Below are positions 1-64,000 of a stretch of 64,000 nt of DNA, piece by piece (the first letter of the stretch is position 1; each line of letters opens with the position of its first letter). The notes beneath the pieces were generated by a model. It saw nothing but the letters and a program-made list of their open reading frames with translations. It had not been told where the DNA came from and did no database searches. The position numbers and the translations under genes were made by a program. The DNA is from Botryllus schlosseri (Eukaryota). The stretch is taken from assembly GCA_051294905.1 (NCBI GenBank), contig CM119378.1:11160001-11224000 (forward strand). The letters are read 5' to 3'.

Positions 1-2451
1 CCTAGAATCGTTCTGATTGATGAAAATTCCCTCCGCAGGTGTGTGTAATCTCCATTTCTATCCCGTCATTTTTCGTGTTCAGCGGGAATGAGTAAAACAA
101 ACGAAAACAAATTAGTCAAGACTTTGATGAGTGTTGGCACGCCGATTTAACGAGCTGCACTTGCGCGTCGTAGATCTCGGACATTTCGGGGCTTTTCTAT
201 AGCGTTATGGTACCGAGAGCTCGACGGAATCTACATATCTTTTCTTCATCCTTAGCCTTTTATAGTGCTAATATTGTCGGGATTTGTGTGATATATCCGA
301 TTAAGCGATGTTGTGAATATCATGACTTGTCTAGAGCGTCTACGTTCCCTTAAGTTGAATATGCTATTATATCTGTTACTAATGTTAAAATAGATCATTT
401 ATTAGTTTACTATATATTTCGATCCAAGCGATCGCGTTCTTACGTAATTACATCTTACTAATATACTCTCAGTCACTTTTCGGTGCCAGTTTCGGATATC
501 AATTATCATAAACGAGTACAAGCTCTTCGCTTCCATGTCACGCTTCTATAGTCTCTTAACGAGCTCTTACAAAAACTGTTTTGTTAAGGTAAAATTAGTG
601 CTCGGAGCCTAGATTAGGCTCGTGGATTTGTTGACGGAGGACATTGTCGGCCTATGAGTGTGTCCCTCTGAATATCTGAATCGCACGCGCGATGCTTATG
701 GGCGACAGGCCGTTAATATTAGGTAACGCATTTGCCAAGGTGACCGTAAATGGAATATGGCACCCATACGGCGGCACGCACGCGGCAAACCTTTTGCCAT
801 AGAAGGTATTTGTTGCACCGCAATATCGTTGACGTCACTACACTTGAACTCCGAAATGAGTTATAGGCGTGTATGGCCAATTGGCCATTGGCCATTGAAG
901 AAGTAACAGCACATCCTACTACCTACACCATGGTAACCTTACAGCCTACATCCATCGGATCACAATTGTTAATCGATGTATTTTTTTAGCCTGACGAATC
1001 GGTAAAGTTTAAATTTGATAGATTAACCCACAACAACAAACTGATTTTGGTCCAAACCTGCGCAGAAATCACGCATGTGAAACAATAATAAACTGAATTC
1101 GACCTCAATTATCCAAGACAGTCGTGAACAGTCGTGAACATAAGCGATCTAACTGTAACGGCTCGAATGTTATTTTTAATGTGAATCAGCGTTCGGTAAA
1201 TGATTGGTGTCACGCGAAAGTATTTCATCTCGCCGCTGCGAAATATGTAATATTCTTATACACGTGCAACACTTTAATTGAATTCGCGATTTATATCGAA
1301 ATAAGTTCGCAAACTACTTCCCACTATAATGCAGAAATGCCCGCTTAGATTGACGGTGGCTCAGGAAATTCCGTTATCTGCGATGCAATCATTTTTCAGC
1401 TCAATTATACCGCGGGCCAGTTAAGGTACACAATAGCTGTCATCCACCATTGAGATCATGGTGATAGATAACTGCTCAACTCGCAAACGACTGCATAATA
1501 TTGCCCTACCAAACTGGTCTTCAACAATTTCACCAGGGATAACCTAATGAAGAGTTGTGGCTCGCACTGTCATCCATGATATTCTCTTGTCCCGCCATGA
1601 AGAAGTGTAAGATCAGTGTCTTTAGAAGCAATGTCACGTTTTATCCTGAATGCTGCATTGAGAACCACGCATCTTTCTTAATAACATACTCATGGATATA
1701 TCAATGTACGATGTACACTACAGTACATGTGTGCATGTATACGCATGTACTTGCACGTGTACGGTCGTAATTCCATCACTTTGTGAAGCAAATATTTATA
1801 CCCTTTGTAGCCGTATTTCGTAATTTTGAGGCTGTCATCATTTATCCACAGTGTTACTTAAACAAATTTAGGATATATACTCAGCGTAGTATTTCCAAAA
1901 ATAGTAATTCAAGACTTACCATAATGGTCGATTTAGCAAATTCGATCCTAATCCTTCGATCTTGATAGTGCAAATCAATTTGGTAAATTTCTCTGGAGGT
2001 GGCGTTCAACTTCAATTGGGCTATTTATTGCACTTTGGAGATGGTATCGGGATCGGCGAATATCTGATATGATTTAGTTTATGGGATAATTGGAGATGGC
2101 CATCAGTCATGAATAAAATTGCGGTGAGTTTGCGATATCGTAAACTGAGATTTCACGGTGTTGTACTTTCGGGAAGCCCGCCAGACAAATATTAACGAAG
2201 TTCAATACCGTCTCCCTGAATGATCCGCGAGACTGTGATATACTTCACTTCGCTTACTCCACTTCACATTTGATTTTCAGATTAATACTTATACAGACCT
2301 TACAGAAATACGAATATCATTTGGCTCTAACTCTACGGTGCAAGTTTGATCAGTTGGTCTGCGAACTTGAAGTATTGGTATATTTTAACATTGAGGTTTT
2401 CTATGAGCCCGTAATTCATTGTCCAGCTGTCCCTCAATATCACAAGTGCAG

Positions 2452-2654
2452 TGTCGTAAACTGACTATTGCGTTGAATAACGAACTGAAGCTTTATTAAA
2501 GCAAAGGTAACCAATGTGGCTTTAAGCAACATAGAACACAACTGACAGCAGAACAGAAGAGAATAGAATGACACGGTAACGATAAGGCGACACTGTACTG
2601 TACAACGTAATTAATCAGATGAAAGTAATTATTGCCTAATTGCGGATCACCACA
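2452..2654 (-). repeat. 3' LTR (203 bp)
   Basis: Identical to the 5' LTR and directly preceded by the polypurine tract. Confidence 0.97.
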
Positions 2655-2667
2655 TTCTACCCCCCTT
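2655..2667 (-). other. Polypurine tract (plus-strand primer)
   Basis: Minus strand reads AAGGGGGGTAGAA immediately before the TG of the 3' LTR. Confidence 0.9.
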
Positions 2668-2706
2668 GCATTTTGTAAATTCACATATAAAAATGACACA
2701 AGAATA

Positions 2707-5700
2707 TCAATGACTAACAAAATTACCATACCGATCCGGCTGGCGCCTAACTCTAGTTGAACGCCGAAGCTCAACGTCTAGATTTCTACTCGAATCATCT
2801 GGTACATCCTCTGAATGGTTAGATTCTTGAGGCTCTTCATCAGATGACTTCAACTCAACGTTAGAAACTTCGCGACTTGGCTCGTGGCCATCGATATCAA
2901 CAGAACAAGGTTCAGCTTGTTTCGTTTCAGGATTAGTCGACGGTGTTTCTTCTCCAGTAGGAAAACGGGCCAAATCGTTGAGTGAGACGTTGGACTCGCG
3001 GCCGTTAGGAAAACGAACACGTGCGTAAGTCGGGTTGGCTTCAAGAAGTTCGACCTCAGAACATAGTTCGTCGCCTTTGTTTCTGACGAATTTGCGTAAG
3101 AAAACTGGCCCCGGTGTCAATAGCCAGGATGGCACGCTATTCCCCACCATACTTTTTCTTGGAAAGGAAAAGAATCGGTCATGCGGTGTTGAATTAGTTG
3201 ACGTGCAAAGTAGCGATCGAACTGAATGTAACGCATGAGGAAGGGCGTCAGCCCAACATGATTCTGAGACTCCGGTTGATTTCAAAATGAGTTTGATAGT
3301 TCGCCATAATGTTTGATTAAGGCGTTCGCACTGCGAATTTCCTGTTGGGTGGTAAGGCGTAGTGAAGCTAGTTGCAACCCCGCGAGAATGTAAATAATCC
3401 TTGACTTCCTTGGACACGAAAGCGGTGCCTCGGTCACTGTGAACGTATCCCGGAAGTCCAAAAACAGCGAATAGTGTCGACAAACACGAAACGACGGTTA
3501 GCGCGGAAGTGTTGCGACATGGAAAGGCGAACGGAAAACGACTATATTCGTCTATGACAACGAACATGAAAGGGGATTTGTTAGATTTCAAAGGCCCTTT
3601 GAAGTCTACGTTGATTCTTTCCCAAGGTTTCGTTGCTTTCACAAGCACTTGCGGATTGCATTTGTAAAAATTTGGTTTGATTTGAGCACAAATGCGGCAA
3701 CGAGCGCAGGTCTCGCGGACGTCATTAAGGGAGAACGAGAGATTTTTCGAACGAACGAAATGATGCAGCCTTGTGACTCCTGGATGACCCAGAGTGTCGT
3801 GTATGCGATTTAGATTAGAGCCCAACTCACAGGGTGAAATCGATGCGCAATACGAAGATGTGGTCCGCGAAAACATATCAGCCGCAACATTCAGTGCCCC
3901 CGGTTTGTGTACGATATCATACGAAAATTGACCAAGTTCGACACGCCACAGCTGGATTTTGGTATTTTTGATTTTACCTTTAGATTTGCCGTCGAACATG
4001 AATGCGACAGATCTCTGGTCAGTAACAAGAGTGAAATGTCTGCCATGTAAAAAATGAGCCCATTTACGAACTGCCGCGATAATTGAGGACGCTTCTTTCT
4101 CAACAGAGGAGTAGCGTATTTCACTTGGCGATAGTGCTTTTGACATGAACGCGACCGGTCGACCGTTTTGACTAAGGATAGCTGCAATGGCTGCATTAGA
4201 AGCATCACACTCTATTGTGAACGGACTTGTCTCGTCGATCCTACCAAGAGACGCGTCAACTAACTCGCGTTTTAAATCGTTAAATGCGATAGATGCATTT
4301 TCGGAAAGCGGAAATTTTTCGACTGAATACAAAGGACGGATTTTGTCGGAGAAGTTGGGTAACCATTTGGCATAGTAGGCAAACATGCCACACACTCGTT
4401 TTAGTTCTGGGTTGTTGCGTGGCGGCAATAAATCGATTAACGGCTTTAGTCTTTCTGGGTCCGGTTTGATCACGCCATGCGACACGCGATAACCGAGCAA
4501 GTCTATTTCCGTAGAACGGATGATTGACTTCGAATGATTGAAAGTGAGGCTGAATCGCTGAGCAGCATTGAGAAACGCGTCGAGATTCCGATCGTGGTCG
4601 TCCTTATCCATACCGCAAACAGTAATATTATCCAGATAAGCGAAGGTGCCGGTGAGCTTGTTGTCTTTTATGACGTTGTCTATTATTCTTTGAAATGCCG
4701 AAACTCCGTTGGTGACTCCAAATGGCAATCGACGGTATTGGTAAAGATTTCCAGCGGCTTCGAATGCCGTATACGGACGATCATCAGGTGATAGTGCCAC
4801 TTGATAATACGCGGACTTCAGATCTAACGTACTGAAAACTTTGAAACGGGCGATGTTGTTGACTTGGTCATCGATCCTTGGTAAAGGATAGGCGTCTAGT
4901 AAGGTATACCTGTTGACCGTCTGAGAGAAGTCGATGACCATGCGCTTCTTGTGTCGACCGTCATTTACAACAAGAACCTGTGCTCGCCAAGGCGATGAGG
5001 ACGGCTCGATGATTCCTTCCTTCTCGAGTTTCGCAACTTCCGCTTTAATGAAATGTAGATCGGCTTCGCTGTATCTTCTGGATTTAGTGGCAATCGGTTT
5101 ACAATTCGGTGTCATAAACTTGAAAATTTGCGGTGCTTCGACACACGCTTGAGCAACTCCGCATACACTGTACTTCTGATCTCGAGGGAGTTCCAAGGTA
5201 TCTCTATCTCCGTCCATATTGAAAATGACTCGTTTATGCAAGTTCATGAAATCGAGACCAAGCACCACATCAGCGCATAAATCTTCCATTCCTTTAAGAG
5301 GGAATTCCGTATATTTCGTTTCGTTTACAAGAATGTCCGGTCTGTAGAGTTCTTCAATCTTGCGGGAATGGGATTTGGAAGCAAATGTAACCGTAGAGTA
5401 GTACGGAGTGGATTTCAGGTCAATTTCGTTGGCGTATCCAGTGCTTATGAAGCTTTCCGCGGAACCGGAGTCGATTAAAGCAAATGTTATGTGGCTGCCG
5501 ATCTTAACCACGATTCTTGCTTTTATGAGACATTTGGGTACTCCGATGGCGCTGAAGTATGAGATCATTGCAGTTACTGTTCTCCTGTTGTCGGTGGCCT
5601 TTCTCATGCAAACCACTTCATAATGACCTAGGACTCCACAATAGCCACACTCGCTCCGTTTCGCTGGACATTTATATCGGGAGTGGAATGTCTGACCGCA

Positions 5701-6375
5701 AAAAAAGCACTTCTGATCAGGTTTGATTGTTTTGCTCATTGCGTTGAGTCGACTGCGAGTTTCTGCGGATGATAGTTCGACTTCAGGATTAAAAGATTTT
5801 TCCAGCGGTTCGACGCCGACAGATGAACATGGAGTGCTGCAATAGATACTAGAGCTTCGCTGGGCGAATTCTAATGAGCGGGCTTTTGAGATCGCCATTT
5901 CGAGGGTTACAGCCCCGTCACTTTCTAATAACCTTTGTCTGATAACGTTTGATCGGAGACCAGTAACGAAAGCGTCGCGGATGGACTCCTTGCGATGATT
6001 TTCCGCCGAGAGAGTCTTGAATGTGCAATCTTTCGCTAGATCTGCCAAGGCACGGGAAAATTCCTCGATCGTCTCTTCGGGCTTCTGAGTACGGGTTACT
6101 AGCATGTGGCGGACGAAGATTTCGTTCTTTTGCTTGATATAAATTTTGTCGAGAAGTTCTATTGCGGTATCGTAAGTCGAACTTTCTTCAAAATAGGAAT
6201 AGACAGACGACGACACGAAATTCGTTAAGATCTTCAGCTTGTCGATCTGTGTATCTTGATCAAATGATGAAAGAAAATTATCGAAGGTCTTCTTCCAATG
6301 CTTATACTGTTTTTCGGCGGAGGCGGAGTCCGGACTGATATCGAGCTTGTCTGGTTTCAGAATCCTTTCTGCCAT
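2707..6375 (-). CDS. Gag-Pol polyprotein (Gag with two CCHC knuckles, aspartic protease, RT, RNase H, integrase), 1222 aa, single frame
   Basis: Knuckles CFFCGQTFHSRYKC and CGYCGVLGHYEVVC (5608-5709). Protease ALIDSGS (DSG at 5464-5472). RT motifs LDLKSAYYQ, LPFG and YLDN. RNase H TIECDASNAAIAAILSQ. Integrase HDTLGH...CARCRIC zinc finger plus DFKGP / HSDRG / SQCER catalytic D-D-E. No chromodomain or env seen. Confidence 0.97.
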   Translation of the reverse strand: MAERILKPDKLDISPDSASAEKQYKHWKKTFDNFLSSFDQDTQIDKLKILTNFVSSSVYSYFEESSTYDTAIELLDKIYIKQKNEIFVRHMLVTRTQKPEETIEEFSRALADLAKDCTFKTLSAENHRKESIRDAFVTGLRSNVIRQRLLESDGAVTLEMAISKARSLEFAQRSSSIYCSTPCSSVGVEPLEKSFNPEVELSSAETRSRLNAMSKTIKPDQKCFFCGQTFHSRYKCPAKRSECGYCGVLGHYEVVCMRKATDNRRTVTAMISYFSAIGVPKCLIKARIVVKIGSHITFALIDSGSAESFISTGYANEIDLKSTPYYSTVTFASKSHSRKIEELYRPDILVNETKYTEFPLKGMEDLCADVVLGLDFMNLHKRVIFNMDGDRDTLELPRDQKYSVCGVAQACVEAPQIFKFMTPNCKPIATKSRRYSEADLHFIKAEVAKLEKEGIIEPSSSPWRAQVLVVNDGRHKKRMVIDFSQTVNRYTLLDAYPLPRIDDQVNNIARFKVFSTLDLKSAYYQVALSPDDRPYTAFEAAGNLYQYRRLPFGVTNGVSAFQRIIDNVIKDNKLTGTFAYLDNITVCGMDKDDHDRNLDAFLNAAQRFSLTFNHSKSIIRSTEIDLLGYRVSHGVIKPDPERLKPLIDLLPPRNNPELKRVCGMFAYYAKWLPNFSDKIRPLYSVEKFPLSENASIAFNDLKRELVDASLGRIDETSPFTIECDASNAAIAAILSQNGRPVAFMSKALSPSEIRYSSVEKEASSIIAAVRKWAHFLHGRHFTLVTDQRSVAFMFDGKSKGKIKNTKIQLWRVELGQFSYDIVHKPGALNVAADMFSRTTSSYCASISPCELGSNLNRIHDTLGHPGVTRLHHFVRSKNLSFSLNDVRETCARCRICAQIKPNFYKCNPQVLVKATKPWERINVDFKGPLKSNKSPFMFVVIDEYSRFPFAFPCRNTSALTVVSCLSTLFAVFGLPGYVHSDRGTAFVSKEVKDYLHSRGVATSFTTPYHPTGNSQCERLNQTLWRTIKLILKSTGVSESCWADALPHALHSVRSLLCTSTNSTPHDRFFSFPRKSMVGNSVPSWLLTPGPVFLRKFVRNKGDELCSEVELLEANPTYARVRFPNGRESNVSLNDLARFPTGEETPSTNPETKQAEPCSVDIDGHEPSREVSNVELKSSDEEPQESNHSEDVPDDSSRNLDVELRRSTRVRRQPDRYGNFVSH

Positions 6376-6377
6376 GA

Positions 6378-6393
6378 TTCTATGTTGCTTAAA
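6378..6393 (-). other. Non-tRNA primer-binding site complementary to the element's own LTR (putative self-priming site)
   Basis: Minus-strand TTTAAGCAACATAGAA starts 1 nt after the 5' LTR. It is the exact reverse complement of the LTR 16-mer at 6464-6479. There is no TGG, so no tRNA CCA complement. Confidence 0.85.
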
Positions 6394-6394
6394 T

Positions 6395-6597
6395 TGTCGT
6401 AAACTGACTATTGCGTTGAATAACGAACTGAAGCTTTATTAAAGCAAAGGTAACCAATGTGGCTTTAAGCAACATAGAACACAACTGACAGCAGAACAGA
6501 AGAGAATAGAATGACACGGTAACGATAAGGCGACACTGTACTGTACAACGTAATTAATCAGATGAAAGTAATTATTGCCTAATTGCGGATCACCACA
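6395..6597 (-). repeat. 5' LTR (203 bp)
   Basis: Reads TGTGGTGATCC...GTTTACGACA on the minus strand, is identical by eye to 2452-2654, and contains AATAAA (6441-6436). Confidence 0.97.
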
Positions 6598-6768
6598 TGC
6601 AGTTTTGTTGTCCATCGCTTTTGTGATCAAATACAAGCATGCATTTCCAACTTCGATTCAGCCTAAATTAAGAAATCTTAGCAGGCGCCATAAGTATCTG
6701 AAAATTTTAAAATTCACATAGCTGTCTGTCCCACATCCCACAATATGCGCATTTTGACAACTTAATAT

Positions 6769-7273
6769 TAGGGCTGGGCACAATGATTCGAGTACTCGAA
6801 TCTGAATCGGGTAATTATTTTAGTGATTCGAGTCGAGTAGCAAAATACGATTTTTTCGAGTACTGACATTATATGCTATTCGCCGCTGAGAGGTTATTTT
6901 GTTAACGAGAGTTATGGTTTGATACTATTTTTCACTGGGGAAGCCTTAAAACCTTGATTGCATACGAAACATAGTACAAAGCTACAGACGTTACTGGAAA
7001 TAACACATTTCCGAAGTCACCATCCTCCTACAACATTGTCACAAAGTGCAATGAAATCGGTATAGGGTCGAAATAATACCAAAGTATCTTTAATGTGATA
7101 GATAACAGGCATTATATTCTTTGCGGTGGCATAAAAGGTATATATTTGAACCGTGACATCTTATATGCTGTTATTACGTCATAATGATTGCTACTCGAAT
7201 ACTCGACTCGACTCGAAGCATAATACGTGATTCAGAATCGAATCACTCAGGTACTCGATTTTGCCCAGCCCTA
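6769..7273. mobile_element. Non-autonomous hAT-type MITE (505 bp, TAGGG termini)
   Basis: TIR TAGGGCTGGGCA...TGCCCAGCCCTA. Perfect 8-bp TSD CTTAATAT (6761-6768, 7274-7281). Subterminal ACTCGA motifs. Confidence 0.9.
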
Positions 7274-10020
7274 CTTAATATCAATTTGACAATTTCAAAT
7301 CGCCAAAGGAGCAGGGAAACCATGTAGTGTTCAATTGCGGGTCAAGTCTATTTCCGTGTTGCTGGCTGTCATCTACACTAACCGCGTTATTATGTTACTC
7401 AAATGGAGGAGATTATCACTCCAAGTATAACGGCCGAGCTTATCAGCAACATACGAATATTCTGCTAACGTATATACCACGCGTATATGATCTCCAGTTG
7501 TAATTTATCAGTTCTCCCTGTCTACGTGTACGTGTCATACTTATTTCATCACGAAACCCCACTTGTAGATAATGACGAGAGCTGTAAACAATAAGATAAG
7601 ACTGCCGTATATTGGATAGACGTTAACCAGTACAGATGTCGCGATAGGAATAGCAGCCAGTCGACACGCCCTCTGTATCGTCGTAAAGTGGTATTGACAA
7701 ATGTACATTGACAATAATCCATGCGAAATAGAGGGAGCCTCTGTGGGACACTGATCGAATCATATTTACGTAAATATTTCTGTTGCCCACCTTCCGCGAA
7801 TCCCCTTTCTCGTCTTGCATATCTTCCATGTTGTTTATGCCGTGCTGAGTTGGTAGAGATATACCTAAACAGCAAGGCGGGCGGTACTTGAGGTTATCTC
7901 TACATGTCGTCAACCCTTCACTTTCCTTATTGCTATTTATCACGGGACAAGGTCACGCAGCAGGCCACAGCGATTGCCCGGTGCCCGCTACAAAACTGTA
8001 CCAAGTTTAGCAAACAAACGACAAGGAACACTCCCGTGCAGCGTAGAGTAGATAAGAGCTTTAGTGCTTTGGCAGAGGTGTAAATGAAAGCAGCATGATT
8101 TATAAAACTTCGTTGGACTACATTGATTTTTTAGAATATTGAACGGTCTTCGTATTGAAAGCGCGTGACTTAGTTTCAATACTGAAAACCAGGTATATCT
8201 GGAACTCTGCACCGGTGATTATGCATTCACCTAGAAGCGTACACTGTAAATACACGAGTCGAAAATACGTGGATTTACCACACTCCACCGTAGCGTATGC
8301 AAATCAGGCTGTCGTCACTTTCTGGCACTAAATTTTGATTTCACACCCACGCTATTCCAATTGGTAAGGAAGAGTCGAATACGCAAATCCTTATAGGTAT
8401 AATGGTATATATAGCAGAGGTATAGTGGGTTCTGCTTTTGTGTGCCAGCTTTTACGCCTTCTTGGGCATGGTACACGGAAACATGTCCCGCACTACGCCC
8501 CTGGGATGCATCTCCACGCGAATTGGGATGCTTTGCTTGGTTTCACCCTTTGGAATGGGTGTATGAGCGCCGCTATTGTGGAAATTGGCGAATACAAGAT
8601 TTCCGTGAACAGTATACTGTTTGCTTTGCCGTATAGTTAACATGAAGCGCCTTATTATACTTGTCATTTGCGTGATAAATTGCGGCCGATATACAACGTA
8701 AATAATCATAGTCCGAGTAGTTTTACTCAGTTTGAAGAAAATAATGTTAACGACGCTGCTGGATGCGTCACGTATAGACCTTGAATTACACCGAATAAGA
8801 CCGAATGTCGTGTCGCCGCTAAACTAATTACGAAAGTTCTTGATTTGATGACTCAAGTCTGCGAAGCACCTTTCCGGACCGCCGACTTCCATTCCGTCGC
8901 GTTTTACCGCGATCGCTGTTGACGCTTTAGGTGATAATAGTCCGTTTACGCATCACCCGGGGTCATCTCGCATTAGTCGACCCCCTGTAAAAAAATCCTT
9001 TTATGATTTCGGCGACACAAACGGCTTTTTAAGTGGCGCGTGCGCGCTTTTGCCCCGACCCCTTGCTTTTGTTTTATACTCTCCGTAAACAGGCAATTAT
9101 ACTCTAAATCGTACAGCAGAATTTCGCTATGATAACGGAGTTCACCGTGACGTGATACGTCACGATCTTTATTCTTAGATAACATATAGTCAACTCAGTA
9201 TTGGTAATATTATCACACAAATATTGATGAAACCACGTTTAATAATATTCATTGGATGTAAAAATCGTTGGATGCATCGTATACATGTGACAGCGCGTGG
9301 CTATTATCTTTTGTCTAACGCATAGGAGACAACTGTATTATCAAACGCTTGATCGCAATAATAGCGATACGGAATATAGAAAGTTACATATCTTCTGACA
9401 TTTCAGGCAGGCCACTTACTTTGATGAATATTTGGGCGTCGTAAGCCATTGTTGGCTTATTATCATCGATCCGTGATAAAGACGCGAAAACACTTCAACA
9501 TCACGCACCAATTGTTTGGCATATTCCGAAACCGATGTCAAGTGTCCGAGATGTACGTAATTTTCGCGCGATTCCAATACTGGGTGTATCGGGGATTGGA
9601 AATCGGAACGCTTAAAACGACCAAATTCTGACGTTTTGCTATCAAAATTTAGAGGATAACGCTAGGAATACCCATTGTGTATCATACTGATATTGCGTGG
9701 AAATTTAGATACGGGTATTTGTTACTGAATTGGCTTCACCATCATAGTGCGACGGCACAATCACAATGACGATGAATAGGACCTACTGTGTCCACTTCCC
9801 AAATCTCTGACAAAAGAAATCGACCCATTGAATATGATATAAAATGCATGAATATAAGTCGAATTTGTGAGTAATTTGATGTTGAATCTTTGAACTAACT
9901 CGTAACGCGGCGTCATATTTAGGAAATTGCGTTGAACTATAATCTATATTCATTTTCTCTCACGTCGAGAATGTTTTACACTAGGAATACTTGAACAGCT
10001 TCTTGGAGGTACAGAACTTC

Positions 10021-10160
10021 AATATACAATTGAATAGTATATTCATATTGATATGAACCCGAATATTTTCGGCTGACATTGCTGACGATTACCCCTGACG
10101 AGTGTCAGCCGAAAATATTCGGGTTCATATCAATGTGAACATACTATCTAATTGTATATT
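10021..10160. repeat. 140-bp imperfect palindrome (58-bp arms, 24-nt spacer)
   Basis: Arms 10021-10078 and 10103-10160 match at 54 of 58 positions as reverse complements. Confidence 0.9.
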
Positions 10161-12956
10161 AGGAATATTGTAGGGCTGGGCTTGTTAAATATTCCAATTA
10201 TGACTTGGAACAGTGTTGTCAGTTATGGTTTATTTGATGGTATAATTTAAGGACTGCTGTTTTGCATAACCCTCTGTACATATATACAGCATATTCGGTA
10301 TTTTCAAGAACCAATCTGCTTGGTTGTCACAATGCTGAATCCGGCTGAACTATATATATTTAATCGAGTCAGTTTATCGAACCATATTTGAGATTCGGAA
10401 AATTTTCCCAACATCTATAATGTATAAACATCGTTGACATATAATTGCATTGAGAGCGGTTAAAACTCAAACAATGCGTTAGCCACCCGGTTCAAGATTC
10501 CGAATTCGTCGCACCCCACAAAGAACGAGGCTTATTGCCAAAATAACCCCATCAATCGCGTTATCGCCTGCGCAGAATAAGCCCCGGAATAGTTCAATTT
10601 ATCAGGTAAACACGAGAGCGCTTAAAGCTCGCATTCGGATGAGCAACGTTTGAGCAGTATCGCTTTACCAAATAAGTCTTGGCAATTATTGTCTGCTGGA
10701 AGCTTCTGCAAATCGAATCGAATCGAATAGGGGGTATTGTGATGACTCCTGTGAGGTGATGCCCGTTGTACTTGATTTTTAATACATATGAAGTTCGCCT
10801 CTGTAACTGCTTGGTAACTATATGTTGCGCTATAAATTACGCAACCTCATAAACCTTCACTATTTGCTTAAGCTGAATTTTTATCAAGCTTTCAAGGTAT
10901 TGAGGTTTTCAATCAAGCACTTCAGCTTAACTTACAACAACGTCTAATTTTACTTCGTGCCGTATGGATGTGAAATGTATGCACCATCTGATTCGTTGTG
11001 TTCCAGGGGAGAAGTTCTTTCGATATCAAACCCGCGTGATTGATTTTAAATTCCATTACATCGCGTCCCATTTCATTATTGTTGGGGTTTGTCTATGTGT
11101 TTCCGATTCGCAAACAGCTCATGAAAATATCAGCCCACTCGAACGTTGCAATCTGATAAAATCTGATGTCGTGGCGTCGCCCGAAGGTAATGCGCGGCGC
11201 CGACGCAATTTCTGTCATTGGTGACGATGCGGCGTTATAGGATAATTGGATGACAGTAGCGGTCGCGGTCTTCCAACTCACGTCAGTCAGGCCGATTTCC
11301 TTTCTTCGGAAAATGAGGTGCGCTGCAGACTTTGAAGTAGCGTATACGTGACTAATCATAATATTCGGAATATTGACTATATCTCATGCTAGTTAACGTT
11401 TTTTATAGCATATATGTTGATTTAACGGCCTTACAATTACTGCTAAGTTGCTACTTGAGATGAGCATGGATCCGGATTTCTAACCCGGCTCGTATCGGAT
11501 ATTTTCGCGAAAATAGATTGAGATTGTGACATGGAATTTAAAACAATTCTGAATTTTCTTGGGAACTTTCATTGAATTCGATACAATACCGGACTTATAG
11601 ACCTGAACTTGGGCTTGAAAATGTGATCACGTGTTGTTGGCTACCGTCCGCAGTTTCATCGCATGACACAGACACGAATTTGTGTGTATGAGAGAAAATA
11701 TGTCCCCTATCTGCTTCGCAATATTTTGAAATGAATTTTTTTACGGTTCCCTCACACCTAGACCTATAGTTTCAAGACTAAAAAAAACATTTCGGCGCCC
11801 GCCAACCGAACGATGTAACCAATTACCTATATGACTGCTACATTCCGATTCCAAAAGCCGGGATATTGCGCTATAATTGAAGGGTGCGGTGTGTCAATAT
11901 TTTGTCGTTAGTGTTGCGATAACCCGGTCGTCACAGATTGCTTGTCACTCACTCTCTGACGTAACAATCTCTTCGAGAATCATTGTAAGTTGCAAGTGCC
12001 TCCACCTTGACGGAAGTACCGGTCGGCATTCCGTGGTGCCTTAACATAATCTTTGCGGCGAGATTCGATAGTCTGACAAGATCTCTGACAGAGTCCACTT
12101 TGTTTTTACGTTTTCTCGGAACCAGCACGCTGTTAGGTATCTCAAAACTACCACCAGAAAACTTATACACGACCGTTTTTGGTGTTGTACAGGTTTACCG
12201 TTTAGTCACATCCTCCCGCTCCAAATTGAAGTGTGGTGGCGATACTTACGATGTACGCTTGTACTTATGTCTCACCTAAATGGATAGTCGCGTTTGAAGG
12301 TGTGTTGACACTACAGTAGATAGGCCTATACTAATTAAAATGATGTATGCCATATCGGTGTTTGGCTTCCCTTAGAATCTTCGAAATAAATCCATAACGT
12401 TTAAATCAATGAAGGAGTTTGTAGACTTTAAATTCGGGGAATACGCTACCGTAGTTATTTATCGTATAAGGAAACCGGCCTCAACTGATATCAAGTACTG
12501 TGCGGGTACGTTCCTTTCGTGGTGTTGCACATATATTGCTATGCTCCGCGATTCTGTTTGAGAGCATTCGCCCTATCGCGCCCAATGTTGATATGCGATC
12601 AGATACGGCTTGTTTGCGGTAGATACCGAGTCAATACTCGAAACGCCAGTTGAAGCTAGGTTTTGGTCGAAGATTTCCTGTCGCGCAAATTAAAGTGATT
12701 AGCGCGCTTTGTTTTCGTCATACCGGACGCGCGATATCGCCTCTTATTTGCTGTCGATCTTGCGCTATTTGCTCGATTTGAGTTATAAAAAAGATACGAA
12801 CATATCAAATGACAGGCTAACGCTAAGTTGTCTGGTCTATGCTCGTTATGTTGTATATCGCGGCAACCTACGTACGCGTGTGAGTGTACACTGTACAGTA
12901 CACTGTACGCAGCTTCACTTCACACAGCATATAAACTTGATACGGTTTGTCCTGGC

Positions 12957-12995
12957 ATATACTATACTATACTATACTATACTATACTATACTAT
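12957..12995 (+). repeat. (ATACT)n microsatellite
   Basis: About 7 tandem ATACT units directly left of a hAT insertion. Confidence 0.9.
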
Positions 12996-12999
12996 ATAT

Positions 13000-13959
13000 C
13001 AGTGTTGGGATGACTCGAGTCATGACTTGACTCGAGTCAGACTCGAGTCACCTTTTTCGTATGACTTGACTTGACTCGAGTCACTTTGCTAAAATGACTT
13101 GAATTGACTTGACTCGGCGTATCAGAAATGTGGATTGACTCGTGACTCGGAGCAAAATGCACAAGTCAATTTCAAGTCATCAAGTAAAAATCATCTTATC
13201 TTGCATCTTGCATCTTGTTCGCCAAACTTTTGTGTAACCCATGAGAGCGACCGATCATTAAATGATCGTGCGTTTCACTGAGCCCCCAATATTCTCCCAC
13301 AAAGATATTGACCACAAACAAAGTGATCGAAGCTACAGCTTACGTTGTCGTAAACTAGAAGTAAAGTAATTTCATAGCAAAATATATATTTGTGTTCTCT
13401 GTTCTTACCTTAACCGAACCTCTTGTTTTATTGAAATTGTAATCGAATATAGTTTATATACTCCTCAACCATCGGCGAAGACTTGAATTGTATAATATCA
13501 ATATGTATAAATGGGTAATGTATTGCATCTTCTCAATTCGTTTCTCGATTCTCTATCTTGGCTGGTAACTATAAAATGAGGCTATGCAATTACTTACGTA
13601 GTTCAATAGTTCTATGTTTATGTGAGCGATACAGCCCCTTATTGCATGTATATTCAACTCTATATTCGTTCATCGGTTCAGAATCAATGACCAATCAATC
13701 TGTTATTCAGAGACCTAGTGAAATGCAATGACGTAATCATGCTTGATATTTCTAAAAGGCAACTTGACTTGAATTTTGACATGACTCGTGACTTGACTTG
13801 ACTTGACTCGACTTGACTCGAGTCACCTCCAAAAATCGACTGACTTGACTTGACTCGAGTCACTTTCGAAAATCGATTGACTTGACTTGACTCGAGTCAA
13901 AATGTGCAATGACTCGAAATGACTCGTGACTCGAAGGTAGTGACTTGATCCCAACACTG
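13000..13959. mobile_element. Non-autonomous hAT element (960 bp, CAGTG termini)
   Basis: TIR CAGTGTTGGGA...TCCCAACACTG. Perfect 8-bp TSD CTATATAT. Dense subterminal GACTCGAGTC / GACTT repeats at both ends. Confidence 0.92.
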
Positions 13960-15794
13960 CTATATATGTGTAAGAGAAATCAAATATCACGGGCATATAG
14001 TCGGGAAGTCCATCTTATGTCACCTCTCATTGATTTGCATATTGTGACTTCACTAAACGTGGCAGGCTGGTATCCGGTATTATAACTCAAAATCGATCAT
14101 ATTTTCCACTCCCGAATGGTAAGTCACTTATAACGCCTGAATACCGCATCAAATGTGAGAATTCGGTGTGAACCGCTGCTATTTTGACTCCATTTTCTCA
14201 AATTTGACCTGGTTGGAAATGCTTGTTTTGTGGTCGACACTCGGCGCGCCAATGCGCTGCGTTCTTATCCTATTTGATGTGTGGTTTCGTCAAAATAAAG
14301 CAAACTTTCCGAGGAGTGTCGATATCTAAAATCGAGTGCCCGTCATATCGGATTCGATCAATATCCAAACACTTGAAATTCGCAACAGAAATACGTTAAC
14401 TTGCACAAAAGACTTTTTGAAGGACTGGGATATCCTATTATGAGAATGATTAAAGATTATTTAATAACCTTTGTTATCCGAGTGCTTTATACTATTCAGC
14501 TGTGATTACATAAGTCGGAATAGATAGAATCACGCGAAATTAGGAAATATCCAATGAATTAATCGCAATGTCATAAGAACTATGTTTTTTTATCACCAAC
14601 CGTTACGAGGAAATTCTAGTTGTTATTTCCGCGATTTCATGATGGCTGGTACCATGAAATTGTAGAATCATAGCGATCAAAAGCTGTCATTATCGTGGTA
14701 ACTAGAGTTGCACTTGAAACAAACCGTGTTTAACCACACTGGTTTGTAACATGCGTAAAGCAATGCTTTAAACAAAGGCCTTTCAAAAATAGCATTGAGT
14801 GTGTGTATTATAAGTGGAGATGCTATATTTCACGGTGACCATGGCTGTAAATGAAACAATATAAATGACATGCTTCAAACAATAAAGTTGTTTTAAGCCT
14901 GTGCTTTAAATGCATTACATTCTACACATAATCCTATTAATACCGCAAGGAGAGCAGCTGTATTGCGCCCCATCATTGTATCGATTGTGCTGCTTGAAAG
15001 ACCGTGGAATAATATTACTTAAGGCCAATATACATAGGTCGCATTGCCATCCCAATTCGAATCAACAACTAGTGGCCTGCTTGACGTTTTACGTATCACC
15101 GGCAAGTTGAATACTTTATTTGCATGAAACGTGTATGCCCAGGTGGCTCAGACATTCACATTTAATATCTAGCTACGAAGGAACCGCATTGACCGCTGAT
15201 TGTTATTTGATTACCGTTCTGGTTCAGTTCATTTATTTTCTTGCGGTGAGCGATTGAAAAGTTCGTGTACGTTAAAGAGTAACTATCATCCTTAAATTTA
15301 TTTGAGCGAGCGAACCTAGGTTACACTACGCAATGGTTTTTGTTGTGAATGCTTAATTATTATGCGGGTCGTGGTGGAAGCCGCAGAACCACTTGAAGTT
15401 TTGTTTCAGTTTGCATACTTCCAACGCCAACTGCTATTTTCAGAGACCTGAGCTTGAACAACATCTCCCGAATCGCAGCGGACTCTTTTGAAGAACTCAG
15501 ACAACTGAAAACTCTGTGAGTTTGCTCGCTTGTTTGTATTTTACGATCCATCAACCGCTGATATAAAGAACGTGAAATTATACGACGCGATAAAAAAACA
15601 ATCTAGAGCTTCACTATATAGTCCAAGCAGAAGATGGACCGATTACATTTCAGTAATTGTTTCGGATTGATTATTATTAATTCGTGTGTGCTCTGAAATC
15701 CATTTTGGCGCGATTATCCAAAAGTATTCCTATGAAGTCTCACGACTCAAGGAATATGTTTCCACATACTTTCTTGGATGTCATACAATTATGT

Positions 15795-15960
15795 GGCGAG
15801 ATAGCGCAGTGGTATAATCCGCAGCTGCAACACCAATGGGTTGCGGGTTCGAGTCCGACCGAGGTCGACTTCAGAATTCCTGCCTAAGTTTCGGAGGTTT
15901 ATATAGGCTCCTCCTCGTCACCTCATCCGCGTAAGCGGTGTCTTACAAAAAGCCTAGAAG
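15795..15960 (+). mobile_element. tRNA-derived SINE (head and core)
   Basis: Pol III A box TAGCGCAGTGG (15802-15812) and B box GGTTCGAGTCC (15846-15856). The acceptor and anticodon stems do not pair, so it is not a functional tRNA. Confidence 0.65.
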
Positions 15961-18844
15961 TGAGCCGTGCTGCATGTCGGCAGATACGAAATCAAAAATG
16001 CAGAAAATCGGCCTGGTGTAAATTACCGTTGTAGTCGACAAACACCATGAATACCTCAAACAAACAAACATTTCATACAATTAAACATCAATATTAAAAT
16101 ACTAAAATATTTGTTATTTTCTTGCACAAAAACGAACTTGAAAAAGTTTTGTCATTAAATCGCGATTTGTGATTTTTTGATAGGATGATGAATAAATGAA
16201 TAAAGGGCACTTGACGAACAAGGCTTGTAAGTGAACGCACGTAAATATTTTCCCTGTGAGAACAACGTGCCCTATGATACAATACACTGCTAAATACCAT
16301 ATCCTTAATCAGTAAGACCACAGCGATAACGAAACCAACGGTAGATTAGCTTTACATTATGAATTTGGAATTATTAAATCTCAGGAACACAACAATACGA
16401 GGATTGCAAAAAAAGCTTGAGATTTTGAAATCCAATCGCCACTTCATTTACATGGTGAACTTTTACACTATTAATTATAGGGTTTTTAACGGTTTATTTT
16501 TACACGGCTGCATTGTGTATAACGATGTCTAAAATATTTCGTGTTGCTTTATTTGAGAACCCCGGAATTAGAGGACATGTGTCTATGTGTCTTGTCTATG
16601 ATGTAGGTTCATATATTTTTAAAGTTGTAGGATGTTAAATTACGTAACTGGCCGTCATACGTAATATAACTCAAGGTAACTTAGCCGCATGGGAAAAGCT
16701 TGCAAGTCTCAACCTTTATCGGGATATACGCAATGCAAAACCGGTAATAGAATCGCGTCTAGGTGATAGCCGGCTGTTGTTGTTTACTGGTAGGCGAACA
16801 GATGACCGCTTTGTTGAGAAAACTGTATACTCGATGATGAATTGAACTTGCAGTTTAGAGGGTTTGCCAGTCACACAATATCTCGTGTTTTGTTGTAAAC
16901 AAGTAAACGAACAGAGTTATATAACTTTGCGGCGTTTCTGTCCCTTTCCCATCATCATTTTAGGAAGTTCATTGTTCCGTTGATATAATTTTACATCCCG
17001 CAAATAGGATACAGCGCAGGCGCCAACGGGGTAGACTAAATTCGTTCACGAGGTACGCGGTCTTGAAGTATCGCTTCCCCGTAACTAAAGCCGGTTGCAC
17101 AGAGTATCTCAGGCATGATTGTTTTTGCAAGATAGTGCACACTAATCAAATTATTCAAGCGGAAGTAGACGTAACGCCGATAATTTCTATTCTAGTACAA
17201 GTAGAAGTTGCGATATTTTAGATATTTCAAAAGTACTTCAAATGTAAGTAGAGAAGGAAAGATATGAAAATTACTCCGTTAAGTATTTTTAAAATGTAGG
17301 TTCGGTCGAGGGGCGCATACTCTTAGCTGTTGATCGGCGGAGGCGGCTACTTTTCAAATAGCAAGATTTAAATTCGCGACACTACAAATGTAGGTTCAAT
17401 CTTCCAAAATATATGCAGATACTGCGATAAGGCGTTATATTTCACGCGGTTCTTACGACAATTTCACTCTGGAGATAGACGAAAACGTATCACAAATAGG
17501 GTTTGCACCCATCGTAGTTGACGTATATACGATGTGTAGTGGCTGGTACCATCGAAATCGTCGTCGGTTCAACAGTTAAAGCAAGTAGATATTGATCATT
17601 GTTACGGAATCGGTGCTCTGATGATGATGACGCCGGCCGTAAAAATGCTGCATAACGATGTTAACATGATTAAATATATATATTATTGGTCTGTTTATGA
17701 CAGTGGTCGGAAGCCCTTTTCGTCGAAGGAGCCATATTTACCCTATCGTTTCAATAGTCAATACCAATCCACTGTGACGTGCCATTAAAGATTGGTGACG
17801 TCATGGCCAAAAACAACAATAAAAACAATAGCAGCATGTTTTAAACATGATTGTTGTCAGTTGATTTTTGTTTTAAATACAACCCTAATCACAAAACTGA
17901 TTTCCACTTTACAAAATTCAAAGTGTAATCTAAAAAACTGTAGTAGAAGTGGAAGTAGTCAAAAAACATAGCTGAACATAAGTATTCAAGTAGGTAGAAC
18001 ATAATTAAATAGTCGGTACAAGTAGAAGTACTGCGTTACTGGTCACCTCTCCCTGCGAAGAGCAATTATTCTCCAGTACGATTTACCCTCAAATGATTAA
18101 CGGTGTCGACTTCAAATTAATATGTGCCTCCTACTTTCCTGATGAGGCTTTAGCGTTAACGCCGCCATAAAATGCCGCACAGTGCACAGTGTTGAAAAAG
18201 CGTGCAACTCGCCAGCTCTTTATCTCGGCTAATATGATTTATCGGGACTTTGCCTGTGGATTGCTCCGATAACCTGTTGGATAAGCGCGAATGTATCGTG
18301 AAATCGTTTAACACTAGAGAGAGGTCATTTGGCGTGATATGATCCGATTATGTGCCGAAGCTATACTTCACACGTTGTTTCTTCTATTTTGAAAACAATC
18401 AAGTTTCAATATTGCCTGGCATATAGTGCTGCACTGTACCCTTAGCAAAAGACTGTGTATTCACACTCATGTACAACCCATGATATACGGGTGTGAATAT
18501 ACACCTACGCTATGGTACACCAAACCAAAACCTACCTCAGACTTATAAGTACACACCATGAAATAAATCGAAGAAAACATTTTAATCCAAATGATGCTTG
18601 CGCATTGACGTAAGAAGGTATGCACGTAGGCACGTAGGACTTACGGATTTGGGACTTAAAATTAGGACTTGAAACTTAAAGTTAAGACTTAAATGAGATA
18701 TAATTCTGAGTTAGGTTCTGTTGTCGTGTACCGCCTGTTGTGTGTGGATAGTGTGTGGACTTTTCGCTAGGACTGTGTAACTGTGTACTAGAACTGTGAG
18801 TTTACGCGGAAAAGAAGTCCTAATCATGTACTTTCCCATTGCAG

Positions 18845-21800
18845 TCACCTATCTGGGAATAAGCTGAGAGAGTTTCCTCAAAACGTATTCAGCTCGTTGA
18901 AGAAATTGGAAATTCTGTAAGTACTAATGTAATATTCACTGTGCCCTTTTGGCTAAATATCCAGCCGGTATTTCAAAAGAAATCTCATTATCGTCAATTT
19001 GAATTAACAGATTGAGGCTCCTATAAGGAACATAATATCGGAAATAAAACCTGTACGCCAACCCCGACGATCCAAATACCGTAGTTTTGTTTGCACTCAT
19101 TCATGTTCACCTGTCACCGACATTGACAAATTACTCAGAAAACCTCTATTGAAAAATGAAGTCAATTAAACGATATATCTCAAAACGCGCAGGTGGCCCT
19201 CCTTTCATACCGCGCCGAATGTTTTTCGTTATCCAGAAGGAAAAATACTTGTCAGCATTCATCAAAAGGATCGCAAAAATATACACGGGTGCCGCGTTTC
19301 ACTGATGGATTCGCTTATTAGTCTTCAATACGTTATTGATAGAAGACGATAATGATCCGGTTTTATTGGCGCATTGTTGCAAGTTACGGCGAATCGGTTG
19401 AAGGCGTATTTGAAATCGGTCGCCGATAATGCTACTGCAAAGGTGTGCCAATCACTGTTATTTCCTGATTGACTAAAGCAACACGCGTCGTTACCCATTT
19501 ACAAGTAAAATCCGTGACCGTTTAACATGCCAAATGGACCACGGATCGCGGGAAGTGAATGAATCCGCGTGAAAAGAATCGGTGCTCGAGACATTGTCAA
19601 GACAGCACGCCCTCCATTAAAGCCATAACAAATATGTTGATTAACCAAACAAAACATTTATTGAATTGCGGCCCGCAGCACCGACCGTGCCTGTCAACGC
19701 GCGGCGGAAACTAAAGTCAAGCTTATGTCCGCTACGGTAATACAATACATCGGAAACAGCACGAAAAATATACTCTCTGATCAAACATTCCAAAGTCGTG
19801 GTGTCAATTCTGGATCGGTGTATAGGATGTTTGTACCGCCAAGTAGTGAATTTGATTTTGCTTTTATACAGCCTGCGATTTGTATTAGCTTCCTCAGTGA
19901 AGTTGGAGGGTCGGGTGCTTGTGAGCAATATTTGTAAACCAAAAATGATTACGATCATTGCAATCGTAAAGCATATTTTTATTACACAATAATTTTCGGT
20001 GTGCGTGTGTGGCCGATATTTATTCGAAAGTTATAGCCGAACTAGTTCGTTAATTTTATGAAGACTAATATTATTTGACAATAAAAAGAGTCTCGTGGCG
20101 TGTATCATAATTTTACGAGTGTGGCGGTTGAGAAAATATTGTAAAATTTATATTTTCCTTGTTGATACTTCGCCACGCGCCTCGGCAGTCTATCCATCAA
20201 TGTCTTATTTTCGATTTATCGCCAACGCGTATTGTTTGCTGAGAGTGTATAATATATCTATGCTATGTGTGAAATGGCTGGATTTTCAACCGAGAGAAGT
20301 CCATTTGCTCTGTTGCATAGTGTTAGCTGGGGCTCTAACAATTCTTTCAAGGGGCGTGGTGTAGATACCCACAATGTAATGTAAACAGAAAAGATTGAGT
20401 TGAGACCGCGGTGCGCTACTGGTTGAATTATGAGAGGCGGTTTTGTAATTCCTTAGAGTGTATGCCAGCGAAATATGTCCGGCACGGCGTTAATTCGCAG
20501 CTTCGTTGATTTGCTCGCAAAGAAAACGATGTATTTGTCGAAGGAACGCTTGTGTGTGGATGATTCATATTTCTCAAACATGTCGAACTATATTTGTCAC
20601 ACGTAATTTGACATCAAATATGATTTGTGATTTTATTGACTGTAAGAGAGATACTATAAAACGGATTGTCTCTATTTTGTATGAATATGTCGGGCTAAAT
20701 GTTTAGAGTCCGCAAGTTTGAGTGGCGGAGTGCTTTTTCTCTCCCCGTGGCTATAAGCCAATGATGGCGTAGTGGCATCAGGCGTGGTCAACGTAGCCAA
20801 CATTGCTACTCATAAGTACAAGTATGTAACGCCGTAAATTTCTACTTAATTACAGGTTTAAGTAGCCATTTTCGAGACATGTTAAAACTACATCAAGTGT
20901 AAGTCAAAAATGAGTATGAAAACTTTTCGAGCAAATAGATTCGGTACTTATAGCATGTGATCGGAGTTGACTATTTCAAACATTGCAAGACGTAACTTCC
21001 GAACTACGTATCTTCTGATTAGACGCAAAGTAACTGATAATACTACAACAAAATATGCTATTTCACGGGGTTCACGGGTTTCTTGATGCAAACTCATCCC
21101 GAAACCGTCTATACTTTTTCAAAATCCGAGAATTATAACTGGAAGTAGTTGAAAATATAACCAATTCAGTAAGTAAACCTACTTGAGTACCCCAGAAACG
21201 TCGAAGTGCGTAGGTACTGTCTGTGAAGTGACCACATCTGGGTGTCATATGTGATACACTAGCGTTCAATGCATGGCCAGTAGGGCTCTTCAAAAATGAC
21301 TTTTTTTCTCAATCGTACTGGCTACTTGATAAAATTGTTAGGTTACCTAATTTAAGCCTACACACGAAATTTGGTTCAATTCTAGCCAGTAACCGCTTTG
21401 CTACAGGAGATGAAAGTTTCTATTTATTATATAAAAATAAATAATAAAAAATTTGAAAATTTTCTGTTCACCCCTTGAAAGTGTTAGGCTGTCTATAGAA
21501 ACTATGCTCACCAAATTTGGTTCAATCTCAATCACTGGAAGCGGAGTTATTGCCGTCGAAAAATTTGGATTTGAATAAAATAGTATTTACGGTGAGCAGA
21601 ACTATAATAAATAAACAAAGAATCGGTCACCGTAAATACTATTTTATTCAAATCCAAATTTTTCGACTGCAATAACTCCGCTTCCACTGGTTGGAATGGA
21701 ACCAAATTTGGTGAGCATAGTTTCTATAGACAGCCTAACACTTTCAAGGGGTGAACAGAAAATTTTCAAATTTTTATTATTTATTTTTATATAATAAATA

Positions 21801-24800
21801 TAAACTTTCTTCTGTAGCAAAGCGGTTACTGGCTGGAATTGAACCAAATTTTGTGTGTAGGCTTAAATTAGGTAACCTAACAATTTTATCAAGTAGCCAG
21901 TACGATTTGAGAAAAAAGTCATTTTTTGAAGAGCCCTAATGGCCAATCATACTGTTCTATCACAGCTCCTTCAAGGTGTTTTAATGCACTTTGATAAATA
22001 TCAAACGTGATCTCGTCGATATTCTGAGATTTTATCAAGAGTAATCTGTTTACGGGCCCCGCGCAAGCGATGCGAAAGTCAACGGAAGGACTTAATTTTA
22101 AACAAACATTCTCGTCCGAGCGAGATCGTCCTTTCCGTCGCCGCGTCGTAGCACCAATTTTCACCGCTTTGATCTGCGCGCGAAGGTCGATTTAGAGGCG
22201 CATCGAGGGCCGCGTAATCCGCTACGATGGGGCTTGAGCTGATAACGCCGCTATGAGTGCTTCGGCTTGAATAAACTGACTTTCTGGCTCGGATGCCGTG
22301 GATTGTTTGCGGACAGTTTTGACGAAGATTGAATTATAATAATCGCCGAGAGGATTACGAATGACATGATAGACAAACGAGAATGCGGCGGGGTATAGTC
22401 TGGCACCGTGCGTTCGCGAGGTTGTTGTAATAGCTCCGGCGTTTGCTGTGGGTCGCGCTGTTGATTTTTGTGTCCGATTTGATAATTTCGGCGTAGGTGC
22501 GGTGTCGCGCATAGGCTGATGATTTTTTTCTACATTGCACATGTCATACGGCGACTATATACTCCGCATGTTACGTACGAAGGGATTTTTGGGAAAGCGA
22601 GATATTGTTCATCCTCCACTGTGTTTATTCGCTATGACGGACACAACCTACTTTTCGCACCATATAATCATTGTCGAGATCAAATTCTTGCGGTGTGAAT
22701 GTGGCCCGGGATGTAATTAGATTTTTCACATAAAGTCATCGCGCATTGTAAATAAGCCTATCGGTGGAAATGATATTTGATAGTTTCTGAAGGCCCTTCC
22801 TACACCAAGTGATTATTCATTCACGCAGAAGCGTACACTGTAAATAAATGGATGGAAAATAGATATACTAGACTGCACGATAGCGTAGGATGTATATCCA
22901 TCATGCATTCGAATTGGTATGAAAGCCATATTTTGCACCAGAAAGTAGCGCTTGCCTTATTTACGACCTACACTGCGGTTGAAATTTGCGAAATGCGCAA
23001 TATTCGTTTACAGTGCGGGTAATATTTTGAATTCAATGTCCAGGCATTTGCAAGACAACCTTTTGACGACCATACCGGCCAACACCGTGAACAGGTTGCC
23101 GAACTTGAAGGACTTGTGAGTAGCCTTCATCCGAGAGCGCGGATGGGCTAGTCATGCGAACCTTTACATTATAGGAATCTCGGCGCCAACTTCATCTCGT
23201 CAATATCCTCCAACGCGTTCGCGAAACTCGACAAATTGGAGCACTTGTGGCTGGACGCCAATCTGCTGACGGAAATTCCCGCCAGAGCTTTCAAAAGGAC
23301 CCGTGCCATAAAAGCGCTGTAAGTAGGCCTATAGGCTATTTCGGATTTGGCGTGTATGCGACAACCCTGTTTGCACCACCTGACGCCCGTTTCGTACAAA
23401 AATGCGTATGCCAGCAAACGCGTGTATTTAGGTGCGCGTACCAGGTGGGATATCAAATATTATCGTCAATCCACATTTCTAGTAAAAATGGCACAGTATG
23501 GACTTAATTAAGGGTCGTATTTGATTTCATATCTGTATGCAATATGCTCTATCGTTGTATTTTAAAGCCAGTATAGTTTCAAATGAGCCAGTCTTTCGAC
23601 GTCATATCGCACTGGTTCCTGCCGAGCACACGTCTCTTCGTGTCCGTCGCATTTGTATGCTTTAGTTTTCTATTTTGTTGACAGAAACAATACACCGTGA
23701 CTTGTTCACTCTCCTTTCGCGTGTGGTAGAAGACTTGCCTGGCTCCCACCGAGAGGTTATGCTTTCGATAACTGTGCGCTATAATTTACCCGGCGAGACA
23801 TAGGGAAAGGACAAGTGACTGGCGGTATCAGATACTCATTTGCGCCGGAAAAGCTTTCATTGTTCCAATCGTGTCGCGGCACGCGTCGCCGTTGTTATCT
23901 GTAATTATTCTCGTTCCAAAGCATCTCGATACCCTTTGTTACCGCATGTCCCGATGCACACTCTCCCACGTCGGTCTTAGCGTAAAGCCGCAATGCTGAT
24001 AACACTCGCGACCTTATATTCCCAAGTGTTTTGTTTTGCGCATACAGTTTATGCTTACCTCGGGCTAATTGCTAGGCACGGCATGTCTGTCCTCCAATGA
24101 CAGTGTCTTGAAAAATCCGTTGTCGGCATCGGCTTGCGGTACACCGTGCCTCTATGTTGTTAACAAAGCAATTACGAGCTTTTGGTCAATCAGCGTCCCT
24201 ATTTGATCAGGATTTAGAGGGCACGTCTTGATATCAACTCGGAACAAAAGAGTCGTGGCGGTAGGTGGTCAAAGTAGGCAGGGTTGGTATTCAAGTAGAA
24301 ATAGAAGTAACGTCGTAAATTCCTACTCAATTATAAGCAGAAGTAGCGATTTTCATGCTGCAAAACTACTTGAAGTGGAAGTTGAAAACGAAGGTCTGAA
24401 TTGCAATTTTCGAAAATATCTTCAGTTACTGCGGGTCATACGGGAGCTATAACTAGTCAAGTTGTTATGACAATTACACTCCTAAAAAGTATGCAAACAT
24501 AATCCAAAACAGATCTATACTTCACAAACTACAAGCGAGAAGTGCAAGTGTAAGGTTTTGCTTGACAGAATAACTGTAAAGTCGACGTGGAAGTAGTCAA
24601 AAAACATAACCGCATGAGTATGTAGTGCGAGTTCGCAAGACCTACTGGAGTACGCGATAGAGTAGAAAGAGTAGACATATTTCGCTACCGACATGTAGAG
24701 CTCAACGGGTGCAACTGGCAATTTATATAAAAAAAATAACTGAATACTGTGAATTAGAAGTATAAGCTGTCTAAATTCATAACCCCTTCATTATAAGTAG

Positions 24801-27800
24801 TGCAAGCAAGAAAACATAGCTGTGTACTCCTGAAAAGCAGAAGTACATCATTGCTATCGCGTAGAAATATATGTTTCGTAATTGGCAGCGTTGATGAATC
24901 TACTATAGCGTATTTTCTAACAGGAACTTGGGAATGAACAATATCGCTACGGTTCGAAATGGTGACTTCGACGATCTTCCTCTGCTAAAAGTTCTGTAAG
25001 TATCGATTTCCACGTATCTCTTTTCTCTACGGCCCATGGGATCGAGGGTCAGAAATATTCTGAGGAGAAAGTGGCATCACCATTATATTGTGATTAATAT
25101 CATACATATATACGTCTGTTGGTTAGTGTCAAATGATACGATAGTGCCAATTGTTGTCGGAAACAGATAATACGTGAACCGCCTAATAAGATGTATGCCC
25201 TTATCGTATAGTTTTCCGTATCGTTGCAGATTGCTGAAGCACAATTTCATTTCACGAATCGAGAACAAGGCATTTGCGCAGTCGGTCAACTTGCAAATTA
25301 TGTGAGTACGCATTTTGAAGACCATACTTTTACGCAGTGGCGTGTCCAGGCGGCCAAGTTCTCAATTTTACATCGGTCAAGATTAAGCGATTTCAAACTG
25401 TCTGAAATGCGGGTAGTCAGCTAACAATTGTAGCTCACGCGCAATTGCCCTCGTGATGTGTTGGTGCGAGCTGTGAATTTACCTTTCAGTGTCAGTTGTA
25501 GCTTGCAAATGATGACTGATCCGGTTTATTGTTTGTTTGCTAGTACTTGGTTCGATCGTTTGAGAAATCGTTGACTGAAAATTGCGGTGGTATATCATTG
25601 AAATTTCATTATATCTCGAATTTTCCGTACGAGGTGTCGTGTGTAGCATTCCGTGAATTAATACCGCCAACGGTTTCAAAGTGTGATCGATGGACTTCGT
25701 GAAAAAGTATCTGTCGAAAACGCTTACCTGAACGCACATGTTCAGTTCATGTTCAAATTGAGTCCGCCCTCATACATCGTTAGGGTTGCATTTAAAACAA
25801 ACATATTTAAAACATGGCCCTTGTTAAAAACATCGTATTTTTGTTGTTTTTTAGCCATGACTTCATGAATATTCAATTGTTATGTCATAGTCGATTAACA
25901 TTGGCAATTGAAAATATAGGGTAAATATAGCTCTTTTGATGAAATATATACATACTATAGCTGTTGAAGCGACTATTTTGAGGTTTCCAACCGTCCAGTA
26001 TCGTATACGTGGGCTTTAACCGGTGATAATCGTCCGTAGGCTCATACGACATGTTTTTTGAAAAGAAGAAAAAAATTGTTTTTTTAAAAGGCCTTTGTTT
26101 AAAACACTGTTTAACACATGTTTTAAACAAAGCGTTTTTAAACAACCACTTGTTTTAAATGCAACGATAAAAATTCCGCTAAAAACGGAAAATTCGCTTT
26201 CCCCTTGTCCAGTGACCAATGACCAATATATATACCAATAAGATTTTTATGAAAGCACGCTACCGAAATATCAATTTATTAAAGAAGTCGCGCAAGCCTC
26301 GCACGAATATTTTTCTCCCAACGCATTTCAGTCCTATCGACAGCAAACAAACACTAACTGTGGACAATAAAATAATGCACACGGAAAACGCATTGGTTAG
26401 GCTACTTACTCGATAATGCTATAATCGCAGATTCCGTTACATTTTACTCGAAATATTCCTCTTGGAATCGAATTGATGAAGCTTTACATGAGTGGATCAT
26501 TTTCAACGAACCCAAGGCATTCGATGCAATGATTCTAGATTCAGGTTATTGAACGCTTTCCCTATGTCCTTTCGGATTACGCAGTAGATTTAATTCATTT
26601 CAAAGACTTACAACGGCTCAAAAAAAAGGTTATTGGTCTTCCATCATGCGTTGTTGGAGTGTATGGCGGTCCGCGCACTGATCTGATCGCGCTTGGCACC
26701 CACGGGTAATAAATTATTCATCACCTTCCGACACAAATACTCATCGACGTTACGCTTCTTACCACGCAATTGGCGGTGTTGAAGTGATTTATATGTTAAG
26801 ACAGGTCTGCCCTTATCTGGCCATTATTTCGGTGGATGTAAATCGATTTTGACCGGAACACGTTGACAAAATAGTTATACCAACAGCTATCGACCAAAGC
26901 ATTACAGGTGCATTGCGCTCTAAATATGATGCGATCTCGTGTTACAGTTAAGAGTGTCATAAAATCTGGCAGCAGTCGTTTTCCTCCAGGTTAAAGATTA
27001 CAGGAGTTGTACCATTCCACTCCACCCATCTCTGTGGTATCGAGGTCACCTATCCACGCATATATATACTGCTCGGGTATATTTCAAAGCGGCAGCTTTT
27101 CACTTGCGGGTTGTTTTTGGCTAATCGGGGCTTTTACTAAGACTTACTTAAAATTTACGAGGTTACTTCCACTTCAACTGCAGTATACAGCGTCGATCAG
27201 GCCTACTGTCTTGGTCACATCTAGCGTTATCTAAAGGTCCGTTGCCGCTGTGGATATTAAGATGAGCCAGGGCTAGGCTAAGTCACGGTGACTGGAGATC
27301 ACGCTGAGCTGTCCGCAATCCTGATTGTACTTTGCTGACCTATATGTAGCACGCTAACATGCTGTATATATCCAGCATTCCACGAGCGATGTTTATAATA
27401 CCAAGAGTACAAAACACGAGACGAAGGTTCCGACAATAGAAGCGAATGAGTAATCCGCTGATAGTCTCGCGATAAGCGACGTGCCGACACAAATTCGCGC
27501 TCAGGCACACCTGTGCCGGAATCGCACGCGTTTGAGAGCTATATTACGTTCGGTACATTGATTGCCGTTCGAATTTGAACGTGTGTCGCGTTTGTTTGCA
27601 TGTCAACAGTAAGCCACCTGCTTTCCGCGGTACGTATTTTGTGATACTCAGGCATAGGACGGAAGGATATGTCGTTTTCGGTCGTCCGTCGCGAGATGGC
27701 GTCTGATTGAATGGATATCCAGATCACGTGATCAATTTAATAGCTGTTGCCAGATATTTAGTGCTATCGTGGCCCCTCTTTGCTGTGTAGTTTAACGCCT

Positions 27801-30800
27801 GACGTCGGTATTTCGTATTTGACAGTGATTTATCGAACAACAACCTATCCGTACTACCGCCAGCCATCAAATCAGCGCTGAATTTACATACGTTGTGAGT
27901 TTGCGTGAAATTTTTTGATAGAGTTTGATTAACTAGCTAAATTTTTCTAACCATTCTAGGACCCTTTCCGGCAACCGCATTTCTTCCATTCCCGATTTCT
28001 CATTCGCCGGCAACAGCCGGCTTACAGAGCTGTAAGTTGTCATTATCGTAAGGCGCTAGCATTGTCGCGTATCAACTCAGGTTTATATTTGCACGCAGCA
28101 CTCTCACCTTGAACCCCATCAAAACGGTGGAGCGTACGGCGTTCACCGGGCTGAAGGACCTTCTGGCGTTGTAAGATCTTCGTCGGTTACACCGTGTTAG
28201 CTCCACGTAACGCGATACTTTATTGGCAGATCGTTGGAGAATGTGCAAGAATTGACTGAATTCCCAGATCTATCAGGATGCACTCAGCTAAAATCATTGT
28301 AAGTTTGTATGCGACAAATTATGGTGGTTCCTGGTTCCCTTAGTTGGTGCACTTTCCGACCGGTCCCGCAAAGAGATATCAATTTCATTCTCAATCGTGA
28401 AATTTAAGTGCTTGAAGGTTTCTCCGTCAACTGGAAAAATAAAAGACTAAATTTATAACTGATTTAGAATTCTAGAATGTATAATTTAGAACGCTTTCTG
28501 ACGTGATATAGAGTTCATGGTCTACTTTGGAATTCAAGTGTTCTACCAAGTTCTACCAAACTGTTTAAAGGTAGCCTACAACTCGTTTAAGACCAGTAAT
28601 ATCTGAATGCTAACAAGACGCTGTAAACGAAATTTTACAAATTTTTACTGCACAATTTAGCAACATTAGAGAGTATAGTAGAATATAACGAACGGCGAAG
28701 TCGCATTTTTCGAAAGAAATTCATCAGAAGTCAAGTTGGGAGGTTTTGATAGGGACCTACCTTGCAGAAATTGCCGGTGTACTATCAAAAAGACTGCAAC
28801 AGACTAATCATTAAATGCTTTGTATTGGGTTGTATAGATTTTTCGTAGTTAGCCTACGTTCTGGGTTGATTTTAATTTTTGCAATTTTTTAACGCCCGTC
28901 TGCGAAATTTGTTTTGAAATTTAACCTTATTCGCTCCGCAGAGGGCCACTGCGATAAACCAACCCACTGACGATTGCGTTATAAATACAGCGCGATAAGC
29001 TGGATTGTTTGTGTTCAATGCGTTGCAAATGCAGCTGAATATAAAAACACTTTCAGAACGCTGTCGGGAGGCAAGCTCGGCGGAATCCCGCAGGAATTTT
29101 GCGGTCACGTGCCGAACTTGCGCGCGTTAAATCTGCAGCGCAACCGCCTCTCGACTATCTCTGGATTGTCGGCCTGTGCGAACCTGACTGAACTCGACGT
29201 TTCCGAGAACGAAATTGCGGAGGTGCGCGCGCACGATACGAAAAATCTCACCAAGATGCGGTCCTTGTAAGTCGTCGGCGAACTATACGGTGCGCTATGG
29301 ACAACGTAAATCATACGATACGCTTTCGCAGGAACTTGGGACTGAATAAAATCAGCCGACTCGATCAGGATGTCTTTTCGAACATGAACCACGTTGAAAC
29401 ATTGTGAGTGTATTTTGTTTCGTCAGGGCATTCCGCGGTTGCGTGTATTTAAATAAATTATGAGCTTTCAATGAACGTTTATGCTACGACGGTGGGAGCT
29501 CATGCGGGATTTCCTCTGTTATTACCATCGACTGCGATGACGCTCTCATTCGTTGGCGCACTGGGCACTGTAGGTCGCCTCGTCTGTTGAGAGGTGTACT
29601 TTATGGTGTTCAACGAACGAGCTTCACTGATTTTGATTTTATTGCTATCCATAAATGTGCAGACCACCAAATAGCTAAGATTTTAATTGTTGCAATAATA
29701 GTAGTGCCTTCGTCGATCGAAATTAGGTTTTAACATGTGCCAAAAAGCTGAGCAATTTCACATCCTCGATTAATCGTGAAATGTCATTTTTGTGATTTGA
29801 TCCAACCTCATTATTGTCACAGAGGGGTGAATCATGGTTGGGGTTGGGGTTGATTGGGATTACCAATCGAAAAAAGTTTTGATGATCCGGAGCTGGCGTT
29901 ATTTTTGACGGTCAGACAATATATTTCGTTGGTCCTGCATAAAATGTAGGTGTTTGAACTGTCCTGTTATATGACACGGAATATTGATTGGTACTCAATT
30001 TCTCGATTCGGAATCAAATCATTCAGGTACTCGATTTAGCTGTCCCCTAACTGTTGCCCAACGCGGAAATCGTTGGAACGCTGGAAAACAATGTAGTGTA
30101 GATATTGTCGTGGCGAAAGAGGAAAAAACACTCTCTCATCCCCATCTATTTTTTCACATTGTGTTTGTTACCTCACGTTGTGTGACGGGTCCGTGGACAT
30201 ATGAGCATGCGACATTTACAGCATGCGAGACTTTGGTATGCGACAATTTGGCATGCGACACATGAGCATGTGGGTTAAGTTACGGGTTAGGGGTAGGTTA
30301 GGGTTGGATTTATGGTTGGGTTGGGTTAGGTTTAGGCTTTAGGTTAGGTTAGGGGTAGGGTAAGTTTTTGGGTTATACAGTCACATGCTGAAGTGACGCA
30401 TGCTGATGTGTTCGATGCTGAACTGTCGTTTTCCATTGTGTCGCATGCTCAATTGCTCATATGTCGGGCAACCGTGTGACGACTCTTCGTTCAAAATTCT
30501 CCCGTCCAAATATAGAGGGTCATGCTGCAATATATATAGCTTTCACACTCCCTTTGTCTGCAGAAATCTGGCGAGAAATTCGTTCACCTTCCTCCCGATG
30601 CGTGGCCTTGGCAACCTGCGCGAACTCAACATCAGCGGCGTGCACACGATGCTGTACTTGCCGCCAGTCGACCTGTTCCACAACCTGCGAAGTCTCGCCG
30701 CCTACTACCCGTACCACTGCTGCCAAGTGTCGAAAATCCGCACCAAGCCCATCAACGTAAGAGGCGATAATCATCGATAAAAACATTGATTCCCAAACTG

Positions 30801-33800
30801 TGGTGCATGCAGAGGTGGTTGAAGTAGTCGACATGGTTACTCAATTGAAGTAGAAGTAACGTCGAATATTTCTGCTCACTTACAAGTAGAAGTAGCAATT
30901 TTCAACGCATGTGAAAACTGCTTCAAGTGGTAGTAGAAAATTTAAATACTTAAAGTACACGAGGAAGTAGTTTCAAACGTAAATTTGAGCGAGGGGTCGC
31001 ATACTTTTAGCGGGTTATGAGATGTGGGTACATTTAAATTTCACGATTTATCTTCGCGACTAACACAAACTGACTAATGATTCTTCAAATTAGTACGTTC
31101 TTCGTAAATATATAGTCAGTTTGCGTGTCCGATTTTTATGATAATTTCAATCCTTAAAATAATACAAACCTATCATAAAACTACATTCAACTTTACAAAA
31201 TACGAAGTGCAAAAGTAATTACTTTTCGCGTAAAATTGTTCATGTTGAAGTAGGAGTGGAAGTCGTCTAAAAAACTCATGAATATGTAGTGCAAGTTGGC
31301 AAAACCTGCTTGAGTACTCTAAAAATGTAGTGTGTTCTTCGTTACTGACCATTTCCGGAAATCAGTGGATTAACTAACTGGATAATACACAACGGGCCGT
31401 GATCTCTCTCTCGATCTCTCTCTCTCTCTCTTTGACACCTCAAATCTCATTACAGCCGGGTGCCATGCAGCGTGATTTCATCATAGCATTGGGAATGGCC
31501 GAACACATCCCTATGACATCACCAGTGCAATGCTCGCCGAACGCAGGCCCAATGACTCCATGCGAGGACCTTCTGCCTTCCACGCCTATGCGGGTGTTTT
31601 GGTGGGCGGCGGTCGTGCTGTCGTTTCTTTTGAACTGCATCATTATCGTGTCGTGCGCAGTGAGGTATATCTCCAGGAAAAGGTCGGTTGGGTCCGACGA
31701 GGAAATGCTCGGGAGGATAGACCCCGAATCGCCTTACACTTCCAACAGCCGGGTTGTGGTGCACGACTCTGCCTCGCTAACCCCGCATTACTGCCTTAAC
31801 ATCGGCCGAAACGGAGTTACATTTTACGGAAGCGAATCGTTTCATGCTACGCTGTGTCACTTGGCGTTGGCCGACGTCTGCGTCACGGTGTACGCAGCCA
31901 TAGTGTTGGGTTACGACCGGACCACGAGAGGAGTTTTCGCGGAAGATGGCGCCTGGTGGCAGCAATCGGCAATGTGTCATTCCGCTGGTTTTCTACTGAC
32001 TTTCGGCACGCAACTCGCATTCGGGACCGTGTCCGTGATGGCCGTGGAGAGATACTTGGCGGTTATGCATCCGTTACGTGCCGAAAGACGCATGCGTAAA
32101 ACGATGTTGATCACGTCTTTGGCTTCCGTGTGGGTTATCTCGATCGCTACGGGGATCGTTACTTTATACGGGGGAGCTGAGTATGGGGAAGAGGATGCAT
32201 TTCTGAATACGCTACCGGCGAAGAAGGGAGCCGCGTGCTTACCTTGGACCACCGAGTTCGTTTATATGTCTATAATGGTAGGGGTGCATGCATTGATGTG
32301 TGTCGTTACATGCGCGGTGTGCGCGTCTATGCTGTGCAGGCCGAAGCGATCTTGGCTGAGTCCGGGGAAAGGTTCTAGGACGCAAGCGACTCTGACAGTC
32401 GCCGCCAATATCTTTTTAATATTACCTATCGCTTTGCTGGCTGTGATCGTGTCCGGACATGTGACATTTTCGGACTTGACGCCGGTATACGGCGGGAAGT
32501 ATTCGGGCGCTGGAGACGGCCGTGTGGTGTTCGACATGGAGAGTATCCTGTCTTTCGCGCTGTTTGTCATTCCGTTACGCCCTCTTCTGAATCCAGTCCT
32601 GTTTTTGATCTTCAACAAGCCCCTGCGTCGTGACATTGCGTACGTTGCGAAACACGCGCTGTTTATGAACTCCACCACGCGGCGGACTTACGCGCAAAGT
32701 CAAATTCTCGAGCCCATGTTCGATTCCAGAACGAACAGCGAAGTGCAAACGGGAAATCAAACCAGTTTCCCAGATCTGAATCACGTCTACCGCACGGAAC
32801 GCATCATAAGACCGTCCCTCGCGTACGATAACCGAGGAATCGCGTCTTCCAGCTCTGTCAGTTACCACGCTCCTAGTCAGTCTCTAGGTAGTAATCGCTG
32901 TAGCGAGTATCAACGATCTAGTCGCTCTAACGAGTATCAACGATCAAATTCCGAACGCAAGCGTCGTAAGCGGTATACGAGATCGCAGCGAGCCGGTAGG
33001 CTCGCCGGGGACACTGACCCGACGACTGAGTCGGACGTGATTACGTTCCATCGCGCTGCGCAGGCTGTGTATTACGATCCGGACGCGAGAGAGCGCAGGA
33101 GGAAAAAACTGAGCGTACGCAGCGGAGGCGTGAACGCAAAAGACGAATTCCAGCGTCTTGTTTTTCCGCGGGAAAATCCGCGGTCTTCGTCGGATCACGT
33201 AACGGAGTCGACGATTTACCCGATCATGCCTTCGACGATCAGCGCGTTAGCCGGTACGTCATGCGCTCGACGCCAGGGCGTGAGCGATTCTTCGAAAAAC
33301 TTGTCTTGTGACGCTGACGCATCTGAGTTGTCCTCTGTCGAGGAATTTTCCGCAAGACGTTGCGATTCGACTTTGCGGCCCAGGTATGGCGTCAGCGAAG
33401 CGTCTTCTACCATAATTCCGTGCTCGGGTGGCCAGAACAAGCTTTTAGCCGACTGCGAAACGTACGACGCCGACCGTGAAATAGCGGCGATTACCTCCAG
33501 TATGACAGTGATTTGCAACGGTCAGACGCCTGACTTCGGGAGTTGCGACAACCCGAATAACTCTCACTGTGTCCCTCCGCGGGGAAATCTAGACGGCGTG
33601 CGACCTCAATTGGAAGAATCGTGCGCTCCCGCGTTAAGCGGAGGCGAAATTCTAAATCCCGATAGACGAGGGTATCCTCTGAACTCTACGTCCCGTCCAT
33701 CGGCCAATGCGGGAGAAAAACTCGGGAATTCCTGCGAATATTGCGACTCGTCAACGTCAAAAGACTCTGGCATTCATTCCGAGATTGACTCTACCAGCGG

Positions 33801-34038
33801 TGCATCGTACTCTGACACGAGTATGGGTCGCAGGTTACATTATTCAACCAGCAATTCGGGTTTGAAATCGATAACGGATCGCGCCGTTGATATAAATTAT
33901 GATATTTCTTCTTACGCCCGCGATATAGGCATGATCTCGAACGGGGAATGTAGCAATGCCCTTGAGATAAGTCCGACCACAAACACCGAGTCTACTATGC
34001 CGAAGGGTGTTAGCGTTAATGCGTTAACGTTAGCGTGA
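18845..34038 (+). CDS. LGR4/5/6: Leucine-rich-repeat GPCR, LGR type B (LGR4/5/6 / rickets-like); 5' exons not resolved
   Basis: GT-AG-bounded LRR exons with phase-2 introns: 18845-18916 (HLSGNKLREFPQNVFSSLKKLEIL), 23044-23115, 23175-23318 (...LEHLWLDANLLTEIP...), 24924-24995, 25230-25301, 27826-27894, 27960-28031, 28099-28170, 28230-28298 (ELTEFPDLSG), 29057-29266, 29332-29403, 30564-30756 (YPYHCC cap). The terminal exon 31456-34038 has CSPNAGPMTPCEDLL, seven hydrophobic segments, ERY and NPVLF. About 16 LRRs are visible, which fits type B. Confidence 0.9.
21275..21944. mobile_element. Foldback (long inverted-repeat) MITE in an LGR intron
   Basis: Arms about 21275-21595 and 21627-21944 are near-identical reverse complements around a 31-nt spacer. 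Termini GGCC..TAGGGCTCTTCAAAAA / TTTTTGAAGAGCCCTA..GGCC. A diverged partial copy lies at about 35750-35870. No TSD resolved. Confidence 0.85.
25781..26169. mobile_element. TAGGG-type MITE (hAT-like)
   Basis: TIR TAGGGTTGCATTTAAAACAA...TTGTTTTAAATGCAACGATA, with many TTTAAAACA subterminal motifs. Related fragments near 14740-14900 and 17820-17890. TSD not conserved. Confidence 0.65.
30181..30483. mobile_element. Small interspersed element with subterminal inverted repeats and a central degenerate (GGGTTA)n tract
   Basis: GACATATGAGCA...TGCTCATATGTC and GCATGCGACA...TGTCGCATGC inverted motifs flank a G-rich GGTTA/GGGTA run at about 30264-30375. A related fragment lies at about 42610-42655. Confidence 0.6.
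30810..31355. mobile_element. AGTAGAAGTA-rich MITE family (CAGAGGTGG-type ends)
   Basis: Copy starts CAGAGGTGGTT and is rich in AGTAGAAGT motifs. Homologous copies lie at about 17160-18050, 24260-24720, 51820-52370 and 54280-54360. Confidence 0.6.
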
Positions 34039-34617
34039 CAACTCAAGCATGGTCAGTCTAGATTGTGTGTTTCTTCTGTGAACGTAACGCATTTTGGAGT
34101 TCCGATACTTTGATTCATGAACTTGTGTCCTATTTTATGATCTTGTTTGTTCGTTTATGTTGCTCATTTTACCTTTTTTGCTGTCTTTGTAGCGTCAACT
34201 TGTTCAAACCATTCTATTTTATATTCTACATCGAGTCATATCACTGCCACGTTTTACTGTCGGTCATTCTTGAAATAGAATTTCTGTTCGGGATCATCGG
34301 TTTGCGCAGAACTTGCATCATTGAAGAAATTAGCGAGGCAAGTCATGTTAAGTCAGAACCAATTTGCCTTGTACGGCAGCCATAGGGCGTCAAGATTGTA
34401 AAAAGGCGCTACCCCACAGTCCGGAGACCAGCTGACGTCCTAATATCGATAAAGACAGTCAATGTCATCTCAGAAGACCTCTGGATGACATTGGCGTACC
34501 AAACAACTGTTCGAACTTTCAGACCCTTTCCGATCACGATATTTATTGAATATGCGAATCCTAATTCAGATCATCATTTTCCACCAAAATCGTTTCAAGC
34601 TACCCGTGGGTATGGTG

Positions 34618-35470
34618 CAGTGTTGGGATCTAGTCACTATACCTTTGAGTCACGAGTTATCTCAAGTCATTGCACATTTTGACTCGAGTCAAGTCAAGTC
34701 AATCGATTCCTGAAGGTGACTCGAGTCAAGTCAAATCACTCGATTTTTGAAGGTGACTCGAGTCAAGTCAAGTTGATTTTTAGAAGTACGAAGCATAATT
34801 ACGTCATTGCATTTTGATAGCTGTTCGAAAGTCGCCATATATTTCGAATCGAGGGACGAATACAGAGTTAAATAAACATGCAAAAAGGCGTCGTATCGCT
34901 CACGCATACGTAGAACTGCTAAACTATGTATAAGTAACTGTATAGCCTCAGTCTATAGTTATCAGTCAAAATTGAGAATAGAATACGGACCCTCAAAAAC
35001 GAATTGATATGAGCCACCTACGCATCGGTGAGATACAATTTTAGCCTGCGCCGATGGTTGGCGAGTAATATAACCTTATAAACTATATTAAAATTCGATT
35101 TAAATCACACAAGGGGTTTGGTTAAAGTGAGTACCGACCGTAATGAGCAGTCAATAGAACAGAGATAGAGATACTTTGACATTATATTACTTTACTACTA
35201 GTTTACGATAACGTAAGCTGTAAGGTCCGATCACTTCGTCGGCGGTCAATTTATTTGTGATAGAACAATGGAGGCTCAGTAAAACGCAGAATCATTGGGT
35301 GATTGTTCACTCTCTCAGATCATACCAGAGTTTCGCGCACAATCCGAATATATGCAAGGTCAGTCATGTTTATCGACACCGTGACTTGATGACTTGAAAT
35401 TGACTCGTAAATTTTACTCCAAGTCACGAGTCAATCCACATTTCTGAAACGTCAAGTCAAGTCATACGAC
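34618..35470 (-). mobile_element. Inverted, one-end-truncated copy of the 13000-13959 hAT element
   Basis: Starts CAGTGTTGGGATC. The internal sequence aligns by eye to the reverse complement of about 13050-13959. The other TIR is missing. Confidence 0.8.
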
Positions 35471-38400
35471 AAGCAGTGGTATGTTGATGCGGATTCGCTC
35501 ATATTTAGCCAAGTCAATTCTGACTTACACAATTTGCAGGATTTGTTCAGCCAGTGGTGGCAGAACACACGCTGAGCCATAGACGTTGAAGCCGCCCGTG
35601 ACGCTTTTTGCTCGTCATGTCACGATGTAGTCAGGGCATCACTTGATCGCTGAGCCAAATTTGTTGTGCATCGCTTTTCAGTAAACTTCACAATTTCATG
35701 AGGTTGACAGTAATTTTTTTCATAAGTTTAAAATTTCTAACTGTAATAGCTTCGCTTCTACGAGTTGGAATGAGTCAAATTTGGTGTGTAGCGTCATTTT
35801 ATCCAACTTAAAAAATTCATCAAATAGCCAGTAAAATTTGAAGAAAAAGCATATTTTTAACAACCCCAAGGCATAGGCATAGAAAGTAGAGGCTACTCAA
35901 TTTAGTTTGATATTAGTGTTTTTCTCGGACTATTTTTGATATAACTACTTCAAAATGAAAAAAATGCATCATCGTTAGGCTCCTTGCTATACTGTGCAAC
36001 TGTAATCTAAGAGCGTAGTCACAAAAGAATTTTATGGGGGGCAAAAATTTGATGAGGTAAAAGACCCCCCTAAAGATATAGAATGATATAGTTAAAAAAA
36101 CGACGGTCTTGTGACCTTATTGGATGATTAACAAAACACCTGGGGCATATATCCCACTTACAGAGGTACAGACATAATTTTATGTTATAATATTATTATC
36201 GTGTAAAATTCGTGTGTACCTACTCAATTCCGCGCCACGCGCGACAATTTTTCAAGGTTAATGACTGAAATTGGCCAATAATATTGTTACTTGTATACAT
36301 TGCATATACGTTATCATTACCAGATTTACCAGTAGGACTGATAGAAGCGGTGTCTTCAAAGATTAAGAGGGCACGTTAAGCTATGTATGTCCAATGTTTA
36401 TGCCACACGGTGAGACTATTCATGACTTTCTCTGGGTTGCGCGTCAGACGGACAAATTGTCATTAATTGCTTTGTTAAAGCATAAACCGTTATTTCTTCA
36501 CCAGCGGAGTAAATTGTCGCCACTCAAAAGATCACTCACACGTAGGCAACCACAACATATTAATAGATAGCCATCTTTGGGAGCAGCGTACGATTCCTAA
36601 TATGCATTATTCGCGCAATATTTTCCTCTGCTGGTCGCATTTGTAGGCCTAGGCCTACATATCGGGACTCATAATGCAAGAGGGCCGACCGGCGCGATCT
36701 TCGGCCAAGGTTCTATCGCCGGCTACCATTATCATCATCATTTCATTAGTTATTTTTAATCAAATCAATACACCACTAGATTGCCATACAATGAAAAGAT
36801 AGGAGGGTGTCGAAACGACTTGGAGTAGTCTATTAATCAGACACCCATCTTAATTGGCCAGACGATATTTTTGGGATCGCGCTTCGTGTTGGCTAAAACT
36901 TTATCTGCCTTGTTGAGCCTTTTTGTCGCCGAAAAGCTGGTGCCTAATAGTCCCGCAATCGCAGGCAGAACATTCGAATACAGTCAGATTCAATCCTATA
37001 CATCATGCGTATTTTTATTTGGGCCTATTTTTTAATTTTGATTTAGCAGGAGGCGAGTAGGCCTACGCAACAATTAAAAAAATCTACTGACACCAAGCAT
37101 ACTATATATCGGGCGAAGCGCAAAAATAGAAAGTTGAATATTTCTACTGAGAAATACTCAGCCGTCTTATGCTGATTTACGAAAATTTCGTAAAAGATGG
37201 GGGAATGGCCCCTCCCCCCAGGCTACGCCTATGCTGTAATCTAATCTTTCTACATGTAGGTCTACGAACGAATCCAAAACTACGAGTTGCCATGGTGCAC
37301 AGGGAAATATTCTGATTATGCCGACAGACAATTTTAATTTCACTGAAAATATTTTTGCCAACCGCGATATTTTGAACCAAATCAACGAATGTTGAATTTA
37401 CAACTTTTTCAGTAGTATAAGCAGGAAATAACCTGAAAAGGTATCGCAAATAGCAAAAATCCCCTGACGTAGGATATTAGAAAAAGTACAAGCGAATTTC
37501 GTACTGACCGTGGGTATTCGAAGCGGGGCAGACAGCGTAGTGATGACGATAGGCGCCTAGCGCCCAGGTTATTCTGGGTTATCGGAGGTTATTCTGGACT
37601 CCTCTTCCCCTGTGTCGCTGTTCTTACGGCGAAAAAAGTCCAGAAAAAGACCTGATGAAAGAGCGCACCCACTAAGAATCTAAGAATGGAAAGAACAAGA
37701 AAGAGCCGCGGAATAGAGATTAACATCAAAAAACTGTGACATTGCGGGCCAACTGCAACCGCGCAACTGGTCGTTCGGCATCCTCCGATCTGTTCATTAC
37801 ATCGCACTGTGTCTTATCGTGTTGCAGCCTATATTGTGTTTGTCTTGTTCAGATGAAAATATAATCTGACGATTATTGAACACTGCCCCTATTGATCCGT
37901 GTAAATGTAAATATATTGACATATCCACCCAAAGAATTCTTTGGTCCACCCTACAGCGCTGTTGCGCCATACTGCGGAAGTGGCTCAAACTTTTCATCAT
38001 GGCGATATTTACCCGGTTCAATAACGGTACGTTATTCACTTGCAAAAATATTCGTTGATTTTGTAATCTATTCACTGTCTAAAGTGCCCTGTTAAATATG
38101 TTGTAATTATATATGTGCGTGTGCATTGTGCAGGGAGACAATCTAGGGAGGCGTACGTCGGCGTAAACTATTGTACCCTGTACTACTTCACGCCCAGAAA
38201 AAATGCGGAAGCTCACGCTGGCTGTTGACGAGCGTCGACCAATCGATTGAAATCTGCTTTGAGTTCGCGTTACTTGTTGTTATGCTAGCGGAGGGCACGT
38301 GCGACTGGCGTGTTGTTCTTCTCGAAGTGACCTCGTTTGGCTTCTGGATTTGTGGCAAAATCGAGAATATATCGTTATAGATAGTTATTCTTACCGAGTA

Positions 38401-39596
38401 GAAATATTTATGTATATGCTGTGCAGCGTATTCCGTTAGCGCGACAGGTTTGTAAAAATAATTTGAGAGATTTTTGCCGATGTGGCACTTGAGGACTGAG
38501 GTTGTCGAGGGATCGCTGCAGTGGAGATCACTGAACACTGGACAGCATTGCTCTGCATTTATATTTATATGTATTCCCATGTTATCTGACCTTGCAGTAA
38601 GTGACATGGTTACTCATCACATAGTTATATGGTACTGACTCAGTCACAATAGGGAAAGTATGGTCTCACATCCATTACTTGAATCTGATGACTTGAACTA
38701 TTATCAGTATTTTCAAAGCCAGCATTGTTTTATGATAACATGAAGTGCAATGGTCAAAGCAGCTACACAGGCTTGATCAGTGTGTGTGTATGGCTATACT
38801 GGTCTTTATTTGTTGTTGACTGCTTAAGTCCGATTTAAGTAAAATCTATATTCAAAACACTCCAAATGCAACTGTTGAACTATTTACGTAAAAACATTGA
38901 TGTCATCAACGTCATGGCGTTTTAGGGTATTGAAAAATGTTTTGCATTTGATTTAACCAACATTCGGCAAAATCTATAGCCTAACCTGTGAATGTGGAAT
39001 TGTTGTAGCCTACACAGCTTCACTCGACTATCAAATTGGGGAACTTTAAACCTTTGACTATTAATGCAATGATTTTGATTGGCATAGATTAAATTACAGG
39101 ATGACATGATGGTATGATAAAATTTCTTTACCGTACGTAAGTTTATATCAGATGGCAAGTCATCTTTGATTGGTTGAGCTTATTGATAAGCATGAAAATT
39201 ATTTGCCAATACCACGGTTTTGTAGGAATCTTTAGTAGATATGTTTTTCATGAACTATGAACATATTTTTTAATATAAATTTAATATCAAGCTGCCTGGA
39301 CATATGCTATATGCTGCCGCAATCAGTCACTTACATATTACATTTCTGTGTATTTTATGCAGAGCATCGGCACTCAAGACTGTGAGTGAGCGATTGGACG
39401 TACTTTGAAGTGTACAAGATATAGTTTTTAGCAACTGTAGCAGAGTTGATGTGAATATATCGAAAAGCTACTTATTGAATATACATTGGATCTTTTTCTC
39501 CACTGGAATCGGATATACATCGGATCCTTTTTTTTACTGGCATTTGAATAACCAACAGTCAAGCTGGATCACCAGTACACAAAGACATTCGATGAG

Positions 39597-42500
39597 ATGG
39601 ATGATAGGGAGATTGATGTGGAAAGTGAAGTATGTGCCATCACACATTGAATACAGTCAAGTTTTGTGGCATGTCGCAACAGCTCTGAAATTTAACATGT
39701 CTCTTGAATTCTAAGTCACCTGAAGCCATATATCTGTTCCTTCCCATTATGTGCAACATAGCAATTGTGTTGATACAGTGAGCCAGGGGTCTGCAAGTAC
39801 TTCACTACAAAAAAAAATTAGACAAATTTGGTCTCAAATTTAAGAAATGAGGATGATTTGGTCTCATTTTCAGCAATTTCAGTCTCACTGATGAATTAAG
39901 GTCTTAAAATTGAGACTGATTCAGCTGTTTAAGACCATATGTAATTGTCACAATTATTTGGTCTTAAAAATGAGACCGATAAAAAGCATCTCTTAAGACA
40001 TATTGTGCTTATTAAGACAGTTTTTGATGCGTTAGTATTTTTGGTCTTGTTTTTAAGACAAATTTCGCTAATCAAGAAACGACATGATTTGTGGTCTTAA
40101 AAATGAGACCGGAAAGTTGTCATGGGTCAGGAGCTCTAAGACATAACTAGCTTAATGAGACAGTTTTCGATTTGTCTGTATTTTTGGTCTTGTTTTTAAG
40201 ACAGATTTCGCTAATCAAGTAACAACATGATTTGTGGTCTTAAAAATGAGACCGGAAAGTTGACATGGGTCAGGAGCTCTAAGACATAACAAGCTTATTG
40301 AGACAGTTTTTGATGTGTCAGTAATTTTTGTCTTGTTTCTAAGACAAATTTCACTAATCAAGAAATAACATGATTTGTGGTCTTAAAAATGAGACCGGAA
40401 AGTTGACATGGGCCAAGAGCATAAGACATAACTGGCTTTTTGAGACAGTTTTTGATGTGTCAGTATTTTTGGTCTTGTTTTTGAGTCGGATTTCGCGAAT
40501 CAAGAAACAACATGGTTTGTGGTCTTGAAAATGAGACCAGAAAGTTGACATGGGCCAAGAGCATAAAATTAGACAAATTTGGTCTCAAATCGATTTTTTA
40601 GAAAAAGAAGTCCCAAAACCAATTAGCCTTACCAAGTAGGCCTACATTCTGTCTCAAATCGGTTTTTAGCAAAAACAGTCTTGAAGACCAATTAGTGTTA
40701 CCAAGTACTTTCCGTCTCAAAAGTAAGACCCAACTTGATCGATAATAGAAGCACTGCTTTGGAGGCATCCATTTCAATGTTAGGTTCTGAGTGAAGGGGG
40801 AGAGTGAGAGAGACCATGGGACAATACTTATCTAAGGACTTCACAGACACAGCTAGTTTATCGAGATAATTTTTAATGCTTCAGTTTTTTTGGTCTTGTT
40901 TTTGAGACGAATTGTGCAGTATTTTTGGTCTCATTTTACCCACTCACCATAAATGCTATTTTCGATTCAGACAACCATATATATATTGATCTGAATAGTA
41001 TATGTGAGTAGTAAGTGGCATGTACCTTGATAACTATATCTAGTGAATATCTTGTAAACTACTTAGTACGGTATCATCCCAACACTGCAAATTCTGGTCT
41101 CTCTCATGCTTCCCCTACGCTCAGGCCCTAACATTGAAAAGGATGCCCCCAAAGCACCCCTACTATTTTCAATCAATTCCAGTCTTACTTTTAAGACAGA
41201 AAGTACTTGGTAAGACCAATTTGTCTTTAAGACTTTTTTTGCTAAAAAATCGATTTGAGACAGAAATTACTTGGTAAGACTAATTTGTCTTTAAGACTTT
41301 TTCTGCTAAAAAATCGATTTGAGACCAAACTTGTCTAATTTTTTTTTGTAGTGTTGTTGCAATGACCCACAAGTTATGGCTCAAAACTCTTGCAACCCAA
41401 GCATTTTATTAACGATATAATGTTGTGTTACTTACTGCATACATTAAATTTGCGGCACCGTAGACACGTAGACCGTTGAGTATGTGATTACTGGAAATGG
41501 AGGCCAATTGGTACATCATGGTGGTAGCATATTGTTTTTCTAGCCTGCAATTGTCTGTCGCAATGATGATTTTCAAAATTTGTGGGAATTCTGTGGAATA
41601 CAATTCCTTTTGAAACGATTTTGGAATCGGTGCAAATACAGGCCCTGTGTTGCAATGTAGTGAGAATTATAGGTTTAAATCATGCTCAAATTCATTTAAA
41701 TGCTATCTTATCTTGTGGTAAATTAAATTTACCCTGCGTCCCAGACTAAAAGGCTCGTACCGGCAACCCAAAATTGGGTCACAACCAACTATTTGCAAAC
41801 CCCCTGTACAAGGGTGTACTAAAATGACGAAAACGGTACGATGCGATAAATTTTTAGTAATTTAGGATTAAGGAAATTCGAGAACCTGGAGAAGGGACAA
41901 TCTCCTGGCTCCCGACATCCGAATTTCGACAATGTGATGCTACATTTTGATTCCATAAGGCTACACGTCGCAAGTTATCAACGCTTTAGCTTTTGTTGTT
42001 TGACTTGACTGCTATTACACCAACTTACCCACTATTATATATATTACATTCAGGACCAATACCTCTGAGCCTAGCCATGAAATGATTGATAGCATTTTCT
42101 AACTCACCAATGTCTGGTGATCGATTTTTTTTTATTATAGAGACCATTTTATTCACACCGCTCTTGAGTTACTTGATCGGAAATGAATTTTATTCTCAGG
42201 CCTACCTTTTCAATCCATACCAACCATCAGATGTAAACGTGAAAATATTGCATTTGTTTTGCTGGTTGTGAATGACGTGACACAATGCCGTATTGTAATA
42301 TATCCATGAATTTCTGTTACTATGGCGCAGGGATCCATATATTGCTATTTTTATGATATGACTCTTTTAAATTTTCAATTTTGCACTTAATTCGCATCTT
42401 ATTTATGAATATTGCTGCAACTCTTCTGTAAATTATTCTTGTGGTAACTGAGACAAATCTATGTGAGGTCAAGGCAGTGGCGTCCGAGGGATTTAGGGGC

Positions 42501-45500
42501 TCCTCGGTGTCCCCTTTTCAAAATGCTGTAAGTTATGTCAGATATTGCCTGCAGATAATTGCTGGCAAAAGTTTCCCGACCTCTGTAGCTAAGCTGAATT
42601 GTTGCGTGCTCAACTGTCGTTTTAATTGTGTCGCATGCTCAAATGTCTGGCAACTGACTTGATTTGGGCGGGTGTTATGACATCACTTCCACTTCAATTT
42701 CGTTCCACCATGACATCACAAATTTTCATGTGTGGCATAACAGTTGTTGACAGCATTGTATAGCTCTTCGGAAATTACAATTGAAAATATAGGGCCAATA
42801 TGGATCTTGAGAAAAGAGATTGTACAACCCCGGCTATAGTAGCTGCTTTTGTGCACCAGCATTTTACATGCAAATAATGTTAACAGGATGAAGAACGAAG
42901 CAAGAGCCCCACATCAGGATCCCTCAATTCGGTAAGTCTGACAGGATGAGTTTCTAGTTCTTTTCAATCGTTGTTTGAAATGAATTCAGTTATCAAGTTG
43001 GATCAGGCATATTTAGCATCACAAGAATGGGCAAATTACAATGGGACAAGAATAATCCTAAACCTGTTGAATACTGTTGATTTTAATTCACAATAATGAT
43101 GAAAGAACACATTACAAAGCCCTAATCATTCTGTGATTACATAGTGTAGCTTTGAAATCAGTTATCCCGCCATGCATTTCTGAGGTATAAGTAGATCGGA
43201 GCCTTGCATCCTGATTTTATTTAGATCAGTGGTTCCCAGACTTATTTGACGATAGTGAAAAATTTTGTGCCCCCCCCTTGTCGTCATGTCAAAAAATATT
43301 AAAAAGAGGAACCATGAATGTTTGCAATATCAACACATAGCTTGATTGCATGGAAGGTTATGACTGTTGAGAGACCTGTGAACTATGAAAGTCAGTTTAT
43401 ACACAGAGCCATAATTCTGAGCTGGATGTTGAATACTTTGTCAAAAATAATCAAATGGTAGCACGTAGCATACATATATTTTAAAGCAATGGTTCTCAAC
43501 CTCTATGTCTTTGAGGCATCTTTTTGGGCCATCACGGTCCCCCAAAGTATTAGCTCAATTTTAGCTCATATATCGTGCAACCGTCCTTTGTCTTGTGCGC
43601 TAATATCAACTGTAGACTAGTGGTAAGCAGCCACAAAATGGCCGTTCTTGAAAATAACATCATTACGGTACCTACTATTTATGTAGAAATTGGGAAGACT
43701 TTATTATTTGGAAACGGTTTCTGTAGCTAAATTTCTTGAAATCCGTGTCGTCTATTTGATATGAACGAGTGCCAAAAATTCATTTCCACAAAGATAGGTG
43801 GTGGCGAATGCAATAATAACGCACCGCATCTGACGACACTTTTGGGTTTGATCGCAACATGTATGACATCAAAATTGAGAAACAGATTTTTAGTGAACAA
43901 AGTTCACTAAACGTATAACATCAATCATAGTCATTTATATCTAGCAGCTCATCTTGAAGTTATTCTGGAATAGCGGATATGCAATTTTTTGTTTCAAAAC
44001 ATCTAAACAGCAATGTGTTTTTGTATCTATATAGGCTATTGGCAATTAGGAAATTAAAATGAGTTTGCACAGCAGAATATTTCATCTGACGGCCATTCAG
44101 TCTCTGATGTTTTAGCAGTTATGAAGTGACACTGCCTCGTAATTTCTCTAATTTAAAAAATTAGGTTATATACCATTTTTCAAATTTGGAGGTTTCGCGG
44201 ACCCCCGGTTGAGAATTGCTGCTTCAGAGATTTTAGTGTCTAATACCTTCTACTTCCTGACTTGGACTAGGCTGAAGCGACACCTGACCATAAGCTGCCA
44301 TAAAATGCGCTTCTTAGGAGAGGCGTTCTACAAATTGTATCCTAATTAAGTATACTCAGAGTGGCTACTTAGGCGTTGTACGCTACTTTGATTTAAATCC
44401 TTGTTTCGTGGCACATATATATACGTGGCATATGACAGGGCCTTGTAAAAGAAAATATCTCATTTCTCGATGTAACTTTGTGTCTTACTGCGCATCTGCA
44501 CTGTTGCTTGACAGACAGACCATAAAAGCTTCAGTTAACACCTACAGTAGTCATTGCGCATGACTCGAACCAAGTCATATGACTCGACACTCAGTCGGCC
44601 AAGACCGATATTTCATTGTCATTTCAAAGAAAAGTAAAGTAACCAACCTATTGGTACTGGTACGTTAAAATGCCACCAGAAATTAGTATATTATACATGC
44701 GAACCATTCGATATCACCAAACAGAGAAAAACAGTGGATTTAACAAGACTTTAACTGGAAACTGAGCAGTCAACACAATGATTCGGACTCGAGTCATAAT
44801 ACCATGACTCGGACTTGCCTCGGTGGTGAATTGAAAATGACTCGACTTGACTTGTAACTCGAAGCCTGGTGCCTTGGTTACAACCCTGGTTGACAGTAAC
44901 ATTGTGTTGTACAACACGCTTATATACTGTGATGAACATAAAATAAAGAGTCTACATCAGTGGTTCCCAACGTGGGCGAAAATGGACAAAGGGGGGAAAA
45001 TAGCGAAGGGGGCGATGACGCGTCAAAACGGCTGACCTTCTTTTTTTTTTTAGTCAACCCACGGAAATTTAGTTACAAAAGTGTGTCAAATTGGACATCG
45101 AGCCAAAAATTTGACCTTTTTTTTATAGTCAACCCGCCGGTGATTACAGTTTGTATGCCCAATTTTCGGTACACAAAATTTGGGGGGCGATGATCGGTGT
45201 TGACCTTGAAAAGGGGGCGATGGGTCGTAAAATGTTGAGAATAGGGTTAGTTCGGATATCAATAATTTTCACTATCCGGATAACGGATATATCCGGATAT
45301 TTTGGAATTTATCTAACCGGTTAACCGGATAATAACTGCTAAGTGAGACAATCGATTTAATTAGGTCTGCATGTAAAACGGATCGTAAAATCATTACACA
45401 GTGTTATTGTAGAGTACCTACCTACGCGCGCAGTATGAGCGAATACGAGAAAAACCACGCAAATTTAATGTTCACTGCTTCTGCCATGCCCTCTTTTTAA

Positions 45501-47852
45501 AGCACAGATGCATCATTTGTGGGATCCTGTAGCCGGGACCGGAATTTTGTAACAAAGAGTCCATGTTCATTGAATGCTTTTTCAGCTTCCACAGAAGTGG
45601 GCTGAATAGAAAGCAGCGCTTCGTAGAGAGTCAAAAGGTTGGCAGGTCGTACGCCGGAAACTTCAACGTCTTTACATCCTTTTGACCATCCTTATGTTTA
45701 GGTTTGGAGTACTAGAAGGACGACTAGCTGATACTGGAATTGATGCCGACATGATACCTCGCTCTAATTCACGTGATCAGGCACGCAGCCAGCCGAAAAT
45801 GTAGGGGGATTGAAATAAAATCAGGGGGTTTCGATTTTTTTTCTTCGAATTAATCATCAGCGGAAATCAATTACGCTTGCACGCACGCACATTTTTGCGA
45901 ACATTCGATGTCATTCAGTTTCGCGGTGTCACTCTCAGAATCACTAATTAGAATACACTTAACGGCGTATCGTCAACAAGCCATCGAGAGATAGGAGCCA
46001 ATGCATGCTGGGTCCGAGATGGTTAGGCCAGCGATTATATCGTTCGTAGGCCTATTGCAGATGCGATTGTGTAGGTCAACGATAATATCGTGAGCACCAA
46101 GCCAATGAAGATGCGATTGTGCAGGCCAGCGATGGAATAGTGTGTACACTGCACATGGCCCATTGCAGATGCGATTCTTCAATCCAGTGGAACTATCGGC
46201 TTGTTGAAGACGCGATAAATCAGGCCAGAGACGATAGCCGAGCGCGCGGCAATCAATGACCTAATTTAACGATCTTCTCAGCAGGAGATCGCGTCACATT
46301 ACATTGTGCGATGTGTACAGACGCATCTCGCTAATTGGCAACACGCTTCTCGTTAATCGGCCGCGCCAACACTGAATACGACTTATTGAAGCTTACTAAA
46401 ACGTGTAAAATGCATTAGCAACGATTCTTTTTTATCCGGTTAACCGGCAGAAAAATATCCGGATATCAGATAGTGAAAATATCTGCGGTTAACCGGTTAA
46501 CCGTTATCCGGATAATCCAACCCTAGTTGAGAACCACTGGTCTACACTGTTTACACTGCTGTCTCAGTGTTCAATCTGTAGTTGCCAATACATGTATACC
46601 CCTAACCCACTGCTTATATAATAGGCCCACTTGACCTCATTGCTCGTAGTCTTAGGAATTCACCTAGATTTGGGTAGCCCTGCCACAGCTCCAAAGCCAT
46701 GTAGCATACCTACACTTAGTTTATCATCAAAATCTATTCGTCTTCAGTCCAACAAAAGGGCTCATCATAATGCGCTAGAGAGGAAACGGAGGGACCACAT
46801 CAAGGAAAGCTTCCAAGGCCTAAGAGACTCAGTACCTTCCCTAGATGGAGAGAAGGTAAATGTATGTTGTCTGGTTTTTGACGCATTGTGGATCACTTAG
46901 TGAGTGGGATGGATGGAGTAAGGTGGCATGCTGTATGATATACCCGCAACTTTGTAATCGGACCTACTTTTTCCGAAAAATGTGCATCTGTGACGATTCC
47001 TCGCTCACTCTGCACAGCTTTTAAAATCTTTCGCTAGATTATTACATCCTGCTGGTTTTAGCATTTCTTTGCGTATTGCTGCAAGTGATGTCATGCAAAA
47101 TGGCACAGAGTACTTTCCTGGTTCAGAAACTCAATGCGTTTCAGATCCAAATAGAGTGTGTGCTATTGCCAATGCATCATTCAATCCTAACATACCAGAT
47201 TTCAACAGACCATTGTTTCCTTGATGGTATGGCTGAGGGAGGTTGACTATATGTGCAGCCGTCAACCATGCTCAGATCACCTCACCAGCTCAGTGTTAAC
47301 TTTTTCAATAACATTTCTGAAGGTACACCTATATTAAAATCGAAAAGACCAATGAGATGAAATCATGGAAAGAAATTATTGAGTTGAATAAATCTATCCC
47401 GAAAATATTCCACTTCTTGTTGGTTCGGCCCTTGGTTGCTTATCGGCTTAATTCCACAATGCATCTCGTACCCCAAACACATTTGAATGATCACATCAAT
47501 GTTTTATTGATTGAAACACCTGGTTTGCTCTTTGCATCAATAAGCATTAGAGATCATATTTTTCAGTCGTCAAGAGCGCAAATATTGAATAAAGCGACCG
47601 AGTACATTCAATCCATGAGGATGAAGAATATCAACCACCAACAAGATATCGATGAACTAAAGCTACAAAACAAGCATCTTGAACAACAAAGTGAGAGCAG
47701 TCTGTTGCCGTTCTGGAAGAACATGAGCTTATCAATTCTCTGTTACAGTTCGAGAGCTGGAGAGGTCCAACCAACAGATACAGAACTCTCAAGACATTTC
47801 AAGTGGAATGGATTTGGACGGTAGTCCACAATTACCAACTGCATCATCCTAG
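39597..47852 (+). CDS. MAX: Max bHLH-leucine zipper protein (137 aa from the first clear ATG)
   Basis: Exons 39597-39629 ([11 protein letters not shown]), 42887-42931 ([15 protein letters not shown]), 46748-46855 ([20 protein letters not shown]...), 47567-47690 ([15 protein letters not shown]...), 47749-47852. Total 414 nt, frame consistent, all GT-AG. AATAAA at 47940. Confidence 0.92.
39803..41353. mobile_element. Non-autonomous CACTA/EnSpm-type element (1,551 bp) in a MAX intron
   Basis: TIR CACTACAAAAAAAAATTAGACAAATTTGGTCTCAAAT...ATTTGAGACCAAACTTGTCTAATTTTTTTTTGTAGTG, flanked by TT/TT (2-bp TSD). Many GAGAC/TAAGAC subterminal motifs, no transposase ORF. Confidence 0.85.
39958..40565 (+). 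repeat. Tandem array, about 143-bp unit, about 4.3 copies, inside the CACTA element
   Basis: The motif TGATTTGTGGTCTTAAAAATGAGACCGGAAAGTTG recurs at 40085, 40228, 40371 and 40513. Confidence 0.9.
45242..46525 (-). mobile_element. Internally deleted hAT transposon nested in the above MITE
   Basis: TIR TAGGGTT...AACCCTA with ATCCGGATA / GGTTAACC subterminal repeats. Perfect 8-bp TSD GTTGAGAA (45234-45241, 46526-46533). Confidence 0.88.
45497..45660 (-). pseudogene. hAT transposase C-terminal dimerization-domain remnant
   Basis: Translates as ...[43 protein letters not shown], which matches the P-T/S-S-V-x-x-ER-x-FS-x-x-G...RSRL pattern of the hAT dimerization domain. Confidence 0.75.
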
Positions 47853-48129
47853 CGCTATTTACTTTCACTGGTGGCGTCGAGTTTATTTGCGACTTGTTCG
47901 TCTGCCACTTATACTTTTTGAATCCTGTTTCTCCAATATAATAAAATTACTTTTATCTAACGGTCGAGAAGGTTTGGGGAAGTGGGATTGATGCATAAGT
48001 TTGTCATTATTGCACCATGCATACTGATTTGGTTTTGCAGCGTGTGTCTCCAGATCTGACAGCGCCAGCAGCTCCGCTATTGGTTGAAATCTCCATTCCT
48101 TCCACATTGGAGTGCAGCGAGGCAAAACA

Positions 48130-50258
48130 TCAGCTTGCCACTTTTATCATCTTGCCACCTTTCAACGATTTCTCCCATTGCTTCTTGTGCATCATGTATA
48201 CCTTCATGGTGGCCTGAGCGTCCTGTACAGAGCTGTGCTCCCCACTCTGTACTTGCACCCCCAGCAACTTGGAGCTGAGCAGTTTCAACGACGGTGTCTT
48301 GCCGTTATTTAGCGCAATAAATGGTGAATATCTGTGGAGCAGAGACATACAGAACTCATTGCAGAACAAAATCTGAGTGGTCGATTTTACGTTAATGGAC
48401 AAAGGGATGAATGCTCAAATATGGTGTAGTACAAAGTTTGTGTCAGGAATAAGGTGATTACTTTTTGACTTTCCTTAAAAAGTCTTAAATGATGGCGCAG
48501 AAGGTTTTAATCTAGGGTTACCATACGTCCTCTTTTTTTAAAATGTCCTTGGAGGACGCCTAACTGTCCTCTATTTTGAGAATTTTGGTTAAATGTACGT
48601 GGAAATTGGCCAGGTCGACAGGTTTTTCTAGACTTGAGCCAGAAAAATAACTATTTTAAGTCAACCGACGGCAAATCTTATAGAAAGCCGTTAATTCGGA
48701 ATTGGTGCCGGAAAGATGACTCTTTTTAGTCATCCAACCTTTAAGTCGGGAAAAATTTACCATTTGTCAGGATTTTATTCCAGTATTGTAAGTCTGAAAA
48801 TTTTGAAAAAGTGTCCTCTTAAGATTTCCAAAATATGGTAACCCTATTCTAATCCTAATGCCGGATACTTATTGCCCTCACACCATGAAGCACACATAGA
48901 TACTTTGTACTTGTAAAGATCAATGAAGGCCATGGGCAAAAAGCAAGTAATTCTTGCTAGTTCTAACTGTTCATAGCCACTGGAGTTACCTCAATACAGG
49001 CAATGTATTCTAGTAAGCCCTTCGTTACTGAATGTACCCTACTCCTTATGTGTAAAATTGTAAATACATTCGGGCACGGTAGGAAAATATACCACTTACG
49101 ATGATGTGTCTCTGATTAGTCTTTTTGGATGATTCAGGTATAATGCCTTCAAGTCGTGATGCACCGCATGCCCCACTAGAATTCGATCCTTAAGAATTTC
49201 AGCCACCTCTCTTTGAACCACTGAGAATTCATCGGCACCCTTGAGATCTGACGGTCGTATTCCGCTATTGAGCAAAACAGTGTGGTAGAGGTGAGATTAC
49301 AAATAAGGTTTTTCTACCTACCTAACCCATGTTCTGTAGTCTGTTATTTCTTCATCGACTTTGACATGTTTGTCGTAAATGCGCTTACCATATTGGTTGA
49401 CAATTGATACTCGTGCCAGGGCAGAACGTGATCCTCTCTTGCCGGTTCCTACCATTTCACAGTCAATTCCCACAGCCTGATAAGTTAAATTTACCAACAA
49501 TCAGAACGATTCAAGCAATTTTTTTCAATTCTGAAACATTTTGTTAACAATTTTCCAAGGTTGCACAATGCCATCACCATTTAGAAATACACATATTGAT
49601 CTATTTCATACACAAATATCAAATTCGCTTCATATGTCAATTCATACCCGAAACTAGAAGGTGTTTCAATAAGATTATCACCTCTGTACCCATACCCTGA
49701 GCTCAATCAGGAAGGTACAAATATGGCCTGCGGCCATTATGCACAATTGGGACAGTAGGCCTACTGTACTTTTTAGAACTACTAGCAGTACCTATATGAA
49801 GCACTTACTCAGTGGAACGTAATCTCGTTTTAGTACACTCCTACTTCAAAAGATTTCAAAACCAAACTACTACATTTTTAATGAACACTTACTTTCGTAA
49901 CGCCCTCATAAGCGTTATTTTTTACCAGACCCTTATCCACCCCGACAAGGGTTTCAGAGCTGTTTTGTGATATGCCTTCTGCAAGCAATATTTCCTCATC
50001 CGGTACATCATCAAACCAAATTTCGGCTTTCATTTCTGGTTTTGCAGCTTTCAGTTGTTGTTTTTTCATACTCGGCCTCTTTTTATGAGGGGGGGCCTTA
50101 GTTTTCAATTCGGCTTTCAACTTCTTCCAGTTTTGATCGCATTCGCTTTTCTTGGACGGTGGTGGCGGTACCGATTCTGCCTTCCGCTTTTTACCACGAT
50201 TCTTGCGTTTATGGGTGATCCCCTTTTCTTTTACAGATCCAGGAGACACCTTTATCAT
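48130..50258 (-). CDS. REXO4: RNA exonuclease 4 (DEDDh 3'-5' exonuclease), 295 aa
   Basis: Exons 50258-49893, 49476-49322 ([10 protein letters not shown]), 49264-49100 ([15 protein letters not shown]...IRDTS), 48331-48130 ([13 protein letters not shown]). Total 888 nt, frame consistent. Lys-rich N-terminus and the WFDDV motif typical of REXO4. Confidence 0.92.
48513..48846. mobile_element. hAT MITE (334 bp) in a REXO4 intron
   Basis: TIR TAGGGTTACCATA...TATGGTAACCCTA. TSD TTTTAATC/TTCTAATC (7 of 8 match). Confidence 0.85.
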
Positions 50259-50764
50259 GTTTACGTTTTGTAACCTTGGCCAGTAATGGAAATCTCCTAT
50301 AATCGTTGAATATGAGTGAGGGACACTCCAAACGACCGCAGACTGATCAGGAGCAATCAACAGGCATTCGATTTCGAACTGCGAGTATGCAATGGATTTG
50401 AGTGTGAAACCAATATACAGAATATCCCCCCTTTTGTAAGCTACGTTAACCTTAAAGTCAACATGTAGTACTGCCACATCAACCACAACTTTCAGCAGCA
50501 GGGCTAATCGAGAATTTGCGATTATCAAGACGTTCAGATTCTCAGGTCAGCTCGGAAGCCCGCAGACGTAGTAAACAAACGCATGCAGGTACGTGGTCAA
50601 GCGTGACGGAAAGAGCCATTGACTTCTAACACAAAAGCGCAGCAGTTGACATGCCACATGATGAAGGAGTGATATTAATCGTTTTGAAACTATGAATTAA
50701 ATGGCAGAAACTGTACCTAGCCTGTATTTATAGACCCATAGTTGAGCATGAGGTTTCCTTTCTT

Positions 50765-51220
50765 GGATGCAGGATATCCGGCAAACCATTGGACACATGT
50801 TTTCGATTTGGCATTTGATGTTCGGGAGTGGCACTCTGAATCGGACTCGCGACTCTGTGCATAGGAGTTGCGACTCCGACTCCACAAAATTTAAATTCAC
50901 GACTCGGTCAATTTTGACGAAGCGCATCCGGCTCCGATTTCCTTTTCGCGCGTCGTCGGAATTGGGACTCCGACTCTTCCTCGAGACTTCCAATGTAAGT
51001 TCTACGTTGAATTTCAATCCAGCTGCGAGTCAGAATTCTATTTGCTGCCACGCTGACTCTGTAATTGTGTCAACGAGTACGACTCTTACTTATACTTACT
51101 ACTCCCTCCGATAAAAAAAAAATGGGAATCCAACTCTTCCTTCGAATTCTAACAAATTGAAAAGTGAGTCTCTGACTCCGAGACAGGCAAAATGTCCCGC
51201 CCGACTAGTCCTTGCTCTCC
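50765..51220. mobile_element. GACTCC-motif MITE-like repeat
   Basis: Clustered CGACTCCGACTC motifs like the subterminal repeats of the other hAT MITEs here. Ends are poorly defined. Confidence 0.45.
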
Positions 51221-51344
51221 GTGCTCAAATCACTACCACATCCACGAAATTCATTGATTCTTATTCAACTCATGAAATAATGGTGAGTAGAGAGAGAGAG
51301 TGAGAGAGATGGAGATGTGATACGATCGTAAGGTCACCTAGTCT

Positions 51345-51510
51345 GTACCCCCGTTTTTTCTCCTCCATGCTATCCGTGGATGCTGTACGCCCAGCAGGAT
51401 AGCTGCGGATACCAGCTTGCGAGTCTTTGGTCTGGCCCGACCTGGAATCGAACCCACGACCTACCGATCAAGAAGGCGGACGCATCATTATTACTATCTC
51501 GCTCGGCGTG
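51345..51510 (-). mobile_element. tRNA-derived SINE (same family as 55745-56070)
   Basis: Minus strand reads ...CTTCTTGATCGGTAGGTCGTGGGTTCGATTCCAGGTCGGGCCAGACCAAAGAC..., with B box GGTTCGATTCC and a core shared with the second copy. Confidence 0.8.
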
Positions 51511-52660
51511 TAGTCTGCCGATTACACAACGGCCTACACAACAAACCTCAGAAGGTATCGACATGATATTGCGAATCATTGAAGTCATGTGATAAGCATG
51601 CAGCTTCCCAATCCGGAAATCTGTGTCCCCCATAACCAAAGTGATCAAAGTAGTCAGCATTGCGACTCGAGTAAGAGTAGAATTCACTGGTTTTAAATTT
51701 CTTCGTCTCAATATCGAATGTGTCACATTCGATAGTCTCAAGTCTCTCTCTCACTCTATCATCGGAAGAATATAATACTTTGACTTGACTGTAAATAGCA
51801 ATAAGTAGGTAAATCACAAAATATTTCGAAGTAGAAGTAGTAGCATAAAATCAGATTTACTCAAGTAAGTACTACAAGTAGACGAAAACTACTTCGTACT
51901 TTGTTACTGGCCAGTGTCCACCTCTGTGAATGAGTAGCAATTTTCAAGATGATTCAGAACTACTTCTAGTGAAAGTACAATATGATGGTCTCAAAAGTAA
52001 CCAAATAGTTTCGAGAAGTAGATTTGGTCGAAAGTCAGCAATGCGGACTGCGTATACTTTTGGCAGCTATAATTGAAGGTGGCTTACTTCGAAATTGACA
52101 AGGTGTATTGTCATGACTGACATATTTTGATTCACGACACTACAAACTAGCATAATTTTCGAAAATACTTCCAGTTATTGTGATATAAGGGCTATTTCGT
52201 CAAGTTGATATGCCAATTACAGCCACGAAAGGGATGTATAAATATCCTCAAACTGCTTTCCTCTTTGCAAAATATAATGAACATGCAGTCAAGTAGAAGT
52301 AGTGTAAGTAGGAATAGCCAACTTGAACTACATAAAAGTAGAGGTACTTTGATACTGACCACCTCTGCCCTTAACCATATCTCATGCAAGGCAACACAGA
52401 AACGTCTGGATGGTTACATAGACGTATATTGCACACGATTACTAAACATCAATCCTGTTGTGCATTGTAAGTCAAGCACAAGCAACACAAACAAAACGAT
52501 ATCCACAAAACGTACCAAATAACTCAGACACACGAGACCAAGATCCGTGAGTGAATGGAGATGTGATGACTTTGAACACGCAACATCTTTCACAAGACAG
52601 TTTGGGTTTCACTCTCAGAACCTCTAGGAAAAGTTACAAATCTGAGGTAATACTTTAATG

Positions 52661-55600
52661 TCATTTGAACAATAAATCCTCGTCTTCGTCATCGAGCATG
52701 TTCTTAGGCTCGTTATAACTTTGAACGCTCGGATCATTTCCAGCTTCCCATAGCGCTTCTCTTTCGGAAGCTCGAGCGACGTCTTCCCTTTCCTTGGCCT
52801 CGGCCTTCTTTTGCTGGATCTTCTTCAACCTGTAGAATTCCTCGCGATCGCCCTCATCCAATTCGCTGATGATGTAGCTGACCGTGTTCTCAATACGGGG
52901 TATGATAACTAAAAATGAATATTCAAAGCCCAATTACATAATATGCATATTTGACACAAACCAATTATTTTGGACACTAATCAGGGGCAATTGTCAGCAA
53001 CTAGAGAATTCAATCCACTTCTATTCAATTATGTCACATACATGACAATTCGAATTATGCAAGAGCTCTCTCAGTTGGCACAAATTAAGTTGCTGAATTT
53101 TGATTAAAGTTGATTTCAACACACACAAATAAAAGCATGGCCTCTCGACTATGCGAAATCTGTCGCCTCAATAATTTTGTTTAGATTTGAAGCACTTTTA
53201 CGAATGAAATTCTCAGAAGAGCCTGGCGATATTTCCCTTGCATCACATTAACTGTCAATTACTATCACACCTATTGGTAGCGTAATAGTCATTCTACATT
53301 AGTCGTGGAATTGGATCACACAATTTTGAAAGCAGCCAGTGAACCATCTTGCACTGATCTCGAAAATCAACACTTTTTTTGTAATTTTGTAGAAATTTAT
53401 GGCATTAATTCTACTTCATATCATCAATATCATCAATAATACTCGAGTACATGTAGAATTAAAGGCCTACTTGAAATTTACACTCAAATATTAGAAAAAG
53501 TAGCTGTTCATAAGATATGGATAAACTAGTTGTAGAAGTAGAAGCAGAAGATAGAAGCTTTGAAAATTATTAAGCATGACACAGCTCGAAGAAGTAGATT
53601 TGGATGATGCATGAGAGACTTTCTGTTGGTCAATCGCCGTTGACAGCAGGGTAGTAACCAATGTTCCCTTTAATTTTTCACGAGTCTGGGCAAACTCACT
53701 ATGCGGTCCATTGGACAACAGTTGGGTGTTGACTAAAAAAAAGTCATCACTTTGACTCAACTCAAGAATTGCGTCCAAGTCATACACTTTACAATTCAGT
53801 ATCGAGTTCGACTCACTTCTGTCAAATTGTCGGGTGATATCAAAGGTCTTTGAATTCATAATATACTCATTTTTCTCACTCTGAACAGGTTTATCAAATA
53901 GATAAAAGACAGTTTCTGGGCCTATTTTTCAATTGTCGGCACTGATATACAAAATTTCAGTAAGTCACGTACAATGTGCCGAGTCATTTGACTTGATCGA
54001 GTCAAGGGCAATGACTCAGATACAAGTCGAGTCAATACACAAATTGACTCGAGTCAGCAAAAAAATCACGAGTCATGAATCGAGTCATCACAACCTGGTT
54101 GACAGCTTTCAAAATTGCAAGCTGTATATTCCCTACTAACGCAAAAATACTAGTGACTCTCCAAATTGGTGCTCTTGATTGAATGATATTCTGTTTGGGC
54201 CAGTTCACCGATTGTTTGGACAATTTCATTTAGGTGACGCAAAGCTATTCAAAGTATGTAGTTTGACTTATAAATCAGTTTAAGTAGAAGTGGAAGTAGA
54301 GTACAAGTACACAAAACCTATTGAGTACTACAAAAATTTAGAAACACTTCATTAATGTTACTGAACACCTCTATCAACGACTATTATAGTTTGGCAGCCT
54401 CTGCAATCATGTTTATATCCAAAGCTCATACAATGTTACACAAAAATCGACCTCATGCCGGGTCATGGCCAAAATGTTTCAAACCACAGGGTGCGGTCAT
54501 GACTACGTAATTTTCCATTGCAGCAACAACAGCAGCTTTCAAATTTCAAATTCCGGAGCAGTATCCTTACCATATTCAATAGCATTGACCCTTCGGTTTG
54601 TAATTTTGATGGCTTCATCCAAAGTTACAAATGATGTTTGAAGAGACGCGAGATCTACTAATAGTTGGATGGCCTTGGCATATTTTTTCTTTAGTCTAGA
54701 CAGCTGTTCTCCTCCCCTCGAAAGACCCGTCAATTCATAGCTATCTGTACCATCTTCATAATGTTCAAACACGGGAATGTTGACACCTGAAAGAGAAAGC
54801 GATGCATTAGCAGATTGCTTCAATTCCTAGAAAGTGTTGCATCTTGAAAGTTCACTTGTAGACTGATTGAGATTGAGAATACAAATTTGATGTTTCGTTA
54901 CTAGATTCTCACAAATTTGCCGGGGGTGCAGTTTTGATTTCAATTAATCAGTATTTGTACTACAGTATTTGTATTGAATTATCCGAAATAGCACAAGCAT
55001 GTCTTGACTAGTCAGTTCTACACAACACACATTTACTGCAGAGATTGGCAAAGTCCTTTAATCCACATAATACAGAGCAGGGAATGAAATCAGAGCAAGT
55101 AAAGTCCTACAAGGAACTAGCAGAGAAAGTGGTCGCTGGTAGCTTTACTATGGTTACCTGCCACATTCTCCTTCTTTGTGCGCACCTTAACTTGTGCCCG
55201 TGTCACATTTTGCAACACCACAGGAGAGTAATCACCGCCAGTGAACTTTGCTTCAGCTAATGAGAATGAGGCCTCCTTCATGACATCGCCCATCAATTGT
55301 TTTGCCTGAAAACAGAGAGTGAATAGTTTTCATATGGCAATTATGATAGGTACTATTTAATTTAATTCAAAAGTTATTGATCTTTCCGACATGTGTTCCG
55401 CAACAAACTACAAATTTTTACTGACCAACCACCTTAATATAGCATAATTTTGAGTTATTGAATGATGAGTTGGTAGGAAAATTGATGGGGACTAAATATG
55501 GTGCTTCAGGGACAACAAAAAGTATACTTACGAAGTTAATTGTTTGGAAATTGCACAAATACAAAACATATGTATCGTACAAACTTTGATAAGATTGTTG

Positions 55601-56539
55601 ATGTTGGTTGTAGATTGGCAAATCAGGCCTAGAAATGATAAAACATATCCCTAAAAATCTAATTCAGACATGTTCATCATCGATCCGTGCTCGAAGAATA
55701 TTATTTGCTAAGTTCGTTTTTGACGACAGCTGTGCGCACAAGTTAGTTAGTGCAAGCATAGTAGTGAAGCGTAGGGCTTCTTGATCGGTAGGTCGTGGGT
55801 TCGGTCCCTGGCCGGGTCAGACCAAAGACCTGATTAGTAACACTGGTATCCATGTCTTCCCTGTTTGGCGCTCATGCATTACTGGGATAGCATGGAGGGG
55901 TGAAGCAAGACTTAGAAAGCAGTACAAGGCTATATCTGCACCTTCCTTGTCCAGCGGCATATGCACGCCATGTACTCATGGTATGCATATGCTCAGGTCG
56001 TGCGTATGTGTATCATGAGTCGGTGTATATGCCGCAGAAACATCAAGGACAAAAATAAATCACACCCTTTCCAATAAATAAAAGCAATGGAAATGAAGTG
56101 AAACGTGTCGTTACTAAAAATGGATATGTGACCATATGTCTAATTGTGATCCGGTAATCACATACACAGACCATAACAGTCAGTCAGTCACAACTATTTT
56201 GATTTGTTTCCATGCAATAAACTGTCTATGCTACGTCGGTTAAGGCAACAATGGTTCATACCTCAATTATTTTCTTAAGAATTGATCGAAATCTAACTGT
56301 TAGTGCATCGGCTTTCTTCTTTAGAAGACTGTGACCTTTTTGCGCGCCCTTTAGTCGCGCCTTCATTGCAGTCAAATTCCTAGAACACAACGGCATTTCA
56401 TGATCATCAACATTTATTACAATATTTATCAGTTCAAACACCACAAGATTATGGTATAGTGACACGATACTTCAAGCAGTACTGTAATTTGAACTCACAT
56501 TCGAGATGGAAATATTGCGATGCGATCCCTGTTAGACAT
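52661..56539 (-). CDS. ATP6V1D: V-type proton ATPase subunit D, 256 aa
   Basis: Exons 56539-56499 ([13 protein letters not shown]), 56379-56262 ([22 protein letters not shown]), 55305-55158, 54786-54571 ([10 protein letters not shown]), 52908-52661 (IIPRIENT...EREEF-like [12 protein letters not shown]). Total 771 nt, frame consistent. Confidence 0.95.
55745..56070 (+). mobile_element. tRNA-derived SINE with conserved central core, in an ATP6V1D intron
   Basis: B box GGTTCGGTCC followed by GGGTCAGACCAAAGAC...CTGGTATCC...CTTCCCTGTTTGGCGCTCATGCATTA, homologous to 51345-51510. Confidence 0.8.
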
Positions 56540-58921
56540 GTCGGGATTCAGAGATATCCACGAAACTACCAGCGAACAAAAATATATCCCGCTCAGTTAC
56601 TGCAAGAGCTGACTGCTGAGTTGAGTAAGTAAGTAGGAGTAAACAGCAAAAATCGACAAACCGGAACGCGTGAATTTGTAATGTGGACGGAAACCACTAT
56701 CGCGACGGTTTAGAAGAGCTTCTCAAAATCACCTGGTTTGATAGAATTATCCTTTAGCAATGATCTATTTATTCCCATCCTTTTATACTGAACAAATATT
56801 TACTATATTTTAAATCTAGACGTTTTCTTCTCATGCTATGCCACTTCTGAGGTAAGCTTTACCAGAAACAAATTCCTGCAACCGCTGAACTCGACACACC
56901 GCCATGAGAATCTGTAGTCACGTTTATATCTTTTTAATCATTTTGCTGTCCACCTCGATCAACGAAGCAATTCTCACGTGACGAGTTCTGCGAGATCACA
57001 TCAATCATGCCACCTCTTTATTCTTCAAGTTTTTACTACTAAACTATGTACGTTGGTTACTACCGTAGGTTAGTTATCTATAGTTTAACTGCAGCTGATG
57101 ATGATAGTGCACCCTCTTCTCGTCTGAATATATATATATATAGCTAATTTAGCCATGGTAACGTGTTATTGTGGCTCCTCTATTTTCACATTACCGGTAT
57201 TCCTGAATTTTAATGCATACCGTATTAAATATGCTCCTGTTCAACGCTCTGTGGTGGTACGTTATTTTCAAGGTTCTTATTCGCACTGTTCCTGCGATAT
57301 TAATGCATATTAGACATATTCTGGATCAACAATGTGTGGTGATATAGTATATATATATATAAATACATTCGGGACACCACAGGAGTAGCCTAACTGAGCG
57401 TGATTTCATCACATCAAGTTGCACCTACTCTATCCTTTTTATTATATCTTTTTATTATATCGTGATCAGGTACTAACAGAGGAAAGTATATAAATGCATA
57501 CAAGCAAGGATTATGTACTGCCTGAACTTAAACTCCTATCACAAACAACCACTGAGTGAACTGCATGAAAACAATCTTACTGTCGGTCCCATTCCCAGAT
57601 ACGCAAGATCAATGTAACAAATTGTTTTTCCTTCATCAGTATACTGTAGCACAGTGAGCAACCATTGACACATTACAGTAAACAAAGGGAAACATTGGAT
57701 CGACTAAACCCTGGATCGACTAAACCCAGGGGTCTGAAACTCAAATGTGCTTGTGGGCCAATTTCCTAGTTTTAAATGACGCCGCAGCACCAATATGGGG
57801 TACGGTATGCAAATGGCTTTTCAAGTAGACGGGATCTTGCAGACTGACATTCCACAAACATGAAAATGTGATATAGCAATTCACGTTCATCACAAAAATC
57901 ATACGTTTTCAAATATCTGAATAGAATTGTTGAAGGCTCCTTGGTAGAGAGTAAGCATAAATTGTTAGAATTATGATATGTAGACACCATGCGAGAGGAA
58001 AAATGTATCGTATCATCATTAAAGCTGTCGTGTGGTGATTTCGCAGCTATAGGTGACTTCTGAATTGCCTACGTATAGGTAGAATATTATATAATCCAAC
58101 AAAGACCGATCTGATATCACAGCATTTGAGCAGTGTAGCCTAGTCGGGTATGCTGCACGGCCATTGATCATATCATTGCCCATGTCAAAGTATAACAGCG
58201 TTTGATTCGCCTTTGAATATTGAAATAAAAAATTACAACATTAATATCATAATTTATGTGCCATGATAATAGATATGTCCGATCGCAGAACCACCCGTTG
58301 GTGTTTCAGCAGTGTAACGTACCACAATGCTGCTAGCCACTTTTCATATATCTAACCACACATTGTACAATAATACAGCAATCTTGAGAGTGAATTTCAG
58401 ATTTCCAAATCTAAAAAAATATACGTGGCACTTGAATATTGTCAAATTCTTGAATATCCAAAAATTTTCTCATGTGTTTGAGACCCCTGGAATAGTCCAT
58501 CCATCACACAAAAATTTGAAAACAAAGATAAGGCTATCCTGTGAAAAATTGGCGGGTATTTTTATGAAACCTTGATGACTTTGAGAGTATCTCACGAAAA
58601 TTGATAAGCATGGGCATGGGCCACCTTCTCTGTCGATTTCACTCTAATCTGGGTGATATGACACTCGATTTCACTCTAATCCCCGGTGGTGATATGACAC
58701 AAATGTGAAGGGGAGGGCCTAATGATTATTTTTGTATCTGCACCAAATTCAGGACAATGCCACAATCAATGTATGTGGTAGAGGTAAGATTCTACATATG
58801 ATCATTCCGTACCCACACAGGACTACACGCTGAACTCCTTGGTCATGTTTACTCGAGAGAGGCCAGGTGGTGGTGCTTGACTTATACCAGTGGCACTGAA
58901 TAACCATGCGACATGCTGCGA

Positions 58922-59432
58922 TCACACCAGTCTTCCTGCGATAGCAATAATTTTCGACATCTGGACTCTGTCTTTCCAGACGCGTACACCTCTCAGATAC
59001 GCAGGTATTGGAACTGTTATTCTTGTTCCTTCAGGAGTACCATCATCCCCAATAAGGACCACATTGTTCGAATCCATTCTAGCAACCATTGGTCCCATGG
59101 GCTGTTTTTGCCCGACTATTACAGCCTTCTTTAAAATACCACCGATCGCTAATAAAACGACATCTCCGACTCTTCCAAATCCAGTCTTGTGGTAAACTTG
59201 TATCACAGTCGGATATCGATGATAAGCTTGCAGAGCTAGTTTGCTATTGTCAACAACTCTTACACGAGTCAACTTTTGAAATGCTTGTCGCTGAACAAGT
59301 TTCGTATCACGCTTTCGGTCCCTTACGTTGCCTACCCCAAACTTCTGTCCATAGTTGACATTTTCGTAGAACACTTGGTTGTCATACTCGAAGAGATTGG
59401 GATTGTTACAAACGCAGGATGTAAAAAGGTCC
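58922..59432 (-). CDS. MRPL14: Mitochondrial ribosomal protein uL14m (main exon; start exon unresolved)
   Basis: Motifs QKLTRVRVVDNS, GRVGDVVLLAI, MDSNNVVLIGDDGTPEGTRITVPIP and SKIIAIA. The frame is open back to a TTGCAG acceptor at 59432. I could not place a convincing phase-matched upstream exon. Confidence 0.9.
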
Positions 59433-61228
59433 CTGCAATATTTAAAAGTAAGTTCACCGTCACTTAATTGAAAATATTTATCAAATAAAATACACTACTA
59501 GATTGCAATAACGATAATATAGGAGGGTGCCGAAACAACTTGGAGTAGTCTTGTAATCAGCCACGCACCTTGGCCTTGAGCAGCAGTCTCAAATTCGCTT
59601 GTGGGCCCATTTCCTTGTTTTTGAAGACGGTGCAGGCCACAGCATCAATTCAATATCTTTACAAGTGGCAAGTAGGCATTATTCGACGGGGACTTTGCAG
59701 AATGACATACCACCCCCATCGTGAAAATGGATTTACTATGAGCCAATTTACGACGACACGAAAAAATTACATTTTTAAATATTTGAACAAAATTGTTCAT
59801 GTCTGTGCCTTCGATGCGGGCTGCGTGTTTGAGATCCCCGGCCTAGAACATGTTAGTAAGATGCATGCACGCTAGATTTATGAAAATATGGCATAAAAGT
59901 AACGAAAATGAATGTGGCTTGTGTCAGTAGGCAAGGTCGATATGTCACATTGTGGTATTATACGGTGGGAATAGGAATGACCTTCGGCTTAAATTTACGG
60001 TAGGCCTATATGATTGGTCGCGGTCTGGCGTCTGACAATATTGAGGGTTGACTATTATAGAGTATTGATGCCGCATAGTTGTAAAAGTTTTTTGTCGTAA
60101 TGTCTCACCTCTTCCCGAACCTTGATACCCCTGGATTGTTAACGGCTTTAAGCAAACGCAGCATGAGTTGATTCAAATCTACAAACAAATATATCCCATT
60201 AAAAAATTACTTGCAAGGAACAGGATGCCGGTCGGTTGGTCGCCGTTCACGCAAATTTGCGATGTTTGTGTTACCGTGAAACACTGCAGATATTCAAGTG
60301 AAGCACTATTAAGTCGAAGTATTTTTTCTTTTATTTATTTCATCAGTTTTCAATATCGCGATACAATGGAAAAATAACTTGAATCGACTTGCTGATTGAT
60401 GCAGTCTGTTGACCAAACATCAACCTTAGTTGATATATTATAACTACGGTTTACCACTGATTCGGTGGAGGCATGACTGGCTGCAAACGCGAAGGGGTTT
60501 GCCACTTACTAGGGCTTACAATGAAAGAACATTTTCCTGATTGGTATCGTCTCCTCCCCTTTTACAACTTCAGAGTTCCCTATATGGGGCTCATCAAAAT
60601 ATTGAACGCTGCAAATTGCTAATAAACCAATGATGGTCCAAATTATCGTAGTACCTACCCAACCATATTATGAATCGGCAGTTTCCAGTAGTACTGAATC
60701 ATGGTACGTAACGATACAGTCCAGCCGGAGCCCGAAGTGTGCGCATTTGCGATTAATGGCCGGTAAAGCAGTCCTGATACGAAAGGTTTTGAGTGAATGT
60801 AGACAGAGGCAGACCTAATACCGCGTCTGATTTGAATGATCTGGTTCTGATAGGCACTGCCTGATTACCGTACTGAACTGAACGTGTTAATGGAATGCTT
60901 GAGCCATTGTCGCCAGCTATAAGATTACCAAAGATGCAGATTCCATAGTGTTGTTCGAGCAATTTGCGATTTCAATGCCAGGTCAGCCGTTAGGACTATA
61001 GGACCCAACTGTTTCGTTGGATACTGATAACCTCACTTTTTCTCTCGTCACCATGGCTATTACGGTTAGGTACGAGTACAGTATGGATGATTAACCCATA
61101 GTAGTAGAGTGTATAATATATAGTAAATTTGTATTGCTATTGGTATATTGTCAACTGTTCTAATATGGGGCGCCCTTTAAGCATTTCACACAGTAATAAA
61201 TATAGCTTATTGTCCAGAAGTTGCAGAC

Positions 61229-61987
61229 ATGGATGACACTGGTAGACTTCAGTCTTATGGGATAGAGAATCCAAAGCAACATCATTTCTCACCATATTCA
61301 ATGAATGGCGGAAACACTTTGGCAATTTCTGGTGATGACTTTGCAATCATTGCGGCCGACACACGACTAAGTGAAGGATTCTCAATCCATAGTCGTACGG
61401 AACCAAAAACCTTGCAAATCACACCCAAGATTGTACTCGGGGCGGCAGGCTTTCATGGTGACAGCCTGACACTGAAAAGAGTCATAGGAAACAGGATAAA
61501 GTTGTATGAACATGAGCACGGCAAATACCCCAGCATCAGCGCCGTTGCGGCAATGCTTTCCACAATTTTATACTACCGACGGTTTTTTCCTTATTATGTC
61601 TACAATCTTCTAGCTGGTGTCGATGATGAAGGCAAGGGTTGCGTATATTCTTATGACCCAGTGGGTTGCTACGAGAGGGAAGCTTATCGAGCTGAAGGTT
61701 CCGCTGCCGAGCTGCTTCAACCTCTATTAGACAACCAGATCGGTGAGTTCAAAAATGTACCTGTAGGGCGTTTTTTTATCAAAAAACTAACTTGATATAT
61801 TTCAGGATACAAGAACATGGAGAACGTACAGAAATTGCCGTTAACGAAGGAGAAAGCGTTGCAGTTGGTTAAAGATGCCTTCATATCGGCTGCGGAACGA
61901 GATATCACCACCGGTGATTCCGTTCTTATCCATGTTATCGACAGGACCGGTGTACAGGAACACCGATTTCCATTGAGACGTGATTAA
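61229..61987 (+). CDS. PSMB1: Proteasome subunit beta type-1 (beta6)
   Basis: Exons 61229-61742 and 61806-61987 with a 63-bp GT-AG intron. Motifs [48 protein letters not shown] and [22 protein letters not shown] at 62041. Confidence 0.95.
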
Positions 61988-62066
61988 AACATGTGGACAG
62001 TGGACTCTATAAGGAGCACGGTTGATGCTGCTGATAACTCAATAAATTTTCTTTTTGTGTAGTTGC

Positions 62067-62117
62067 AGTTACCTGTAGCTGAGCGCAAGTGTAGTTACCT
62101 GTAGCTGAGCGCAAGTG
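62067..62117 (+). repeat. 26-bp tandem duplication
   Basis: AGTTACCTGTAGCTGAGCGCAAGTG occurs twice with period 26. Confidence 0.85.
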
Positions 62118-62241
62118 CTGCTTAATGAGGGTACATCTATTTTGTCATCGACTCGATTCCAAATTTACATCCTTCTCACAGTGTGCAATGTTTTCCTTTA
62201 TGGCTCACATTTGTACTGCTTGGCTCGGGTTGCAAGCACAG

Positions 62242-62515
62242 TATTATTCGGTGTCAGCAATTGGGAGGTAAAAAAGGTTGAGAACCACTGGTGTGGTGCA
62301 TTGAAAGTTAATATCACTCCCTGAGCTCCGTTCTGTAATTGTCAGCCAAAATAGAGGATAGAATATGGCAAGTTGAATTATTATTCGGTGTCAGCAATTG
62401 GGAGGTAAAAAAGGTTGAGAACCACTGGTGTGGTGCATTGAAAGTTAATATCACTCCCTGAGCTCCGTTCTGTAATTGTCAGCCAAAATAGAGGATAGAA
62501 TATGGCAAGTTGAAT
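62242..62515 (+). repeat. Perfect 137-bp tandem duplication including a MITE terminus
   Basis: 62242-62378 is identical to 62379-62515. Each unit contains GGTTGAGAACCACTG, the end of the CAGTGGTT MITE family. Confidence 0.9.
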
Positions 62516-63187
62516 TGATATGATCAGGGATATCTAGACTTGGCCATACGTTTGTGATGTAACAATAGCGGCTCAGTCGACTTCACTTTGAATCAACCCA
62601 CACAATTGTGACTGCAGAGCATGTCTGCTCGAAAGAAAACAGCCTTTACTGCACAGGTTGTCGCAACACTGCTGCAGAGGTCCCAGAAGCAACCTCCTTT
62701 TAGAAATATTTCCATACAGAGCTACCTTACAACTGTAAACGTACTTGCACACATCTCCTGGAACGGAAGTAACTCGATTTGTTTCAGTGTCTCTGAAATG
62801 CCAGGCCGGTCAGAGACAATATAAATCCTAGTATTACTGATGGATACAAAATTACATCTCTTTTGGTAGTCAAGCAGCCCATCAATATAGACTGCCATTT
62901 CCAAACTTCAGGGTAGTGGTCGCCTTCCATAATCAATCAAGTACCATTACCTCTGCATACCTTGGCAAAATTGGGACAACATTCTGGGAATGACATTCCT
63001 ATTGGAACATCTTAGCAACCTTGCTCACATGAACAAACGCGACAGACCATTCTGATAGTGTTGAGCAATACAAAAACAAAAACATACTAGAAAATGCTTA
63101 TTCCATCAAGCAAATGTGAAATTGGTGTAATAAATTGGGTCGAAAATCCTCTCGTTACATATTCTCTGTGCCAACCAAGCATTGGGA

Positions 63188-64000
<813 letters not shown>

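Follow-up and report, generated by a model that had tools for sequence, protein, structure and literature searches.

A Compact Ty3/gypsy Retrotransposon of Botryllus schlosseri Probably Primes Reverse Transcription from Its Own RNA

The window, a 64-kb stretch of Botryllus schlosseri DNA, contains on its minus strand a young, intact Ty3/gypsy retrotransposon that probably primes its own minus-strand DNA synthesis from its own RNA, a Tf1-like process being the best reading of the sequence. Beside its 5′ LTR the element carries a candidate primer-binding site (PBS) that is complementary to a segment of the same LTR at 16 of 16 positions and begins 1 nt beyond the terminal CA of the LTR. The full pattern, a CA end, usually one A, and then 11 to 19 nt complementing an LTR stretch 23 to 69 nt before the LTR end, was identified in about 35 distinct families, 17 of them in the host genome. 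Self-priming had been proposed in a preliminary description of this DNA, and the proposal is supported by the fixed register of the pairing, by covariation in the ~35 families, and by the absence of TGG from the site.

Results

The complete element is 4,146 bp long (6597-2452, minus strand), and its features are collected in Table 1. The order PR-RT-RNase H-IN, together with an RT nearest to that of Ty3, places it in Ty3/gypsy (Metaviridae), and among solved structures its best match is Ty3 Gag-Pol (7q5b; E = 7e-61). The gag-pol ATG lies at 6375, 2 nt past the PBS 16-mer. The preliminary description had recorded a Gag with two CCHC motifs and no chromodomain in the element, and this holds: the knuckles are at residues 223 and 243, and the gag-pol ORF of the window has no chromodomain match (PF00385) at E ≤ 0.01. 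The family to which the window copy belongs is represented by at least 20 full-length copies of 93 to 100% identity in a genome of ~495 Mb.

Table 1. Coordinates of the retrotransposon in the window and of the sites relevant to priming
Feature	Position	Strand	Evidence or remark
5′ LTR, 203 nt, TG...CA	6395..6597	-	100% identical direct repeat with 2452-2654; edges read from the sequence
3′ LTR, 203 nt	2452..2654	-	100% identical to the 5′ LTR; preceded by the polypurine tract
TSD CTGCA, upstream copy	6598..6602	-	identical 5 nt at 2447-2451
TSD CTGCA, downstream copy	2447..2451	-	identical 5 nt at 6598-6602
Polypurine tract AAGGGGGGTAGAA	2655..2667	-	abuts the 3′ LTR; relatives have ..GGGGAGA/GGGGTGA.. 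at the equivalent place
Single gag-pol ORF, 1,222 aa	2707..6375	-	Gag (2 CCHC), protease, RT, RNase H, integrase (H2C2 + core)
Candidate primer-binding site TTTAAGCAACATAGAA, not tRNA-type	6378..6393	-	position conserved; covariation with the LTR arm
Single A between LTR end and PBS	6394..6394	-	present in 35/43 types of the pooled table
Candidate self-primer segment TTCTATGTTGCTTAAA, 5′ LTR	6464..6479	-	exact complement of 6378-6393; homologous segment in all relatives, then GCC/ACC
Copy of the candidate self-primer segment, 3′ LTR	2521..2536	-	sequence match to TTCTATGTTGCTTAAA
AATAAA, probable poly(A) signal	6435..6440; 3′ LTR copy 2492-2497	-	sequence; between the 16-mer and the LTR end
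TCAGTT, putative initiator-like motif	6483..6488	-	A at 6486, 7 nt before the 16-mer

The edge of the 5′ LTR reads CA-A-TTTAAGC..., and the TGG of a tRNA-type PBS is absent there; no tRNA gene was found within the 64-kb window. The preliminary description had reported the missing TGG and the exact complement of the PBS at 6479-6464 and 2536-2521, a TCAGTT 7 nt upstream of the 16-mer, and an AATAAA between the 16-mer and the LTR end, and we confirmed all of these coordinates, with the two motifs found at 6488-6483 and 6440-6435. It had also judged the 16/16 match to lie beyond chance, which agrees with our counts: allowing up to two mismatches, 0.13 matches are expected by chance in the whole 64-kb window, whereas three were observed, a number reached in 0 of 100 shuffles, and relatives keep the same geometry. 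AT-rich sequence somewhat raises the frequency of random matches, but with the shuffles failing to attain the count and all relatives sharing the geometry with compensatory changes, it is extremely improbable that the pairing is a random inverted repeat or a by-product that is neutral and has no role. RNA spanning 6486-6370 is predicted to fold into the PBS-LTR stem (−34.4 kcal/mol, z = −5.0, with 0 of 200 shuffles as good), and six further pairs, which take in the AUG, lengthen the predicted stem.

A protein search of the genome returned more than 2,400 candidate relatives, and those that were scored include many intact ORFs of 1,200 to 1,280 aa with 56 to 59% RT-IN identity. Twenty related loci were taken from the genome, of which 17 were complete and three that were degraded or tandem (L031, L032, and L039) were not parsed. 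The 17 complete relatives have LTRs of 158 to 260 nt that are 99.2 to 100% identical, with TG..CA ends and 5-bp TSDs, and in every one of them the LTR ends in CA followed by one A. In 15 of the 17, the next 12 to 19 nt are the exact reverse complement of a segment of the element's own LTR, and in L046 and L049 the complement is off by one base; the LTR segment sits 34 to 64 nt before the LTR end in the relatives and 69 nt before it in the window copy. Examples of paired PBS and LTR arms are TTTTACTAACTTAAAT with ATTTAAGTTAGTAAAA, TTTTATTCACTAAA with TTTAGTGAATAAAA, and TTAAATGAACTAA with TTAGTTCATTTAA. The 17 distinct types in the genome, window copy included, were compared in columns anchored at the priming position. 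Columns 1 to 11 are 100% Watson-Crick in the 17 types, and seven columns contain two or three pair types; when the PBSs were reshuffled among families, none of 20,000 permutations attained the observed pairing.

At L046 (G000 C11:8872305-8880266) the two LTRs are 100% identical, and both read ..AATAAGA followed by acc against a PBS that reads TTTTATT.... The result is one G-U at pair 2, which suggests that a wobble beside the priming end is either tolerated or still awaiting resolution.

The best database homologues share 53 to 79% identity with the window protein and are single-ORF proteins of ~1,200 aa on contigs of ~4 kb. Named sources are Ciona, Mytilus, Biomphalaria, Palaemon, Armadillidium (flagged as contamination), and Trichuris, and a Ciona protein (P0019) is a close match at 58% identity. 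A PBS-LTR complement of 16 nt was found in a Mytilus edulis relative and in a TARA plankton scaffold, one of 17 nt in a Biomphalaria glabrata relative, one of 14 nt in a relative from the Armadillidium assembly, and one of 16 nt with a single mismatch in a relative from Trichuris suis, which is an older copy. Several more ENA and Logan contigs share the design (in Logan contig L061, a circular collapse, the two ends carry the same 31-mer), and JGI metagenome contigs contributed about 15 further types with RT-IN identity down to 44%. Two close JGI types differ by one compensated change, CAAGTTTATTAAA with TTTAATAAACTTG versus CAAGTTGATTAAA with TTTAATCAACTTG. Unrelated hairpins detected by a loose whole-locus inverted-repeat scan (L075, L105, L109, and L139) were excluded from the counts. 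RNAalifold applied to 22 representatives independently predicts a 12-bp stem in which 9 of the 12 pairs have changed on both sides and almost none is broken. Covariation between PBS and LTR arm in related elements was the comparison suggested in the preliminary description, and the outcome of both the permutations and the RNAalifold prediction is that pairing is kept in all relatives by compensatory changes.

None of the ~35 families examined has a TGG-type PBS, and their sites begin TTT or TTA after CA and A. Whether a host tRNA might act as primer was judged from the PBS sequences: the ~35 sites differ from one another, none starts with TGG, and each matches its own LTR. A host tRNA primer does not fit sites that begin TTT, vary among families, and match the LTR of the element that carries them.

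An AATAAA or ATTAAA lies inside the LTR arm in 24 of the ~35 types, and some other types have weaker variants. The arm of the window family and that of L044 contain no usable hexamer, and AATAAA lies 22 and 8 nt downstream, respectively. Beyond the arm the sequence continues with GCC in 24 types and ACC in seven. The hexamers within the segment, and the extension of the window fold across the start codon, would suit a structural leader stem concerned with poly(A) masking, packaging, or translation control, in which case the primer would be some other RNA, for example a tRNA fragment. We consider this distinctly unlikely. The window family and others keep 13 to 16 bp without a canonical hexamer in the segment, and the ~35 different PBSs, which lack TGG, share no sequence that could match one host RNA. 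The register is fixed as well: the last pair of the duplex lies, in all families, at the base adjoining CA and A, where DNA synthesis must start, and nothing in a structural, packaging, or poly(A) stem would need that register. The right edge of an LTR is set by the start of the minus strand, and since the duplex ends there, A6464 lies exactly at the position required of the primer 3′-OH. Self-priming is favored because the duplex always ends where minus-strand synthesis must begin, and the pairing thus points to priming and not merely to a stem.

The position of the transcription start relative to the segment bears on which copy of the segment would act as primer. TATA-like boxes are present 27 to 32 nt upstream of the segment start in four families (L037, L038, L042, and L061), a spacing that would put transcription initiation at the segment itself. 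About 12 families have an NTAGT/TCAGT motif 9 to 12 nt ahead of the segment; a start there, if used, would give the primer a 5′ overhang that Tf1 lacks. Because a Tf1-type plus strand copies the whole primer, the length of the complementarity should equal the distance from start to cut.

RNA data were available from three runs, in all of which expression of the element is very low, the bulk run X24 contributing 10 reads. Single-cell read depth over the LTR comes mostly from one solo LTR in a host transcript, and the reads from the element itself were too few for mapping of start or poly(A) sites. In four reads of the single-cell run X22, the 10x template-switch oligo is joined to the LTR inside AATAAA, at ~6437 on the minus strand, which puts the 5′ end of an RNA 27 nt downstream of the segment. 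A second start site, comparable to the downstream one of Tf2, may account for it. The contig run X1 was rejected as transcript evidence, being a collapsed LTR-internal cycle. A solo LTR elsewhere in the genome, with the TSD CATCG, is read through in sense inside a host transcript, and so the LTR poly(A) signal is not efficiently used there.

The poly(A) signal is located in U3 in some retroviruses. The segment, which holds AATAAA in most families, could likewise be the last part of U3, with transcription starting downstream of it; the element would then still prime itself, but with the copy of the segment that lies close to the 3′ end of the same RNA molecule or of a co-packaged one. The four template-switch reads place a 5′ end where this arrangement would have it, and the covariation fits it equally well. 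However, the TATA-like boxes of four families predict a start at the segment, and a primer joined to ~4 kb of upstream RNA would leave plus-strand strong-stop DNA with no defined end. Wild-type Tf2, moreover, produces mostly downstream-start transcripts that lack the self-primer (PMC5341516), and because Tf2 makes both kinds of transcript, downstream 5′ ends in the window element are compatible with an upstream start. We regard priming by the 3′ copy as unlikely, and self-priming by the 5′ copy as the preferred reading.

Discussion

Self-priming by the 5′ copy would take the following course. Genomic RNA would start within the LTR, at 6479 or a few bases before it, and its first ~16 bases (6479-6464) would fold back over a 70-nt loop, composed of the rest of R, U5, and one A, to pair with 6393-6378. 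The RNA would be cut after A6464, between 6464 and 6463 and just before the conserved GCC, and by analogy with Tf1 the cutter would be the element's own RNase H (PMC4600332). Synthesis from the freed 3′-OH across the A and U5-R would yield strong-stop DNA, which would then transfer to the 3′ R in the manner usual for LTR elements, and plus-strand strong-stop DNA would copy the primer. Copying of the primer into the plus strand would re-create the binding site in each cycle, and the arms would stay complementary. Window-family copies that have diverged to 95-97% carry changes in one arm that the other arm does not match, as is expected from decay after insertion if complementarity is restored during replication and not in place. 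This exact Tf1-like course is rated somewhat less secure than the use of an own-RNA primer in general.

To our knowledge, experimental proof of self-priming is confined to fission-yeast elements. The Tf1 duplex is 11 nt long, and that of the window clade, at 11 to 19 nt, is longer. Tf1 and Tf2 have been shown to self-prime, and Tj1 is proposed to do so (PMC4600332, PMC5341516); self-priming has also been predicted for sushi-ichi and the vertebrate Tf1/sushi elements, for plant and fungal Tcn1 chromoviruses, and for the plant copia lineage TAR (PMC6317226, PMC2864245). Like Tf1, Tf2, and Tj1, the window element has no tRNA-type PBS, the bases beside its 5′ LTR complement a stretch of the LTR (in the Tf elements, of the R region), and the duplex ends where a cut must release the primer 3′-OH; like Tf1, it encodes gag and pol in a single ORF. 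It differs from all three in its lack of a chromodomain and in its clade's animal hosts, and also in that the segment overlaps a poly(A) hexamer in most families and is followed by the conserved GCC/ACC. Unlike those of Tf1 and Tf2, its start site and cleavage are deduced from sequence. As in the predictions for sushi-ichi, Tcn1, and TAR, self-priming is read here from PBS-LTR complementarity alone, but those elements are chromoviruses or copia elements, whereas the window clade is compact, at ~4.1 kb, and has no chromodomain.

The clade ranges over tunicates, molluscs, one nematode assembly, and marine or host-associated metagenomes. By architecture alone, it can be likened to the Mag lineage and Cigr-1 (PMC6238403), Ty3/gypsy groups of animals, tunicates and molluscs among them, that likewise encode gag-pol in one ORF with two CCHC motifs. 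The chromodomain at the integrase C terminus, the mark of the Tf1/sushi chromoviruses, is missing from the window element, and with no chromodomain listed for any of the 120 best homologues, it is plausible from the sequences that the clade is a lineage separate from Tf1/sushi. The literature searched contains no statement of self-priming for Mag-, SURL-, or Cigr-1-type elements or for tunicate gypsy elements, a search that older primary papers lay outside of, so that a prior description is possible.

What gives the finding most of its value is how broad the clade is and how clean its covariation. The finding also bears on the evolution of priming mode in the Metaviridae: should the clade prove not to be the sister of Tf1/sushi, self-priming either arose more than once in the family or is ancestral. 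A clade-wide case backed by covariation, in animal elements that lack a chromodomain, would establish that elements able to do without tRNA primers are common in animal genomes. This matters for annotation tools for LTR elements that require a tRNA PBS, and such elements would escape host defences that target the PBS by means of tRNA fragments.

If transcription starts as proposed, R would be short, consisting of the segment and roughly 15 to 25 nt, and U5 would be only ~5 to 25 nt. Pairing at the 5′ end may hide the promoter-proximal poly(A) signal while the 3′ copy stays free, and the overlap between primer and poly(A) signal suggests a simple and directly testable RNA switch. We put forward tentatively, as a possibility that falls somewhat short of probable, that a large and old clade of animal Ty3/gypsy elements dropped tRNA primers, and that one segment serves in it both as 3′ poly(A) signal and, at the 5′ end, as a PBS-paired primer that masks the signal and is cut before the conserved GCC.

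Three further observations concern unusual arrangements in the genome and in the window. A 338-bp copy (L018:1383-1720; G000 C11:5858552-5858889) consists of LTR-A-PBS joined to an inverted U3 that runs to the LTR terminus, with 134-nt inverted arms, a 70-nt loop, precise LTR ends on both sides, and no TSD. It looks like a fold-back product, formed from plus-strand strong-stop DNA whose 3′ PBS annealed to its own internal 16-mer; as it has no TSD it is suggestive at most, and we do not count it as proof of an integrase-mediated event. Head-to-tail tandem arrays in which one LTR is shared between units occur at L039 (G000 C10:3652147-3660105), L056, and L057, with self-match spacings of 1,846, 4,040, and 5,886 bp at L039, 4,102 bp at L056, and 3,961 bp at L057. 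Finally, the window contains at 10021-10160 an inverted repeat, MITE-like or hairpin-like and not related to the element, whose 58-nt arms are 93% complementary and lie 24 nt apart.
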